Below, piece after piece: positions 1-64,000 of a DNA stretch of 64,000 bases. The stretch is taken from assembly GCA_963776285.1 (NCBI GenBank), contig CAVZLW010000003.1, positions 312,129-376,128 on the forward strand, read 5' to 3'. Source of the stretch: an uncultured Chloroflexia bacterium (GTDB lineage: Bacteria; Chloroflexota; Limnocylindria; Limnocylindrales; CSP1-4). The position numbers were made by a program, and so were the translations under genes. Below the pieces are notes generated by a model. The model worked only from the letters and a program-made list of their open reading frames with translations. It searched no databases and was not told where the DNA came from. Position 1 is the first letter of the stretch; every line of letters starts with the position of its first letter.

Positions 1-2
1 CG

Positions 3-940
3 GACGAGCCGTCGTGGGAGCCGCTGGTCCTGTCCTTCTACCAGGTCGACGACTACCTGACGTGTCCCCTCAAGTACAAGTACGTGCACGTCATGCGCGT
101 CCCCATCGCTCCGCACCACGCCATCGTCTACGGCGCTGCCCTCCACCTGGCCGTGCAGGAGTTCCACCGCCGGCACGCCCGGGGCGACGTGATGAGCGAG
201 GAGGCGCTCGTCGCCGCCTTCGAGGCGGCGTGGTCCAACGAGGGGTTCGTCTCGCGAGAGCACGAGGAGGCGCGGCTCGATGCCGGCCGGCGGGCGCTGC
301 GCCGATTCCGCGACGAGCAGCTCGCGCCCGGCGCGGTGGTTCCCGCCTACGTGGAGCGCGAGTTCGTGTTCACGCTCGACGGCGACCGGGTCCGCGGGCG
401 GATGGACCGCGTCGACGTGGTCCCCGTGGAACCCGGCCCCGGTGCGCCGGTCGGCGGCGCCCGGAGCCTTCCCGACGGCCCCGGCGGCCAGGAGGGCCCG
501 GCGGCCCGGGCGGCCACGACGGCCCCGGCGGCCGCGACCCGGCTATCCCGGTGGGCACAGAGATCCGTGGCGCCGACTTCGTGGAGGACGTGCTCCCACT
601 GCTCCGGGAGCACGTCGTGATCACCGACTACAAGAGCTCCGACGTGCGTGACCCGGCCCGCGCCCGCGAGCGTGCGAAGGAGTCGCTCCAGCTGACGATC
701 TACGCCATGGCCTGGCAGGCCCAGACGGGCCGGCTCCCCGACGCGGTCGCCCTCCATTTCCTGGAATCGGGGCTCGTGGGCGCGGCGGAGGTGGACGCGG
801 AACGGGTCGAGAAGGGTGTCGCCGACATCCGATCGGCTGCGGCCGGGATCCGCGCGCGCCGGTTCGATCCCACGCCCTCCTACATGGCCTGCTCGTGGTG
901 CGCCCTGCGCGAGGTCTGCCCGGCGAGCGTCGCCCGGTGA
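3..940 (+). CDS. PD-(D/E)XK (RecB/Cas4/AddB-like) Fe-S nuclease domain protein, 5'-partial (runs off window start), interrupted by a frameshift
   Basis: Frame 3 from nt 3 reads DEPSWEPLVLSFYQVDDYLTCPLKYKYVHV..., continuing through EREFVFTLDGDRVRGRMDRVDVV (nuclease motif II-like) to a stop at 620. Frame 2 (ORF 14..940) carries ...VITDYKSSD (D-Y-K motif III) and a C-terminal C-x2-C...C cluster typical of Cas4/AddB Fe-S nucleases. The two frames join inside a Gly/Pro-rich GC repeat at about 430-600. Confidence 0.6.
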   Translation, partial: RAVVGAAGPVLLPGRRLPDVSPQVQVRARHARPHRSAPRHRLRRCPPPGRAGVPPPARPGRRDERGGARRRLRGGVVQRGVRLARARGGAARCRPAGAAPIPRRAARARRGGSRLRGARVRVHARRRPGPRADGPRRRGPRGTRPRCAGRRRPEPSRRPRRPGGPGGPGGHDGPGGRDPAIPVGTEIRGADFVEDVLPLLREHVVITDYKSSDVRDPARARERAKESLQLTIYAMAWQAQTGRLPDAVALHFLESGLVGAAEVDAERVEKGVADIRSAAAGIRARRFDPTPSYMACSWCALREVCPASVAR

Positions 941-950
941 GCGTGCACCT

Positions 951-1844
951 GTGAGCCACGCTCCGCCGCGCCCGGATCGCCATGTCACGGCGGGGCCGAC
1001 GCCTCACCCGGCGTCGCGTGCCGCGCCGAGCCGTGGGCCGCGCCCGCCGCTCTCCGCGATCACCTTCGACTTCGGCAACACGCTGGTCCCGGTGCACCGG
1101 GCGGGGCTGGAGGCCGTGGTGTCTGCCCTCGCCGACGCGGCGGCGGCCCGCTTCGGCGTCGCGCGCACCCCGTTCCTCGAGGCATGGATGGAGGAACGGG
1201 CGCGCCAGCTCCGCGAGGAGATCCCGCGCTTCCGGGAGGTCGACCTGACCGACCGACTCCGGCGTGTGCTGGCGCGCCTGCGGGGGATGCCGGAACCGTC
1301 GCCCGACGCGGCCTGGGACGACGAGGTGGCGGCCGGACGATCCACGCCGGACGAGATCGCCTTCGGGATGGACGTGTACAGCCGCGCCTTCGTGACCATG
1401 ATCCCCCCGGACCCCAGGGTCGCCGCCCTGCTGGCGCGGCTCGCCCGGCGATACCGCCTGGGGATCCTGTCGAACTGGCCCCTGGCCGTGACGATCGACC
1501 GGTACGCGGAGGCCGCCGGCTGGACCGCGCACCTGGCCGCGATCGTCGTCTCCGAGCGAGTCGGGACGATCAAGCCGCACCCCGCGATGTTCCGCGCCGC
1601 GGAGCTGGCCCTGGGCCGGGCCGTGGCCCGGCCGCCCGTCCCGGGCGCGATCCTCCACGTCGGCGACGACTGGGCGGCAGACGTCGTGGGCGCCCTTGGC
1701 GCAGGATGGAGGGCGGGCTACCTGCGGGCCCGGCCCGTCGACTCGCCGCTGCCGGGCAGCGAGCCCGGCGCCGACGCGATGCCGGACCTCGTCCTCGACC
1801 GACTTGAGGATCTGGAAGCGGCTCTCGACACCCTGGCGGACTGA
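951..1844 (+). CDS. HAD-superfamily hydrolase
   Basis: GTG at 951, 8 nt after the upstream stop. ITFDFGNTL (DxD-type HAD motif I), ...ILSNWP..., ...HVGDDWAADV... (motif IV). Confidence 0.75.
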   Translation: MSHAPPRPDRHVTAGPTPHPASRAAPSRGPRPPLSAITFDFGNTLVPVHRAGLEAVVSALADAAAARFGVARTPFLEAWMEERARQLREEIPRFREVDLTDRLRRVLARLRGMPEPSPDAAWDDEVAAGRSTPDEIAFGMDVYSRAFVTMIPPDPRVAALLARLARRYRLGILSNWPLAVTIDRYAEAAGWTAHLAAIVVSERVGTIKPHPAMFRAAELALGRAVARPPVPGAILHVGDDWAADVVGALGAGWRAGYLRARPVDSPLPGSEPGADAMPDLVLDRLEDLEAALDTLAD

Positions 1845-1962
1845 GCCCGCGCGGCGGCAGGCGGCCGGGTCGCCCGGTGCAGCCGGCCGGCGGTCCGGCG
1901 CGCGGTCCCGGCCGGCGTGCCGGTGTGCCGCCGGCGTCCGGCCCGCGGCTATCCTGCTCGCG

Positions 1963-2337
1963 ATGGAGACGCGCGACCGGCTCGCCAACCTCGCGATCCT
2001 CGGTGCCGCCATCGCCGCGTGGGCCGTCGTGGCGCTCGTCGTCCTCAATCGGGACCCGCGGCAGGATCCGATCGCCGGCGTCCTGGGCGCCGTCGCCATG
2101 GGGACTGCCGTGGGCCTGACGTCCGTGCCCCTCTTCTGGCTGGCTGTCTTCGCCCGCCACGGCCGGATCGCATATCGCGGCGACTGGCTTCGCGCCGGAC
2201 GGCGCGGCATGTGGGTCGGGCTCGTCGTGGGCCTCTTCGTCGAGCTCCGCCTCCTCGGCGTCTTCCTGCTGCCCATCGCCATCTTCATCGTCGTCCTGGT
2301 CCTGTTCGCCGAGCTCATGCTCTCCATCGAGCGCTGA
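1963..2337 (+). CDS. small integral membrane protein (3-4 predicted TM helices), unknown function
   Basis: ATG at 1963. Hydrophobic segments LAILGAAIAAWAVVALVVL, VGLTSVPLFWLAVFA, WVGLVVGLFVELRLLGVFLLPIAIFIVVLVLFA. Confidence 0.5.
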   Translation: METRDRLANLAILGAAIAAWAVVALVVLNRDPRQDPIAGVLGAVAMGTAVGLTSVPLFWLAVFARHGRIAYRGDWLRAGRRGMWVGLVVGLFVELRLLGVFLLPIAIFIVVLVLFAELMLSIER

Positions 2338-2364
2338 TCCGGCCATCGCCACCGGAGGTCGTCC

Positions 2365-3546
2365 ATGCCCGCCAACCCGGACCTGAAGGCTCGCGCCGCC
2401 GCAGCCGTCGAGGCTGCCCGCCCCGAGATCCTGGCGCTGTCGGCCCGCATCCACGCCACCCCGGAGCCGGCCTTCGAGGAGTTCAAGGCAGCGGCGTGGT
2501 GCGCCGAGGCGATCGCCCGCGCCGGGTACGCGGTCGAGCATCCAGCCGGACGCCTGGCGACCGCGGTGCGGGGGCGCCTGGTTGGCGGGAAGGGGGCCGC
2601 CGGCCCGAAGATCGCCGTCCTGGCCGAGTACGACGCGCTGCCCGGGCTGGGACACGGCTGCGGCCACAACACGATGGCTGGCTCGGGGGTCGGCGCGGCG
2701 CTCGCGCTGGCGGCGTGTCGGGATTCGTTCGCGGGGGAGATCATCTTCCTGGGCACGCCCGCCGAGGAGCGGGGGAGCGGCAAGCAGTTCATGCTCGACG
2801 ACGGGCTGCTGGACGGCCTGGACGCGGCGCTCCTCTTCCACCCCGCGGACCGCGACATGGTGGGGTGCATGCTGCTGGCCAGCGAGGACGTCGACGTCAC
2901 GTTCACGGGCAAGGCGGCGCACGCCGCGGGCGAGCCGTGGGAGGGCAAGAACGCCCTGGACGCGGTCGTCCTGCTGTTCCAGGCGATCGGGCTGTGGCGC
3001 CAGCAGCTCCCGCAGCACGCCCGGGTCCACGGGATCGTGGTGGAAGGTGGCACGGCCGCCAACATCATCCCGGACCGGGCGACCGCCAGGTTCATGATCC
3101 GGAGCACCAACCAGGCCTTCTTCGGCCAGATGCGGGAGCGTTTCCGGGCGCTCGTCGCGGGCGCCGCGATGATGGCCGACGTGGCGGGCGAGGCCGTCTT
3201 CTCGGGCGGGTCGACGACCATGAAGGACAACGAGGTGCTGGGCAGGCTGTGGCGGGCGAACCTCGAGGCCGCCGGCCGCGTCGACGAGGGGGTCGAGCCG
3301 GAGCACATCGGCAGCTCCGACATGGGCAACGTCTCGCGAGCCCTCCCCACGATCCACCCGTCGCTCGCGATCTGCGACCACGGGGTCCCGTGGCACTCCA
3401 TCGAGTCGCGGGAGGCCGCGGCCACCCCCCGCGCGGACGAGACGACGCTCCTCGCGGCCACCCTCGTCGCGCAGACGGCGCTGGACCTGCTGGCCGACCC
3501 GACGCTCGTCGAGGCCGCGTGGCGGGAGTTCCGCGCGGAGGGCTAG
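2365..3546 (+). CDS. M20D-family amidohydrolase (aminoacylase/hippurate-hydrolase-like)
   Basis: 393 aa. ...LAEYDALPGLGHGCGHN... metal-binding motif and overall M20 peptidase-dimerisation architecture. Confidence 0.85.
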   Translation: MPANPDLKARAAAAVEAARPEILALSARIHATPEPAFEEFKAAAWCAEAIARAGYAVEHPAGRLATAVRGRLVGGKGAAGPKIAVLAEYDALPGLGHGCGHNTMAGSGVGAALALAACRDSFAGEIIFLGTPAEERGSGKQFMLDDGLLDGLDAALLFHPADRDMVGCMLLASEDVDVTFTGKAAHAAGEPWEGKNALDAVVLLFQAIGLWRQQLPQHARVHGIVVEGGTAANIIPDRATARFMIRSTNQAFFGQMRERFRALVAGAAMMADVAGEAVFSGGSTTMKDNEVLGRLWRANLEAAGRVDEGVEPEHIGSSDMGNVSRALPTIHPSLAICDHGVPWHSIESREAAATPRADETTLLAATLVAQTALDLLADPTLVEAAWREFRAEG

Positions 3547-3707
3547 GGGCGCGGGAGGCCGCGATCTCACGCCGCCCAGCCGGCCGGCCGGCGGCCGCGC
3601 GCCGCCGGCCGTTGTGATGTTCGGCACTCCGCGCCGCCGTCGTTCGGCGCGATCGTGCGGCCGACGGACCGCGCGGGTTGGCGGTCGCGAGCACGAAGGG
3701 GGAGGTC

Positions 3708-4145
3708 ATGGTCGGGGCGATCATCCTGAAGCTTGGCGCCCGACGCGGCTGGGCGGCGGTCAATCGGCGGGACCTCGAACCCCTGCTCAAGTACGTGACC
3801 GACGAATCGGAGCTGGTGGTGCCCGGCCGGCCGCCCTGGGGCGGCACGTTCGTCGGGAGGGATGCATGGCGGGCCTGGTTCGAGGCCTGGTTCGCGGGGC
3901 TGGCGTCGTTCCGGTTCCGCGTGCTGAACGAGGCGCTGACGCGGCCGTTCGCGATCGGCTTCACGAACGTCGTCCTCACGGAGTTCGAGCTCGAGGCGAC
4001 GACCCGCGCCGGGCTGACCTTCCGCGGCCGTGGCGTCGACGTCTCCGAGATGCGCGGCGGGAAGTACGTGTCCGACCGGACCTACGCCTTCGATCTCACG
4101 GACGAGGAACATGCGCGTGCATCGATGGTGCCGCCCGTCGTGTAG
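3708..4145 (+). CDS. SnoaL/NTF2-like fold protein (ketosteroid-isomerase-like)
   Basis: About 145 aa ORF (alternative start 3678). Content ...LLKYVTDESELVVPGRPPWGGTFVGRDAWRAWFEAWF... is typical of the NTF2-like superfamily. Confidence 0.55.
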   Translation: MVGAIILKLGARRGWAAVNRRDLEPLLKYVTDESELVVPGRPPWGGTFVGRDAWRAWFEAWFAGLASFRFRVLNEALTRPFAIGFTNVVLTEFELEATTRAGLTFRGRGVDVSEMRGGKYVSDRTYAFDLTDEEHARASMVPPVV

Positions 4146-4301
4146 CGGGCGCCCCCGGGGTCCGGTTCGTCCTGCGCGCTATCATCCGCGGGCGCCCCGC
4201 CGGACGGCCGTACGAACCGGCGGCGCCGGCACCGGCGACCGACGCACGGCGCGACATTCGGGCCCCGCCCGCACCGTCGCGCGATCGCGAGGAGGTTTCG
4301 C

Positions 4302-5438
4302 GTGACCGACCGGCACGGCCCCGATCCCGCCGGAGGGGAGTTCGGGCGGCTCGACGCGTCCGGAGCCCAGGGCGCGATCGGCGCGTCGGGCAGGTCCGGC
4401 GGCCCGGACTACGGCCACCTCAACGGGTGGGACCGCGACTTCGAGGCCTTCGCCGACCTGGACCTGCCGACCTACGTCGGCCCCTCGACCTTCAGCAACC
4501 TCCCCTGGGTCACGGACCCGGCGGAGATCCGCCGTCGTGGCGTGGACGTGGCCATCGTCGGGGCGCCGTTCGACGACTCCGTCAGCCACCGGCCGGGCGC
4601 GCGGTTCGGTCCCCGGGCGATCCGCGAGGCGAACTACTCGAGCGGCTCGCTCAACTCGCTCCAGCTTGGCCACGTCGAGCCGTTCGAGGTGCTCGCGGTC
4701 GTCGATGCCGGCGACGCGAACGTCATCCCGGCCTGGATCGAGCGGGCCCACGCCTTCATCTACCGCAAGGTCCGCGACGTCGCCTGGGCGGGGGCGATCC
4801 CGATCGTCCTCGGGGGCGATCACTCGATCACCTGGCCGTCGGCGACGGCGATCGCCGAGGTACGCCGGCCGGGAACCATCGGGATCGTCCATTTCGACGC
4901 GCACGCCGATACGGCCCCGGAGGACTGGGGCGTCCTGGCGGGCCATGGCACGCCCATGCGGCGGCTGATCGAGAGCGGCGCCGTGGCCGGCAGGAACTTC
5001 GTGCAGGTCGGCCTGCGCGGGTACTGGCCGCCGGTCGATGTCTTCGAGTGGATGAAGGACCAGGGGATGCGCTGGCACTTCATGCGCGAGATCGAGGAGC
5101 GGGGTGCGGAGGCCGTCATCGACGACGCGATCGCCGAGGCGCTCGATGGGCCCGACGCCGTCTACCTCTCGATCGACATCGACGTGATCGACCCGGGCAT
5201 GGCGCCAGGCACCGGGACGCCGGAGCCCGGGGGCATGCTGACGCGCGAGGTCCTGCGTGCCATCCGGCGGATCGTCGGCGCCGTCGAGCTCGCCGGGATG
5301 GACATCGTGGAGGTGTCGCCGCCGTACGACCACGCGGAGATCACCGCCGCCGCGGCCAACCGGTGCGCGCTGGAGGCCATCTCTGCTCTCGCGGTGAAGA
5401 AGGCGGCCGGCCGCGAGGTGCGGTTCGCGCCGAGGTAG
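4302..5438 (+). CDS. speB: agmatinase / ureohydrolase (arginase family)
   Basis: GTG start preceded by GAGGAGG. Arginase-family Mn-binding motifs GGDHSIT, DAHAD, SIDIDVIDP. Confidence 0.8.
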   Translation: MTDRHGPDPAGGEFGRLDASGAQGAIGASGRSGGPDYGHLNGWDRDFEAFADLDLPTYVGPSTFSNLPWVTDPAEIRRRGVDVAIVGAPFDDSVSHRPGARFGPRAIREANYSSGSLNSLQLGHVEPFEVLAVVDAGDANVIPAWIERAHAFIYRKVRDVAWAGAIPIVLGGDHSITWPSATAIAEVRRPGTIGIVHFDAHADTAPEDWGVLAGHGTPMRRLIESGAVAGRNFVQVGLRGYWPPVDVFEWMKDQGMRWHFMREIEERGAEAVIDDAIAEALDGPDAVYLSIDIDVIDPGMAPGTGTPEPGGMLTREVLRAIRRIVGAVELAGMDIVEVSPPYDHAEITAAAANRCALEAISALAVKKAAGREVRFAPR

Positions 5439-5503
5439 CCCTGTCCGCGGCGGCCGGCCGACCCCGGCCGGCCGGCCCCCCTCCCACGTCGTACGATCAG
5501 CGC

Positions 5504-6382
5504 ATGACCGCTTCGACGGACCGCCTGGACCGGGAGACCTCCGCCGACGCCCTCGCCCGTCTCTACGACCTCGACCTGCAGGACGACCCCGGCGACCTCG
5601 ACCTGTGGACGGCCCTCGCGGCCGAGGCCGGCGGTCCGATCCTGGAGCTGATGGCCGGCAGCGGGCGGATCGCGGTCCCGCTCGCCGAGGAGGGGCACGT
5701 CGTCACGGCCGTCGACCTCGACCCCTCCATGCTCGCCCGCGCCCGCCGGCGGGCCGAGGCCGCCGGAGTCGAGGACCGCCTGGAGCTCGTGCTCGCGGAT
5801 GTCGTGGGGCTCGCGCTCGGCACGCTTGACACGAGCGGCACGACCCGTGCCGGTGGAGTGGGGCAGGCGGACGCCGACGGGATGCCGGAACGGCGCTTCC
5901 GACTCGCGTTCATCGGCCTCAACTCCATCCTGCTCCTGCCGGGTCGCGCCGCCCAGCGGGCGGCGTGGGAGGCGCTGGCCGCGCATGTCGAGCCGGGCGG
6001 CATGGCGGTCGTGGACGCCTGGCTCCCCGACGCTCACGACCTGGCGCGCTACGACGGCCGCCTTCACCTGGAGTATCACCGCCCCGACCCGGAGACCGGC
6101 CACTGGGTGACGAAGACCGCGGCCGCCCAGCACGATTCGGCAACCCAGACAGTTGCCCTCACGACGATCTACGAGGAGGGCGATCCGGGCGAGCCGGCCA
6201 GGCGCTGGGTGCGCCGGGATGTCGTCCGCCTGGTGACGGTCGAGGAGCTGCGGGCAATGGCAGAGTCGGCCGGCCTCACGGTGGAGCTCGTCGCCGGGGG
6301 CTACGACCTGGAGCCCCTGGGGCCCCATGACGATCGGGCAATCGTGATCGCCCGAATGCCGGGCTCCGGGGCGGCGCATTGA
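5504..6382 (+). CDS. class I SAM-dependent methyltransferase
   Basis: ATG 5504. ILELMAGSGRIAVPLAEEGHVVTAVDLDPSML (Rossmann motif I / acidic motif II). Confidence 0.75.
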   Translation: MTASTDRLDRETSADALARLYDLDLQDDPGDLDLWTALAAEAGGPILELMAGSGRIAVPLAEEGHVVTAVDLDPSMLARARRRAEAAGVEDRLELVLADVVGLALGTLDTSGTTRAGGVGQADADGMPERRFRLAFIGLNSILLLPGRAAQRAAWEALAAHVEPGGMAVVDAWLPDAHDLARYDGRLHLEYHRPDPETGHWVTKTAAAQHDSATQTVALTTIYEEGDPGEPARRWVRRDVVRLVTVEELRAMAESAGLTVELVAGGYDLEPLGPHDDRAIVIARMPGSGAAH

Positions 6383-6402
6383 GCGTGGTATCGTCGGAGC
6401 CC

Positions 6403-7554
6403 ATGTCCGCTTCAGCCTCCGGCCCGATCCGGCTCCTCCTCGTCGAGGACGTGCCCCAGGTCGCCCAGTACGTTCGCGGCCTGCTCAACGCCCAGAGCCA
6501 GATCAAGCTGGTGGATGTCGTCAATGACGGCGGGCGGGCCGTCGCCCAGGCGCGCCAGCTGCGGCCCGACGTCGTCATCGTCGACTGGCTGCTGCAGGGG
6601 CGGACGAAGGGCGAGAAGGTGGTCGGCCAGCTCCGCGAGGCGGGCCTCGGGATCCCGGTGGTCGTCCTCACCGTGCCCCAGAGCCCGGTGGCCAAGAACT
6701 CGGCGACCGGCATCGATGCGGTCCTGGGGATGCCATTCTCCGGCTTCGAGCTGGTCAACGTGGTGGCGTCCATCCACCAGGCCGCCCAGACTGCGAACGA
6801 GTCGATCCGCTCGAAGCTGATCGTGGTGTACGCCCCGAAGGGTGGCGTCGGCAAGACGACCGTCGCCTTCAATCTCGCCGTCGCCCTGGGCCAGGCCGGC
6901 ACGCGGACGGCACTCGTCGACGGCAGCCTGCAGTTCGGCGACCTCCGGTCGCTGCTCCGGGTCCCGGCAGACGCACCCTCGATCCTGGACCTCCCGACCG
7001 ATCGCATCGGCGAGTCGGACCTGCAGGACGTCCTGTGGCGTGACCCGTCGGGGATCGACATCCTTCTCGCTCCGCCCAGGGTGGAGATGGCCGAGATGGT
7101 CAGCGTGCGGGACGTCGAGAAGGCGCTCTCGCTCCTGCGCCGCCTCTACGGCGCCGTCGTCGTGGACATGCCGTCAGCGCTCGGCGACGTCCCGCTCGCG
7201 CTCCTCGACGCGGCCGACACGATCCTGGAGATCGTCACCTACGACTCGACGACGATCCGGAACACGCTGGCGATCGCCGAGGCCTTCCGGGCGATCGGGT
7301 ATCCCGCGACGAAGGTCCGCTACGTCGTGAACCGTGCCGACTCGATGGGCGGCATCACGGCGGAGGAGCTGGCGCGTGCCCTGGGCCGCGTGCCGGAGCA
7401 CTCGATCGTGTCCGACGGGATGCTCGTCGTCCAGGCGAACAACGAGGGCCTCCCGTTCGTCCTCGCGAACCCCGACGCGCAGATCAGCCGCGACATCGCG
7501 AGGCTGGCCGCGGAGGTCGTCGGCGCGAGCCCCGCCGTCGCCGGACGGCGCTGA
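6403..7554 (+). CDS. CpaE/TadZ-like protein: degenerate receiver domain fused to ParA/MinD-family ATPase with canonical deviant Walker A
   Basis: N-terminus is receiver-like (LLLVEDV..., ...VVIVDWLL..., VVVLT) but lacks the conserved Lys (AVLGMPF where ...K-P-F is expected). C-terminus has KGGVGKTTVAFNLAVAL. Alternative starts TTG 6379 and GTG 6385, overlapping the upstream stop. Confidence 0.75.
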   Translation: MSASASGPIRLLLVEDVPQVAQYVRGLLNAQSQIKLVDVVNDGGRAVAQARQLRPDVVIVDWLLQGRTKGEKVVGQLREAGLGIPVVVLTVPQSPVAKNSATGIDAVLGMPFSGFELVNVVASIHQAAQTANESIRSKLIVVYAPKGGVGKTTVAFNLAVALGQAGTRTALVDGSLQFGDLRSLLRVPADAPSILDLPTDRIGESDLQDVLWRDPSGIDILLAPPRVEMAEMVSVRDVEKALSLLRRLYGAVVVDMPSALGDVPLALLDAADTILEIVTYDSTTIRNTLAIAEAFRAIGYPATKVRYVVNRADSMGGITAEELARALGRVPEHSIVSDGMLVVQANNEGLPFVLANPDAQISRDIARLAAEVVGASPAVAGRR

Positions 7555-7558
7555 CGCG

Positions 7559-8479
7559 GTGGCCGACCCGCGCGCGATCGGCGTCTTCGACTCCGGGGTC
7601 GGCGGCCTCACTGTCCTCCGCGAGATCCTGCGCCGCCTGCCCGCCGAGTCGACCCTCTACCTCGGCGACAACGCCCGCGCGCCCTACGGCGTCCGCACCG
7701 ACGACGAGGTGCGGCGATTCAGCACGGAGTGCCTCGACCGGCTCGTGGGCGAGGACGTCAAGGCGCTGGTCGTCGCCTGCAACACGTCGACCGCGGTGGC
7801 CCTCGGCGAGTACCGGCGGCGCTACGACACCCCGGTCCTGGGCGTGATCCGGCCCGGCGCCCAGGCGGCGGCGCTGGCGACCCGCACGCGGCGCGTCGGC
7901 GTGGTTGCCACGCCCGCCACGATCCGATCCCACGCCTACTTCGACGCCATCAAGGAGGAGAACCCGGCGGTCGAGGTCTACGAGCACGCGACCCCGGCCC
8001 TCGTGCCGCTCGTCGAGGCGGGCGTGCTGGCCGGGCCCGACGCCGAGGCGGCGATCGCGGAGGCCCTGGCGCCGCTGGTCGGCCGGCGTGACGAGAACGG
8101 GGAGTTCATCCACCCGCTGCCGCCCTCCGCGAAGATCGACACGCTGCTCCTCGGCTGCACGCACTATCCGCTCCTCCGGGGCGTCCTGCAGGCGGCCGTG
8201 GGGGAGGGCGTCGCCATCGTCGACTCCGCGACGGCCACCGCGGGCGCGCTCGCCGAGCTCCTCTCCGTGAACGGCCTGGAGGCTCCCGGCTCGACGCGGG
8301 GCACGGCGGCCGACGCCGCCGGAGAGGGTCATCGCCCGTCCGGGGCCCGGGCCGCGCCGCCCGTGCACCGGCTCATGACGACGGGCGATGTCGCGGCATT
8401 CGCAGGGATCGCAGTCCGGATGTTCGGGGACGCCTTCCCGAGGGTGGAGGCGATCGAGCTGGAGGTCGTCGCCCGATGA
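7559..8479 (+). CDS. murI: glutamate racemase
   Basis: GTG 7559. IGVFDSGVGGLTVLREI, ...VVACNTSTA..., ...LLGCTHYPLL... Confidence 0.85.
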   Translation: MADPRAIGVFDSGVGGLTVLREILRRLPAESTLYLGDNARAPYGVRTDDEVRRFSTECLDRLVGEDVKALVVACNTSTAVALGEYRRRYDTPVLGVIRPGAQAAALATRTRRVGVVATPATIRSHAYFDAIKEENPAVEVYEHATPALVPLVEAGVLAGPDAEAAIAEALAPLVGRRDENGEFIHPLPPSAKIDTLLLGCTHYPLLRGVLQAAVGEGVAIVDSATATAGALAELLSVNGLEAPGSTRGTAADAAGEGHRPSGARAAPPVHRLMTTGDVAAFAGIAVRMFGDAFPRVEAIELEVVAR

Positions 8480-8495
8480 TCCCGGGCGCGAGGCG

Positions 8496-9689
8496 ATGAG
8501 CGGCCCCGGGCGCACGAACCGCCCGTCCTCCGGCGCCGTCTGGCAGGCGGGCTTCCTGGTCGGCGCCGCGCTCGGCGCGGCCGTCACCGTCCTGGGCCGC
8601 CGGGCCGAAGCCCGGGCGCGCGCCGGGCTCGTCGACTGGGACGCCGTGGAGCGCCTGGCCGACGCGCGACTCCGAAGCGCCCCGGGGCGCCTGGATCGGT
8701 CAGAGGTCGAGGCAAGCAGCCCGCTCTACGTGGAGGCCATGCACCGCGTCGTGCCGGCCCTGGAGCGGGCGCTGGAGACGCCGCTCCCCGGGATCGTCGA
8801 GCGGGTCGCCGTCGTCGACCGGGCCGGCTGGGTCCGCGCGAACCTTGCCACGTTCTCGGGTCTCTTCGGACGGCTCGAAGGGGACCTGCTCGACCAGATC
8901 GTCCCCCAGGGGGCCGGCCTGGGAAAGGCCTCGCTCGCGCTGGCGAACCGCTGGATCACGACGCGGCAGTTCGGGCTCCTCCTCGGCTTCATGGGCCAGC
9001 GCGTCCTCGGGCAGTACGATCTCGCCCTCCTCTCGGCCGAAGCCGAGCCCGGCCAGCTCCTCTTCGTGGAGGAGAACATCCGCCACACGGCCGCGGCCCT
9101 CGGCGTGCCGCTGGAGCCATTCCGGACGTGGATCGCGCTGCACGAGACGACCCATGCGTTCGAGTTCGAGGCCCACCCCTGGCTGCGACCGTATCTCGCG
9201 GAGCGCCTGGAGAAGCAGCTGGGCGGCCTGTCCCACAGCGCCGCCGACCTGGGCCGGGACGCCTCGCGGGCCCTGGGGCGAGCCCTCCGGGGTGGAGACG
9301 GGCACTGGCTGGAACGGCTCATGTCGGACGAGCAGCGCCGCCTGTTCCGGGAGACCCAGACCGTGATGAGCCTGCTGGAAGGCTTCTCCGACCACGTCAT
9401 GGACCAGGTGGGACGGGACCTGGTGCCCGGCGTCGAGACGATCAGCGCCCGCTTCCACGCCCGGCGCGCGACGCGGACGCCCATGGAGAAGGCGATCCTC
9501 CGGATCACCGGCCTCGACCTCAAGATGGAGCAGTATGCCCGCGGCGAGCGCTTCGTGGCCGGCGTCGAGCGCCTGGCCGGCCCCGCCGGGCTGCGGCGGC
9601 TGTGGGAGTCGCCGGAGACGCTGCCGCGGGAAGGCGAGCTGGCGCGCCCCGAACGCTGGGTCCGCCGGGTCATGGGAGCGCCCTCGTGA
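8496..9689 (+). CDS. zinc-dependent metalloprotease, DUF2342-like (actinobacterial zincin family)
   Basis: ATG 8496. HETTHAFEF zincin-like motif. Size and overall composition match the conserved actinobacterial DUF2342 hydrolases. Confidence 0.65.
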   Translation: MSGPGRTNRPSSGAVWQAGFLVGAALGAAVTVLGRRAEARARAGLVDWDAVERLADARLRSAPGRLDRSEVEASSPLYVEAMHRVVPALERALETPLPGIVERVAVVDRAGWVRANLATFSGLFGRLEGDLLDQIVPQGAGLGKASLALANRWITTRQFGLLLGFMGQRVLGQYDLALLSAEAEPGQLLFVEENIRHTAAALGVPLEPFRTWIALHETTHAFEFEAHPWLRPYLAERLEKQLGGLSHSAADLGRDASRALGRALRGGDGHWLERLMSDEQRRLFRETQTVMSLLEGFSDHVMDQVGRDLVPGVETISARFHARRATRTPMEKAILRITGLDLKMEQYARGERFVAGVERLAGPAGLRRLWESPETLPREGELARPERWVRRVMGAPS

Positions 9690-10702
9690 CCGGGCCGGGC
9701 CATGGCCCCGGCGGCGTCCCGCGGGCGATCGGGCTCACGCCCGTGCTCTCGGCGCGCTACCGCGCCGAGGACCTTGCGGCGATCCGCGCGGCCGCGCCGG
9801 GCTCCCGCATCGTGACGATCTCGCGGGAAGGGCTGGCGGACGGGCCGATCGACGACCTCGAGGTCCTGCTCCACGGCTGGCTCGCCGCCGACGCGTTCGA
9901 GCGGCTCCTCGCGCGCGCCCCCGGCCTGCGCTGGGTCCACTCGGCCGCGGCCGGCGTCGAGCGGCTCATCACGCCCGGGGGACACGCGCGCGGCCTGACG
10001 ATCACGAACGCGCGCGGCGTCTTCAGCCGCCCGATCGCCGAGTACGTCGTGATGATGGTCCTGGCGGTCAACCGGCGGCTGCCCCAGCTGCTGGAGCTTG
10101 CCGCAGAGCGGACCTGGCAGCCGCTGGAGGGTCGCGAGCTGCGCGACACGACGCTCGGCATCGTCGGCTTCGGCAGCATCGGCCGGACGATCGCCGAGCT
10201 GGCCGCGCCGTTCGGGCCGCGGATCCTCGCGACGCGACGGTCGGGAGTGCTGCGTCCGGACGAGCCTCCGCTGCCCGCCGGCGTGGTCCTCGCCGGACCG
10301 GAGGCCTTTGGCGACGTGGTCGCCGCGGCAGACTTCGTGATCCTCGCCGTGCCGCTCACGCCCGCCACGGAGGACCTCGTCGACGACCGCGTGCTGGCTC
10401 TCATGCAGCGGACGGCATGGCTGGTGAACGTCGCGCGGGGCCGCCTCATCGTCGAGCGCGCCCTGCTCCGGGCGCTTCGGGAAGGCACGATCGGGGGCGC
10501 CGTCCTGGACGCCTTCCGCGAGGAGCCGCTGCAGCCCGACTCGGCGTTCTACGGACTCCCCAACGTCATCGTGACGCCGCACACGTCGTGGTCGAGCGGA
10601 CGGGTCCTCGATCGCACCGTCGAGCTGTTCGCGGACAACCTGCGCCGCTACGCGGCGGGCGAGCCGCTCCTGAACGCCGTGGACCCCGGCGCCGGATACT
10701 GA
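9686..10702 (+). CDS. D-isomer-specific 2-hydroxyacid dehydrogenase (NAD-binding)
   Basis: GTG 9686 (GTGA overlap with the upstream stop). GIVGFGSIGRTIA NAD-binding fingerprint and ...VTPHTSWSS... catalytic region. Confidence 0.8.
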   Translation: MTGPGHGPGGVPRAIGLTPVLSARYRAEDLAAIRAAAPGSRIVTISREGLADGPIDDLEVLLHGWLAADAFERLLARAPGLRWVHSAAAGVERLITPGGHARGLTITNARGVFSRPIAEYVVMMVLAVNRRLPQLLELAAERTWQPLEGRELRDTTLGIVGFGSIGRTIAELAAPFGPRILATRRSGVLRPDEPPLPAGVVLAGPEAFGDVVAAADFVILAVPLTPATEDLVDDRVLALMQRTAWLVNVARGRLIVERALLRALREGTIGGAVLDAFREEPLQPDSAFYGLPNVIVTPHTSWSSGRVLDRTVELFADNLRRYAAGEPLLNAVDPGAGY

Positions 10703-10706
10703 CGCC

Positions 10707-11810
10707 ATGCAGACCGCGATCGTGGGGCTTGCCGGCTGCGGCAAGACCACCGTCTTCAACACGCTCACGCGCGGCGACGCCCAGACCGGCGGCTTCGGCG
10801 GGATGGAGCTCCACGTCGGGGTGGTCAAGGTGCCGGACCCGCGCCTGGACCGGCTCGCCGAGATCTTCCACCCGAGGAAGACCATCCACGCCGACGTCAC
10901 GTACATCGACCTCCCGGCGCCGCCCGCCTCGTCGGAAGGGCGCGTGGGAACCGAGGAGCTGCCGGCCGAGCACCTGGCCCGGCTCCGCGACGCCGACGCC
11001 CTGCTCCACGTGGCCCGGGCCTGGGACGACCCGCACCATCCACACCCCGCCGGCTCGGTCGACCCGTGGCGCGACATGGAGCAGCTCGACCTCGAGCTCA
11101 CCCTGGCGGACCTCGCGGTCGTGGACCGGCGCCTCGAGCGCCTTCACGGCTCCGGGCGGCACGGGACGCCGGCGGAGCGCGAGTCCAACGAGAGGGAGGG
11201 CGTCATCCTGGAGCGGATCCGGGTCGGCCTCGCGGACGGCCGCCCGATCCGGGACGCGGGCCTCGAGCCCGACGAGGAGAAGGCGCTTCGTGGCTTCCGG
11301 TTCCTGACCCAGAAGCCGGTCCTGGTGCTCCTCAACGTCGGCGAGGGTGAGCTGTCACGGGCGCGGGACCTGGTCGCCGAGATCGCCGCCCGGTACGACC
11401 ATCGTCACGTGCTGGTCGACGCGCTCTCGGCCCGCATCGAGATGGAGCTCGGCCAGCTCGACCCGGATGAGGCGGCCGTCTTCGCCGACGAGCTCGGGAT
11501 CCGCGAGAGCAGCCTGGACCGCGTCATCGCCCTGTCGTACCGGCTCCTGGGGCTCATCAGCTTCCTCACCGCCGGGCCCGACGAGGTTCGAGCCTGGCCG
11601 ATCCCCGACGGTGCGACCGCGGTCGACGCCGCCGGCGCCATCCATACCGACCTGGCCAGGGGGTTCATCCGCGCCGAGACCGTGCCCTACGAGGATCTCC
11701 TCGCGCTGGGCACCATGGCCGAGGCGCGCAAGCACGGCAAGCTGCGCTCCGAGGGCAAGACCTATCGCGTCCGCGACGGGGACGTGATCGAGATCCTCTT
11801 CTCCAAGTAG
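10707..11810 (+). CDS. ychF: redox-regulated ribosome-binding ATPase YchF (Obg-family GTPase with TGS domain)
   Basis: IVGLAGCGKTTVFNTLT G1 motif, ...YIDLPA..., C-terminal TGS-like region ...KTYRVRDGDVIEILFSK. Confidence 0.9.
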   Translation: MQTAIVGLAGCGKTTVFNTLTRGDAQTGGFGGMELHVGVVKVPDPRLDRLAEIFHPRKTIHADVTYIDLPAPPASSEGRVGTEELPAEHLARLRDADALLHVARAWDDPHHPHPAGSVDPWRDMEQLDLELTLADLAVVDRRLERLHGSGRHGTPAERESNEREGVILERIRVGLADGRPIRDAGLEPDEEKALRGFRFLTQKPVLVLLNVGEGELSRARDLVAEIAARYDHRHVLVDALSARIEMELGQLDPDEAAVFADELGIRESSLDRVIALSYRLLGLISFLTAGPDEVRAWPIPDGATAVDAAGAIHTDLARGFIRAETVPYEDLLALGTMAEARKHGKLRSEGKTYRVRDGDVIEILFSK

Positions 11811-11812
11811 CC

Positions 11813-11866
11813 GCGCCCCGGGCGCCCGGCGACCCCGCGCGGCGATCTCGCCCCGGGCGCCCGGCG
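11813..11866. repeat. two copies of a 19-bp direct repeat, each containing the perfect 12-nt palindrome ccgggcgcccgg, in the convergent ychF/acidic-protein intergenic region (possible bidirectional terminator or protein-binding site)
   Basis: gcgccccgggcgcccggcg at 11813-11831 and tcgccccgggcgcccggcg at 11848-11866. The palindrome lies at 11818-11829 and 11853-11864. Confidence 0.5.
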
Positions 11867-11923
11867 CCTCCGTCCCGGCGCCTGCGGCGCATCCCGTCCG
11901 ATTGAGCGCGCCGCCCGGTGGGG

Positions 11924-12289
11924 TCAGTCGTTGCGGACGTCGTCGTCGTCGCCCGCGTACTCCACGAACACGCCGCGATAATCGGCGCCGGCACCCAGCG
12001 AGTCCAGCTCGTCCTCGCTCGTGGCGATCAGGAAGTTGTCATCCTCGTCGGCGGAGACATTGACGGCGGCCGTGAGCCGCTCGTCCGAGAGGTGGACGAA
12101 GCCGTAGCTGCGCTCGAGCTCGACGGCAATCGCCTCGATCAGGGTATCTTCCTCGAAATCGTCGGCGACCCGGCCACGGATCGCCTGGACGAGATCGAAG
12201 AAGTCCTCCGGCGCGATCTCCTCGTCGCGTGCCAGCAGCACGTCCGAGTAGATCTCGTCGTCGCCCTCGTGGAGCTCGTAGTAGTACAC
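11924..12289 (-). CDS. small highly acidic hypothetical protein (121 aa, Asp/Glu-rich)
   Basis: GTG at 12289 preceded by GAGGAAA. Sequence VYYYELHEGDDEIYSDVLLARDEEIAPEDFFDLVQ... Strong coding-like codon bias. No family recognised. Confidence 0.5.
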   Translation of the reverse strand: MYYYELHEGDDEIYSDVLLARDEEIAPEDFFDLVQAIRGRVADDFEEDTLIEAIAVELERSYGFVHLSDERLTAAVNVSADEDDNFLIATSEDELDSLGAGADYRGVFVEYAGDDDDVRND

Positions 12290-12367
12290 GTGGTTTCCTC
12301 GTCTGTGGAGCCGACCCGGCCAGTATACGGACGCCTCGGCGCGCTTCCGGCCGCGAGCGCCCCGGGC

Positions 12368-13354
12368 GTGGTCGCGCGAGGTGCCGGGCCCGGTCGCTCC
12401 GCGGCACCCGTCGCCGACCCGGCCGAGGCGCGCCCGGAGCGGGCCTCGCCGGACGGTTCGGCGCCCGCGATCGTCGTGGTGGGGGCCGCCTCGCGGGACG
12501 TCGACATGGCGGATCCGCGGGGCTGGCGCCTCGGCGGCGGCGCCCCCTACGGTGCCCTGGTGCTGGCCCGCCTCGGCCTTCGCGTCGGCATCGTGCTCGG
12601 TGTCGACGCGGAAGCCGCAACGGCCCACGAGCTGGACCTCCTCCGCGATGCCGGGGCCGAGCTCCGCCTGGTGCGGCTTCCCCGCGGTCCGGTCTTCCAC
12701 CTCGAGGAGACGCCGGCCGGCCGCGTCATCGAGTGCGTCGATCCCGGCGGACCGCTCCCTGTCGCCTCCCTGCCGCCCGGCTGGCGAGCGGCGCCAGCGT
12801 GGTACCTGGCGCCCGTCGCGGACGAGCTTCCGGATGGGTGGGCGGCGATCCCGCCCGGAGCGGTCGTCGCGCTCGGCTGGCAGGGGCTGCTCCGCCAGCT
12901 GGAGCGCGGCACTCCGGTCCGGCCGCGCCCGGCCGGACCGAGGGCCCTCCTGCGGCGGGCGGACCTGGTCTCGGTCAGCGCCGAGGATCTCGACCCTGCC
13001 GCCGACCTGCGGGGCCTCCTCCGGCTCCTCAGGACGGGCACGCTCTGCACCGTCACCCGGGGGCGCCGTGGCGGCCTGGCGATCACCGTGCGTCCGGGGA
13101 CGCCGAGGATCCGCCGCTGGCCGGCCCTGCCGGCCGAACGCGTGGTCGATGCGACGGGAGCCGGCGACGCCTTCCTGGCGGCGCTCCTGGCGGCACGCGT
13201 CGCCCCGGCGCTCGCGGGGCAGCGGGCGCATCTCGGGGCGGCGCTGCACTTCGCATCCGCGGTGTCGTCGGCGCACGTCGCGGCGCCCGGCCTCCTTGGC
13301 GTGCCGACCCTCCGCGAGGTGCGCGACGCGCTCAGGCGACACCCGCCCGGCTGA
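12368..13354 (+). CDS. PfkB-family carbohydrate/nucleoside kinase (ribokinase-like)
   Basis: N-terminal IVVVGAASRDV Gly-rich motif and C-terminal DATGAGDAF anion-hole motif. The GTG 12368 start is provisional. Confidence 0.7.
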   Translation: MVARGAGPGRSAAPVADPAEARPERASPDGSAPAIVVVGAASRDVDMADPRGWRLGGGAPYGALVLARLGLRVGIVLGVDAEAATAHELDLLRDAGAELRLVRLPRGPVFHLEETPAGRVIECVDPGGPLPVASLPPGWRAAPAWYLAPVADELPDGWAAIPPGAVVALGWQGLLRQLERGTPVRPRPAGPRALLRRADLVSVSAEDLDPAADLRGLLRLLRTGTLCTVTRGRRGGLAITVRPGTPRIRRWPALPAERVVDATGAGDAFLAALLAARVAPALAGQRAHLGAALHFASAVSSAHVAAPGLLGVPTLREVRDALRRHPPG

Positions 13355-14627
13355 GCGCGATCCGGGCGCGCCGGCGCAGGCGGTGCAGGCGCGCCGCGAG
13401 GGCGGCGTCGAAGTCCGGGTCGCCTCCCCAGCGAAGGCGTGCCCGCTCCGCGGCGCGTGCCGCCGACTCGGCGGCGTCGAGCGCCCCGGCCGCGTCCCGC
13501 AGGACATGCTCCCGCACCTTGGCGGCCTCGACCCAGGCCCGGGGCGCGATCGACCCGCCTTCCGTCGCGAGGGCCTCCCAGCCGGCCAGCGCCTCGTCGG
13601 TGCGCCCGAGCCGGCGAAGGGTCCGGGCCCGCTCGGCGCGGATGCGCTCGCGGCTCACCGTCGACGGCACCGGCGCCGGCGCGCCGTACGGCCAGGCCGC
13701 CGAGCCGAAGGTCGCCGGACGCCAGGCCGCGTCCGCGTCGTCGAGGCAGGCCAGGGCGTCTGCGTGGCGGCGCTCCCGGGTGTAGGCCCGCGCGAGGGCG
13801 ATGAGATCGCCGGCCGGGGCCAGCGACCGTCGGTCCGGGTCGGCGTACCGGGCGTCGAGGTAAGCCAGGAGTCGGGCGAGCGAGGCCACGTCCTCCGCGT
13901 TGTGGGTGAGGACCCCGGCGAGCGGCGTGGCGGCCCCTCCCCGCACGAAGTCGAGGTAGCGCCCGGGGATCTCCCAGCCACCGACGTCGTCGTGCCGCTG
14001 GATGCCGAGGAGCTCGCGTTCGACGGTGGCGAGGCGGGCGTCGCCGAGGCGGTGCCGGAAGAGCCGGCGCACGCCGGGCAGGAGGTCGAGCATCCCCGCG
14101 TGCACGGGAGCGGAGCGGCCGTGGAGCCGGTAGCGGGTCACGAGGAGGGGCCAGTCGAACCCGCGCCCGTTGTAGGTGACCAGCCATGCGTCTGTCGGGA
14201 TCGCCGCCTCCACGGCTGCCAGGAGCGCCGGCTCCTCGGCGTGGTCCGGGCAGACGAGCTGGAGTCGTCGGAACCCGTCGCCCTCCCACCAGCCGAGCCC
14301 GACGAGGAATGCGAGCGTCCCGGCGGCGGTGCCGAGGCCGGTGGTCTCCGTGTCCAGGCAGATGAGGCGGGCGTCTGGCGGCGGCTGCCCGGGGAGCGAC
14401 GCGAGGCGCTCCCGGACCAGGTGCATGCTGAGCGGTGGCGGCTCGACCCGAACCACGAGCCCGCCGGGGCCCTCCACCACCTCGCCGCCCAGGGCGCGCC
14501 CCAGGTGGCCCGCGAGGTCCGCGCCGCGCCGCCCGCGGCCGGCGGCACCCGCCTGGCGGTCGGCCGCGTGCGTCCGCGTCGCCCGGAACCGGGCGAGCCG
14601 ACGCTGGAGCGTTGCGGCGTCGCTCAC
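13332..14627 (-). CDS. mrfB: RNase-H-like 3'-5' exonuclease with C-terminal TPR-like region (YprB/MrfB-like)
   Basis: ICLDTETTGL (DnaQ/RNase H-fold Exo I motif) and ...WLVTYNGRGFDWPLL... The GTG start at 14627 overlaps the helicase stop (GTGA). The arginine-rich N-terminus of the longest ORF is rejected. Confidence 0.7.
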   Translation of the reverse strand: MSDAATLQRRLARFRATRTHAADRQAGAAGRGRRGADLAGHLGRALGGEVVEGPGGLVVRVEPPPLSMHLVRERLASLPGQPPPDARLICLDTETTGLGTAAGTLAFLVGLGWWEGDGFRRLQLVCPDHAEEPALLAAVEAAIPTDAWLVTYNGRGFDWPLLVTRYRLHGRSAPVHAGMLDLLPGVRRLFRHRLGDARLATVERELLGIQRHDDVGGWEIPGRYLDFVRGGAATPLAGVLTHNAEDVASLARLLAYLDARYADPDRRSLAPAGDLIALARAYTRERRHADALACLDDADAAWRPATFGSAAWPYGAPAPVPSTVSRERIRAERARTLRRLGRTDEALAGWEALATEGGSIAPRAWVEAAKVREHVLRDAAGALDAAESAARAAERARLRWGGDPDFDAALAARLHRLRRRARIALSRAGVA

Positions 14628-16957
14628 GGGCCGACCCGTGCGCCGTGCGCACCGCCGGTGGAGGCCCGCCGAGCGCCGAGCGCGTCGAGGAGCCGCAGGG
14701 CGAGCGCCCGCGCGTCGAGGTCGACCTCGCCGCCGGCCGGCCGAGGTCCGGTGCAGGACGGGCAGCCGCCGTCGCACTCGCACGACGCGACGAGGTCGGC
14801 CGCGCCGTCGACGAGCTCGGCGTGGCGTTGCCACAGGCGTTCGGCGAGGCCGACGCCACCGGGGACTGCCTCGTAGAGGTAGACGGTGGGAGCGCCGTCG
14901 TGCGGGGAGCGCACCTGGGTGACGAGCCCGAGGTCTCGCGGATCCACCATCAGGAGGACACTGGCGATCGCCTGGAGGGCGCGGCCGGCGCCGGCGAGCG
15001 CGACGTCCATCTCCGCACGCCGCCAGCCGGCGGATGCGTCCTCGGCCGTCAGCCAGTAGGCGGTCGTCTGGAGCTCGATCTCCGGCAGGTGGATCGGTCC
15101 CCAGCCGAGGTTCTCGTTCGTGACGAGCTTGAGCTTCTTGAACAGCGTCGCCCGGCTGGCGACCATGACCTCGCCGTGACGACGGGCCCCGCCCGGCGCG
15201 ACCGAGGCAGCGAAGACGTCGAGAGGCTTGAGCGTCACGGCGCGGTCGGCCATCGTGTAGTGGTCGACGTCGACGCGCCGGACGTAGGCTTTGCGCTCGG
15301 CCCAGTCGAGGCGGTCGACGTGGAACTGGGCGGCCTCGTGCAGGTAGATCGCGTCTTCGTGCACGAGCGTCTGGGCCGAGAAGAGGTCCAGCTCGCCGAT
15401 CACCTTGGGGCGGTCCGGAGTCGTGTCGATGATCACCACGTTCTCCTCGGCGGCGGTGCGCAGCGAGATCGCCGAGGCCGGGAAGTTCTCGGAGGACCAG
15501 TACCAGCGCCGGTCGTCGCCCTGGTGGACGTGGCCATCCTCGGCGAGGAAGGCGAGGAGGTCGTCCGCGGCGCCCGGCCCGAAGACCTCCCCCGGTGCGA
15601 ACGGCAGCTCGAAGGTCGCCGCCTTCAGGTGGGCCAGGAGGACGTGGAGGTTGTCGGGATCGATCCGCGCCTCCTCCGGCGCCTGGTCGAGGATGAACTC
15701 GGGATGGTGGACGACGTACTGGTCGACGGGTGCCGCCGACGCGACCAGGACGGCGACACTGACCCCGCCGCGCCGCCCGGCGCGCCCGACCTGCTGGCGG
15801 GTGGCTGCGACCGATCCGGGGTACCCGGCCAGGACCGCCGCATCGAGCCGCCCGATGTCGACCCCCAGCTCGAGCGCATTCGTCGAGACGACGCCCAGCA
15901 CGTCGCCGTCACGCAGCCCTTCCTCGATGGCGCGCCGCTCCGTGGGCAGGTAGCCGCCGCGGTAGCCGCGGACACGGGAGCGCGGCCCGGCATGCTCGCG
16001 GAGCGTCTCGCGTAGGCCCGTGAGGATCAGCTCCACGGCAGTCCGCGATCGGCCGAAGACGATCGTCTGGCGACCCGCGCGGAGGAACGGCAGGGCCCAG
16101 CGCTGGGCGAGGGTCACGGCCGACCCGCGGGCTCCCGAGGCGGCATCGACCACGGGCGGGTCCACGAACAGGAGATGGCGCTCGCCGGCGGGGGCGCCGC
16201 TTCGATCCACCACGAGCGGCGCCCGCCCGGTGAGGAGCGTCGCCAGCTCGCCCGGGTTCGCGATGGTCGCCGAGCAGGTGACGACGATCGGGCTCGACCC
16301 GTAGTGCGCACACAGCCGGAGGAGCCGCCGGAGCACGTTCGCGACGTGGCTGCCGAAGAGCCCCCGGTACGTGTGGAGCTCGTCGATGACGATGACCCGG
16401 AGCTGCTCGAACAGCTGGAACCACTTCGTGTGGTGGGGCAGGATGGCGGCGTGGAGCATGTCCGGGTTCGTGACCACGACCTGGCCGGCGGCCCGGATCG
16501 TCGAGCGGATCGGCGCCGGCGTGTCGCCGTCGTAGGTGGAGGCCGAGACGGGGAGCCCGGCCCCTTCCGCGAGGCCGCGGAAGGCCACGACCTGGTCCTG
16601 GCCGAGCGCCTTGGTCGGGAAGAGCCAGAGGGCCCGCGCCGACGGATCCTCGGCCAGGGCCTGGAGGACCGGCAGCTCGTAGCACAGGCTCTTGCCCGAC
16701 GCGGTGGGCGTCACGACGCAGACGTCCCGCCCGGCGTGGACCGCCTCGATGGCCTCGGCCTGGTGCGTGTAGAGGGCGGCGATGCCGCGGTCCGCGAGCG
16801 CCCCGCGGATTCGCGGATCGAGCCACCCCGGGAACGGCGCGGTGAGCGGCGCGCGGGCGGGCTCGACGGCGTGGTGCAGGACGCCGCGGGCCAGCGACGG
16901 TTCCTCGAGCGCCCGCGCGAGGACGCTCTCGACGGCGGCCGGGGCATACGTGCGCAT
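14624..16957 (-). CDS. mrfA: DEXH-box helicase with C-terminal DUF1998 zinc-ribbon domain (YprA/MrfA-like)
   Basis: ATG 16957 with GGAGG 5 nt upstream. ...CVVTPTASGKS... (motif I), ...VIDELH... (DExH), ...VVSTNALELGVDIG..., C-terminal CECDGGCPSC. Confidence 0.8.
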   Translation of the reverse strand: MRTYAPAAVESVLARALEEPSLARGVLHHAVEPARAPLTAPFPGWLDPRIRGALADRGIAALYTHQAEAIEAVHAGRDVCVVTPTASGKSLCYELPVLQALAEDPSARALWLFPTKALGQDQVVAFRGLAEGAGLPVSASTYDGDTPAPIRSTIRAAGQVVVTNPDMLHAAILPHHTKWFQLFEQLRVIVIDELHTYRGLFGSHVANVLRRLLRLCAHYGSSPIVVTCSATIANPGELATLLTGRAPLVVDRSGAPAGERHLLFVDPPVVDAASGARGSAVTLAQRWALPFLRAGRQTIVFGRSRTAVELILTGLRETLREHAGPRSRVRGYRGGYLPTERRAIEEGLRDGDVLGVVSTNALELGVDIGRLDAAVLAGYPGSVAATRQQVGRAGRRGGVSVAVLVASAAPVDQYVVHHPEFILDQAPEEARIDPDNLHVLLAHLKAATFELPFAPGEVFGPGAADDLLAFLAEDGHVHQGDDRRWYWSSENFPASAISLRTAAEENVVIIDTTPDRPKVIGELDLFSAQTLVHEDAIYLHEAAQFHVDRLDWAERKAYVRRVDVDHYTMADRAVTLKPLDVFAASVAPGGARRHGEVMVASRATLFKKLKLVTNENLGWGPIHLPEIELQTTAYWLTAEDASAGWRRAEMDVALAGAGRALQAIASVLLMVDPRDLGLVTQVRSPHDGAPTVYLYEAVPGGVGLAERLWQRHAELVDGAADLVASCECDGGCPSCTGPRPAGGEVDLDARALALRLLDALGARRASTGGAHGARVGP

Positions 16958-17117
16958 CGCTGGACCTCCGTCACGAAGAGAACAGGTGTTCTGAACCGGC
17001 CCCGAGTCTAGCACCCTGCGGCGACCGGGATGGCCGCACGTTTGCCCTTCGGCGTGCCACCTCGTGTGGCACGCGAGCGCGGTTGACACTCCGTGCGTGC
17101 GCAGCTACGCTTCGCCC

Positions 17118-17645
17118 ATGCGGCGGCACCCCAGCCCTGCCCCCGGCGATCTCGACGCGTCGACGGACGGCGCGCCGTCCGGCACGCCGGCCTCCGATGC
17201 TCCGGCGGCCGGCGGCGCGGCGGCGTCCCCTTCGCTGGCGGGCTTCGGCGTGGCCGGGATCTCGCGCAGGCGAATCGCCTGGGCCGGGGTCATCATCCTC
17301 GCCGCCTGGATCGTCATCGCCTTCGCGGGCCAGGCCGCGTCGGCTGCCCAGGCCACGGCGGACCTCGCGGTTGCCCGCGCTCGCAATGCGGCGGCGTCCG
17401 CCCAGACCGAAGCGCTGCGCCAGGAGCTCCAGCTCGTCACCCAGGAGCGCTGGGTCCTGCAGCAGGCGCGGGCGTACCAGCTCGGCGCGCGCAACGAGCG
17501 CCCGTTCGCGCTTGCCCCCGGCGCTCCGTCGTTGCCGCCGGACGCGCCCGGGTCGCCGACCCGCCGGCTTGGCGCCGGGGTGGACCGCCAGACCCCGCTC
17601 GAAGCGTGGCTCGAGGTGCTGTTCGGGCCGGCTCCCGACCGCTGA
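17118..17645 (+). CDS. FtsB/DivIC-like septum-formation initiator (single TM + coiled coil)
   Basis: TM segment AWAGVIILAAWIVIAFAG, then coiled coil ...QTEALRQELQLVTQERWVLQQARAYQLGAR... resembling the FtsB C-terminal motif. Start uncertain (ATG 17118 or GTG 17064). Confidence 0.5.
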   Translation: MRRHPSPAPGDLDASTDGAPSGTPASDAPAAGGAAASPSLAGFGVAGISRRRIAWAGVIILAAWIVIAFAGQAASAAQATADLAVARARNAAASAQTEALRQELQLVTQERWVLQQARAYQLGARNERPFALAPGAPSLPPDAPGSPTRRLGAGVDRQTPLEAWLEVLFGPAPDR

Positions 17646-17775
17646 ACGCGGACCGGCTCACGTTCGCCGACCCGTGCGGCCCGGAAGGCCACGACAACGC
17701 CATCGCGATCGTGCGTCACGACCGGCGGCTGGCGGGACGAGGCCGGAGAGCCTAACGCGATACAATCCGGGTCCT

Positions 17776-17850
17776 GGCTGGGTAGCTCAGCGGCAGAGCA
17801 GGCGACTCATAACCGCCCGGTCGGCAGTTCGATTCTGCCCCCAGCCACCA
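17776..17850 (+). tRNA. tRNA-Met (anticodon CAT); elongator-type stem features, tRNA-Ile2 (lysidine) not excluded
   Basis: 75-nt cloverleaf. Acceptor stem ggctggg/cccagcc, D-stem gctc/gagc, anticodon loop ctCATaa, T-arm ggcag-ttcgatt-ctgcc, encoded 3' CCA. Confidence 0.85.
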
Positions 17851-18075
17851 CCTCCCAGCCCGGGATCATCGGCCGCGCCGGGCAACCCATCCGGCGCCAC
17901 CCCTCAGCGTGGCTCCTCCCAGATCCACCAATCCACGGCAACCCGCTCGCTCGTACGGAGAGTGAGCATCCGGTTCGCCGCCGGAACGTCGCCCGGCAGC
18001 CTGCCGGGCGACCCGCTCTATACTCGTCCACGAAGCCGGCCCCCGGGTGCCGGCTCCGCTGACCCGGAGGCCAGG

Positions 18076-19980
<1,905 letters not shown>

Positions 19981-20003
19981 CCGGGCTCCACAAGCAGCGT
20001 GGT

Positions 20004-20041
20004 CGCCGAGGGCGGCGGGCCTCGGCCCGCCGCCCTCGGCG
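20004..20041. terminator. strong bidirectional intrinsic-terminator-like hairpin between convergent ftsH and the lipoprotein gene
   Basis: Perfect 18-nt inverted repeat cgccgagggcggcgggcc / ggcccgccgccctcggcg separated by 2 nt (effective stem about 16 bp, loop 4-6 nt). Confidence 0.55.
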
Positions 20042-20065
20042 CATGTGCGGCGACCTCCTGACAGG

Positions 20066-20782
20066 TCAGGCAGGCGGAGACGCGGAGGGCCCCGCGGGCG
20101 CCGTGATGGGCGCTCCACCCGGGTCGGCCCGGAACGTCGTCCGGGAGGTGGCGTTTCCGGCGCTCGTCGACGCCGTGTAGGTGGCGCTGACGGTCCCGTC
20201 GGGGGCGATCAGCAGGGTGACCTGCAGGGGGCCGCTTCCCGGCACGCCGAGCGCCGCCGCAGGGTACGCCGCGACGACCCGCAGGCCGGCATCGCCGTCG
20301 GCCTGGACGTCGATGGACGCGGGCGACCGGAGCGCGTCGAGGGGGTTGGCGGCGGGCACCGCCGTGTCGAGCTCCTGCCACGTGCCGCCCTTCTTGCGGG
20401 CCCACGCCCTGGGCGGCACGGCGAGATAGTCGACGGTCGTTCCGGCTGCCGTCACCCGCAGCTCGCTCGACCCGTGGTGGACGCGCCCGGTGACGGTGGT
20501 GGCGACCGCGTCGCCGATGCTGACGGTCGTATCGAAGCGGTAGCCGGGCTCGAGCATCCCGAACGCCGCGGCGAGCCGGGCCGCTGCGGTGGAGGCGTCG
20601 CTCGTCGCACCGCGGGATGGCGTGGGGGGTGCTTGCCCGCTGGTCGACGGCGAGCCGGTCGGCGTTGGAGCGCCGCATGCGGCAAGGAACCCGACCACGG
20701 CCAGGGTGCCGGCGAGGCCGGCCCGGGATGCCCCGACGGCCCACCGTCTGCGGGCGGGCCGTCGGGTGCGCGAGATCAGCAC
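20066..20782 (-). CDS. putative lipoprotein (Sec/Lsp signal peptide with lipobox), unknown function
   Basis: GTG 20782 gives RTRRPARRRWAVGASRAGLAGTLAVVGFLAAC|G (n-region, h-region, LAAC lipobox). Mature part is Thr/Ala/Gly-rich and beta-type. The upstream part of the longest ORF would overlap the preceding gene. Confidence 0.5.
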   Translation of the reverse strand: MLISRTRRPARRRWAVGASRAGLAGTLAVVGFLAACGAPTPTGSPSTSGQAPPTPSRGATSDASTAAARLAAAFGMLEPGYRFDTTVSIGDAVATTVTGRVHHGSSELRVTAAGTTVDYLAVPPRAWARKKGGTWQELDTAVPAANPLDALRSPASIDVQADGDAGLRVVAAYPAAALGVPGSGPLQVTLLIAPDGTVSATYTASTSAGNATSRTTFRADPGGAPITAPAGPSASPPA

Positions 20783-20825
20783 CGCGCCGCCGCCGGCGGC
20801 GGCGGTGCGGTGCGACGGCGACGGG

Positions 20826-21986
20826 TCAACCTCGGTGCGAGGCGCGGCGGCCAGCGCCGTTCCAGGCGGTCTGAGGGCGCCCGTTGTGGCGATCGCCCCA
20901 GGCTGAGCCGGACGACGAACCCGCGCCGGAGTGGCGATGGTGGTGGTTCGTGTCGGTGCTCTTCTCGCCGCACGAGCCGGAGCGGCCCCTGGCCACGAGG
21001 GCATAGGTGCCGTCCGCGTTCTTGACCAGGATCGCGGCAAACCCGACCTGCGTCGTGTCGAAGCGCACGACGAAGCCGTCGACGACCGTTCCGCGGGACT
21101 GCCCGACGCTGCCGCCGGCGCCCATCGACCAGCCGTGATGCCAGCCCTTGCCGCCCTGGGCCAGCCCGGCCTTGCCGGCGGGCCAGTCCCTGCTGGTTGC
21201 AGGCGCCCCGGTGGCCCCGTCGAACACGAGGTCGCCGGTCGCGGTCAGGTGATACCTGACCGAGACGGGGGTCCCGTCGCAGAGGTGGGCCGACCAGGTC
21301 CGAGCTCCGGCGAGGTCGGCGAGGGATCCCTGGAGCCGCTGGCGGTCCGCTCCGCTCAACGTGATCTTGAGGGATGCCGCCGAGTCCTTCGAATTGACGC
21401 TGACCGCGATGCGGAGGTGCTTGACGAACCCGGCGTGGGAGAAGGTGACGCCAGCCCGGGCCGACGCCGGCTGCTTGCCGCTCTTCGCCTTCGGCGCGTC
21501 GACGGCGGCGCTGACGCCCGGCGCCGCGTTCACGGCGCCGATCACGAGCGTCGGCTTGCCGGTGCCGTCGTCGCCGACGGTGTAGGCGACGGTCGAGGCC
21601 GTGCCGGTGCCGAAGACGTCGGCCTTCCAGGTCCCGCTTCCGACCAGGCCGGCGAGCGTCCTGGTCCGGGCGGCGATCGCGAGCTTCGAGCCGCCGGCCC
21701 TCACCTTGAGGGTCGCGCTTCCGTCGGCGTTGGAGAACTTCACGAGACCCGCGGAGGCCGAGGTCTGCGCGAGCGCGCCGGTCGGATTGAGGGTGACACC
21801 CGAGATGCCACCGGACGCGTCGAGCGTGACGCCGACGGTGAGCGAGGTGCCGAGCAGCGGCAGCGTCGCCTCCATGCCGCCCGTCTGGGCGATCGGTGCG
21901 TTGGTGGTGGCGGCCGCGGTGGCCGGTAGGACGATCATTCCCAGGGCCAGGATCCCGGCCGCGAGAACCGCGTGTCGTCGCTTCAT
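20826..21986 (-). CDS. secreted protein of unknown function (signal peptide; Gly/Thr/Ala-rich beta-rich body; His-rich C-terminal tail)
   Basis: ATG 21986 with GGAAGGAG upstream. MKRRHAVLAAGILALGMIVLPATAAA signal peptide. C-terminus ...TDTNHHHRHSG... Confidence 0.55.
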   Translation of the reverse strand: MKRRHAVLAAGILALGMIVLPATAAATTNAPIAQTGGMEATLPLLGTSLTVGVTLDASGGISGVTLNPTGALAQTSASAGLVKFSNADGSATLKVRAGGSKLAIAARTRTLAGLVGSGTWKADVFGTGTASTVAYTVGDDGTGKPTLVIGAVNAAPGVSAAVDAPKAKSGKQPASARAGVTFSHAGFVKHLRIAVSVNSKDSAASLKITLSGADRQRLQGSLADLAGARTWSAHLCDGTPVSVRYHLTATGDLVFDGATGAPATSRDWPAGKAGLAQGGKGWHHGWSMGAGGSVGQSRGTVVDGFVVRFDTTQVGFAAILVKNADGTYALVARGRSGSCGEKSTDTNHHHRHSGAGSSSGSAWGDRHNGRPQTAWNGAGRRASHRG

Positions 21987-22268
21987 CTGCCTCCTTCCGG
22001 GAGCGTCGTCCGCCGCGCGAGGGGCAGGCTCGACTCCGCGTGGTGCTGGCCCGGGCCCTCGGTGTGCGAGGCCCGGCTTCGGCGCGGTCGCCAGAGGGTA
22101 CCCCACATCCGCGACCTCGGCCCCGCAGCCGCCTGCCGCGCGGCCGCCTGCCGGCAGGCCTCCTTCCCCGCGAGTGCCGGGCGCCGTCCCGCCGCCCGGC
22201 TCGTCGCCGGGCTGTCCCGAGCCGCATAATCGGCCGCGACCATCCGCTCATCCGCAGCCGAGGATCCC

Positions 22269-23654
22269 GTGACGACCCCCAGCGCCGACCTCGAGGCCTT
22301 CCTGGCACGCACCGCCCAGCGTCGTCTGGACCGCTACCTGAACCTGCTGCGGATCCCCAGCATCAGCGGGATCCCCGGGCACGCCGCCGACTGCCGCCGG
22401 GCGGCCGAGCAGCTTGCCCGCGATCTTGCGTCAGTCGGCATGCAGAACGTCGAGGTCTGCGAGACCGGCGGACACCCGATCGTGTACGCCGACTGGCTCC
22501 ACGCCGAGGGTTCGCCGACCGTCCTGCTGTACGGGCACTACGACGTGCAGCCCGTCGATCCCCTCGACGAGTGGGAGGCCGCGCCGTTCGAGCCGATCGT
22601 GCGCGACGGGCGCGTGCTGGCGCGCGGGGCTTCCGACGACAAGTCGAACATCGCCATCGCCGTCGCGGCCGCGGAGGCCGTCCTTGCGACGAGCGGGCGC
22701 CTGCCCGTCAACCTCAAGCTTGTCTTCGAGGGCGAGGAGGAGTCCAGCTCGGTCCACCTGGACCCGTGGCTCGCGACGAACGCGGGACGCCTCGGCGCCG
22801 ACGTCGCGCTGGTGGCGGACTCGGGCTTCTTCGAGGGAAACGTCCCCGCCATCACGGTCGGGCTGCGGGGAATCTGCGCCGCCGAGATCCACGTCCGCGG
22901 GCCATTCCAGGACGTCCACTCCGGCGTCCACGGCGGGATGATCGACAACCCGATCAACGCGCTCGCGACGATCATCGCGGCGCTCAAGGGCCCCGACGGC
23001 CGGATCCGCATTCCGGGCTTTTACGACGACGTCGTCAGCCTGTCCGATGCCGACCGCGAGGAGCTCGCGGCTCTGCCTTTCGACGAGGAGGCGTACCGCG
23101 CCGGCCTCGACGTTCCGGCCCTGGCCGGAGAGACGGGCTGGACGACCCTGGAGCGCCGCGGGGCCCGCCCCACCTTCGACGTGAACGGGATCTGGGGCGG
23201 ATTCCAGGGCGAGGGAAGCAAGACGATCATCCCCGGGCGAGCGTCCGCCAAGGTGACCTGCCGGCTCGTCGCGGACCAGGACCCCGATCGGATCTTCGGC
23301 CTCCTCAGGGACCACGTCCTCGCGATCGCCCCGCCCGGCGTCCGCGTCGATGTCGTCTCCCTGGGCGGAGGGCGTCCGATGCTGACGCCCACGGACAGCC
23401 CGGCCTCGCGCGCCTTCGCGCGGGCGCTCGAGGCGACCTTCGGCCGGGCCCCGGTGTATGTCCGCGAGGGAGGCTCGATCCCCGTGGCGGCCAGCTTCGC
23501 CTCCATCGTGGGCCTCCCCGTGACGGTCGTGGGGTTCATGCCGCCGAACGGCAGCTTCCATGCCCCGAACGAGTGGATGGACCTCGCCAACTTCGAGGGC
23601 GGCATCCGCACGCTGGTGCTCTTCTTCGAGGAGTTCGCGGCCAGCGCCGCCTGA
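22269..23654 (+). CDS. M20-family dipeptidase (ArgE/DapE/ACY1/CPG2-like)
   Basis: GTG 22269. ...LLYGHYDVQP..., ...ARGASDDKSNIA..., ...FEGEEE... metal-ligand motifs of M20A peptidases. Confidence 0.85.
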   Translation: MTTPSADLEAFLARTAQRRLDRYLNLLRIPSISGIPGHAADCRRAAEQLARDLASVGMQNVEVCETGGHPIVYADWLHAEGSPTVLLYGHYDVQPVDPLDEWEAAPFEPIVRDGRVLARGASDDKSNIAIAVAAAEAVLATSGRLPVNLKLVFEGEEESSSVHLDPWLATNAGRLGADVALVADSGFFEGNVPAITVGLRGICAAEIHVRGPFQDVHSGVHGGMIDNPINALATIIAALKGPDGRIRIPGFYDDVVSLSDADREELAALPFDEEAYRAGLDVPALAGETGWTTLERRGARPTFDVNGIWGGFQGEGSKTIIPGRASAKVTCRLVADQDPDRIFGLLRDHVLAIAPPGVRVDVVSLGGGRPMLTPTDSPASRAFARALEATFGRAPVYVREGGSIPVAASFASIVGLPVTVVGFMPPNGSFHAPNEWMDLANFEGGIRTLVLFFEEFAASAA

Positions 23655-23791
23655 GGGCCCGGCCCCTCCGAGCGGGCGGCCGGGTGGGCGCGGATGGTAC
23701 TCCGGTAGGGTGTTCGGCGCCCGCCCGGGTGCTAGGATCCCGGTGCGGGGGCCTGCCCCGTCGTCCGCCACGCCAGGGAGCGAGTGCACCC

Positions 23792-24880
23792 GTGAGCACC
23801 GACATCGAGAAGCCCGCCGCCCGCGGGCCGAAGACCCAGTGGCGTCTCGACGCCGACACCGGGAGCCTGGTGCCCCGTTCGGCGCTCGACGTCCTGGTCA
23901 ACCTCAACGACCGGATCACGTCCGGCGACCTTGCCGACTACCAGGCGATCCCGCTCGGCTTCACGCCGCTCGACAAGACGATCGGCACGGGCCTCCGACC
24001 CGGCGAGCTACTGCTCATCGGCGGTGCGCAGGGAACGGGCAAGACGACGATGGCCCTCCAGATGGCGCGCAACGTCGCCTCGGGCGGCCAGGCCAACGTC
24101 CTCTACATCTGCTTCGAGCACGAGGAGCACTACCTCCTCAATCGGCTGATCGCCATGGAGTCGGCGCTGGCCCACCTGCCGCACAAGACGGGTGCGATCA
24201 AGATCCAGGACGTGCGCCGCGAGATCCTCGGCTCCTGGGTCGCCGAGGGGCAGGGGGGCGTCGGCCCGCAGCTGGCGGCGAACCCACGGCTGCGCCCCAG
24301 CCTCGACCGGATCGGACGCTACGGCCAGAACCTGTTCCTCATGCGCGGGACCCAGACGGCGAGCACGGTGGACAACATCCGGAAGCTCGTCCAGCTGCAC
24401 AAGGACCTCTCGGGCGGGCGCCAGCTGATGGTCTTCGTGGACTACCTCCAGAAGGTGCCGATGATCCCGGAGCCGAGCACGGAGACGGAGAAGGTCACCA
24501 TCGTGGTCAACGGCCTCAAGGACATCGCGCTCGCCGAGCAGGTCGGCATGGTCGCGATCGTGGCCGCCGACAAGGAGGGGCTGAAGGCGTCGCGCCTGCG
24601 CAACCACCACCTGCGCGGCTCGTCGGCCATCAACTACGAAGCCGACATCATCCTGATCATGAACGAGAAGTACCACATCGTCGCCAAGGTCAACATCGAG
24701 TTCAACCCGTACCAGGCGCAGCGCTTCCGCGACTGGGTGGTGGTGTCCGTCGAGAAGAACCGCGGGGGCCAGGACAACGTGGACCTGGAGTTCGAGAAGC
24801 ACTTCGAGTTCTCGTGCTTCGATCCGAGCGGCCGGACCGTGCAGGAGAAGCTCATCGAGGAGCGGCTCTACAACGACTGA
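23792..24880 (+). CDS. stand-alone DnaB-helicase C-terminal-domain (RecA-fold) ATPase, about 360 aa, with no DnaB N-terminal domain
   Basis: GTG 23792 with GGGAG upstream. ...GFTPLDKTIGTGLRPGELLLIGGAQGTGKTTMALQMA... (DnaB-C Walker A), ...MVFVDYLQK... (Walker B). Confidence 0.7.
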   Translation: MSTDIEKPAARGPKTQWRLDADTGSLVPRSALDVLVNLNDRITSGDLADYQAIPLGFTPLDKTIGTGLRPGELLLIGGAQGTGKTTMALQMARNVASGGQANVLYICFEHEEHYLLNRLIAMESALAHLPHKTGAIKIQDVRREILGSWVAEGQGGVGPQLAANPRLRPSLDRIGRYGQNLFLMRGTQTASTVDNIRKLVQLHKDLSGGRQLMVFVDYLQKVPMIPEPSTETEKVTIVVNGLKDIALAEQVGMVAIVAADKEGLKASRLRNHHLRGSSAINYEADIILIMNEKYHIVAKVNIEFNPYQAQRFRDWVVVSVEKNRGGQDNVDLEFEKHFEFSCFDPSGRTVQEKLIEERLYND

Positions 24881-24956
24881 GGGCCTGTATATGAAATGGC
24901 CACCCCAGGCCAAGTGCGATCCAACCATCGAAGGGTTGGTACGCGAAGGCCGAGGA

Positions 24957-25958
24957 CTACGTGCGGAGGCGGCGGAGTATCACCTCGAAACCAACGAGGT
25001 CGTAGCCGATGGCGCGACCTAGCCGAAGGTGGAGAACGGGCAAGATCTTCTGGCGGACTACGGAGTCTCGTTCCGCAAGCCGACCAAGCGAGGATCCCAA
25101 GTCAACGGCTCGAAAGCGGTCTCGCTCCTGTTCGAGCATTTCGATCAGGCGGTCCAAGGAGGCACCATCACCGAGGTCAGCGAGCGAGCATGCAGCCTTT
25201 GTTCGGACGCTCGGATCGGGATCGCTCAGGCGCTCGCGCAGCGCCTCGAGGATGGGGGCGGTCGGCTTCGAGCCACCGAGCAAGGACGCGGCCTCGGCTC
25301 GGCGATCCGGTCGCGCGTCGTTGAGGCGGGCCAGGTTGGCTTCGGTCCGCTTCGGTCCCTGTGCCGGCCGGACTTCCTCGTCGCGCCCGTGCATCCACTC
25401 CCGCGCCTTCTCCACGCGAGCCGTGAACTCCTGCTGCTGCTCGATGGTGCCGTCAACCGCGTTCATCAGGACGCCGACCTCGTCGAGTTCGACCCACGTC
25501 CATCCGCGCTGCTGCAAGAACTTGGCGTCCAGCATCACCCGCTCCGTCGCATGGTGCTCGATCGCAGGAAGCCCCACGGTCAGAAGTGCCGTTCGGACTT
25601 CCTCCGCTAGGGGGATGAGGCTGGCATCCGTGGCGTCACTCCTGATCTCCCACCAGAGGTCGCGACCGGCAACCAACTCGCCCAGCCGTGTGCGCCACTG
25701 GCACTCAACCTCGTGCGGGGGCCGGTTCGGGTCCTTCCCGCGGGACTCCAGGACGATCGCCGATGCCGACCCCAGGTTGATCGTGAAGGTGGCGCGCTCC
25801 GCGGAGTCCCACTGGCTCCGCTGCATGTTCACCACGCCCCAGTTTCGGTCGAGAAGGCGGTGAAACGTCTGACCCGAACCCTTGTAGCCCGCTTCACGGA
25901 GGGCTGGGGCGATGTGCTCCCGCAACCACACGGCCAGGATCTGCTGCGCGGTGTCCAC
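24957..25958 (-). CDS. DUF4304-domain protein with C-terminal HEAT/PBS-lyase-like repeats (passenger gene inside the IS-like element)
   Basis: N-terminus ...REAGYKGSGQTFHRLLDRNWGVVNMQRSQWDSAERATFTINLG... matches the DUF4304 signature. C-terminus ...LSDPDPSVRTKAACSLADLGDGASLDRLIEMLEQ... is HEAT-like. Confidence 0.6.
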   Translation of the reverse strand: MDTAQQILAVWLREHIAPALREAGYKGSGQTFHRLLDRNWGVVNMQRSQWDSAERATFTINLGSASAIVLESRGKDPNRPPHEVECQWRTRLGELVAGRDLWWEIRSDATDASLIPLAEEVRTALLTVGLPAIEHHATERVMLDAKFLQQRGWTWVELDEVGVLMNAVDGTIEQQQEFTARVEKAREWMHGRDEEVRPAQGPKRTEANLARLNDARPDRRAEAASLLGGSKPTAPILEALRERLSDPDPSVRTKAACSLADLGDGASLDRLIEMLEQERDRFRAVDLGSSLGRLAERDSVVRQKILPVLHLRLGRAIGYDLVGFEVILRRLRT

Positions 25959-26037
25959 GGATCCGATGCTACGGCACGGCGATCAGACCGGCGCGGCAAC
26001 CTAGCCTCGCCGAGAACGAAAGGCGATGCCGCCTCGG

Positions 26038-26808
26038 CTACACCCGCCCGAGCATGTAGCCGACACAGGCGACTTCAAGCCAGGCACGAGCGCTCTCCGC
26101 GGATCCCTCGAAGCAGCGAGACAGCCTGCGCCAGCGACCAAGTTGCGCGAAGGTCGTTTCGACCCGCCAGACCAGCGGGAGCGGCTTGAACCCGACCGTC
26201 CCGGGAGCGCGCGACCTGACCTGGAAGGACGCCGCGTTGTGGCGGCGGGCGGCGGTGTCGAGGCCCTTGTACCCGCCATCCGCGAGCACGAGCGAGACGC
26301 GGGACATGCCCGGCAGGACCTGGCGGAGGAGCGTCCGCCCGGCCGTGATGTCGGCCGGCCGGGCCGAGTCCACGCGCGCCGCGATCGGCAATCCGAGCCG
26401 CTCAACGAGGATCGTTCGTTTCGATCCGTTTGTCCGGCCGCCGCGACCGCCTGCCTCGTGGAACGTTGGTCCGGCTCGACCACCTCGCACGGTCTGCGCG
26501 TCGATCACCACCATCGAAGGCAACGCCTCGCGTGAGTGCTTGACCCGGATGTGTCCGGCCAAGAGGGTCATCGCCCGCGCCCAGACGCCGTTGTCGCGCC
26601 ACCGACACCACTGCTGCCAGACAGCACCCCAGGGCCCGAATCGTTCAGGCAGGTAGCGCCACTGACACCCGGTCCGCGCGAGGAAGAGCATGGCATCGAC
26701 CATCTGCCGCCGGTCGGTCGTTGCCGGCGCACCTCGTCGGCCGGGTGGATCGAACAGGTGCGAGACGAGATTCCAGCCCTCGTTGGTGATCGCAATGGAG
26801 TAGGCCAT
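26038..26808 (-). CDS. IS5-family transposase (DUF4096 N-terminal + DDE_Tnp_1 catalytic domain; IS1031/IS427-group-like)
   Basis: ATG 26808. ...EGWNLVSHLFDPP...DRRQMVDAMLFLARTGCQWRYLPERFGPWGAVWQQWCRWRDNGVW... is the IS5-family N-terminal signature. Single ORF with no frameshift. Confidence 0.8.
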   Translation of the reverse strand: MAYSIAITNEGWNLVSHLFDPPGRRGAPATTDRRQMVDAMLFLARTGCQWRYLPERFGPWGAVWQQWCRWRDNGVWARAMTLLAGHIRVKHSREALPSMVVIDAQTVRGGRAGPTFHEAGGRGGRTNGSKRTILVERLGLPIAARVDSARPADITAGRTLLRQVLPGMSRVSLVLADGGYKGLDTAARRHNAASFQVRSRAPGTVGFKPLPLVWRVETTFAQLGRWRRLSRCFEGSAESARAWLEVACVGYMLGRV

Positions 26809-26972
26809 GGATCGAGCGTGCGGTCCGGAGCCCCCTCGCGCAAGGCCCCATCGTGACCAATCGAGCACGAACTTTCATACACAGGGCCTGAGCGGCGGGT
26901 CCGCCCGGCGGCCGGATGGCGCTCCCGGCAGCGAGGGTTCCCGGCCCGCGCCGGGTGCCGTATCGTTGGCGC

Positions 26973-27497
26973 ATGAGCATCGAGCTTCGGGCCGCCTTTC
27001 CCGACATCGTCGAGATCGTGGTCGAGATCCCCCGCGGCAGCCGCAACAAGTACGAGTTCGATGAGGAAGCCGGCGTCTTCCGGCTCAACCGGGTCCTCTC
27101 CTCGGCCGTCTTCTACAACTTCGACTACGGCTTCATCGAGGGAACGCGGGCCGACGACGGCGACCACACCGATGCCCTGCTGGTGATCGACGAGCCGACA
27201 TTCACGGGCTGCCACGTGTGGGGCCGCCCGATCGGTGGCCTCGAGATGCGCGACGAGATGGGCTTCGACTTCAAGGTCCTGTGCGTCGCCCTCGGGGACC
27301 CGCACCAGTCCCACATCGAGCGCCTCGAGCAGGCGCGGCCGCACCGCCTCGTCGAGATCGAGCACTTCTTCGAAACGTACAAGATGCTGGAGAACAAGGC
27401 CACCGAGGTCGTCGGCTGGCGCGAGCGGGAGCGCGCCCACGAGGTCCTTCGCGCCGACCGCGCGGCGTGGCACCGGGAGCGGGCCGACGGCCGCTGA
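26973..27497 (+). CDS. ppa: inorganic pyrophosphatase
   Basis: ATG 26973. ...EIPRGSRNKYEFDEEAGVFRLNRVL..., ...DGDHTDALLV... family-I PPase motifs. Confidence 0.9.
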   Translation: MSIELRAAFPDIVEIVVEIPRGSRNKYEFDEEAGVFRLNRVLSSAVFYNFDYGFIEGTRADDGDHTDALLVIDEPTFTGCHVWGRPIGGLEMRDEMGFDFKVLCVALGDPHQSHIERLEQARPHRLVEIEHFFETYKMLENKATEVVGWRERERAHEVLRADRAAWHRERADGR

Positions 27498-27546
27498 GCA
27501 GCGGGGCGGGGGGCGCTGGCGCCACCCCCCCGGCGACCCCGGCGAC

Positions 27547-28152
27547 CTGCGGGTCTTCGTGGCGCTGCCGCTCGGCGACGACGCCCGCCTGGCCGTCCGC
27601 GCCCTTGTCGACACCCTCGCCTCCCAGCCGAGCGTGCCAGCAGCCGGACGGCTCCGCTGGGCCGTGACGGACAACCTCCACCTGACGCTCCGCTTCCTGG
27701 GCCCCACCGCCCCGACCCGGGTCGCCGACGTCGCGGCAGCCGCCGGGGCTGCGGCCCGGCGCACGGCCCCTTTCGAGGTTCGGCTCGGCGGGGCCGGGGC
27801 CTTCCCGGAGGCGGCGCGGCCGCGGGTCGTCTGGCTGGGCATCGCGACCGGGGTCCCGGAGCTGACGGCGCTCGCGGCGGAGCTCGGCGACGAGCTGGCC
27901 GAGCGCGGCTGGGCCCGCGACGAGCGTCCCTTCCGGGTCCACCTCACGCTGGCCCGGGCCGACGGGATCGCGGGCGCCGGACGCGCCGTCGCAGCGCTCC
28001 AGGAGGCCTCGGTCGGGCTCGACGCGGCGTGGACCGCAGATCGGCTCGTGGTCTACCAGAGCGGGCTGGGCAGCGGCCCGGCCCGCTACCGCCCCCTGTG
28101 GACGGCGCCGTTCGGGACCGACGCCTTGCCGGCACGCGACGGGCTGGGGTAG
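27547..28152 (+). CDS. thpR: RNA 2',3'-cyclic phosphodiesterase (2H phosphoesterase, LigT/ThpR)
   Basis: Two H-x-T-x motifs (HLTLRFLG and HLTLAR). Start uncertain (CTG 27547 or GTG 27559). Confidence 0.7.
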
Positions 28153-28220
28153 CCTCCACACCCGGCCATGATTCAGCGGCCCGCTGCACCACGCTCCCGA
28201 CCTGCCCCAGGAGGCGACCT

Positions 28221-29585
28221 GTGACGACCGACCGGACGAAGTTCGTGCTCGACGAGGACCGCATCCCGCGGTCCTGGTACAACATCGTCGCGGACCTACC
28301 GGTCCCGCCGGCGCCGGTGCTCCACCCGGCCACCGGTCAGCCGATCGGTCCGGCCGACCTGGCCCCGCTCTTCCCGATGGCCCTCATCCTGCAGGAGGTC
28401 AGCGCGGAGCGGGCGATCGAGATCCCGGATCCCGTGCGGGAGGCGTATCGACTCTACCGGCCGAGCCCTCTCTACCGCGCCCGTCGCCTGGAGAGGGCCC
28501 TCGATACGCCGGCCCACATCTACTACAAGTACGAGGGCGTCAGCCCCGGCGGAAGCCACAAGCCGAACACGGCGATCGCCCAGGCCTTCTACAACAAGCA
28601 GGAAGGTGTCACCCGCCTCGCGACGGAGACGGGCGCCGGCCAGTGGGGCACGAGCCTCGCCCTGGCGGGGGCACTCTTCGGCCTCGACGTCAAGGTCTAC
28701 ATGGTCCGGGCCAGCTACGACCAGAAGCCGTACCGGCGGATGCTCATGGAGACCTACGGAGCCGAGGTGGTGGCCAGCCCATCGCCCACGACGCACTACG
28801 GGCGTGCCGTCCTCGAGGCCACGCCAGACAACCCCGGTTCGCTGGGGATCGCGATCAGCGAGGCGGTCGAGGACGCCGCGACGCGCGACGACACCAAGTA
28901 CTCGCTGGGCTCGGTCCTGAATCACGTCCTTCTCCACCAGACGGTCGTCGGGCAGGAGGCGATCCTGCAGATGGAGATGGCGGGCGAGAAGCCGGACATC
29001 CTCATCGGCTGCACCGGCGGCGGTTCCAACTTCGCGGGCCTGACGTTCCCGTTCCTGGGCCAGAAGCTGCGCGGCGAGGCCGACTACCGGGTCATCGCCG
29101 TCGAGCCGGAGGCGGCCCCTTCGCTGACGCGTGGGGTCTACGCCTACGACTTCGGGGACACGGCACGGCTCACGCCGATGGTCAAGATGCACACGCTGGG
29201 CCATGACTTCATCCCGGAGCCGATCCATGCCGGCGGCCTCCGCTATCACGGCATGGCGCCCCTGGTCAGCCTGCTCAAGGACCAGGGGCTCATCGAGGCG
29301 CGAGCCGTCCACCAGAACCCCAGCTTCGCCGCCGGCGTCCAGTTCGCCCGCACGGAGGGGATCCTGCCGGCGCCGGAGGCGAACCATGCGATCCGCGCCG
29401 CGATCGACGAGGCGCTTCTCGCGCGCGAGGCGGGCACGCCCCGCGTGATCCTGTTCAACCTCTCCGGTCACGGGCATTTCGACCTGGCGGCGTACGAGCG
29501 GTACCTTGCCGCGGACCTCGAGGACTTCGAATACCCGGCGGACGAGGTGGCGGCCGCCCTGGCGGCGCTGCCGGTCGTCGTCTGA
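28221..29585 (+). CDS. trpB: TrpB-like PLP-dependent enzyme (tryptophan synthase beta chain, TrpB2 clade)
   Basis: GTG 28221 with GGAGG upstream. ...[17 protein letters not shown]... (PLP-Lys motif), ...[13 protein letters not shown]... Confidence 0.85.
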
Positions 29586-29625
29586 GCCGGGTCGGAGGTC
29601 ACCTGCGACGGCGTAGGATGGGGTC

Positions 29626-29871
29626 ATGCCCCGCCTTGCGTGCTGGAGCTGTGGCCGCCAGGTCTACGCGACCTCACCGGTCGAATCCCTGTTCGTCGAC
29701 GAGCGCCGCTGCCCGAGGTGCGGCGCCCGGATGAACCTCGATCGCCGGGCCGAGGAGCGACGCGAGATGGTGCGGCGCAAGAACCCGCCCGACAACCCTG
29801 GTCCGCCGGGCGGCATCGGCGAGCGGCGGGTCGCGGAGCGCCGGCGCGGCCCGCGTCGTCGGTCGTCCTGA
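29626..29871 (+). CDS. small zinc-ribbon protein (C-x2-C ... C-x2-C), hypothetical
   Basis: MPRLACWSCGRQVYATSPVESLFVDERRCPRCGARM... Stop lies 5 nt before the tyrA start. The arginine-rich C-terminus lowers confidence. Confidence 0.4.
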   Translation: MPRLACWSCGRQVYATSPVESLFVDERRCPRCGARMNLDRRAEERREMVRRKNPPDNPGPPGGIGERRVAERRRGPRRRSS

Positions 29872-29876
29872 CGCCC

Positions 29877-30755
29877 GTGCGCGTCGCGATCCTGGGTCTC
29901 GGCCTGATCGGTGGCTCGCTCGCCCGCGCGCTCCACGGCGCCGGCTGGCACGTCGCCGCCTGGACCCCGACCGGGACGGCGCCGCGCGCCGCCCTGGCGG
30001 CCGGGGTGATCGACGCCGCCGCCCCGTCGCTCGACGGCGCCGTCGACGGCGCTCACCTCGTCGTCCTCGCCGCCTCGCCGGGAGCCTGCCTGCAGCTGCT
30101 CGACGAGCTCGCGGGCACCGGGCACCCGGTCCTCGCCCCCGAGGTCGTGGTCACCGACGTGGCGAGCACCAAGGTCGTCCTTGCGGAGCGCGCGTCGGCC
30201 CGTGGGGTGCGTTTCGTCGGCGGCCATCCGATGGCCGGGCGCGAGACGAGTGGTTTCGGGGCGTCGGACGCCGACCTCTTCCGGGGCCGGCCGTGGGTCG
30301 TCGTGCCGCCCGCGGCCGCGGACGCCGCGGGCGTGGCCGCCGTCGAGACGCTGGCTCGCGCCTGCGGGGCCCTGCCGATCCTGATGACGGCACGCGCGCA
30401 CGACGCCGCGGTGGCCGCGATCAGCCACGCCCCGCTGGTCCTCGCGGCAGCGCTCGTCGAGGCGATGGCCGGCGGGCCGGGCGAGCCGGTCCCTCGAGAC
30501 TGGGCGGCCGTCGCCGGCCTCGCGGCGAGCGGCTGGGCCGGCGCGACGCGCCTGGCCCGCGGCGACCCGCGGATGGGGGCGGGGATCGCGCGGACGAACG
30601 CCGGTCCGCTGGCGGCCCGCCTGCGCGATGTCCGCGGCCGCCTCGACGAGTGGCTCGCCATCCTCGAGGCGACGGGGCCGGACGGACTCCCGGACGAGGC
30701 TGCCCTGCACGCCCGCTTCGCGGCCGCCCGGTCCCGCCTCGGCGACGCAGGATGA
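29877..30755 (+). CDS. tyrA: prephenate/arogenate dehydrogenase
   Basis: GTG 29877. VAILGLGLIGGSLARAL NAD-binding motif and ...FVGGHPMAGRETSG... catalytic His region. Confidence 0.8.
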   Translation: MRVAILGLGLIGGSLARALHGAGWHVAAWTPTGTAPRAALAAGVIDAAAPSLDGAVDGAHLVVLAASPGACLQLLDELAGTGHPVLAPEVVVTDVASTKVVLAERASARGVRFVGGHPMAGRETSGFGASDADLFRGRPWVVVPPAAADAAGVAAVETLARACGALPILMTARAHDAAVAAISHAPLVLAAALVEAMAGGPGEPVPRDWAAVAGLAASGWAGATRLARGDPRMGAGIARTNAGPLAARLRDVRGRLDEWLAILEATGPDGLPDEAALHARFAAARSRLGDAG

Positions 30756-31384
30756 GCGGCGAGCAGGTTCTCGTCGTCCCGCGCGAGAGGATCATGGGGC
30801 TGGCCGGCTGGCACGGAATGCTGGCCGCCGGCGCGGGTCCGCACCTCGAGGCGATCGCCGCCGCTGGGCGCTTCGAGCCTCGCGCCGCGATGGAGCGCGA
30901 CCCGCGCTTCAAGCAGGTGATCCCATACCTCGTCCTGCGCGACGGGACCCGCTACTTCCTGATGCGTCGCACCCGCGCCGGCGGCGACGAGCGGCTCCAC
31001 GACCGCTACTCCATCGGCGTGGGCGGGCACCTCAACCCGGGTGACGTCGACCTGGCCGGCGGGCTCGCCCGCGAGTGGTCCGAGGAGCTCAGCGCGGACT
31101 TCGTCCCGGAGTTCCGGATCCTGGGGCTGCTCAACGACGACCGGACCGCAGTCGGCCGGGTCCACCTCGGGGTGGTCTACGTTGCCGATGCCGCCGGCCG
31201 CCCTGTCGCCGTGCGCGAGACCGACAAGCTCGAGGGCCGCTTCGAAGCTCCCGACGCGCTGGTCGCGGTCTACGACCAGATGGAATCCTGGAGCCAGCTC
31301 GTCTTCGACTTCGTGAGCGGGCGCGTCGCCGGCGCGCCGGCGAGCCTGCCCCCGGTATGGCCGAAGGCGCCGGACCGGTCCTGA
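30752..31384 (+). CDS. NUDIX-like hydrolase
   Basis: ATG 30752 (ATGA overlap with the tyrA stop). GGHLNPGDVDLAGGLAREWSEEL approximates the Nudix box G-x5-E-x7-REUxEExGU with one extra residue. Confidence 0.55.
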   Translation: MSGEQVLVVPRERIMGLAGWHGMLAAGAGPHLEAIAAAGRFEPRAAMERDPRFKQVIPYLVLRDGTRYFLMRRTRAGGDERLHDRYSIGVGGHLNPGDVDLAGGLAREWSEELSADFVPEFRILGLLNDDRTAVGRVHLGVVYVADAAGRPVAVRETDKLEGRFEAPDALVAVYDQMESWSQLVFDFVSGRVAGAPASLPPVWPKAPDRS

Positions 31385-31441
31385 CTCCCGGCACTGGCCG
31401 GACGGGACGGGCCTGGTGCGATACTTGGGCCGGAGCAAAGA

Positions 31442-32809
31442 ATGCTGCGCCGTCTCGCGACTCTCGCCCGCCTCCTGCCGCTCGTGCCTCTCGGGCTCGG
31501 ATCCATCGGCCTCGTGCTCGGCGCGGTCGCCCCGGCGCGGGCGGCCGACGGCGCAGCGGAGGCGTGGATCCTGCCCACCACCGGCGTCGTGGACGGCGTG
31601 ATGGCAGGCTACCTCTCCGACGCCATCGCCAAGGCAGCCCGCGACGGCGCGGAGGTCGTCGTCGTCAAGCTCAACACCCCCGGGGGCAGCCTCGATGCCA
31701 CCCAGACGATCACGGGCGCGTTCCTCGAGGCGCAGGTGCCGATCATCGTGTGGGTCGCTCCGGCCGGGGGCCGCGCCGCCAGCGCGGGGACCTTCATCAC
31801 CCTGTCGGCCAACCTCTCCTGGATGGCGCCCGGCACCAACATCGGCGCCGCCAGCCCGATCTCCTCCAGCGGCGCGGATATCGGCGGCACCCTGGGGCTG
31901 AAGGTCAAGAACGACGCGATCGCGAACATCACGGCCATCGCCCAGGCCCGCGGGCGCCCCGTCCCCTGGGCGGTCTCCACGGTCAGCGATGCGAAGAGCT
32001 ACTCGGCCACGGAGGCGGTGGCGGCGGGTGCCGTCGACGGCATCGCCGCCACGATCGAGGAGGTCCTCGCAGCGGCCGACGGCCGCACCGTCACCGTGGC
32101 CGGTGGCCGGAGCGTCACGCTCGCGACGGCGAACGCCGTTCCCGTCGAGATGCCGATGAACCCGATGCAGGGGTTTCTCCACCTGCTGTCGGATCCGAAC
32201 ATCGCCTTCATCCTCTTCACGATCGGCTTCTACGCGCTCATCTTCGAGGTCCAGAACCCGAACCTGGCGACCGGGATCATCGGGGCCATCTGCATCCTTC
32301 TCGCCTTCGTCGGCTTCGGGAGCCTGCCGCTCAACGTCGCGGGTCTCCTGCTCATCGCCCTCGGCGCCGTCCTCCTCCTGCTGGAGACGCAGGTCACCAG
32401 CCACGGCCTCCTCGCGATCGGGGCCGTCGTGTGCGTTGCGCTGGGGGCGGCCGCGCTGTACCGCGAGCCCGGGACGCCGACGGCGCCCGACGTCGGCGTC
32501 GCCCTGCCGGTGATCCTCACCGTGGTGACCCTGACGGGCGCCTTCGCCGCCCTCATCACCGTCGTCGCGTATCGGATCCGCCACGCCCCGCAGAGCCCGG
32601 TCCTCGTCGGCTCGCTGCGGATCGTCGGGCAGGGCGGCAAGGTCGCCAGGCCGATCGATCCCGTCGGCTCGGTCCTGACGGTGGGCGAGGAGTGGACCGC
32701 CCGCAGCGCCGACGGACGCGCGATCCCGCGCGGCGTCCGCGTGCGGGTCGTCCGCAGCGATGGCCTCACACTCTATGTCGAGCCGGCCGACGCGGCGCCG
32801 GCCCCCTGA
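31442..32809 (+). CDS. nfeD: NfeD-family membrane-bound ClpP-class serine protease (stomatin-operon partner)
   Basis: Signal/TM N-terminus, ClpP-like core (...VVVKLNTPGGSLDAT..., ...ASAGTFI...), multi-TM middle and C-terminal OB-fold (...GSLRIVGQGGKVARPIDPVGSVLTVGEEWTA...). Confidence 0.8.
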   Translation: MLRRLATLARLLPLVPLGLGSIGLVLGAVAPARAADGAAEAWILPTTGVVDGVMAGYLSDAIAKAARDGAEVVVVKLNTPGGSLDATQTITGAFLEAQVPIIVWVAPAGGRAASAGTFITLSANLSWMAPGTNIGAASPISSSGADIGGTLGLKVKNDAIANITAIAQARGRPVPWAVSTVSDAKSYSATEAVAAGAVDGIAATIEEVLAAADGRTVTVAGGRSVTLATANAVPVEMPMNPMQGFLHLLSDPNIAFILFTIGFYALIFEVQNPNLATGIIGAICILLAFVGFGSLPLNVAGLLLIALGAVLLLLETQVTSHGLLAIGAVVCVALGAAALYREPGTPTAPDVGVALPVILTVVTLTGAFAALITVVAYRIRHAPQSPVLVGSLRIVGQGGKVARPIDPVGSVLTVGEEWTARSADGRAIPRGVRVRVVRSDGLTLYVEPADAAPAP

Positions 32810-32848
32810 CCCCGCCCGCACATCGCAGGACTCGAAAGGAGCCCGCCC

Positions 32849-33796
32849 GTGGAGCTCGGCATCACGATCGCCGTCATCGCGGCGATCCTCGTGGTTGTGC
32901 TTGGGATCCTGTACCTCTCGGTACGGGTCGTGCAGCAGTACGAGAAGATGGTCGTCTTCCGCCTGGGACGGACGAACGAGCGCCTCGTGCGGGATCCGGG
33001 CCTGCGCTTCCTGATCCCGGTGATCGACCGGCCGGTGAAGGTGGACGTGCGCGAGCAGTTCATCGAGGTCCCCAGCCAGACGACCATCACCAAGGACAAC
33101 GCCCCGATCAACGTGGACTTCCTGATCTACTGGCGGATCGTCGACCCGCTCAAGAGCATCGTGAACGTGGCCTACTTCGCGGGGGCCCTGCAGGGGGTCG
33201 CCACGACGACGCTGCGCGCGGTCATCGGCGACATCCTGCTCGACGAGGTGCTCTCCCGCCGCGAGCAGATCAACGAGGTCCTCCGCACCAAGCTCGACGA
33301 GGTGACCGAACGCTGGGGCGGCAAGGTGACCACCGTCGAGATCCGCGAGATCACCCCTCCCCGCGACGTCCAGGACGCGATGAACCGACAGCTGTCGGCC
33401 GAGCGGACGCGGCGTGCGGTCATCACGGAGTCCGAGGGCCGGCGCCAGTCCGAGATCAACATCGCCGAGGGCGCAAAGCAGGCCGCGATCCTCACCGCGG
33501 AGGGCGAGCGCCAGTCCAACATCCTGCGGGCGGAGGGCACCCGCCAGGCGCAGATCCTCAATGCCGAGGGCTTCGGCCAGGCCCTCGAGCGCATCTACGC
33601 GGCCGCCAGGACGATCGACCAGAAGACGATGCTGCTGCAGTACCTGGATGCCCTCAAGGTCATCGGTGCCAGCCCGTCGACGAAGTACATCATCCCGGCC
33701 GAGTTCACCCAGATGGTCGGTCCCCTGACGGCCGGCCTGGGCGCCGCGATCGCGGCGGGCTCAGGCTCCGGCGGGGAGTCCGAACCGGCCGCCTGA
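32849..33796 (+). CDS. SPFH/band-7 (stomatin-like) protein
   Basis: GTG 32849 with AAAGGAG upstream. N-terminal TM, ...YEKMVVFRLGR..., ...DNAPINVDFLIYWRIVDP..., Ala/Glu-rich coiled-coil tail. Confidence 0.85.
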   Translation: MELGITIAVIAAILVVVLGILYLSVRVVQQYEKMVVFRLGRTNERLVRDPGLRFLIPVIDRPVKVDVREQFIEVPSQTTITKDNAPINVDFLIYWRIVDPLKSIVNVAYFAGALQGVATTTLRAVIGDILLDEVLSRREQINEVLRTKLDEVTERWGGKVTTVEIREITPPRDVQDAMNRQLSAERTRRAVITESEGRRQSEINIAEGAKQAAILTAEGERQSNILRAEGTRQAQILNAEGFGQALERIYAAARTIDQKTMLLQYLDALKVIGASPSTKYIIPAEFTQMVGPLTAGLGAAIAAGSGSGGESEPAA

Positions 33797-33907
33797 TCCG
33801 TACTCGCTGGTACCACCGGGCGGGGGTCGCGCGGGACCCCCGTCGGCTACTATTCCACGCGTCCCGGGGGCGCGATGCGTCGTCCCGGTCAAGTCTGAGA
33901 GGTCCGG

Positions 33908-35080
33908 ATGGCCGCCAAGATCCTCGTCGTCGACGACGACCCGAACGTGCAGCGCCTGCTGAGCTACACGCTCAAGCAGGAAGGCTACGACGTGGTCGTT
34001 GCCGGGGACGGTGCCGAAGGCTTCAAGCTGTGGGGCCAGGAGGACCCCGCGCTGGTCCTCCTCGACGTCATGCTCCCCAAGCTCGACGGCTACCAGGTGG
34101 CCGGCAAGATCCGGGCGGAGGAGGGAACCGCCTCGCACGTTCCGATCATCATGCTCACGGCCGAGGCGGCGGTCGAGCAGAAGATCCGCGGACTGCGGGC
34201 CGGCGCCGACGACTACCTCGTCAAGCCGTTCCATCCCGCGGAGCTCCTGGCCCGGATCAAGAGCCTGCTCGCCCGGTTCGCCCCGAAGGATCTGCTCGTC
34301 GGCCGGCCGCCGCTTGGCCGCGTCCTCGCCTTCTACGGCGCGAAGGGCGGTGTCGGCACGACGACGATCGCGATCAACGTGGCGATCGCGCTCCAGCGCG
34401 AGCTGGGGCGGCGGGTCTGCCTGGTCGACGGCAACCTCCAGTTCGGCGACCACCGGGTCTTCATGGACCTCGGCCTCGACCGCAAGAGCATCGTCGACGT
34501 CATCAGCGCAACCTCGATCGACGCCGACCTGCTGCGCGGCGTCCTCGTCGAGCACGACTCCAAGATCGACCTGCTCCTCGCCCCGCCCTCGCCGGAGACG
34601 GCCGAGCTCGTGACCAAGGAGCACATGGCCAGCATTCTCGACGTGCTGCGCGGGATGTACGACTACGTCGTGATCGACGTCGACAAGCGTCTCGACGATC
34701 TCAACCTGGGCGTGTTCGACGCGGCGGAGAACCTCTACGTGGTCCTGACGGCGGACCTCTCGTGCCTCAAGAACGTGCGCCTGGTGCTCGAGACGCTCGG
34801 TCACATCGGCTACGAGGGCGACCGGATCAAGCTCGTCCTCAATCGCTCGAACGCCTTCACGGGGATCAACGCGAGGACCGCCGAGGGGGCCCTCAAGCGG
34901 CCGATCGACCTGCAGGTGCTCAACGAGTATCGAGGGGCCATCAGCGCGCTCAACTCGGGCGCCCCCGTGATGCTCACGAAGGCGGACTCCCCGCTGGGGC
35001 GATCGTTCCACGACGTCGCACGCGCGATCGACAAGACGGCGCCCACGGCGCCGCTCGCCGCTCCAGCAACGGCGCGCTGA
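33908..35080 (+). CDS. canonical receiver domain fused to ParA/MinD-family ATPase with degenerate Walker A (CpaE/TadZ-like paralog 2)
   Basis: REC: ILVVDDDPN..., ...VLLDVMLP..., ...IIMLTA..., ...DYLVKPF... (all conserved receiver residues present). ATPase: FYGAKGGVGTTTIAINVAIAL, where the second signature Lys is replaced by Thr. Confidence 0.8.
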   Translation: MAAKILVVDDDPNVQRLLSYTLKQEGYDVVVAGDGAEGFKLWGQEDPALVLLDVMLPKLDGYQVAGKIRAEEGTASHVPIIMLTAEAAVEQKIRGLRAGADDYLVKPFHPAELLARIKSLLARFAPKDLLVGRPPLGRVLAFYGAKGGVGTTTIAINVAIALQRELGRRVCLVDGNLQFGDHRVFMDLGLDRKSIVDVISATSIDADLLRGVLVEHDSKIDLLLAPPSPETAELVTKEHMASILDVLRGMYDYVVIDVDKRLDDLNLGVFDAAENLYVVLTADLSCLKNVRLVLETLGHIGYEGDRIKLVLNRSNAFTGINARTAEGALKRPIDLQVLNEYRGAISALNSGAPVMLTKADSPLGRSFHDVARAIDKTAPTAPLAAPATAR

Positions 35081-35882
35081 CCCGGTCGTCACCGGCCGCC
35101 GTCGCGCGGCCGTCCGGCGTTCGCGCGGGCTGCGTCCGTCCACCAGCGGTCAGCGTCGACCTCACCTCCACGGGACGTGCCAGGGCCTGGCTCCGCCCCG
35201 GGACCGGCCATCCGGGTGGCGTGCCTGCGCGCACCACATTTCGGGGCCGGATGCCCTCGCAGGCGTGGCAAATCGGGCGGCCCGATGTACCGTCAACGGA
35301 CAACCGAAGATCGATCGTCGCCGCAGGCGCGGACGACAGGCCACCCGCACTCATCGATCGTTCATTGCTCATTCGTTTCGCTCCGCGCCGGCCGGCCCTT
35401 CCCGGGCGCGCCCGCGCCGTGGCGCGATCCCTTCGGCTCGTGCGTGAGCGGGCCGTGCGCGCCCGTTCGCGTGTCGTTGGTCATCCGACATGCACGGGCG
35501 TGAACCATGAACCGACACGGCAACCGGGGATCCGTCGGCGGCGCCCACCGCCGTCGGCGCATCCGGCCGACGCGGGCCGCCGGCCCGCTCAATTGCACGG
35601 GCCGCCATCGGGCGGCGACCGCATCCGCGGATGGGGCGGCTCTCGCCCTCCTCTCGGAGATCCTGATCGGCGACAGCGCCTGGACCGTGGCCGAGGTCCA
35701 GACGGCTGATCTCGATGCGGGAGGCCGCGGAGCTCGGCCGGTGGCGCGTCGCGGGGCTCGACGACGGAGAGGCTGACGCCAGGTAGGCGACGGGCGTGCC
35801 CGGCGACCGGTCCAGGGTGCAGGCACCCGGTGCCGATCGGCGCCGGGCGTGCCCGCCCCGGCCGGGCGAGGTGCGGCAGGGG

Positions 35883-36584
35883 TCAGTTCCGCCGCGGCGG
35901 CGGTTCGTCCGAGATGCTGATCCAGCTCTTCTTGAGCGCGTACAGGACGGCCTGGGTGCGGCCGTTGACCGCGAGCTTGCGCAGGATGCTGGTCACGTGG
36001 TTCTTGACGGTTCGCTCGCTGATCGAGAGCGCCTCGCCGACGCTCTTGTTCGTCATGCCCTGGGCGATCGCCTCCAGGACCTGCGCCTCGCGCGGCGACA
36101 GCGGGGCGAAGGCGGTTGCGGCGAGGTCGCCGGTCGCGACCTCGCCGAGGAGCGAGGCGTCCCGGAAGGCCTCCAGGACGCGGCGCGCAACGGCCGGTCG
36201 GGCCGCGACTGCCTCGTCGATCAGGTACTCGCCCTGGGCGACCGCGCGGATCGTCCGGACCAGCTCGCTCGTCCGGGCGTCATCGAGCACGTGGGCCGAG
36301 ACTCCCGCCTGAAGGGCCGCGAAGAGCTCATCGTCGTTGCGCCGATGGCCCAGAAGCACGACCGGCGAGCCAGGGCATTCACGCTTCAGTCGCTGGATCG
36401 CCGGGACCATGAGCGCGATCGGGAGCTCTGTATCGACGAGGACGACGTCGGGCGTCTCGTCCCGGATGATCGCGATCGCGTCGTCGACGTCCGCGGCTTC
36501 GGCGACGATGTCGATGTCGGGCTGGCCCCCGAGGATCTCCCGCAGCACGGCTCGCACGAGGGCGTGCTGCTCCACGACGACCAT
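35883..36584 (-). CDS. NarL/FixJ-family response regulator (REC + LuxR-type HTH), orphan
   Basis: ATG 36584. ...MVVVEQHALVRAV..., ...VVLVDTELP..., C-terminal ...LSPREAQVLEAIAQGMTNKSVGEALSISERTVKNHVTSILRKL... Confidence 0.8.
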   Translation of the reverse strand: MVVVEQHALVRAVLREILGGQPDIDIVAEAADVDDAIAIIRDETPDVVLVDTELPIALMVPAIQRLKRECPGSPVVLLGHRRNDDELFAALQAGVSAHVLDDARTSELVRTIRAVAQGEYLIDEAVAARPAVARRVLEAFRDASLLGEVATGDLAATAFAPLSPREAQVLEAIAQGMTNKSVGEALSISERTVKNHVTSILRKLAVNGRTQAVLYALKKSWISISDEPPPRRN

Positions 36585-36892
36585 CCGGATGACGTGTGGT
36601 CGCGTTGCCGTCCGCGTGGGACGCTGATTCGGCACTCTCGGCCCCCCGCTTGACTGGGCGTGGTCGGGACCACCGTACCCCGCCGGGGTGGAGGTGCACA
36701 GATGACCACGGAGCCGTGTGACGGGACCAACAAGTACTGCCCGGCAGCGGCACGAGCTGCGACAGCGCGGCCTGGCCCTGCTCGCCGCGCGGCCGGCAGC
36801 GGGCGGATCCCTGGAACGGCGCGCGGAGCGTCGAGGCCGCGGACCGTCCGCCGGTAAGCGCCAGGTGAGCCGGCGCGACTACCGTGCCGCGC

Positions 36893-38451
36893 ATGCTCGC
36901 CAGCGTTCTCGCCGCCACGCTCCACGGGCTCGACGGCCGGCCCGTCCGGGTGGAGGTCGACGTCGCCCCGGGGCTCCCCGGGTTCACGATCGTCGGGCTC
37001 GCGGACGCCGCGCTGCGCGAGGCTCGCGAACGGGTTCGTGGCGCGCTCCGCAACAGCGGCTTCGTCCATCCACCCCGCCGGATCACCGTCAACCTCGCCC
37101 CCGCGGACGTGCCGAAGGCCGGTTCCGCGCTGGACCTCGGCATCGCGATCGCGATCCTGGTGGGGTCCGAGCAGGTTCGGCCGCGCGGGCACTGGGCCCT
37201 CCTCGGCGAGCTCGGCCTCGGCGGCGAGGTCCAGCCCGTTCCTGGGCTTCTTCCGATGGTCGCCGCCCTGGCGCGGCGCGGCGCCGGCCGGGTGGTGGTC
37301 CCCGCGGCCTCGGTCGCCGAGGCGCGCCTGGTCGAGGGCATCGAGATCGTGGGCGTGGCCACCCTGGCCGAGGCCGCAGACGTCCTGCGCGGCCGGCGGG
37401 TCGCGGGTCACCGGCCGGGGCTGCGCACGGAGATGGTCCCCGCGGAAGTGGCGTCCGGGCCTCCGCCGGTCGCGTCGGACGAGCGACCGGACCTTGCCGA
37501 CGTGCGCGGCCTCCTCGAGGCGCGGCGTGCCCTGGAGATCGCCCTTGCCGGCGGCCACGCCCTCGTGCTCGTCGGTCCGCCGGGTTCCGGGAAGACGATG
37601 CTCGCCTCGACGATCCCCGGGGGATCCTGCCGCCGCTGGACGACGAGGAGGCTCGCGAGGCGACCGTCGTGGCCTCGGTCGCGGGCGCCGGACCTGTCCA
37701 GGGCCTGGTCCGGGCGCGCCCGTTCCGGGCGCCGCACCACACGGCATCCTACGCCGCGCTCGTCGGTGGCGGCCCGCGGATGACACCGGGTGAGGTCACG
37801 CTCGCGCATCACGGGGTGCTCTTTCTCGACGAGCTGCCGGAGTTCGACCGATCCTCCCTGGAGGCCCTGCGCCAGCCCCTCGAGGAGGGTCGGGTGAGCG
37901 TCGCCCGCGTCGGGCGCGCGGTGACCTTCCCGGCGCGCTTCCAGCTGGTGGCCGCGATGAACCCCTGCCCGTGCGGATGGGAGGGCGATCCGGCCGGGCG
38001 CTGCCGCTGTCCCACCGGCCTGCCCGAGCGCTACCGGGGGCGGATCTCCGGCCCCCTCCGCGATCGCATCGATCTCTGGGTCGGCGTTCCGCGGCTGGCA
38101 CCGCGCGAGCTGATCCGGGCCGCGGATCCGGAGTCCTCCGCGACCGTCGGGGAGCGTGTCGCGACGGCCCGGGCACGCCAGCTGGCGAAGCGGGGGCGAC
38201 TCAACGGGCGCCTGCGCGGGCGAGCGCTGCGCGAGGCGGCGGGCCTCGACCCGCGAGCGGAGCGGCGGGCCATCGCCCTTGCGAGCGCCGCCGGCATGAC
38301 CGCGCGAGCGACGGAGCGCCTGGTCCGGGTGGCCAGGACGATCGCCGACCTGGCGGCGGCGGACAGGGTCTGCCCCGAGCACCTCGAGGAGGCGGTTCGC
38401 TATCGCCCGCCTGCGACGGACCGGGCCGGCGTGGCTCGCGGGGCGGCCTGA
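36893..38451 (+). CDS. comM: Mg-chelatase-like AAA+ ATPase ComM/YifB, interrupted by a 1-nt frameshift in a G5 run at about 37619-37623
   Basis: Frame A: MLASVLAATLHGLDGRPVRVEVDVAPGLPGFTIVGLADAALREARERV...LVGPPGSGKTMLASTIPG. Frame B continues ILPPLDDEEAREATVV...HHGVLFLDELPEF...CPCGW.... Homologues are contiguous through this region. Confidence 0.7.
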
Positions 38452-38452
38452 C

Positions 38453-39880
38453 GTGCTGGGGGTCGGGCGGGGAGGCCCGCTCGGTGCACCCGGCGCCGTC
38501 ACCGGTCACGCGACGAGCGGCCCGTCGGCCGGGACGGCGCAGGCCGACGCTGCGGGCCGCGGCTCGGAGGCGGGGTCTCCGGGGCACGCGACGCGGCCGC
38601 CCTCTCCGCGGTCCGGGCGCACCGCCGGGCCGCCGGGCGTGCTCTCGGAGCGCGACGCCTGGGTCGCCCTGGCAGCCGTCGACGGCCTCGGCCCCGTGAC
38701 TTTCGGCGCCCTCCTGCGCTCTCTGGGGAGCGGCCGCCGGATCCTGGACGTCGCGTCGGGCCGCTCGGGCGCCAGGCGGATCGTGGCGGCAGCCGCCGGC
38801 GAGGGCCTGAGGATGCCGCCCGACGTCGCGGATGCCATCGTCGCCGCGCGAGACGGCGCCCCGTTGCTGCTGGCGCGTCTTGCGGCGCTCGGCGTGACCG
38901 CGGTCGCCGCGGAGGACGAGGCGTACCCGGCGCGGCTGCGGGCGATCGAGCTGCCGCCGCCGGTGCTGTTCGTGCGGGGTGATCCGGGGGTCCTCGGTGC
39001 CGATCGACCGGTGGCCATCGTCGGAACCCGCCGGCCGACGGAGGACGGGCGCCGCACGGCTTCGCGGATCGCCGGGGTCCTGTCGGCCACCGGGGCCCTG
39101 GTGATCTCCGGGCTCGCCGTCGGCATCGACGGGTCGGCACACGCAGGGGCACTCCTCGCGGGAGGCACCACCGTGGCGGTCCTGGGGAGCGGCCACGCAC
39201 GGCTCTACCCGGCGGCCCATGCCGACCTCGCGCGCGAGATCGTGCGCTCGGGCGGTGCGGTGGTGGCAGAGCTGCCGCCCGACGCGGAGCCCCGGCCCGC
39301 CGGGTTCCCGCGCCGGAACCGGATCATCGCCGGCCTGGCGGACGCGACCATCGTCGTCGAGGCAGGGGAGCGCAGCGGTGCGCTGATCACCGCCAGCTGG
39401 GCCCTGGAGCAGGGTCGCCCTGTCTTCGCCTGCCCCGGCCCGATCGACCGCCCCCAGGCCGTCGGCTGCAACCGGCTGCTCCGGGACCACCCGGGGGAAG
39501 TCCGGATCGTCGCTGGCGTCGACGAGCTGATCGCCGACCTCGGCTTCGGGATCCCGCTCGACGTCCGGCCCCGGCATCGCGATCGCGCAGCAGCGCAGGG
39601 CCCCGATCCCGGTGCCATCGTCGCGCGCCTTGGCGCCGCCGAGGCCCTGGTGGTCCGGCATCTCTTTCGGGGGCCCGCGACGGCGGACAGCCTGGCGCAG
39701 GCCGCGGACCTTCCCGGCGCCACCGTGCTGGTCGTGCTGACCCGCCTCGAGGAGGAGGGCCTTGTGCTGGCGACGTACGGACGCTACGCGGTGACGGGCC
39801 CGCTGGCAGGCGTGCGGGCAGGGCGCCAGCGGGCAGCTCCGCCATCGGGAGCCGGACGGGCGACGGGGTCGGACCCGTGA
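38453..39880 (+). CDS. dprA: DNA-processing protein DprA (Smf)
   Basis: GTG 38453, 1 nt after the comM stop. ...VAIVGTRRPTEDGRR..., ...ISGLAVGIDGSAHAGAL..., ...RRNRIIAGLAD... Rossmann-like DprA core. Confidence 0.8.
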   Translation: MLGVGRGGPLGAPGAVTGHATSGPSAGTAQADAAGRGSEAGSPGHATRPPSPRSGRTAGPPGVLSERDAWVALAAVDGLGPVTFGALLRSLGSGRRILDVASGRSGARRIVAAAAGEGLRMPPDVADAIVAARDGAPLLLARLAALGVTAVAAEDEAYPARLRAIELPPPVLFVRGDPGVLGADRPVAIVGTRRPTEDGRRTASRIAGVLSATGALVISGLAVGIDGSAHAGALLAGGTTVAVLGSGHARLYPAAHADLAREIVRSGGAVVAELPPDAEPRPAGFPRRNRIIAGLADATIVVEAGERSGALITASWALEQGRPVFACPGPIDRPQAVGCNRLLRDHPGEVRIVAGVDELIADLGFGIPLDVRPRHRDRAAAQGPDPGAIVARLGAAEALVVRHLFRGPATADSLAQAADLPGATVLVVLTRLEEEGLVLATYGRYAVTGPLAGVRAGRQRAAPPSGAGRATGSDP

Positions 39881-39898
39881 CCATCGTCGGGTGGCGGC

Positions 39899-40237
39899 GT
39901 GGGAGCGCCGCTGCTAGCGTCGCACATCGTGATCAGGGACGCCGTCATCCACATCATGAACGAGCAGCCTCTTCTGGCGGACCTGGCGGAGATCCCGTCG
40001 CCGGGCGACATCGCCCTGGTGTGCACGAACCTCCGCACCAGGAACGGGAAGCGCCCGATCTTCGTGGACGCGGTCGGGTCGACCTTCGTCTTCCCCTACG
40101 CCCAGATCCGCTTCGTCGAGATCCCCCAGGGGACGTCGGCTCGACGGGACGAGCCCCTCGCCCTTCCCGTCCTCGCCGACGAGCCCGACGAGATCGAGCT
40201 CGACGAGGAGCTGCTGCGGCGCGTCCGCGAGCTCTGA
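39899..40237 (+). CDS. hypothetical protein (112 aa)
   Basis: Non-arginine-rich composition (…VIHIMNEQPLLADLAEIPSPGDIALVCTNLRTRNGKRPIFVDAVGSTFVFPYAQIRFVEIP…). Fits tightly between dprA and topA. No family recognised. Confidence 0.4.
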   Translation: MGAPLLASHIVIRDAVIHIMNEQPLLADLAEIPSPGDIALVCTNLRTRNGKRPIFVDAVGSTFVFPYAQIRFVEIPQGTSARRDEPLALPVLADEPDEIELDEELLRRVREL

Positions 40238-40358
40238 CTCGAGCATCCGGGCGCCTGGCCCCACGGCCGGCGGGGCGGCGCTGCATGCGCTCGCGCGGGC
40301 GCGGCGGCGAAGCCGCGAAGCGCTGGGGAGCCGGATCCCGGTGCTAGACTCGGGCGCC

Positions 40359-42782
40359 ATGAGTCGAAATCTCGTGATCGTCGAGTCGCCGGCCAAGGCG
40401 AAGACGATCGAGCGCTACCTGGGGCCGGGCTATGCCGTGCTCGCTTCGTACGGCCACGTGCGCGACCTCCCGGAGAACCCGGGGAAGGGAAAGTTCGGGG
40501 TCGACGTCGACCACGACTTCACGCCCGAGTACGTCATCCCGGACGAGCGGACGCGGCGGCATGTCGGTGCCATCGAGAAGGCCGCGCGCTCGGCCGACCG
40601 GATCTACCTGGCGACCGACCTGGACCGGGAAGGCGAGGCGATTGCCTGGCACGTCGCCGAAGCTGCCTCCCTCCCGGCCGGCAAGCTGGCCCGGGTCACG
40701 TTCAGCGAGATCACCAGGCCGGCCATCCAGGAAGCATTCGCCCACCCGCGCGACATCAACCGCGACCTCGTCGACGCGCAGCAGGCGCGCCGGATCGTCG
40801 ACCGCCTCGTCGGATACACGTTGAGCCCGCTCATCTCCAGGAAGGTCCGCGCCGGGTTGTCGGCCGGGCGCGTCCAGTCCGTGGCCGTGCGCCTCGTGGT
40901 CGAGCGGGAGCGCGAGATCGGGGCGTTCGTGGCACGCGAGTACTGGACGATCGTGGCGCGACTGCTGGCTCCGGACGGAACGCCGTTCGATGCCGATCTG
41001 CTGCGGATCGACGGTGAGAAGCCCGAGATCGGCGACGGCGCGACGGCCGACGCCCACGTGCGCGCCCTGGCGGAGAGCCGGCCGGTCGTCGGCGAGGTCG
41101 GCACGCGGAGGAGCAAGCGGAGCCCGGCCCCGCCGTTCACGACGTCGACCCTCCAGCAGGAGGCGAGCCGGAAGCTCGGGTTCAGCCCGAAACGCACGAT
41201 GGGCGTGGCCCAGCGGCTCTACGAGGGCGTGGAGACGCCCGACGGGCAGGTCGGGCTCATCACCTACATGCGGACGGACTCGGTTGCCATGGCCGGCCAG
41301 GCGCTCGGCGAGGCGCGCGAGGTGATCGCCGCCCGGTTCGGGGCCGCCTACACGATGCCCAAGGGTCGGGTCTACCGAACCAAGTCGCGCAGCGCCCAGG
41401 AGGCGCACGAGGCGATCCGGCCCACCTCCTTTGCCCGGGACCCGGAGGCCCTCGCGGCCCACCTCGGTCGCGACGAGGCGCGGCTCTACCGCCTCATCTG
41501 GCAGCGGGCCCTGGCCAGCCAGATGAAGGAGAAGGCCCTCGAGACGACGACCGTCGATCTCACGGCCGGCTCGTATGGTCTGCGCGCGACGGCGACGCGG
41601 ACGCTCTTCGACGGGTTCGCGGCCGTCTACACGGAGGGCCGCGACGACAGCGAGGACGAGGCCGAGCGCACGCTCCCGACCCTGCGCGTCGGCGACGTCA
41701 CGAGCGTCGCGGAGGTCGTGCCGACGCAGCACTTCACCGAGCCGCCGCCGCGCTACACGGAAGCCAGCCTGGTGAAGGCACTCGAGGAGAACGGCGTCGG
41801 CCGGCCCTCGACCTACGCGGCGACGATCTCCACGATCGTGGACCGCGGCTACGTCGCGATCCGGGAACGGCGCCTGTATCCGGAGCCCGTCGCCGAGATC
41901 GTGACGGACCTGCTGGTGACTCACTTCGGCGCCTATGTCGACCTCGAGTTCACGGCGCGGATGGAGGAGGAGCTCGACGAGGTCGCCCGCGGCGAGCGCG
42001 CCTGGGTGCCGCTGCTGCAGGCGTTCTACGACCCGTTGCGGCTCCTTGTCGAGACGAAGCGCCGCGAGCTAAGGCGCGCCGACTTCACGACCGAGCCGAC
42101 GGACGAGGTCTGCTCCCTTGGCCACCCGATGGTGATCCGCCTGGGGAGGAACGGCCGCTTTCTCGCCTGCAGCCTGTTCCCCGAGCACAAGGAGTCGCGG
42201 CCCATCCCCGGCGAGGAGCCCGAGGCCCCGGCGCTGCCCGGGGTGGGGGAGCCGTGTCCCGCCTGTGGCGCCACGGACGGCGGGGAGCTCGTCGGCAAGC
42301 GCGGTCGCTTCGGGGCGTTCGTCGGCTGCAATCGCTACCCGGCCTGCGATTACATCAAGAAGGACGGCCCGCCACCGCCGGAGCAGCTCCCGTTCACGGC
42401 GGCGTGCCCGACCTGTCACGCCGGCCACCTGGTGGCGCGGCGGGCGCGCCGCAGCGGATCGGTCTTCTGGGGCTGCTCGCGGTACCCGACCTGCCGCTTC
42501 ACGACCTCGCGAGAGCCGCTGGGACCGGTCCACGAGCCGGATGGCGCGCCGCTGGCGCGGGTGGACGCGGACTCCGCACTGTGCCTCGGGTGCGGCGCCA
42601 CGGTGCCGCTGGCCGGGGAGTCCCTGGAGCCCGGGAGCCGAATCACCGGCGGGACCCCGGATCCCGCGGCCCTTGCCCGGCCGGCACGGCCTCGCGCCGC
42701 CGGCCGCGGGAGAACCACGGCCGGCTCGGGCCGGCCCCGCGGCGCCGGGACCTCGCGGGTCCGGGCGGCGCGCCCCGCGTGA
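40359..42782 (+). CDS. topA: DNA topoisomerase I with C-terminal Cys4 zinc-ribbon repeats
   Basis: LVIVESPAKAKTIERYLG (Toprim), ...SYGHVRDLPE..., catalytic Tyr region ...LITYMRTDS... C-terminal CPACGA...CNRYPAC and CPTCHAG...CSRYPTC. Confidence 0.9.
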   Translation: MSRNLVIVESPAKAKTIERYLGPGYAVLASYGHVRDLPENPGKGKFGVDVDHDFTPEYVIPDERTRRHVGAIEKAARSADRIYLATDLDREGEAIAWHVAEAASLPAGKLARVTFSEITRPAIQEAFAHPRDINRDLVDAQQARRIVDRLVGYTLSPLISRKVRAGLSAGRVQSVAVRLVVEREREIGAFVAREYWTIVARLLAPDGTPFDADLLRIDGEKPEIGDGATADAHVRALAESRPVVGEVGTRRSKRSPAPPFTTSTLQQEASRKLGFSPKRTMGVAQRLYEGVETPDGQVGLITYMRTDSVAMAGQALGEAREVIAARFGAAYTMPKGRVYRTKSRSAQEAHEAIRPTSFARDPEALAAHLGRDEARLYRLIWQRALASQMKEKALETTTVDLTAGSYGLRATATRTLFDGFAAVYTEGRDDSEDEAERTLPTLRVGDVTSVAEVVPTQHFTEPPPRYTEASLVKALEENGVGRPSTYAATISTIVDRGYVAIRERRLYPEPVAEIVTDLLVTHFGAYVDLEFTARMEEELDEVARGERAWVPLLQAFYDPLRLLVETKRRELRRADFTTEPTDEVCSLGHPMVIRLGRNGRFLACSLFPEHKESRPIPGEEPEAPALPGVGEPCPACGATDGGELVGKRGRFGAFVGCNRYPACDYIKKDGPPPPEQLPFTAACPTCHAGHLVARRARRSGSVFWGCSRYPTCRFTTSREPLGPVHEPDGAPLARVDADSALCLGCGATVPLAGESLEPGSRITGGTPDPAALARPARPRAAGRGRTTAGSGRPRGAGTSRVRAARPA

Positions 42783-43756
42783 ACGGCGAGGAGGCCCTCG
42801 AGCGTTACCTGGCGAGCCTCGCCGCCCGCGACGCCTCCCCGCACACGCGTCGCGCCTACGCCACGGCCATCGCCGCCTACCTCGCCTGGCTCGACGGCGC
42901 CGGGATCGAGTGGCGGGCACCGGATCGGGCCGGGCTTCGTCGGTACCTCGCCGACCTGTCCGAGGGGCACGCCCGCACGACGGTGGCGCAGCGGCTCGCG
43001 GCGATCCGCTCCTTCCACCGCTGGGCGCGCCGGTCGGGCCTCACCGCCAGCGACCCCTGGGCTGCCCTCGCGACGCCACGCCGGGCTCGGCGGCTGCCCG
43101 CCGTGCTCTCTAGCGACGAGGTCGAGCGCCTGCTCGCCGCGGCCGCGGTCGAGCCGGCCGGCGCGGCGCCCACGGGGGTCGGCCACGCTGCCGCCGACCC
43201 GACGGCCGTGCGGCACGCCCTGGCCCTGCGCGACGTCGCCCTCGTGGAGATGGCGTATGCGGCGGGCCTCCGGATCTCCGAGCTGGCGGCCGTGCGACTG
43301 GGCTCCCTGGACCTCGCCCGGGGCGAGGTGCGCGTCTCGGGAAAGGGTCGCAAGGAGCGCCTGAGCCTCCTCGGGCGCCCGGCCTGCGCGGCCCTCGCCC
43401 GGTACCTGGACGACGGGCGTCCCGTGCTCCTGGCGCGTGGCGTTGCCGACCCACGCCGGGCCGACGCCCTGTTCCTCAACCAGCGGGGGGCGCCCCTGGG
43501 AGCCCGTGGGATCCGGTACCGGATGCACCGGGCAGGCGTCCGGGCCGGGCTGCCCGACGACGCGTCGCCGCACACGTTGCGCCACTCCTTCGCCACGCAC
43601 CTGCTCGACGGCGGCGCCGACCTGCGCGTCGTCCAGGAGCTGCTGGGTCACGCCGACCTCGCCACGACGCAGGTCTACACCCACGTCGCGCCGGCACGTC
43701 TGCGGAGCGTCTACCGCCGCGCGCACCCGCGCGCGGGCGGCACGGAGCCCGGGTGA
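42779..43756 (+). CDS. xerC: tyrosine site-specific recombinase XerC/XerD
   Basis: GTG 42779 (GTGA overlap with the topA stop). ...LEMAYAAGLRISELAAVR..., ...HTLRHSFATHLLDGGADLRVVQELLGHADLATTQVYTHV (R-H-R-Y catalytic signature). Confidence 0.8.
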   Translation: MNGEEALERYLASLAARDASPHTRRAYATAIAAYLAWLDGAGIEWRAPDRAGLRRYLADLSEGHARTTVAQRLAAIRSFHRWARRSGLTASDPWAALATPRRARRLPAVLSSDEVERLLAAAAVEPAGAAPTGVGHAAADPTAVRHALALRDVALVEMAYAAGLRISELAAVRLGSLDLARGEVRVSGKGRKERLSLLGRPACAALARYLDDGRPVLLARGVADPRRADALFLNQRGAPLGARGIRYRMHRAGVRAGLPDDASPHTLRHSFATHLLDGGADLRVVQELLGHADLATTQVYTHVAPARLRSVYRRAHPRAGGTEPG

Positions 43757-45327
43757 CGGGCACCACCCGCGACCTGGCACGGGCAGGCATGCTCGTCACG
43801 GGAGGCTTGTTCGTCTCGCGCGTCCTTGGCTGGGTGCGCGTGGCCGCCATCGCGGCCAGCCTGGGGATCACGCGCGAGCTCGACATCTACACGGCCGCTT
43901 TCCGGATCCCGGACTTCCTGTTCCAGCTCGTCGCGGCCGGCGCGCTGGCGTCGGCCGTCATCCCCACGATCGCCGCCCTCGTCGCGGCCGGCCAGACCGA
44001 CCGGGCGTGGCGGGTCGTCTCGACGATCGCCAACCTGCTCCTGGTCCTGCTGGCGGTGCTGGCGCTCGTGACGTTCATCGCCGCTCCTCTCATCGCTCCT
44101 CTCATCGCGCCGGGGTTCAATGCGGCAGACACCGAGCAGCTCGTCGTGCTCACCCGCATCCTCCTCCTCAGCCCGATCTTCCTGGCCCTCGCTGCCGTGG
44201 CCACGAGCATCCTCAACGCGACCGGGCGCTTCGCCGCCTCCGTCGCGGCGCCCATGGCCTACAACCTGGTGGTCATCGGCGCGGCAATCTTCCTCGTGCC
44301 GACGTTCGGCCTGCCGGGCCTTGCCTGGGGCACGGTCGCTGCGGCCGCGGTCACCTTCCTGGTCCAGCTCGGGCCAGTCTTCCGCCAGGTCGGGTTCACG
44401 TTCACGCCGCAGATCGACCTCCGCGACGCCGAGGCGCGGCGGACGCTGATCCTCCTGGTGCCGCGGGCCATCGGGATGGCGGGCAGCCAGCTCACGCTGC
44501 TCATGCTCACGATCCTCGGCTCGACGCTGGCCGCCGGGTCGATCGGCGCCTTCGGGCTCGCGTTCGTCATCTTCCAGATCCCGCTCGGGACGATCGCGTA
44601 CCCTCTCGGCATCGTGGCCCTGCCGGCGCTTTCCCAGCGTGTCGCCGCCGGCGCGATCGCCGAGTACGTGGACATGGTGACCCGTGCCCTGCGGCTCCTG
44701 GGGTTCGCGATGCTGCCGCTGGCCTGCATCGCGGCCGGCGTGGCCCTGCAGGTCGTGGACCTGGTCGTCGACTTCGGACGCGTCGAGCAGTCCGGGCTCG
44801 ACCTCATCGGATCCGCCTTCCTGGGGCTCCTCCCCGCGCTCCCGCCGGAGGCCATGATCATCGTGCTCTCCCGGGCGTTCTTCGCCGACCGCAACACGGC
44901 GATCCCCGTGGGCGCCGCGCTCGTCTCGGTCGTGGTTGCCGTCCTCACGGCGGCACTGCTCATCGGCCCGCTGGGGATCTTCGGGCTCGCGCTCGGCCTG
45001 TCGGTCGCGTCGTGGGTGGAGGCGATCCTCCTGCTCGTCGCTTTCCGGGTCCGCCACAGCGGCTTCGGCCTCCTGCGCCTCGGGCGGGCCCACCTCTGGT
45101 ATCTCGCCGCTGCGGTCGTGGCGGGACTCGTCGCGGATCGCGCGTACGACGTCCTGGCCGCCATGCTCCCGGCACATCCGGGTGCCGGCCTGGCGGCCCT
45201 GGCACTGGTCGGAGTCGGGGTGATCGGCCTTGCCGTCTACGTGGCCCTGGCCGCCCTGTTCCGGGTCCCGGAGCTGGGCTTCACCGCGCGCCTCGTGCGA
45301 GCGGGCCTCCGGCGGGGGCCCGCGTGA
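43753..45327 (+). CDS. murJ: lipid II flippase MurJ (MviN)
   Basis: GTG 43753 (GTGA overlap). 14-TM profile with characteristic ...AAFRIPDFLFQLVAAGALASAVIP... N-terminus. Confidence 0.85.
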   Translation: MTGTTRDLARAGMLVTGGLFVSRVLGWVRVAAIAASLGITRELDIYTAAFRIPDFLFQLVAAGALASAVIPTIAALVAAGQTDRAWRVVSTIANLLLVLLAVLALVTFIAAPLIAPLIAPGFNAADTEQLVVLTRILLLSPIFLALAAVATSILNATGRFAASVAAPMAYNLVVIGAAIFLVPTFGLPGLAWGTVAAAAVTFLVQLGPVFRQVGFTFTPQIDLRDAEARRTLILLVPRAIGMAGSQLTLLMLTILGSTLAAGSIGAFGLAFVIFQIPLGTIAYPLGIVALPALSQRVAAGAIAEYVDMVTRALRLLGFAMLPLACIAAGVALQVVDLVVDFGRVEQSGLDLIGSAFLGLLPALPPEAMIIVLSRAFFADRNTAIPVGAALVSVVVAVLTAALLIGPLGIFGLALGLSVASWVEAILLLVAFRVRHSGFGLLRLGRAHLWYLAAAVVAGLVADRAYDVLAAMLPAHPGAGLAALALVGVGVIGLAVYVALAALFRVPELGFTARLVRAGLRRGPA

Positions 45328-46424
45328 GCGGGCCCGGCGGCGCGCCCGACCTGCGGCGGGACGCCGCCGCATGGGACGCCTTCGTCGAGGGCACCGAGCA
45401 GGGGTCGTACCTCCAGCTCGACGGCTGGGCACGGGTCAAGGCGCCGAACGGCTGGGTCGCTCGGCGTGTCGTGGCGGGCGCAGCGGGGGAGCGGATCGGG
45501 CTCCAGGTGCTGCTCCGCAGGCCTCGGCCCCTGCCGTGGTCCTTTGCCTACGCGCCTCGCGGACCCGTCGCCGAGGCCTGGACCGCGGCGTCGATCTCCG
45601 CGCTCACGGCGGCCCTGCGAGCCGCGAGCGCGGAGCTCGGGCGGGTCTCACATGTCCGGGTGGATCCGGAGGTGGAGGCCGACGGGCCGGACGATCCGGG
45701 CGGAGCGCTCCGCTCCGCGTTCGAGAGTGCCGGCTGGCAACCCGCCGCCTCGGTCCAGCCCCCGACGAGCCGGGTCGTCGACCTCGCTCCCGACGAGGAC
45801 GTGCTCTGGTCGGGCCTGCGCAAGAAGTGGCGCCAGTACGTGAACAAGGCGCGGGCCAACGCAGTGACGGTCCTGGAGCTGCCCGGGGATCCGATCCGGC
45901 CCTTCTACGAGATCTACCGGGAGACCGCGCAGCGGGCGGGGTTCCTGATCCGCGTCGAGCAGGCCTATCGCGACGTCTACGAGGCCTTCGCTCCCGCAGG
46001 CAGGGCCCGGATCCTCTTCGCGGTGGGACCCGACGGCGCCCCTCTGGCCAGCCTCTTCCTCGTCCGCTGCGGGCGGCGCGTCGTCGAGCCGTACGGAGGC
46101 ATGACCGAGGTCGGCGCCGAGCTGCGGGCCAACTACCTGCTCAAGTGGGAGGCGATCCGGCGTGCCCGCGAGGAGGGGGCGGTGGCGTACGACCTTTGGG
46201 GCCTGGCGCACCCGGGGATCGCGCACTTCAAGGCCGGCTTCGGGGGACGCGAGATCCGCTACGTCGGCGGCTGGGACCTGGTCCTGGATCCGCTCGGCCG
46301 GCGCATCTACGACACCGCCCAGCGGGGGCGCGTCCGGTGGGCCCGGGCCCGGGCGGGGCTCGGGCCCGGCTCGACCGGCGCCACCTCCGGGCCGGCCGCA
46401 AGCGACGGCGGGGACGTGGGATGA
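45324..46424 (+). CDS. FemAB/FemX-family peptidoglycan-bridge aminoacyl transferase, paralog 1
   Basis: GTG 45324 (GTGA overlap). ...YLQLDGWARVKAPNGW..., ...RKKWRQYVNKARANAV..., ...ANYLLKWEAIRRAREEGAVAYDLWGL... (Fem-family GNAT-fold signature). Confidence 0.75.
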   Translation: MSGPGGAPDLRRDAAAWDAFVEGTEQGSYLQLDGWARVKAPNGWVARRVVAGAAGERIGLQVLLRRPRPLPWSFAYAPRGPVAEAWTAASISALTAALRAASAELGRVSHVRVDPEVEADGPDDPGGALRSAFESAGWQPAASVQPPTSRVVDLAPDEDVLWSGLRKKWRQYVNKARANAVTVLELPGDPIRPFYEIYRETAQRAGFLIRVEQAYRDVYEAFAPAGRARILFAVGPDGAPLASLFLVRCGRRVVEPYGGMTEVGAELRANYLLKWEAIRRAREEGAVAYDLWGLAHPGIAHFKAGFGGREIRYVGGWDLVLDPLGRRIYDTAQRGRVRWARARAGLGPGSTGATSGPAASDGGDVG

Positions 46425-47611
46425 GCAGCGTCGCCGGTTCGTCCGGGGTCTCGATCCCGTCCCTGCGCGTGCTGCGCGAGGCGGCCCCCACGGAGCTCGC
46501 GGGCTGGGACGCCCGGACCGTGGACACGCCGGGAGGCGACGTGCAGCAGTCCCTCGCCTGGGCCGCCCACCGCGAGCGGACGGGCTGGGAAGCGCACCGG
46601 CTCCTGCTCGACGACGGTTCGGCTGCCCTGGTGCTCGGCCGCAGATGGGGTCCGCTCGGAGGTGGCCGGGCCTACGTCCCGAAGGGACCCGTCGCCGCAG
46701 GAGCCGCGCCAACTGTCGTCGCGGCACGCCTCGACGCGATCGCGGCATGGGCGAGGGGCGCCGGCTTCGACGTCGTGACGGCCGACCCGGAGATCCCGGC
46801 CGCGAGCGGGTTTCCCGGCCTCCTCGCCGGGCTCGGCTTCCGGCTGGTGGAGGAGGTCGGGCCGTCGCGCCACCGGGTCGGCGTCCCGATCCCGGCCGAT
46901 GCAGACGATCGGACCCTGCTCGACGGGATCACCCCGAAGACTCGCCAGCAGCTCCTCGCCGCAGACCGCCGCGGCGTGCGGGTCGTCCGCTACGACGCCC
47001 GGGCCGGCGCGAGCGCGGTGCCGGGCCTGGAGGATCATGGCACCGGTGGCGTCGACGATGCGACCGGCGAGGCGTTCGCGCGATTCCACGGCATCCTCGT
47101 CGCCACCAGCGAGCGGCGCGGCTTTCGCGTGGGCAGCCAGCCCGTGGCTCTCGCCTGGTGGCGTGCCGCCCTCGAGGCCGGCCACCTGCTGCTCCTCGAA
47201 GCACGGGGGACGGAGAACGAGATCATCGGGGCAGCGATCTTCTACCGGCACGGCGACCGTCTCACGTACAGCCACTCTGGCGACGTGGCTGCCATGCGCT
47301 CCGTCTACCCGGGCAGCATGGGACTCATCCTGTGGCGGGCGCTGCAGTTGGCCGTCCGGGAGGGTCGCGGCGAGCTCGACCTGGGCGGCGTCGACGTGCG
47401 CGGGGCGCGGCGCGAGCCGCAGCCCGGCGAGCCAACCTACGGGCTGCTGAAGTTCAAGCAGTCGTTCGGCGGCCGCTGGATCGAGCAATCCGGGACGCAC
47501 GAGCGAGTCCTGCGGCGCGCTCGCCACGCGGTTGCCACCGGCGCCCAGCGCGCGTCGAGGGCGGTCAGGACCGCGACGGGCGCCGTGCGTCGCCCGGGTC
47601 GAACGTCGTGA
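46421..47611 (+). CDS. FemAB/FemX-family peptidoglycan-bridge aminoacyl transferase, paralog 2
   Basis: ATG 46421 (ATGA overlap). ...VQQSLAWAAHRERTGWEA..., ...HSGDVAAMRSVYPGSMGLILWRALQLAVREGRGELDLGGVD... Confidence 0.75.
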   Translation: MSSVAGSSGVSIPSLRVLREAAPTELAGWDARTVDTPGGDVQQSLAWAAHRERTGWEAHRLLLDDGSAALVLGRRWGPLGGGRAYVPKGPVAAGAAPTVVAARLDAIAAWARGAGFDVVTADPEIPAASGFPGLLAGLGFRLVEEVGPSRHRVGVPIPADADDRTLLDGITPKTRQQLLAADRRGVRVVRYDARAGASAVPGLEDHGTGGVDDATGEAFARFHGILVATSERRGFRVGSQPVALAWWRAALEAGHLLLLEARGTENEIIGAAIFYRHGDRLTYSHSGDVAAMRSVYPGSMGLILWRALQLAVREGRGELDLGGVDVRGARREPQPGEPTYGLLKFKQSFGGRWIEQSGTHERVLRRARHAVATGAQRASRAVRTATGAVRRPGRTS

Positions 47612-49302
47612 GCGAGCCGCGAGATGACATGGACCGGAGTGCGGTAGGCGACCGTGGGCGCCCCGAGGGGCGTGCGGTGAGCGACGGTGAGGACGCGGCC
47701 CTGCGAGCGGCACTCGTGGCGGCGGAGCCTGGCGGCAGCCGTCCGCTCGGAGAGCTGGCAGGGCGGCTCGCGGCCGCCGGGCGCCTGCGCGGGCCCATGT
47801 CGCCAGGTGCCGTGGACCGCCCGGTCCACGGCATCGCCTACGACTCGCGGCGCGTCGTGCCCGGCGGGCTCTTCGTCGCCGTTCCCGGTGCCCACGTCGA
47901 CGGGCACGCGTTCGTCGGACGGGCCGTCGCGCGCGGCGCCGTGGCGGTCGTCGTGGAACGGCCGCAGCGGGACGCCGGGACTGCCGTCCAGCTCGTCGTC
48001 GACCGCAGCCAGCACGCCCTGGCCGTCGTCGCGGCGTGGTGGTACGGCGACCCCGGGCGCGCGCTGGGCGTCGTCGGGATCACGGGCACCGACGGGAAGA
48101 CGACGACGGCCGGCATGGCCGTCGCGGCCCTCGAGGCAGCCGGGGTCCGGACCGGGCTCGTCAGCACTGCCGAGCACAAGATCGGGCCCCTCCGGGCGGC
48201 GACGCCCGCCCATGTCACGACACCCGAGGCGCCGGAGCTGCAGCTCGCGCTGCGGGCGATGGTCGAGGCCGGGGACGCCGCTGCCGTCGTGGAGTCCACG
48301 TCCCACGGGCTGGCCCTGGAGCGGGTCGGCGAGATCCCCTTCGACGTGGCCATCTTCACCAACCTCAGCCATGAGCACCTCGAGTTCCACGGGACCTACG
48401 CGGCCTATCGGGCAGCGAAGCGGTCGCTCTTCGAGCGCCTGGCAGAAGCGCCGGGCCGCCCCGCAACCCGGCCGTCCCTCCCGGGCCGGCGGGCGTGGCC
48501 CCGCGGAGGCATCGTCAACGCCGACGACGTCGAGGCGCCGGTCTTCGCGGCGGCAACCCGCGATGCCGGAGCGCGACTCGTCACGTACGGCGCCGCCGAC
48601 CACGCCGACGTGCGTCTCCACCACGTGGCGGAATCGGCCGCGGGCCTCCGGGTCGAGGCGGCCACGCCGCGCGGATCGCTGCACGTCACGCTTCCCCTCG
48701 TGGGTCGCTTCAACGTCCCCAACGCGCTGGCCGCCGTCGCACTTGGGGAGCTGCTCGAGCTCGACGCCGCGGCCGTGAGCAGCGGGCTGGCCGGGTTCCG
48801 GGGCGTCCGCGGGCGCATGGAGCGCGTCGACCGGGGACAGCCGTTCGGGGTGGTCGTCGACTACGCCCACACGCCGGCGTCGCTCGCGACCGCCCTCGAC
48901 GTCCTCGCCCCGCTGGTCTCGGGCCGCGGCGGGCTGATCGCCGTCTTCGGGTCGGCTGGCGAGCGGGACGTCGCGAAGCGGGCCATCCAGGGGCGCGTCG
49001 CCGGGGAGCGCTGCCGGCTCGTCGTCGTCACCGACGAGGACCCGCGGGGCGAGGACCCGGAGCTGATCCTGGCCCAGATCGCCGGCGGCGCGGAGGAGGC
49101 GGGCCTGCGGCGCGGCGACAGCCTCCTCCTGATCCCGGACCGGGAGGAAGCCATCCGGGCCGCATTCTCCCGGGCTCACGAGGGCGACGTCGTCCTGCTG
49201 GCCGGCAAGGGCCACGAGCGGAGCATCCTGTACGCGGACCACGAACGGCCGTGGGACGAGCGGACCGTCGCCGAGCGACTCCTGGCCGAGCTCGCCCGCT
49301 AG
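47608..49302 (+). CDS. murE: UDP-N-acetylmuramoyl-L-alanyl-D-glutamate--diamino-acid ligase MurE
   Basis: GTG 47608 (GTGA overlap; alternative ATG 47629). ...GITGTDGKTTT..., ...TSHGL..., ...DYAHTP..., ...VFGSAGERD..., C-terminal ...LAGKGHE... Confidence 0.85.
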   Translation: MSEPRDDMDRSAVGDRGRPEGRAVSDGEDAALRAALVAAEPGGSRPLGELAGRLAAAGRLRGPMSPGAVDRPVHGIAYDSRRVVPGGLFVAVPGAHVDGHAFVGRAVARGAVAVVVERPQRDAGTAVQLVVDRSQHALAVVAAWWYGDPGRALGVVGITGTDGKTTTAGMAVAALEAAGVRTGLVSTAEHKIGPLRAATPAHVTTPEAPELQLALRAMVEAGDAAAVVESTSHGLALERVGEIPFDVAIFTNLSHEHLEFHGTYAAYRAAKRSLFERLAEAPGRPATRPSLPGRRAWPRGGIVNADDVEAPVFAAATRDAGARLVTYGAADHADVRLHHVAESAAGLRVEAATPRGSLHVTLPLVGRFNVPNALAAVALGELLELDAAAVSSGLAGFRGVRGRMERVDRGQPFGVVVDYAHTPASLATALDVLAPLVSGRGGLIAVFGSAGERDVAKRAIQGRVAGERCRLVVVTDEDPRGEDPELILAQIAGGAEEAGLRRGDSLLLIPDREEAIRAAFSRAHEGDVVLLAGKGHERSILYADHERPWDERTVAERLLAELAR

Positions 49303-49416
49303 GTTCGGGAGCCCCGCGGGCGGAATCGGCACGCCGATCGCACACCCGGCCGGGCCGGCGCCCTGCGGGGCCTCCGGTCGGGGCAGCGCCGCGGCCCTGC
49401 TATCCTCGCCGGACCG

Positions 49417-51657
49417 ATGTCGATCGAGCAGCTCCCCGCCGCGGCTCAGCCGCCGGCCGAACCGCCGGCCGCGAAGCCGCGCCGTCCGTCGTCGGGGCGC
49501 CGCGAGCGCACCGACCAGCGACCGTTGCCGGTCCTGCGCCGGGACCTGCTCGCCGCGGTCGCCGCCGCGACGCCCGGCGCCGACACGGCATCCGTCGGCC
49601 GTGCCTTCGACTTCGCGGTCATCGCCCACGAGGGCCAGGTGCGCGCCACCGGCGACGCCTACGTCACGCACCCGATCGCGGCCGCCTTCACCCTGGCGGA
49701 GCTCGGCCTCGACACGACGGCCATCGAGGCGGCGCTCCTCCACGACGTGCCGGAGGACACGGAGTACAGCCTGGCCGACATCGAGGACCGCTTCGGGGCT
49801 GAGGTCGTCCAGCTCGTCGACGGCGTGACGAAGCTCTCGAAGTTCTCGACCCACTCTCACGAGGAGCAGCAGGCCGAGAACATTCGAAAGATGCTGCTGG
49901 CGATGGCCCAGGACATCCGGGTCGTCCTGATCAAGCTCGCGGATCGACTGCACAACATGCGGACGCTGGGGGGCCTCCCGCCGGACAAGCAGCAGCGGAT
50001 CGCCCGCCAGACGATGGAGATCTACGCGCCGCTCGCGGAGCGGCTCGGCATCTGGCAGGTGAAGTGGGAGCTGGAGGACCTCTCCTTCAAGGCGCTCGAC
50101 CCGGAGCGCTACCGGGAGCTCGCCACGAACCTCGACGGGCGCCGCAACCACCGCGAGACGTACATCGACCGGGCCATGGCGGCCCTTTTGCCCGAGCTCG
50201 CAAAGGCCGGCATCGAGGCCGACCTGAACGGCCGGCCGAAGCACCTCTACAGCATCTGGAAGAAGATGCAGCGCAAGGCGGCTGCCTTCGGCGAGATCTA
50301 CGACGTCTACGCCATCCGGCTGCTGGTCGACGAGGTGCGCGACTGCTACGCGGCCCTCGGCGTGGTCCACAGCATCTGGAAGCCGATCCCCGGACAGTTC
50401 GACGACTACATCGCAGTCCCCAAGCCGAACGGCTACCAGAGCCTCCACACGGCGGTCATCGCGCTCGACGGCAAGCCGCTGGAGATCCAGATCCGGACGC
50501 ACGCGATGCATGCCGTGAGCGAGGTGGGGATCGCCGCGCACTGGCGCTACAAGGAAGGCTCCCGGGCCGAGCGCGACTACGACGCGAAGCTCGCCTGGCT
50601 GCGCCAGCTGATGGACTGGCAGCGCGAGGTCTCCGACGCTCGCGAGTTCGTCGAGGGCATCAAGCTCGACATCTTCCAGGACCAGGTCTTCGTCTTCACG
50701 CCGAAGGGCGACATCAAGGATCTGCCGGCCGGCGCGACGCCACTCGACTTCGCCTACCGGATCCACACCGACGTCGGCCACCGGACGATCGGGTCGAAGG
50801 TGAACAACCGCCTCGTCCCGCTCGACTACCGGCTCCGCAACGGCGACATCGTGGAGATCGTGACGACGAAGGCCGAGCACGGACCCTCCCGCGACTGGCT
50901 GTCGATCGTCCGCACGTCGCATGCCCGCGAAAAGATCCGCCAGTGGTTCAAGAAGAAGGACCGCGACGAGAACATCGTCCACGGCAAGGATGCCCTCGAG
51001 CGCGAGCTCAAGCGTCTCGCCCGGACGACCATCGCCGCGATCGGGCACGACCGGCTTCTCGAGGTGGCCAGGCACCACAACCAGGAGTCCCTGGACGACT
51101 TCTACGCCTCGATCGGCTACGGCGCGATCTCGGCCCAGTCGGTGGTCATGAAACTGGGCGTCGTCGACGACAGCCAGCTCGCCCTGCCCGCGACGGCCCC
51201 GACGCCGCCGCGCACGGGCGGCGTCCGGGTCAAGGGCGTGGGCGACCTGCTCGTGCGCTTCGGCAAGTGCTGCCACCCGATCCCCGGCGACCCGATCGTC
51301 GGGTTCATCACCCGTGGCAAGGGCGTGACGGTCCACCTCAACCGCTGCCCGACGGTCGTCAACGAGCGCGAGGTCGCGCGGCTCATCGACGTCGAGTGGG
51401 AGGCGGCACCCGCGCAGACGTACCCGATCGCGATCCGCGTCGAGGCGCACGACCGGACGGGCCTCCTGAACGACATCGCCGGCGCGGTTGCCGAGAGCAA
51501 GGTCAACATCGTGGCCGCGAACGTGTCGGTGACCCAGGACCACACCGCGATCGTGGTTGCGACGCTCCAGGTGGCCTCGGTCACGCAGCTGGCCCGGGTC
51601 ATGGGGCGGATCGAGCAGGTGAAGGACGTGCTCTCGGTCCAGCGCGACCTCGGCTGA
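49417..51657 (+). CDS. relA: bifunctional (p)ppGpp synthetase/hydrolase Rel (RelA/SpoT homolog)
   Basis: HD hydrolase motifs (...HPIAAAF..., ...LLHDVPEDT...), synthetase domain (...YDVYAIRLLV..., ...GYQSLHTAV...), TGS and C-terminal ACT regions. Confidence 0.9.
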   Translation: MSIEQLPAAAQPPAEPPAAKPRRPSSGRRERTDQRPLPVLRRDLLAAVAAATPGADTASVGRAFDFAVIAHEGQVRATGDAYVTHPIAAAFTLAELGLDTTAIEAALLHDVPEDTEYSLADIEDRFGAEVVQLVDGVTKLSKFSTHSHEEQQAENIRKMLLAMAQDIRVVLIKLADRLHNMRTLGGLPPDKQQRIARQTMEIYAPLAERLGIWQVKWELEDLSFKALDPERYRELATNLDGRRNHRETYIDRAMAALLPELAKAGIEADLNGRPKHLYSIWKKMQRKAAAFGEIYDVYAIRLLVDEVRDCYAALGVVHSIWKPIPGQFDDYIAVPKPNGYQSLHTAVIALDGKPLEIQIRTHAMHAVSEVGIAAHWRYKEGSRAERDYDAKLAWLRQLMDWQREVSDAREFVEGIKLDIFQDQVFVFTPKGDIKDLPAGATPLDFAYRIHTDVGHRTIGSKVNNRLVPLDYRLRNGDIVEIVTTKAEHGPSRDWLSIVRTSHAREKIRQWFKKKDRDENIVHGKDALERELKRLARTTIAAIGHDRLLEVARHHNQESLDDFYASIGYGAISAQSVVMKLGVVDDSQLALPATAPTPPRTGGVRVKGVGDLLVRFGKCCHPIPGDPIVGFITRGKGVTVHLNRCPTVVNEREVARLIDVEWEAAPAQTYPIAIRVEAHDRTGLLNDIAGAVAESKVNIVAANVSVTQDHTAIVVATLQVASVTQLARVMGRIEQVKDVLSVQRDLG

Positions 51658-51748
51658 CGGGCACGCCGGGAGCCTGGCCCCCGGGTGCCTTCGAACCGCC
51701 GCGCCGGCGCCGGAAGGCCACGGGCCCCGGCCGCTAGACTCTCCATCG

Positions 51749-53029
51749 ATGCCCGCCTTCCGCGCTCCCAGGGGCACCCGCGACCTCCTCCCGCCGGACC
51801 GCGGGGCGTTCGCGCGCCTCGAGCGGATCGCCCGCGACCTCGCCGCGCGCTACGGCTACCGCGAGATCGAGACGCCGCTCTTCGAGCAGGGCGCCGTCTT
51901 CGAACGCGGCATCGGCGCGGCGACAGACGTCGTGGAGAAGGAGCTGTTCCGCGTCGCGCCGACCCGCGGCGAGGAGCGCGAGCGCTGGGCGCTCCGGCCC
52001 GAGGCGACGGCTGGCATCTGCCGCGCCTACGTCGAGCACGGGATGCAGACCTGGCCGCAGCCGGTGAAGCTCACGCTCACGGGCCCGATGTTCCGCTACG
52101 ACCGGCCGCAGGCCGGCCGCTACCGCCAGTTCTGGCAGTGGGACGTGGAGGCGATCGGGGACGCGGGGCCGGCCGTCGACGCGGAGCTCATCGAGCTCGG
52201 TGCCCGCTTCTACCGGGAGGTCGGCCTCGACGACGTCGAGATCCTGCTCAACTCGATCGGCGACCCCGTCTGCCGGCCGGCCTACGTCGCCGAGCTCGCG
52301 TCGTACTTCGGGCGCCACGAGGCGGAGCTGCCCGGGCTGGAGCGGCGACGGCTGGCGACGAACCCGCTGCGCCTCCTCGACTCCAAGGAGCCCGCGATGG
52401 CGGCGCTCCAGGCGGCCGCGCCGCGGATCACGGACCGGCTGTGCGACGCGTGCTCGGCGCATCTCGCGGCCGTGCGGGCGCACCTCGACGGCATGGGCAT
52501 CGCCTACCGGATCGAGCCCGGGCTGGTCCGGGGCCTCGACTACTACACGCGCACCGCCTTCGAGTACTACCGCCGCGGATCGACGGGCCAGCAGCAGGCC
52601 CTCGGCGGCGGCGGCCGCTACGACGGCCTCGTCCAGCTGCTCGGCGGCAGGCCGACGCCCGGGATCGGCTTCGCGCTCGGCCTGGACCGGGTGGTCCTGG
52701 CCCTCGAGGCCGCCGGCGCCGCGGTGGTGCCGCACGTCGCGCCGATCGCGGTCGTCGTCGGCGTCGACGCGGCCGACACGGCGGGGCGGCTGGCCGTCGC
52801 GACGCGCCTGCGGGATGCGGGGCTCGCGGTCCACGCCGACCTGTCGAGGCGGAAGCTCGGACGCCAGCTCGAGGGGGCCGTGCGTGACGGCGCGCACTAC
52901 GCGGTGATCCTCGGGGACGAGCTGGCCGCGGGCGACGTTCAGTTGCGGGACCTCGACGCCGCCTCGCAGAAGCCGGTGCCGCTGGCGGACCTGGCGGCTC
53001 TCCTGCGCCGCAAGACGCCGCCGGGCTGA
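51749..53029 (+). CDS. hisS: histidyl-tRNA synthetase
   Basis: ...GTRDLLP..., ...FRYDRPQAGRYRQFWQWDVEAIG..., ...GGGRYDGL..., class II aaRS motifs and anticodon-binding C-terminus. Confidence 0.9.
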   Translation: MPAFRAPRGTRDLLPPDRGAFARLERIARDLAARYGYREIETPLFEQGAVFERGIGAATDVVEKELFRVAPTRGEERERWALRPEATAGICRAYVEHGMQTWPQPVKLTLTGPMFRYDRPQAGRYRQFWQWDVEAIGDAGPAVDAELIELGARFYREVGLDDVEILLNSIGDPVCRPAYVAELASYFGRHEAELPGLERRRLATNPLRLLDSKEPAMAALQAAAPRITDRLCDACSAHLAAVRAHLDGMGIAYRIEPGLVRGLDYYTRTAFEYYRRGSTGQQQALGGGGRYDGLVQLLGGRPTPGIGFALGLDRVVLALEAAGAAVVPHVAPIAVVVGVDAADTAGRLAVATRLRDAGLAVHADLSRRKLGRQLEGAVRDGAHYAVILGDELAAGDVQLRDLDAASQKPVPLADLAALLRRKTPPG

Positions 53030-53047
53030 TCCGGCGCAGCGGCCGCC

Positions 53048-53071
53048 GGCGACACCGCGCAGGGTGTGGCG
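53048..53071. repeat. perfect tandem duplication of a 12-bp unit (cgcagggtgtgg x2, followed by a degenerate third copy) about 100 bp upstream of a small Cys-rich ORF; candidate operator or regulatory repeat
   Basis: cgcagggtgtgg at 53048-53059 and 53060-53071, then gcgacacgcagg. Confidence 0.5.
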
Positions 53072-53174
53072 CAGGGTGTGGGCGACACGCAGGTCCGGGC
53101 GGTTGACGGAAGGGGCACAATCGAGCCATCACGGGCCGCGTCCCACTCGGTCCTGACCGGCACGAGGAAGCGCC

Positions 53175-53447
53175 ATGCAGGTCCCCAGCCCGTTCCCCGC
53201 CAGCGTCCTTCGCGCGCCCTCGCCCACGGCCACGTGCACGTGCGAGCACTGGATCCACTGCGACCACGCCTGCCACGGGAGGAACTGCGACCCGTCGGAG
53301 AATGCCTGCGACGTGGCGTTCATACCCGACGAGGGGGGCCTCGCGCCATGGGGCTGTCCCGACTGCACGCCCGGCGAAGGAGCGCCCCACTACCTGGGCT
53401 GCGAGCTGATCGGATGGAACGTTCCCGTCCGCCCTGACGCCTGGTAG
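53175..53447 (+). CDS. small Cys/His-rich hypothetical protein (90 aa, 9 Cys, 5 His; putative metal-binding)
   Basis: ATG 53175 with AGGAAG 5 nt upstream. ...TCTCEHWIHCDHACHGRNCDPSENACD...WGCPDCTPGEGAPHYLGCELIGWN... Good third-position GC bias. Overlapping alternative-frame ORFs are arginine-rich and rejected. Confidence 0.35.
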   Translation: MQVPSPFPASVLRAPSPTATCTCEHWIHCDHACHGRNCDPSENACDVAFIPDEGGLAPWGCPDCTPGEGAPHYLGCELIGWNVPVRPDAW

Positions 53448-53493
53448 CCCGGACGCTCGATCGCTTCGGTCGAGCCGCTACCATGACGCGGCC

Positions 53494-55359
53494 ATGACCG
53501 AATCCACCCGGAGCCTCGCAACCCCGTATCGCAGCCACACCTGCGGCGCCCTTCGCGCCCTCGACCAGGGCACCCAGGTCCACCTGGCCGGCTGGGTCCA
53601 CCGCCGCCGCGACCACGGCCAGCTCGTCTTTCTCGACCTCCGCGACCGCCACGGGATCACCCAGGTGGTCGTGGACGCCGCGGACGAGCCGGAGGCCCAC
53701 GCGGCCGCCGCCCGCTGCCGCAACGAGTTCGTCGTCTCCGTGGCCGGGACGGTCGCCCGCCGCCTGTCCGGGATGGAGAACGCCCGGCTGCCGACCGGGG
53801 AGATCGAGGTGCGGGCGCGCCAGCTCGCCATCCTGTCCGAGGCGAAGACGCCGCCGTTCTACATCAACGAGCCCGACGCGCCCGTCGACGAGGCGGTACG
53901 GCTCACGTATCGCTACCTCGACATCCGCCGCGAGCCGATGCTGCGGCGCCTCCTGCTGCGCTCGAGGCTGGTCTCCGAGATCCGGCGGGTCCACGAAGCG
54001 CACGGCTTCGTGGACATCGAGACGCCGATCCTGATCAAGAGCACGCCCGAGGGCGCCCGCGACTTCATCGTCCCGTCGCGGCTCCAGCCTGGAACGGTTT
54101 TCGCCCTGCCGCAGAGCCCGCAGCAGCTCAAGCAGCTGCTCATGGTCGCGGGGATGGACCGCTACTACCAGATCGCCCGCTGCTTTCGCGACGAGGATCT
54201 CCGCGGCGACCGCCAGCCGGAGTTCACGCAGCTCGATCTCGAGATGAGCTTCGTGACCGAGGACACCGTCATGGACTTCGTGGAAGCGATGGCGATCGCG
54301 GTCACGCGGGCCGTCACGCCGGATCGTCAGATCCAGCAGGTGCCGTTCCCGCGCTTCACGTACGAAGAGGCGCTCGAGCGGTTCGGATCCGACAAGCCGG
54401 ACGTGCGCTTCGGCATGGAGCTGGTCGATCTCGCCCCCGTCCTTCTCGATCCCGACGGAAGGCCGGCCTCCGGCTTCCGGGTCTTCGACGAGACGCTCGG
54501 ATCGGGCGGGCGGGTGAAGGCGATCGTCGTGCCGGGGATGGCATCCGCGAGCCGGAGCCAGGTCGACGAGCTGACCGAGACGGCGCGGCGCTTCGGCGCG
54601 CGCGGCCTCGTCCACCTCGCCGTGGCGGCAGACGGGATCCATGGGCCGACAGTCAAGTTCCTCGGCGCCGACCGGGTCCGGGCGATGGCCGACAGGGCAG
54701 GGGCGGGCGAGGGCGACCTCCTCCTGGTCATCGCGGACACGCCGGCGGTCGTGGCCGACGTCCTGGGGCGGCTGCGGGCGGAGCTCGGGACCCGCCTCGG
54801 CCTCGCGGACCCGGATGTGCTCGCGTATTGCTGGGTCCACCAGTTCCCGATGTACGAGTGGGACGAGGAGCGCCTTGGCTGGCACGCCACCCACAATCCG
54901 TTCTCCGGCGTCGTGCCGGAGGATGAGCCGCTCCTGGTCACCGCCTCGGGCGACCCGTACCGGCCCTCGCCCGAGGACCCGGCGGGGCGCGCGCGCGCCA
55001 TGCAGTACGACATCGCGCTCAACGGCTGGGAGCTGGGCGGCGGCTCCGTGAGGATCCACCGCCGGGACCTCCTCGAGAGGAGCTTCGCGCTGCAGGGCCA
55101 CGACCGCGCGGCGATGCACGACAAGTTCGGGGGGATGCTCGAGGCGTTCGACTACGGTGCGCCACCGCATGGGGGCATCGCGCTGGGCATCGATCGCTGG
55201 GCCATGATCCTCGGCTATCAGGCGAACATCCGCGAGGTGATGGCCTTCCCCAAGACGTCCTCGGGAACGGACCTGATGCTGGACGCGCCGTCGGCCCCGG
55301 ATCCGGGCCAGTACGCCGAGCTCGGCCTCCGTTTCGTGGGCGTGCCGGAGAAGGCCTGA
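53494..55359 (+). CDS. aspS: aspartyl-tRNA synthetase
   Basis: N-terminal OB-fold (...VHLAGWVHRRRDHGQLVFLDLRDRHG...), class II motifs (...FRDEDLRGDRQPEFTQLDLEMSF..., ...GGGSVRIH...). Confidence 0.9.
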   Translation: MTESTRSLATPYRSHTCGALRALDQGTQVHLAGWVHRRRDHGQLVFLDLRDRHGITQVVVDAADEPEAHAAAARCRNEFVVSVAGTVARRLSGMENARLPTGEIEVRARQLAILSEAKTPPFYINEPDAPVDEAVRLTYRYLDIRREPMLRRLLLRSRLVSEIRRVHEAHGFVDIETPILIKSTPEGARDFIVPSRLQPGTVFALPQSPQQLKQLLMVAGMDRYYQIARCFRDEDLRGDRQPEFTQLDLEMSFVTEDTVMDFVEAMAIAVTRAVTPDRQIQQVPFPRFTYEEALERFGSDKPDVRFGMELVDLAPVLLDPDGRPASGFRVFDETLGSGGRVKAIVVPGMASASRSQVDELTETARRFGARGLVHLAVAADGIHGPTVKFLGADRVRAMADRAGAGEGDLLLVIADTPAVVADVLGRLRAELGTRLGLADPDVLAYCWVHQFPMYEWDEERLGWHATHNPFSGVVPEDEPLLVTASGDPYRPSPEDPAGRARAMQYDIALNGWELGGGSVRIHRRDLLERSFALQGHDRAAMHDKFGGMLEAFDYGAPPHGGIALGIDRWAMILGYQANIREVMAFPKTSSGTDLMLDAPSAPDPGQYAELGLRFVGVPEKA

Positions 55360-55547
55360 ACGAGCGCGGGCTCCGCGCCCGGGTGGACGCCACGGGCGGG
55401 ACAGCCGGTCGCGGAAGGCGCGCCGGCGGCCGGCGGGAGGATTCCCGGCTCGGTCCAACGCCGCGCGGGCATGCTTGCCGGGCGCCGCCACAATGGTTCG
55501 GGGACGCCCCCGTTGGTGCTCCCGGGCCCGGACAGGAGGACCGCGCG

Positions 55548-55934
55548 ATGAGCAGCCAGTTCGTCGTCCAGCTCGAGAACCAGCCCGGCGCGTTCGCCGG
55601 GCTGGCCCGCGCCCTTGCCGCCCGGGGGATCGACATCCGCGAGATCTCCGGTGGCGGGACCGGTGAGCAGGCGTACGTGATCCTGACCACCTCCGACGAC
55701 GCGGCCACGCGGAACACCCTGCGCTCGGGTGGCTACCCCTTCGTGGAGGGCGAGACGCTCGTCGTCGCGGTGGAGGATCGGCCCGGCGGCCTTGCGGCCG
55801 TCGCGGAGAAGCTGGCAGCGGCGGGCGTCGACATCCGTGGCGTCCTCTTCGTCGGCCGGGCCGATGGCCAGGTCGAGACGGCGTTCTCCGTCGACGACGT
55901 GGCGCGCGCCCGGAGGGCCCTCGGCCTCGAATGA
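55548..55934 (+). CDS. ACT-domain protein (tandem small ACT-like regulatory domains)
   Basis: ATG 55548 with CAGGAGGA upstream. ...FVVQLENQPGAFAGLARALAARGIDIREIS... and ...LVVAVEDRPGGLAAVAEKLAAAGVDIRGV... Confidence 0.7.
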   Translation: MSSQFVVQLENQPGAFAGLARALAARGIDIREISGGGTGEQAYVILTTSDDAATRNTLRSGGYPFVEGETLVVAVEDRPGGLAAVAEKLAAAGVDIRGVLFVGRADGQVETAFSVDDVARARRALGLE

Positions 55935-56046
55935 CGAGCCGGCTCGCCCGGAGGGCGGGGTCGCGTGTGGGCGGGCCGCCCCACGCGCCTGGGCGCCGAG
56001 CATAGGTTCAGGGTGCCGGCCGTCCAAGCGTGCCCGCGGCTCAGGC

Positions 56047-56757
56047 TCAGGGGGCCGCGGCGACCTTCTCGAGCATGGCCAGCCAGGCCGCGACCATGCG
56101 CACCTGCTGGTCGCTCCGCGACACTGTCGCTGGCGGGTCGTTGGGCTGGCCGGTGTACCAGCCGCACTGCTCGTGGTTCCCACCCTCGATCCGGTCGTAG
56201 GCGGTGGCGGCAGGCAGCCGCGCCTGCGTCGCCGGGTCCTCGATCTTGGGTGCAGCCGCGTCGAGCGAGCCGTACACGGAGGAGACGACGAGGCCGCTCC
56301 TGGAGAGGTCGGCGTCACTGTAGGCGCCGCACAGCGCGAGGCCGGCGACCTTCGTCGTGTGGTCCGCGGCGTACTGGGCCGCCATCGCCCCGCCGAGCGA
56401 GTGCCCGCCGATGGCCCAGTGCCGGATCTCCGGGTGCGCCGCGATCACGCCGTCGGCTGCCGCGACGTCGAGGATCGCCAGGTTGAGCGGCATCGGCACG
56501 ACCACGACGAGGTAGCCCTGCTCCGCGATCGCCCGCGCGCCGGGAGCGTAGCCCGCGGCAGGCACGTTGGCTCCCGGATAGAGGATCAGCCCGGTGGTGG
56601 GCGGCGTCCCCGTCCCGGTGAAGGTGAGACCCGTCGGCTCGTCGGCGAACGTGGCGGCCGCGGTCGAGGCGAGCGCCGCCGTCGCCTCGGGAAGGAGGGG
56701 CTGCGGGCGAAGGAACCAGGCCATGCCACCGACGAGCGCGACGACGAGCACGGCCAC
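56047..56757 (-). CDS. membrane-anchored alpha/beta hydrolase (lipase/esterase-type GxSxG)
   Basis: N-terminal signal-anchor RRRTVVLGVVAVLVVALVGGMAWF (true start probably upstream of 56757). ...IGGHSLGGAMAAQYA... nucleophile elbow. Confidence 0.7.
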   Translation of the reverse strand: MAVLVVALVGGMAWFLRPQPLLPEATAALASTAAATFADEPTGLTFTGTGTPPTTGLILYPGANVPAAGYAPGARAIAEQGYLVVVVPMPLNLAILDVAAADGVIAAHPEIRHWAIGGHSLGGAMAAQYAADHTTKVAGLALCGAYSDADLSRSGLVVSSVYGSLDAAAPKIEDPATQARLPAATAYDRIEGGNHEQCGWYTGQPNDPPATVSRSDQQVRMVAAWLAMLEKVAAAP

Positions 56758-57061
56758 GACGCCCAGGACGACGGTTCGCCGGCGTGGCCGGCCGCGTCGC
56801 CCAGGGGCGGCCGGTGCTGCGACCGGCTCGGATGGGGTGGCGGCGACGACGGCCGTCGCGGGCGGGGCCGGTGCTGCCGGGGGCCCGGCGGCCGGCGCGT
56901 CGCCGGCTGCTGAGGTGCCGGGCCGCCGGCGGCAGGACGTCGGGCTCGGCCGCCCCCGGATCGGGTGATCCGGGTTCGATCGGGTCGGGCGGCTCCATGG
57001 GTCCGGTCATCGAGTGCTCTCCGGCCACGCAAGGCGGATGCCGTTGGGGCGCCGCACGTCT

Positions 57062-57736
57062 CTAGTCGATCGTCCGCACGGGCGCGGGTGGCTCGTCGGG
57101 TCCGGCGGCCGCCGGGGAGCCCCAGTCGTGGTGGTGTGCCGCGGCGGGCTCGGGAGGCGCCTCGAACGGGGGCAGGTCGTCCCGCGGCGTGTCGAGGTCG
57201 TGGGTCGCGCCCGGGTCACCGACCTCCACGAGCCGGCCCCCGACCGTGGTCATGAGCGCATCCACCAGGGGGCCGGGCATGAGCGCCGGGTCCAGGCCGC
57301 GGAGGGTCTCGAGGTGCGCGGTCGGGACGAGCGCGGGCCAGCCAGCCTCGCCGCGGAACGCCGGCCGCAGGACCGTCGCCCGGTCCACGCCGTGCGCCTC
57401 GATGAGCGAAGTCACCGTCTCGGCGTCGAGCCAGCCCATGCGGGAGGGCAGGACGAGCGCGGCGTCGGTGCCGTCAACCTCCGATGTGGCGACGTCGATG
57501 CCGCGGCAGATCTGCCCCACCGGACCGCTCTCCGGCCGCGCCGGCGCCGCGAGGACGGCCGGCGAGCCCGCCACGGCGGTCGCGACGGCGCCATCCGGGT
57601 CGAAGGAGACCAGGACGATCGGGAAGGCCCCGCCGGCCCACGCGGTGGCCACGAGCCGACGGGCGTTGGGGACGCCGCCCACCTCGCGCAGGGCGGACTC
57701 GGGGCTGGCGGCGAGGACGACGGCGGCGACGGTCAT
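57062..57736 (-). CDS. MobA-like nucleotidyltransferase-domain protein
   Basis: MTVAAVVLAASPESAL...VGGVPNARRLVATAWAGGAFPIVLVS... resembles the NTP_transf_3 N-terminus. Divergent from typA. Confidence 0.55.
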   Translation of the reverse strand: MTVAAVVLAASPESALREVGGVPNARRLVATAWAGGAFPIVLVSFDPDGAVATAVAGSPAVLAAPARPESGPVGQICRGIDVATSEVDGTDAALVLPSRMGWLDAETVTSLIEAHGVDRATVLRPAFRGEAGWPALVPTAHLETLRGLDPALMPGPLVDALMTTVGGRLVEVGDPGATHDLDTPRDDLPPFEAPPEPAAAHHHDWGSPAAAGPDEPPAPVRTID

Positions 57737-57841
57737 GTCGCGATGCTAGCAGGGCGCCCGGGCGCGCCGCGCCCCCGGAGTCCAGGTCCGCCGAGCGTGC
57801 GGATCGCGCCTCTGCCCACGATGTGCGACGATCAACCGCCC

Positions 57842-59812
57842 ATGACCGACCAGGAGCCCCGCCCCGCCGTGCCCATCGCCCCCCCGGGCCCCGTCCCCGT
57901 CGCGCCGAGCGACGCCCTCGGTGGCGGGGCGTCCGCTGCCCGGGCGGACCTCCGCAACGTCGCGATCGTGGCCCACGTCGACCACGGCAAGACGACCCTC
58001 GTCGACGGGATCCTCCGCCAGACGGGCGCCTTCCGGGCGAACCAGGCCGTCGTGGACCGGGTCATGGACTCCGGCGACCTGGAGCGCGAGAAGGGCATCA
58101 CGATCCTGGCCAAGCAGACGACGGTCGACTACGCCGGGATCCGCATCAACATCGTGGACACGCCGGGCCACGCCGACTTCGGGGGCGAGGTCGAGCGCAG
58201 CCTGAACCTCGTCGACGCCGTGCTGCTCCTCGTGGACGCCGCCGAAGGCCCGCTGCCCCAGACCCGCTACGTGCTGCAGAAGGCGATGGCCCGGCGCCTC
58301 CCCGTGGTCGTGGCCCTCAACAAGATCGATCGGGGAGACGCCCGCCCGGCAGAGGTGCTCGACGACGTCTACGAGCTGTTCATGGACCTCGGCGCCGACG
58401 CGCACCAGATCGAGTTCCCGATCGTCTACACGAACGCCAAGGCGGCGACGGCCACGCGCGACCTTGCCGTCCCCGGGGCCGACCTGCGGCCGCTCCTCGA
58501 CCTGCTCGTGGAGATCACCCCGCCGCCGGCGTACATGCCCGACCACCCGCTCCAGCTGCTGGTCACCAACCTCTCGGCCAACGACTACGTGGGGCGGATG
58601 GCGATCGGGCGGGTGGTCAACGGGAGCATCCGGGTCGGCCAGCGGATCGTGGTCGTCCGCGAGGAGCCGGAAGACCCGTCGGGCGCCGTGGAGCCGGGCC
58701 GGACCATCACGCTCTCGGGCACGGTCACCAGCCTCCAGACCGCCCATGGGATCGAGCGCGTCGACATCGAGGCGGCGGGCCCGGGCGACATCGTGTCGGT
58801 CGCCGGGCTCCCCGAGGTCACGATCGGCGACACCCTGACCGACCCGGCCGACCCCAGGCCGCTGCCCCGGATCGAGGTCGACGAGCCCACCCTGCGGATG
58901 ACGTTCGGCGTCAACACCTCGCCCCTGTCGGGGCGCGAGGGGAAGTACGTGACGACCCGGCACCTGCGCTCCCGGCTGGAGCGCGAGGTCCTCGGCAACG
59001 TCGCGATCCAGTTCTTCCCGACCGAGACCGGCGACACCTACGAGGTGCGGGGGAGGGGAGAGCTGCAGCTGGCCGTCCTCGTCGAGCAGATGCGCCGCGA
59101 GGGCTACGAGCTGCAGGTGAGCCGCCCCGAGGTGATCCTGCACACGGCGGGCGGCCGGGTCCAGGAGCCGTACGAGCGGATCACCATCGACATCCCGCCC
59201 GACTACATCGGCGAGATCCAGACCGCCCTTGCCGGCCGCAAGGGCCGCCTCGAGCAGATGTCGACCGACGCCGACGGACGCGTCAGGATGGAGTTCGTCC
59301 TCCCCGTCCGCGGCCTCATCGGCTACCGCGGCCAGCTTCTCACGGAGACGCGGGGGACCGCGCTCCTGCACCAGATCGGCGAGGGCTACGGGCCCTGGGC
59401 GGGCGAGGTGACGCACCGCACGAACGGCGTGCTCGTGGCCGACCGCGCGGGGACGTCGAACGCGTACGGGCTCTTCGGCCTGCAGGATCGCTCCGAGCTC
59501 CTGATCGGCGCCGGCGTGGAGGTCTACGAGGGCATGGTCGTCGGCGAGAACGCCCGCTCCGGCGACATGGACGTCAACGTCACCAAGGAGAAGAAGCTGA
59601 CGAACATCCGGACGCACGCCCACGACGAGGCGCTGCGCCTGACGCCGCCCCGGCCGATGACCCTCGAGACCGCCATCGAGTTCATCGGCGAGGACGAGCT
59701 GGTGGAGGTCACCCCGAGCTCGATCCGGCTCCGGAAGCGGCTGCTGTCCATGCACGACCGGCGTCGCCAGGCCGGCCAGCGCGAGGACGCGCGCCGCGCC
59801 GACGACCGCTAG
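57842..59812 (+). CDS. typA: translational GTPase TypA/BipA (about 40-aa Pro-rich N-terminal extension)
   Basis: ...[17 protein letters not shown]... (G1), ...[14 protein letters not shown]... (G3), ...NKIDR... (G4), EF-G-like domains III-V. Confidence 0.9.
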
Positions 59813-59841
59813 CACCGGAGCGGCAGGGCTACCATCCGACC

Positions 59842-61446
59842 ATGGAGCGGTTCGGATCGACGGTCCGGCGCCGGGTCGCGATGGCGGCCGCCGCGATCGT
59901 CATCTCGCTTGCCGCGACGACGCTCGTCGTCGGCGTCCTCGAGGACCGGCTCGGCGTCGTCAACGCGTCCGCCACCTACCTGCTGGCGGTCGTGGCGATG
60001 GCGGTCGCCTTCGGCATCCCGGCTGCCGTGGCGACGGCCATCGGGTCGTTCCTGGTCTACGACGTCGTGTTCGTCCAGCCCACGGGCGCCCTCGTCGTCG
60101 CGGATCCCGAGGAGTGGCTCAACCTTCTCCTCCTGCTCGCCCTGGGGGTGATCGTGGGCCAGCTCGCGGGGATGCAGCGCGCCCGGGCGGAGGCCGCGCT
60201 GCTCCGCGAGCGCCAGGCGCGGGCGCAGTACCGGATCGGTCGCGCCCTGGCGACGAGCCGCGCGGCAACGGCGGCGCTGCCCGAGGTGGTGGAGGTCCTC
60301 CGGTCGGAGACGGGCGCGTCCCGCGCCTGGATCTCACTGGAGTCGGGCACGGCACCGGAGCGCGTCGTCGCCGACAGCGGCGTCGACGGGCACCCCGCGG
60401 TCGGGCCGTCGCACCACCAGCTTCGGCGCGACCCGGGCGACCAGTCGGCGGAATGGATCCGGGTCCACGACCCGCGCCTGGCGACGCCGAGCGCCCCGGA
60501 CCCGGAATGGGAGGCCTATCGCGTGCCTGTCGTCGCCGGCGGCGCGGCGCGTGGCTCCGTCTGGGTCGTCCGGCCGCGGAGCGCGGGCCGGCCCGGACGC
60601 GGCGACACGCGCGTCCTCGCGGCTGCCGCCGACCAGGTCGGCCAGGCGCTCGTGCGGGACCGCCTGGCGGACGAGGCAACCAGCGCCGAGATCGCGCGGC
60701 GCAGCGAGGCGGCCAAGAGCGCCCTGCTCGACTCCGTGTCGCACGACCTGCGGACGCCCCTCGCCTCGATCCGCGCGGCGGCCGGGAGCCTGATGGACCC
60801 GGCGCTGGAGCCCGACCCGGCGACGCGCCGCGAGCGAGCCGCCGTGATCGATCGGGAGGCGCATCGCCTCAACCGGCTCGTCTCCAACCTCCTTGACATG
60901 AGCCGCATCGAGGCAGGCGACCTTCGGGCGCACCTCGAAGCGTTCCCGCTGGAGGATCTGGTCGACGCGACGGTCGAGCGGATGGCCGGTCTTCTCGAGG
61001 CCCATCCCCTGACCGTCGCCATGCGCGCAGACCTGCCACCGGTCGAGGTCGATCCGGTCTTCATCGACCAGGTCCTGACCAACCTCCTGGAGAACGCGGC
61101 GCGGCACGCCACGTCCGGCGCGCCGATCCGCGTCCACGCCGAGGCAATCGCGGGGGACATGGTCCGTCTCACCGTCGAGGACGGCGGGCCGGGAGTCCCG
61201 CAGGCCGCCCTCGAGCACCTCTTCGAGAAGTTCTCGCGGCTGCCTCGCGCCGGCGGGGGATCGCGACCGGGCAGCGGGATCGGCCTCGCCGTCGTGCGCG
61301 GCCTGGTCCAGGCGATGGGTGGACGCGCAACCGCCCGCCCGAGTGAGCTCGGCGGCCTCGCCGTGGACGTCGACCTCAGGGCCGCGCGCCTCCCGATGCC
61401 TTCGGCCGACCGCGCTTCCGAGCCACCCGGAGCGTCGCGACCGTGA
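59842..61446 (+). CDS. kdpD: KdpD-like sensor histidine kinase lacking the N-terminal KdpD/Usp sensor region (DUF4118 TM module + GAF-like + HisKA + HATPase_c)
   Basis: ATG 59842, 30 bp after typA. Four N-terminal TM helices, ...LLDSVSHDLRTPLASI... (H-box), ...LTNLLENAARHA... (N-box), ...GSGIGLAVVRGLVQAMGG... (G2-box). Confidence 0.8.
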   Translation: MERFGSTVRRRVAMAAAAIVISLAATTLVVGVLEDRLGVVNASATYLLAVVAMAVAFGIPAAVATAIGSFLVYDVVFVQPTGALVVADPEEWLNLLLLLALGVIVGQLAGMQRARAEAALLRERQARAQYRIGRALATSRAATAALPEVVEVLRSETGASRAWISLESGTAPERVVADSGVDGHPAVGPSHHQLRRDPGDQSAEWIRVHDPRLATPSAPDPEWEAYRVPVVAGGAARGSVWVVRPRSAGRPGRGDTRVLAAAADQVGQALVRDRLADEATSAEIARRSEAAKSALLDSVSHDLRTPLASIRAAAGSLMDPALEPDPATRRERAAVIDREAHRLNRLVSNLLDMSRIEAGDLRAHLEAFPLEDLVDATVERMAGLLEAHPLTVAMRADLPPVEVDPVFIDQVLTNLLENAARHATSGAPIRVHAEAIAGDMVRLTVEDGGPGVPQAALEHLFEKFSRLPRAGGGSRPGSGIGLAVVRGLVQAMGGRATARPSELGGLAVDVDLRAARLPMPSADRASEPPGASRP

Positions 61447-62171
61447 CCCCGGAGGCGCCTCGCGGTGCCCTGATCCTCCTCGTCGAGGACGATGCCGCGA
61501 CGCGCCACGAGGTGGCGGCCTTCCTGGGCCTCCACGGGTTCCGGATCGTCGAGGCCGCGGACGCGGCGACGGCGCTGGAGCGATGGGGCGCCCAGCGCCC
61601 CGACCTCGTGCTCCTCGACCTTGGCCTGCCGGACGCGGACGGCACGGTGGTGATCCGTCGCGTGCGGCGCGACGCGGTCACGCCGATCGTCGTCCTCTCC
61701 GCGCGCGACCGGGAGGAGGCCAAGGTGGCAGCGCTCGAACAGGGCGCCGACGATTTCGTCACGAAGCCGTTCGGTGCGGCGGAGCTCCTGGCTCGCCTCC
61801 GGGCGGTTCTCCGACGGGCGGCCGGCCCGGCCGCGGAGCCGACCGGGGAGCTGCGCCTCGGCCCGCTGGAGATCCACGTGGCCCACCACGAGGTGACGGT
61901 CGACGGGCTCCCGGTCCACCTCACGCCCCGCGAGTACGAGGTCCTCAAGGTGCTCGTCGCCCACGCAGGCCGGCTGGTGACGCATGCCCGGCTCCTCCGG
62001 GCGGTCTGGGGCACTGCCTACGCCGACGAGGCGCACTACGTGCACGTGTACGTCAGCCAGATCCGCCGCAAGCTTGCCGCCGCCGATCGCGACGGCAGCC
62101 TGCACGGCCTCATCGTGGCCGAGCCGGGGGTCGGCTATCGGGTTCGCATGCCCGACTCGGATCGATCCTGA
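61443..62171 (+). CDS. kdpE: OmpR/PhoB-family response regulator (KdpE-like)
   Basis: GTG 61443 (GTGA overlap). ...ILLVEDDAATR..., ...LVLLDLGLPDADG..., ...VTKPF..., winged-helix ...LTPREYEVLKVLVAHAGRLVTHARLLRAVWG... Confidence 0.85.
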   Translation: MTPEAPRGALILLVEDDAATRHEVAAFLGLHGFRIVEAADAATALERWGAQRPDLVLLDLGLPDADGTVVIRRVRRDAVTPIVVLSARDREEAKVAALEQGADDFVTKPFGAAELLARLRAVLRRAAGPAAEPTGELRLGPLEIHVAHHEVTVDGLPVHLTPREYEVLKVLVAHAGRLVTHARLLRAVWGTAYADEAHYVHVYVSQIRRKLAAADRDGSLHGLIVAEPGVGYRVRMPDSDRS

Positions 62172-62240
62172 GCGATCCTTGAGCGCCCGGGGCGCCCCCC
62201 TGGGTCGCGGCCTCTTGGTGCCCTGCGGGATGCTGGCCTC

Positions 62241-62519
62241 ATGGAAACGCCCCGCCCCTGGCATGCCGGTCACCAGCCCGGCGCCGACCAAGGCATCGCA
62301 GCCGCCGACGCTCGCTCGCGCGAGCTCGCCGAGGCCGAGCTGCGAGCGGCGATCGCCATCGTGTCGCGCAACGCGGCCTACCGGGTGATCGTCTGCGGCA
62401 TGGCCACCGACGCGCGCCTGGTGGCCGGCCTGGACCGGCTGGCGGCCGCTGCCGGCGTGGTCCTCGAGCGCAGGATCCGGCCCGGCGGAGGTCTGGACGT
62501 CGTTGTCCGGTCCACATGA
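62241..62519 (+). CDS. small hypothetical protein (92 aa); weak resemblance to a KdpD Usp-like segment
   Basis: ...AYRVIVCGMATDARLVAGLDRLAAAAGVVLERR... loosely resembles the KdpD Usp-domain core (RILVCV...LIR.AARLA..LGA). May instead be a non-coding leader of the downstream permease. Confidence 0.25.
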   Translation: METPRPWHAGHQPGADQGIAAADARSRELAEAELRAAIAIVSRNAAYRVIVCGMATDARLVAGLDRLAAAAGVVLERRIRPGGGLDVVVRST

Positions 62520-62538
62520 CGCCGATCCCGAGCTGACC

Positions 62539-64000
62539 GTGGACCAGAAGCTTCTCCAGGGCCGCAAGCCCGGCGACCGGCGCGTGCGTGTCGACCGCCC
62601 GGAGGCCCGCTACTTCCGCTATTCGCGTCCGGGCGTCGTCGTCGCCCGGACGACCGCCCTGGTGCCGCGGACCCGCGTCGGTCGCGTCGGCCTCACCGCC
62701 CGCAGAACGCTCTTCGGGCAACCCCTCGCCACCGACCAGGAGATCGACCAGCGCCTGCCCAAGTGGAAGGCGCTTGCCGTCTTCTCCAGCGACGTCATGT
62801 CCTCGGTGGCGTACGCGACCGAAGCCAGCATGTTCACCCTGCTCGCCGCCGGCACCGTCGCCTTCGCCTACCTGATGCCGATCTCGCTGCTGATCGTCGG
62901 CCTGCTGGTGCTCGTGACGTTCTCCTATCGCCAGACCATCCGAGCCTACCCGTCAGGCGGCGGCAGCTACATCGTGGCCCACGCGAACCTGGGCACCCTG
63001 CCCGGGCTGGTTGCCGCTGCGGCGCTCCTCACCGACTACGTCCTGACCGTGGCCGTGAGCGTCTCGAGCGGCGTCTTCAATCTCGCCTCGGCATTTCCCG
63101 CTCTCCACGCCATCACGGTGCCGCTCATCGTGGTGGCGATCCTTCTGGTGATGGGCGTGAACCTGCGTGGAATCCGGGAGAGCGGGACGGTCTTCGCCCT
63201 GCCCACGTACGTCTTCGTCGTCAGCGTCATCCTCCTGGTCGTGGTCGGCGTCGTGCGTACCGCCCTGGGCCAGGCGCCCCAGGTGACGGATGTCGTCCCG
63301 ATCCAGGTGCCCGTCGAGTCGATCAGCCTGCTCCTGCTCATGCGCGCCTTCGCCGACGGCTGCAGCGCGATGACCGGGACCGAGGCGATCTCGAACGGGA
63401 CGCCGGCGTTCAAGCCGCCGGAGTGGAAGAACGCCCAGAAGACGATGGTGGCGATGGCCGCGATCCTCGGCTTCGTGTTCCTGGGGATCTCGTTCCTGGC
63501 GGGCGTGTCGGGAGCCGTCCCATCGCAGACGGAATCGGTGCTCTCGCAGGTCGGCCGGGCGACCTTCGGCCAGGGCCCCATCTGGTACATCCTGCTGATC
63601 TCGACGATGGGGATCCTGGTGCTGGCCGCCCAGACCAGCTTCGCCGACTTCCCGCGGCTCGCCTCGATCCTCGCCCGCGACGGATTCATGCCCCGCGGCT
63701 TCGCGTACCGTGGCGAGCGCCTCGCCTTCAACGCCGGAATCGTCGCCCTCGCGGCGCTCGCCATCGGCGTGGCCGTCGCCTTCGGCGGGCGCGTCGAGGC
63801 GCTGATCCCGCTGTACGCGATCGGCGTCTTCACTGCCTTCACCCTGTCGCAGGCCGGCATGGTCCGCCACTGGTTCTCGGAGAAGGGTCCGGGCTGGCGG
63901 CGGAGCGCGATCATCAACGGGGTGGGGGCGGTCGCCACCGGCATCGTCGCGGTCGTGTTCGCGATCGCCAAGTTCGGCCTGGGAGCGTGGGTGATCCTGG
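62539..64000 (+). CDS. APC-superfamily amino-acid/polyamine permease, 3'-partial (runs off window end)
   Basis: GTG 62539. Continuous multi-TM ORF to the window end: ...LAVFSSDVMSSVAYATEASM..., ...AFADGCSAMTGTEAISNG..., 10 or more hydrophobic helices. Confidence 0.7.
   Translation, partial: MDQKLLQGRKPGDRRVRVDRPEARYFRYSRPGVVVARTTALVPRTRVGRVGLTARRTLFGQPLATDQEIDQRLPKWKALAVFSSDVMSSVAYATEASMFTLLAAGTVAFAYLMPISLLIVGLLVLVTFSYRQTIRAYPSGGGSYIVAHANLGTLPGLVAAAALLTDYVLTVAVSVSSGVFNLASAFPALHAITVPLIVVAILLVMGVNLRGIRESGTVFALPTYVFVVSVILLVVVGVVRTALGQAPQVTDVVPIQVPVESISLLLLMRAFADGCSAMTGTEAISNGTPAFKPPEWKNAQKTMVAMAAILGFVFLGISFLAGVSGAVPSQTESVLSQVGRATFGQGPIWYILLISTMGILVLAAQTSFADFPRLASILARDGFMPRGFAYRGERLAFNAGIVALAALAIGVAVAFGGRVEALIPLYAIGVFTAFTLSQAGMVRHWFSEKGPGWRRSAIINGVGAVATGIVAVVFAIAKFGLGAWVIL

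Follow-up and report, generated by a model that had tools for sequence, protein, structure and literature searches.

The locus described here lies in a window of 64 kb, the whole stretch of DNA analysed from an uncultured Chloroflexota genome, and is bordered by two host genes on the plus strand. On the left is the gene for a DnaB_C-like AAA ATPase of 362 aa (23792–24880; Pfam DnaB_C, 6e-24), whose homologues share both its length (362 aa) and 94% identity. On the right is ppa, encoding inorganic pyrophosphatase (26961–27497 with an upstream −10-like box, ATG at 26973; Pfam Pyrophosphatase, 8e-46). The interval between them carries two genes on the minus strand, which a sequence-only reading of this DNA had assigned to an IS5-family transposase (26038–26808) and a DUF4304 + HEAT-repeat protein (24957–25958). 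Profile searches bear out both assignments.

The transposase is a DDE enzyme of 256 aa in a single intact ORF. It matches the NCBIfam equivalog NF033580 ‘IS5 family transposase’ with 183.3 bits (cutoff 110, 5.8e-54, profile positions 3–257 of 258) and contains the Pfam domains DUF4096 and DDE_Tnp_1. Alignment with nine relatives shows a full-length protein in which D103, D177 and E217 fall in invariant columns, and a dN/dS of 0.019 against the closest copy, L050, points to strong purifying selection; the element may be active in transposition at present. A 63-nt leader (26809–26871, minus strand), kept in close relatives, runs from the proximal terminal repeat to the transposase start, and its first ∼55 nt are also present at another locus, L007. 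The 17-nt proximal repeat, the leader and the transposase together form an IS core of ∼855 bp (26034–26888). The best transposase match from a cultured organism is that of Miltoncostaea oceani (52%), and the nearest named elements, found in plasmid records, are of the ISAli1 and ISRtr4 families (37–38% amino acid identity).

The second gene starts with GTG and encodes 333 aa (Pfam DUF4304, 2e-18; HEAT_2, 8e-12). A confident AlphaFold2 model of the protein (pLDDT 92.8) combines an alpha/beta domain at the N terminus with a HEAT-like solenoid at the C terminus; a protein-binding scaffold is the best guess for its role. Against the PADLOC defence-protein models it has no significant match, only a generic HEAT hit to a 1972-position HEAT-ARM model (E 1.5e-3, 14 bits). 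The gene is under purifying selection, with a dN/dS of 0.16–0.30 against homologues. A −10-like hexamer, TAGCAT (25966–25971, minus strand), lies 7 nt upstream of the GTG in a block, GTGCCGTAGCATC, that is kept in every homologue aligned, including those with no IS nearby. This hexamer may be the gene's own promoter, and the transcript is probably leaderless. Directly downstream of the gene is a terminator-like hairpin (24897–24912, minus strand) whose T-rich tail extends into the distal repeat, although hairpins of this kind, one found against 1.3 expected, are not above chance on their own.

Both genes are enclosed by a pair of short inverted repeats. The left end (24881–24896) reads GGGCCTGTATATGAAA and the reverse complement of the right end (26873–26888) reads GGCCCTGTGTATGAAA, with identity at 14 of 16 positions, or 14 of 17 when the repeat is taken one base longer. 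All coordinates given in the sequence-only reading, among them those of the 16-bp imperfect repeat placed around a 2008-bp segment, are confirmed. The 17-nt forms are GGGCCTGTATATGAAAT at the distal end (plus strand), where the repeat together with ∼4 nt of distal-specific conserved sequence occupies 24881–24901, and, as the reverse complement, GGCCCTGTGTATGAAAG at the proximal end (26872–26888, minus strand). A search with the degenerate 16-mer, allowing up to three mismatches, finds just these two sites in 64 kb, where 0.17 would be expected. The same pair stands out when both strands of the window are scored with a weight matrix whose sole input was 44 ends taken from related elements elsewhere: the distal end (29.2 bits) and the proximal end (22.5 bits) are the top two sites, and the third reaches 7.4 bits. 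That third site, GAGCATGTAGCCGACAC (26050–26066, plus strand), lies within the C-terminal codons of the transposase (..VGYMLG..); it might, speculatively, be what is left of an ancestral distal repeat, and the equivalent site in the relative L010 scores 15.3 bits.

The repeats are flanked by TGA on the left (24878–24880), a triplet that also serves the DnaB_C-like gene as its stop codon, and on the right (26889–26891), where a G follows, so that the target reads C/TGA/G (slashes mark the edges of the duplication). Since both TGA flanks are part of a palindromic CTGAG, a repeat search returns a 20-nt arm at 85% identity, and formally the duplication might be as long as 5 bp. The relatives show that it is 3 bp: they duplicate TNA within c/TNA/g, and of 18 family elements with duplications, 15 have c at −1 and 17 have g at +1, in agreement with the window. 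The proposal that the TGA direct repeat is a 3-bp TNA duplication is thus upheld.

L050, the closest IS copy, is 91% identical at the nucleotide level and 1367 bp long, with a TCA duplication and a different cargo ORF. Its proximal end is identical to the proximal repeat of the window element and its distal repeat near-identical to the window's, with 90% identity over 24874–24901. Between the two ends, homology stops 4 nt past the transposase stop codon and resumes only in the last ∼21–29 nt. The junction of IS core and cargo module can accordingly be placed at 26021–26034: homology to other IS copies ends between 26034 (L050) and 26021 (L031), and homology to a cargo homologue outside any IS, L049, begins at about 26023. 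The element thus consists of the core, a cargo module of ∼1.13 kb (24902–26033) holding one self-contained gene, and a terminal distal repeat block of ∼21 nt.

A simpler account would have an ordinary IS of 0.85–1.05 kb sitting beside a resident DUF4304-HEAT gene, with the repeat at 24881 and the TGA being coincidental. Cargo-less relatives of ∼1.05 kb do exist, cargo homologues occur as ordinary chromosomal genes, and the weak repeat-like sequence at 26050 is close to the transposase stop. However, on a profile that owes nothing to the window the 24881 end is the best site in 64 kb, whereas the 7.4-bit inner candidate is in coding sequence; no closer repeat pair around the transposase alone, which the sequence-only reading had named as the finding that would count against it, emerges from the profile scan of the window. 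The 24881 end also carries a distal signature common to the window element, L050, L009, L012 and L028, the TGA duplication matches, and the DUF4304-HEAT gene sits between the same two ends elsewhere, in L007. Relatives at 85% identity lack the gene at this locus, so that a second finding named in advance as damaging, a DUF4304 gene here with no IS, is not what they show. The account of an ordinary IS is already largely refuted and retains very little probability. It is very likely that positions 24881–26888 (2008 bp) are a single transposable unit, an IS5-family element with a cargo gene, or transporter IS (tIS).

The insertion itself appears benign. In the mechanism proposed for this unit, the transposase would bind both terminal repeats and everything between them would therefore move together; the element would have inserted into a C/TNA/G target, by chance the TGA with which the DnaB_C-like gene stops. 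Duplication of TGA on insertion would preserve that reading frame and its stop, and the core promoter of ppa would not be affected. Relatives are homologous up to exactly 24880, and the end of the gene, ...TACAACGACTGA, is also found in L046 and L047. The left TGA is the stop of this gene, as had been claimed. At the other side, the ppa ATG is 81 nt past the right TGA, again as first described. The further suggestion, that transcription of ppa might now start inside the element, finds no support: a −10-like TATCGT (26961–26966) lies outside the IS, 6 nt upstream of the ATG, in a motif gtgccgtatcgtt..ATG that is conserved in L046 and L047, no sigma-70-type promoter directed outward from the element was found, and transcription of the transposase runs away from ppa. 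No empty site with a single TGA was recovered in relatives; in those at 85% identity other genes occupy the interval. As a separate observation, these genomes have a variable hotspot between the DnaB_C-like gene and ppa.

A GC content visibly below the surroundings of about 72%, above all in the passenger gene, had also been pointed out. The element is indeed lower in GC than the window (67.1% versus 73.1%), placing it in the lowest ∼2% of 2-kb windows. The argument is weak as it was put, because the flanking genes are equally low (66.7% for the DnaB_C-like gene, 67.6% for ppa); the clear signal is in GC3, which is 0.80–0.82 in the two IS genes and 0.94–0.96 in the flanking host genes.

The cargo gene is also found in other contexts. 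At L007, a copy with 93% nucleotide identity lies between a homologous proximal end, of which ∼55 nt are retained, and a distal repeat; the transposase is cleanly missing, and the surrounding genes are unrelated to those flanking the window element. L007 places the unit in a second genomic context, but without a clean transposition footprint: its decayed repeats score 17.7 and 12.6 bits, and the flanking triplets (TGA versus CAA) form no recognisable duplication. More distant homologues, at 76–79% identity, share a conserved chromosomal context (creatininase – gene – PhdYeFM/PIN), and neither a transposase nor terminal repeats were found at these loci.

These homologues bear on whether the DUF4304-HEAT protein could serve the IS itself in an accessory or regulatory role, for example by regulating transposition or selecting targets, rather than being cargo. 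The gene is on the transposase strand, 79 nt downstream, and the cargo of L031, an 82%-identical relative, also contains HEAT repeats. Yet the L031 protein has no detectable sequence similarity to the window cargo protein, and the gene is missing from L050, despite its 91% identity and a transposase under strong constraint, as well as from beside the related transposases at all 37 loci in species-representative genomes. Its homologues persist without an IS in conserved context and under purifying selection, and the promoter-like box is conserved there too. An accessory role is already disfavoured, to the point of being scarcely credible; the cargo is a host-type gene and no part of the transposition machinery.

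The window element is one of many in its clade to carry cargo. Fourteen cargo-bearing relatives could be defined, 1343–2089 bp long, and 10 of them have perfect TNA duplications (P = 3e-4 versus chance), a rate matched by the cargo-less relatives of ∼1.05 kb (8 of 12); the two forms are about equally common. The original view of an IS with a passenger gene is thus supported by the other cargo of L050, by the same cargo between homologous ends in L007, and by cargo-bearing relatives with duplications. The relatives' cargo ORFs match unrelated Pfam families (DUF4331, Cupin_2 in two elements, SnoaL, RibD_C, HEAT_2, DUF2652), and lipoproteins are also among the small single-gene cargos. Eight elements with cores at least 76% identical at the nucleotide level hold eight different cargos, and the cargo differs even at 91%. 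In all close relatives, the transposase stop codon is where the variable DNA begins. That cargo turns over so rapidly in this clade, and within such sharp boundaries, is of more interest than the single element, and a limited literature search found no description of an IS5-family tIS whose related elements nearly all differ in cargo between sharp boundaries.

Among known systems, the element belongs to the IS5 family by its IS5-type DDE transposase, its short inverted repeats at both ends and its direct target duplication. Within that family, the IS1031 group is described as having a single ORF and a 3-bp duplication, with a fuzzy border to IS427 (PMC2516522). The single transposase ORF without a frameshift and the 3-bp TNA duplication make the element look like a member of the IS1031/IS427 groups and fit the IS1031-group assignment of the sequence-only reading. 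Members such as IS1031, IS1237, which duplicates TAA, and ISLxx6 (PMC2516522) resemble it in the DUF4096 + DDE_Tnp_1 architecture (NF033580), the single ORF and the TNA duplication, and its cargo-less relatives are of ∼1.05 kb, as in these groups. The window element differs in being about twice the usual length (2008 bp), owing to the cargo, and in ends that begin GGG/GGC. In ISfinder, IS1031 ends begin with GAG.

Transporter IS and mobile insertion cassettes are both established concepts: the ISfinder group defines tIS as IS copies that include passenger genes unrelated to transposition, and mobile insertion cassettes have IS-type repeats around passenger genes without a transposase (PMC3129680, PMC9330008 for tIS and for the two concepts; PMC3129680 for the cassettes). 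The window element is like a tIS in having one transposase gene, terminal repeats, a duplication and an internal passenger that is lost only by transposition-independent events. Its passenger is unrelated to transposition, is absent from L050 and is present without an IS at the loci of distant homologues. As far as sequence can tell, the whole unit has transposed with its cargo, given the duplication that brackets 2008 bp, the arrangement at L007 and the duplications in 10 of 14 relatives. Unlike other tIS, it is known as one exact copy, and its lineage has other cargo in almost every related element. One copy lies in the 64-kb window, and the exact transposase and cargo proteins are each recorded on a single contig; MAG assemblies collapse repeats. 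L007 has exactly the layout of a mobile insertion cassette, its DUF4304-HEAT gene lying between a proximal end and a distal repeat and the transposase missing, whereas the window element keeps its transposase; because of its decayed repeats and unrecognisable duplication, L007 is perhaps not an active cassette but an immobile remnant.

As to how the cargo gene came in, routes of capture can be inferred from two further systems. In composite transposons, IS ends on both sides mobilise a host gene. The window element has no second transposase or IS body, and its distal IS-derived sequence is ∼21 nt only; two IS copies are not found in the 64-kb window. It could still descend from a composite that decayed, the second IS copy being reduced to its outer repeat and the first losing its inner one. 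The relative L033 keeps such a truncated, inverted second copy, its distal end consisting of ∼116 nt from an IS 5′ end in inverted orientation, transposase start included; in the GGGCCTGTAGCCGAATTC subfamily both ends are identical over 17–18 nt, and orphan or extra IS ends lie near some copies (e.g. L011, L023, L034). A weak inner distal-repeat-like relic in L024 (element position 870–882) would fit as well, but is within chance (estimated p about 0.2–0.4). In the subfamily of the window element, by contrast, the 22-nt distal signature (..GAAATCGGCC-like) differs from the proximal one (..GAAAGTTCG), and since it is shared, the distal ends were not independently derived from inverted proximal ends. 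There is no relic of an inner repeat between the window transposase and the cargo, and two precise deletions would be needed, repeatedly, in many lineages. Decay of a composite is a possible origin, though we hold it to be an improbable one.

The other route resembles that of ISEcp1 units and IS91/ISCR, where a single transposase-bearing element moves an adjacent host gene downstream of the transposase. Here, a native distal end that ancestrally overlapped the transposase 3′ end would be ignored or lost, and the next end downstream used, dragging the neighbouring gene along. The start of variable DNA at the transposase stop in all close relatives is consistent with this, as are the repeat-like sequence in the last transposase codons, with the scores given above for the window and L010, and a 12/17 repeat look-alike followed by TGA in L049, at the site that corresponds by orthology to the distal repeat. 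The look-alike reaches 2.5 bits, however, and could equally be a decayed copy. Skipping of the native end also predicts poor, idiosyncratic outer ends, whereas the observed ones are excellent repeats, conserved and varying in step with the transposase subfamily. The window element differs from ISEcp1 and IS91/ISCR in having no native end between transposase and cargo and a strong, conserved outer end instead of a weak surrogate, and its enzyme is an IS5-type DDE transposase rather than of the IS1380 (ISEcp1) or HUH (IS91/ISCR) type. It is not an ISEcp1-like transposition unit, as no repeat is found from the transposase stop to the cargo and the outer end is the strongest in the window. Capture by skipping an end seems unlikely.

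A broader proposal is that this IS5-family lineage in Limnocylindria-type Chloroflexota acts as a modular gene shuttle, in which a conserved core and a ∼22-nt distal repeat surround a cargo slot beginning at the transposase stop, and single, self-contained host genes are swapped faster than the transposase diverges. Exchange at such a pace would imply a dedicated capture or exchange mechanism, for which skipping of an ancestral distal end in the C-terminal transposase codons, in favour of a portable outer end, would be a candidate. A run of independent accidents could instead account for the pattern, and the shuttle is put forward tentatively, as a rather doubtful generalisation.

The window element is a sound but fairly ordinary transporter IS, previously unnamed, from uncultured soil and freshwater Chloroflexota. 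By itself it matters little: it carries one cargo gene, and its insertion was benign, with the stop regenerated and the ppa promoter region intact. It is more useful as an entry to a pattern, one different small gene per cargo-bearing IS within precise boundaries. Should this pattern reflect a mechanism, it would give single genes a simple way, independent of integrons, to move inside one genome or from one genome to another in an abundant but uncultured phylum of soil and fresh water. It would further offer a tractable system, made of two short ends and one 256-aa protein, for how an IS becomes a transposon.

The element spans 2008 bp (24881-26888) and is bounded by a 16-bp imperfect inverted repeat: the left, distal end (24881-24896) reads GGGCCTGTATATGAAA, the reverse complement of the right, proximal end (26873-26888) reads GGCCCTGTGTATGAAA, and 14/16 positions are identical. 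This repeat, already proposed in a sequence-only reading of the region together with a TGA direct repeat at the two flanks (24878-24880 and 26889-26891), stands in both respects, and a repeat search reports a 20-nt arm at 85% because the flanks form a palindromic CTGAG. A degenerate 16-mer with up to three mismatches finds these two sites only in the window, where 0.17 are expected. The stricter test was a weight matrix trained solely on 44 ends that belong to related elements of other genomes, with which the two proposed ends score 29.2 and 22.5 bits, the next best site on either strand of the 64 kb scores 7.4 bits, and the distal repeat at 24881 is the top end match of the whole window. The 24881 end carries a distal-specific signature, ..GAAAT followed by GGCC/CGGCC, common to the distal ends of three related elements (L050, L009 and L012) and unlike the proximal ends, which read ..GAAAGTTCG. 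A nearer repeat pair around the transposase alone, which the sequence-only reading had named as the arrangement that would speak against the longer unit, was sought with the end profile and with indel-tolerant patterns, and no usable one was found; nor did blastn and tblastn find a second copy of the element within the 64-kb window.

The transposase gene inside the segment (26038..26808, minus strand) is indeed of the IS5 family: Pfam identifies DUF4096 and DDE_Tnp_1, and the protein matches the NCBIfam model NF033580 ‘IS5 family transposase’ with 183 bits against a cutoff of 110. It is full length, its residues D103, D177 and E217 fall in invariant columns of the alignment, and relative to its nearest relative it is under strong purifying selection (dN/dS 0.019, dS 0.39). 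A scan of species-representative genomes yields 37 transposase loci at 40-82% aa identity, nearly all of them in Chloroflexota MAGs (Limnocylindria or ‘uncultured Chloroflexia’), with two labelled Actinomycetota/Propionibacteriales. The related IS copies surveyed (L009-L045 and L050) come from Chloroflexota MAGs and metagenomes. Both ends are defined for 26 elements, whose termini are all of the GGGCCTGT(r)(n)(m)(y)GAA(w) type, with insertion into c|TNA|g; duplications are TCA, TAA, TGA or TTA, and where the 3-bp duplication is perfect (18 elements) it is preceded by c in 15 and followed by g in 17. The single ORF and the 3-bp TNA duplication agree with the published description of the IS1031 group (PMC2516522). 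Among plasmid records, the closest elements that bear names belong to the ISAli1 and ISRtr4 families, with only 37-38% identity to the transposase, and the best cultured match has 52% identity; the element is a new IS.

The second gene (24957..25958, minus strand) encodes DUF4304 and HEAT_2 domains according to Pfam, and four lines of evidence place it really inside the element, as a passenger: the distal end, two contigs and the cargo-bearing relatives. In the JGI contig L050, the core (proximal repeat, leader and transposase) is 91% nt identical to that of the window element, the proximal repeat is identical and the distal repeat near-identical, the duplication is TCA and the length 1367 bp; the cargo differs, being a 131-aa ORF on the opposite strand. 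Homology between the two ends 4 nt past the transposase stop (26034) and returns only in the last ∼21-29 nt. The ENA contig L007 (ERZ27241287 k141_445421; L007:85-1256) has the same cargo, 93% nt identical. The cargo gene and its upstream spacer follow immediately on ∼55 nt of homologous proximal end and are closed off by the homologous distal repeat. The transposase is missing, and the flanking genes, a GerE-type regulator among them, are unrelated. Its repeats have decayed (17.7 and 12.6 bits) and a duplication is not recognisable (TGA vs CAA); the deletion falls at a short repeat, GCGAGG, of which the window has a copy at each of the two positions. L007 is thus a version of the element that has lost its transposase, with a layout like that of a mobile insertion cassette. 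The finding is real, and the interpretation first drawn from the sequence is essentially right.

The same organisation recurs across the clade. The elements with defined ends divide into 14 cargo-bearing (1343-2089 bp) and 12 cargo-less (∼1.05 kb) forms, with perfect duplications in 10/14 (P = 3e-4 against chance) and 8/12, respectively, so the cargo-bearing relatives transpose as units. In every case the additional DNA sits after the transposase stop and before the conserved distal repeat of ∼17-22 nt, and in almost every relative it is one plausible ORF, of unrelated kinds: DUF4331 (L021), Cupin_2 (L026 and L028), SnoaL (L027), RibD_C (L029), HEAT_2 (L031), DUF2652 (L033, with a TAA duplication), a weak HD match (L024), lipoprotein-like ORFs (L012 and L032), membrane-like ORFs (L009 and L020) and two small ORFs in L010. 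The HEAT-containing cargo of L031 was considered as the same gene as that of the window and rejected, as tblastn detects no similarity. When close relatives are compared (window, L050, L031, L009, L010, L011, L012 and L024), the variable segment extends from 0-17 nt past the stop codon to within ∼17-22 nt of the element's tip, and each bears a different cargo, even at the 91% core identity of L050.

The ends, the duplication, the intact and conserved transposase, the modular relation to L050 and L007 and the family-wide pattern are all directly observed. In the most likely mechanism, with present-day activity presumed, a transposase made from the core would bind the two 17-nt ends, the whole 2008-bp unit would move by IS5-family DDE cut-and-paste into c|TNA|g sites, and the cargo would ride along. 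This is the concept of a transporter IS applied to a cargo-carrying element (PMC3129680, PMC9330008).

Of two standard models for the capture of cargo, neither is sufficient. One is the decay of a composite of two inverted copies, an origin to which one relative points, since the distal end of L033 (L033:5582-5697) consists of ∼116 nt of inverted IS 5' end, including the transposase start; a subfamily in which both ends are identical for 17-18 nt would perhaps fit as well. Composite decay nevertheless falls short as the source of the cargo-bearing forms, being at odds with the distal-specific signature found in the window's own subfamily. Capture by skipping of the normal end falls short too: it predicts weak outer ends, contrary to observation. 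A further lead comes from the final codons of the transposase gene (..VGYMLG..): ∼10 nt ahead of the stop, the end-like sequence GAGCATGTAGCCGAcAC (26050-26066, plus strand) scores 7.4 bits in the window and 15.3 bits at the same site in the related element L010 (L010:920-936, minus strand); a weak inner relic in L024 is within chance. The embedded sequence may derive from an ancestral distal repeat, in which case the onset of variability at the stop codon would be accounted for. One may speculate that an ancestral distal end overlapping the 3' end of the transposase, in an IS of ∼840-880 bp, would by definition make all DNA past the stop codon acquired.

Two different MAGs have a separate arrangement (L039:3920-6491 and L045:3886-6013), in which a truncated transposase copy is followed by a 497-aa ORF and then an IS-type end. 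Judged by its N-terminal sequence, the ORF looks like a prolyl-tRNA synthetase. The flanking triplets are mismatched, and the loci probably represent leftovers of an IS on either side of a housekeeping gene, not units able to move.

The cargo protein (333 aa) has only 14 full-length homologues in a collection of 5.8 billion proteins. Three of them (L001, L002 and L008, 76-79% identity) share a conserved chromosomal context, between a creatininase gene and a PhdYeFM/PIN toxin-antitoxin pair, at loci with no transposase and no IS ends. Upstream, an 87% homologue on a Logan contig (L049, SRR33270656) has the 3' end of another gene, and the 111 nt of sequence on that side lack an IS core. It is homologous to the window from ∼26023 on, exactly the point at which other IS copies cease to be so (26021-26034). 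Where the distal repeat would be expected by orthology (L049:1171-1187) there is a 12/17 look-alike, GGGGCTGCAAATGGACT, that scores 2.5 bits and is followed by TGA; L049 may be a copy that has decayed strongly or else a locus near the pre-capture state.

The cargo gene is under purifying selection, with dN/dS of 0.16-0.30, including between two IS-embedded copies. A block, GTGCCGTAGCATC, is conserved in all cargo homologues, with its TAGCAT 7 nt upstream of the GTG start; the gene would thus have its own -10 box and a leaderless transcript, and hence expression independent of the IS. Similar conserved blocks precede the cargo gene (GTGCCGTAGCAT, 7 nt, GTG; 25959-25978, minus strand) and ppa (GTGCCGTATCGT, 6 nt, ATG; 26955-26975, plus strand), and both resemble a -10 region typical of the lineage and positioned for leaderless transcription. 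A confident AF2 model of the cargo protein (pLDDT 92.8) has DUF4304 as an alpha/beta domain at the N terminus and a HEAT-like solenoid at the C terminus; in a Foldseek search of the PDB it matches solely generic or designed HEAT repeats, and the protein has no defence-system or NCBIfam match. The low GC content remarked on from the sequence is real relative to the window average (67.1% vs 73.1%), but the two flanking host genes are equally low; it is GC3 that clearly separates the IS genes (0.80-0.82) from host genes (0.94-0.96).

The element lies in conserved core synteny: FtsH, M20 peptidase and the DnaB_C-like gene, then ppa, LigT and a PALP enzyme, with Pfam confirming the DnaB_C-like upstream and inorganic pyrophosphatase downstream neighbours. 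As the sequence-only reading had it, the left TGA copy is the DnaB_C-like stop codon and the right end lies 81 nt before the ppa ATG (26973, counted from the right TGA). Because the inserted-into TGA was duplicated, the stop was regenerated; the target C|TGA|G is an exact fit to c|TNA|g, and so a stop codon with C before and G after is simply a good target. A mechanical ORF list gives a 994-aa ORF (21896-24880, plus strand) ending at this stop, produced artefactually by the very high GC; homologues indicate that the real gene has 362 aa and starts at 23792, and the upstream part overlaps the M20 peptidase gene (22269-23654).

The predicted empty site is ...CTACAACGAC-TGA-GCGGCGGGTCC..., and the single-TGA state looked for in relatives was not recovered. 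None of the loci with the most similar DnaB_C-like genes (93-94% aa, about 85% nt) is in this state, and a metagenome scan with the predicted 21-mer gave one match, a chance hit on an unrelated low-GC contig. In the ∼85%-nt relatives, homology to the window stops exactly at TGA (24880) and restarts at 26918 or 26952. Rather than a DUF4304 gene without an IS, their DnaB_C-like/ppa interval is occupied by a set of other genes that varies from one relative to the next (∼1.4 to 2.8 kb): a 683-aa spermine-synthase-like protein, a 357-aa protease-like protein with a 147-aa ORF, or a 331-aa ORF without a Pfam match (L046:4590-7344, L047:4590-7344 and the P0020 contig, compared with window 24881-26972). 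No recognisable IS ends occur in these intervals, and the diversity of their genes makes the interval a variable hotspot. The minus-strand 331-aa ORF of the P0020 contig was considered as a cargo homologue and rejected, having no Pfam match and being absent among the cargo's homologues.

Nothing supports the proposal that ppa transcription now starts inside the element. The gene keeps a conserved gtgccgTATCGTtggcgcATG arrangement, present in both relatives (L046 and L047) and 70-80 nt outside the IS, and the transposase is transcribed away from it. A scan of 24700-27100 with the sigma-70 consensus detected no promoter, outward ones included, a result that is uninformative for a Chloroflexota genome.

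This kind of element is already known, as a transporter IS of the IS5 family; what is new is an unnamed IS in an uncultured lineage. The single element alone is of moderate to low interest, which is raised somewhat by the clade-wide, sharply bounded turnover of cargo.
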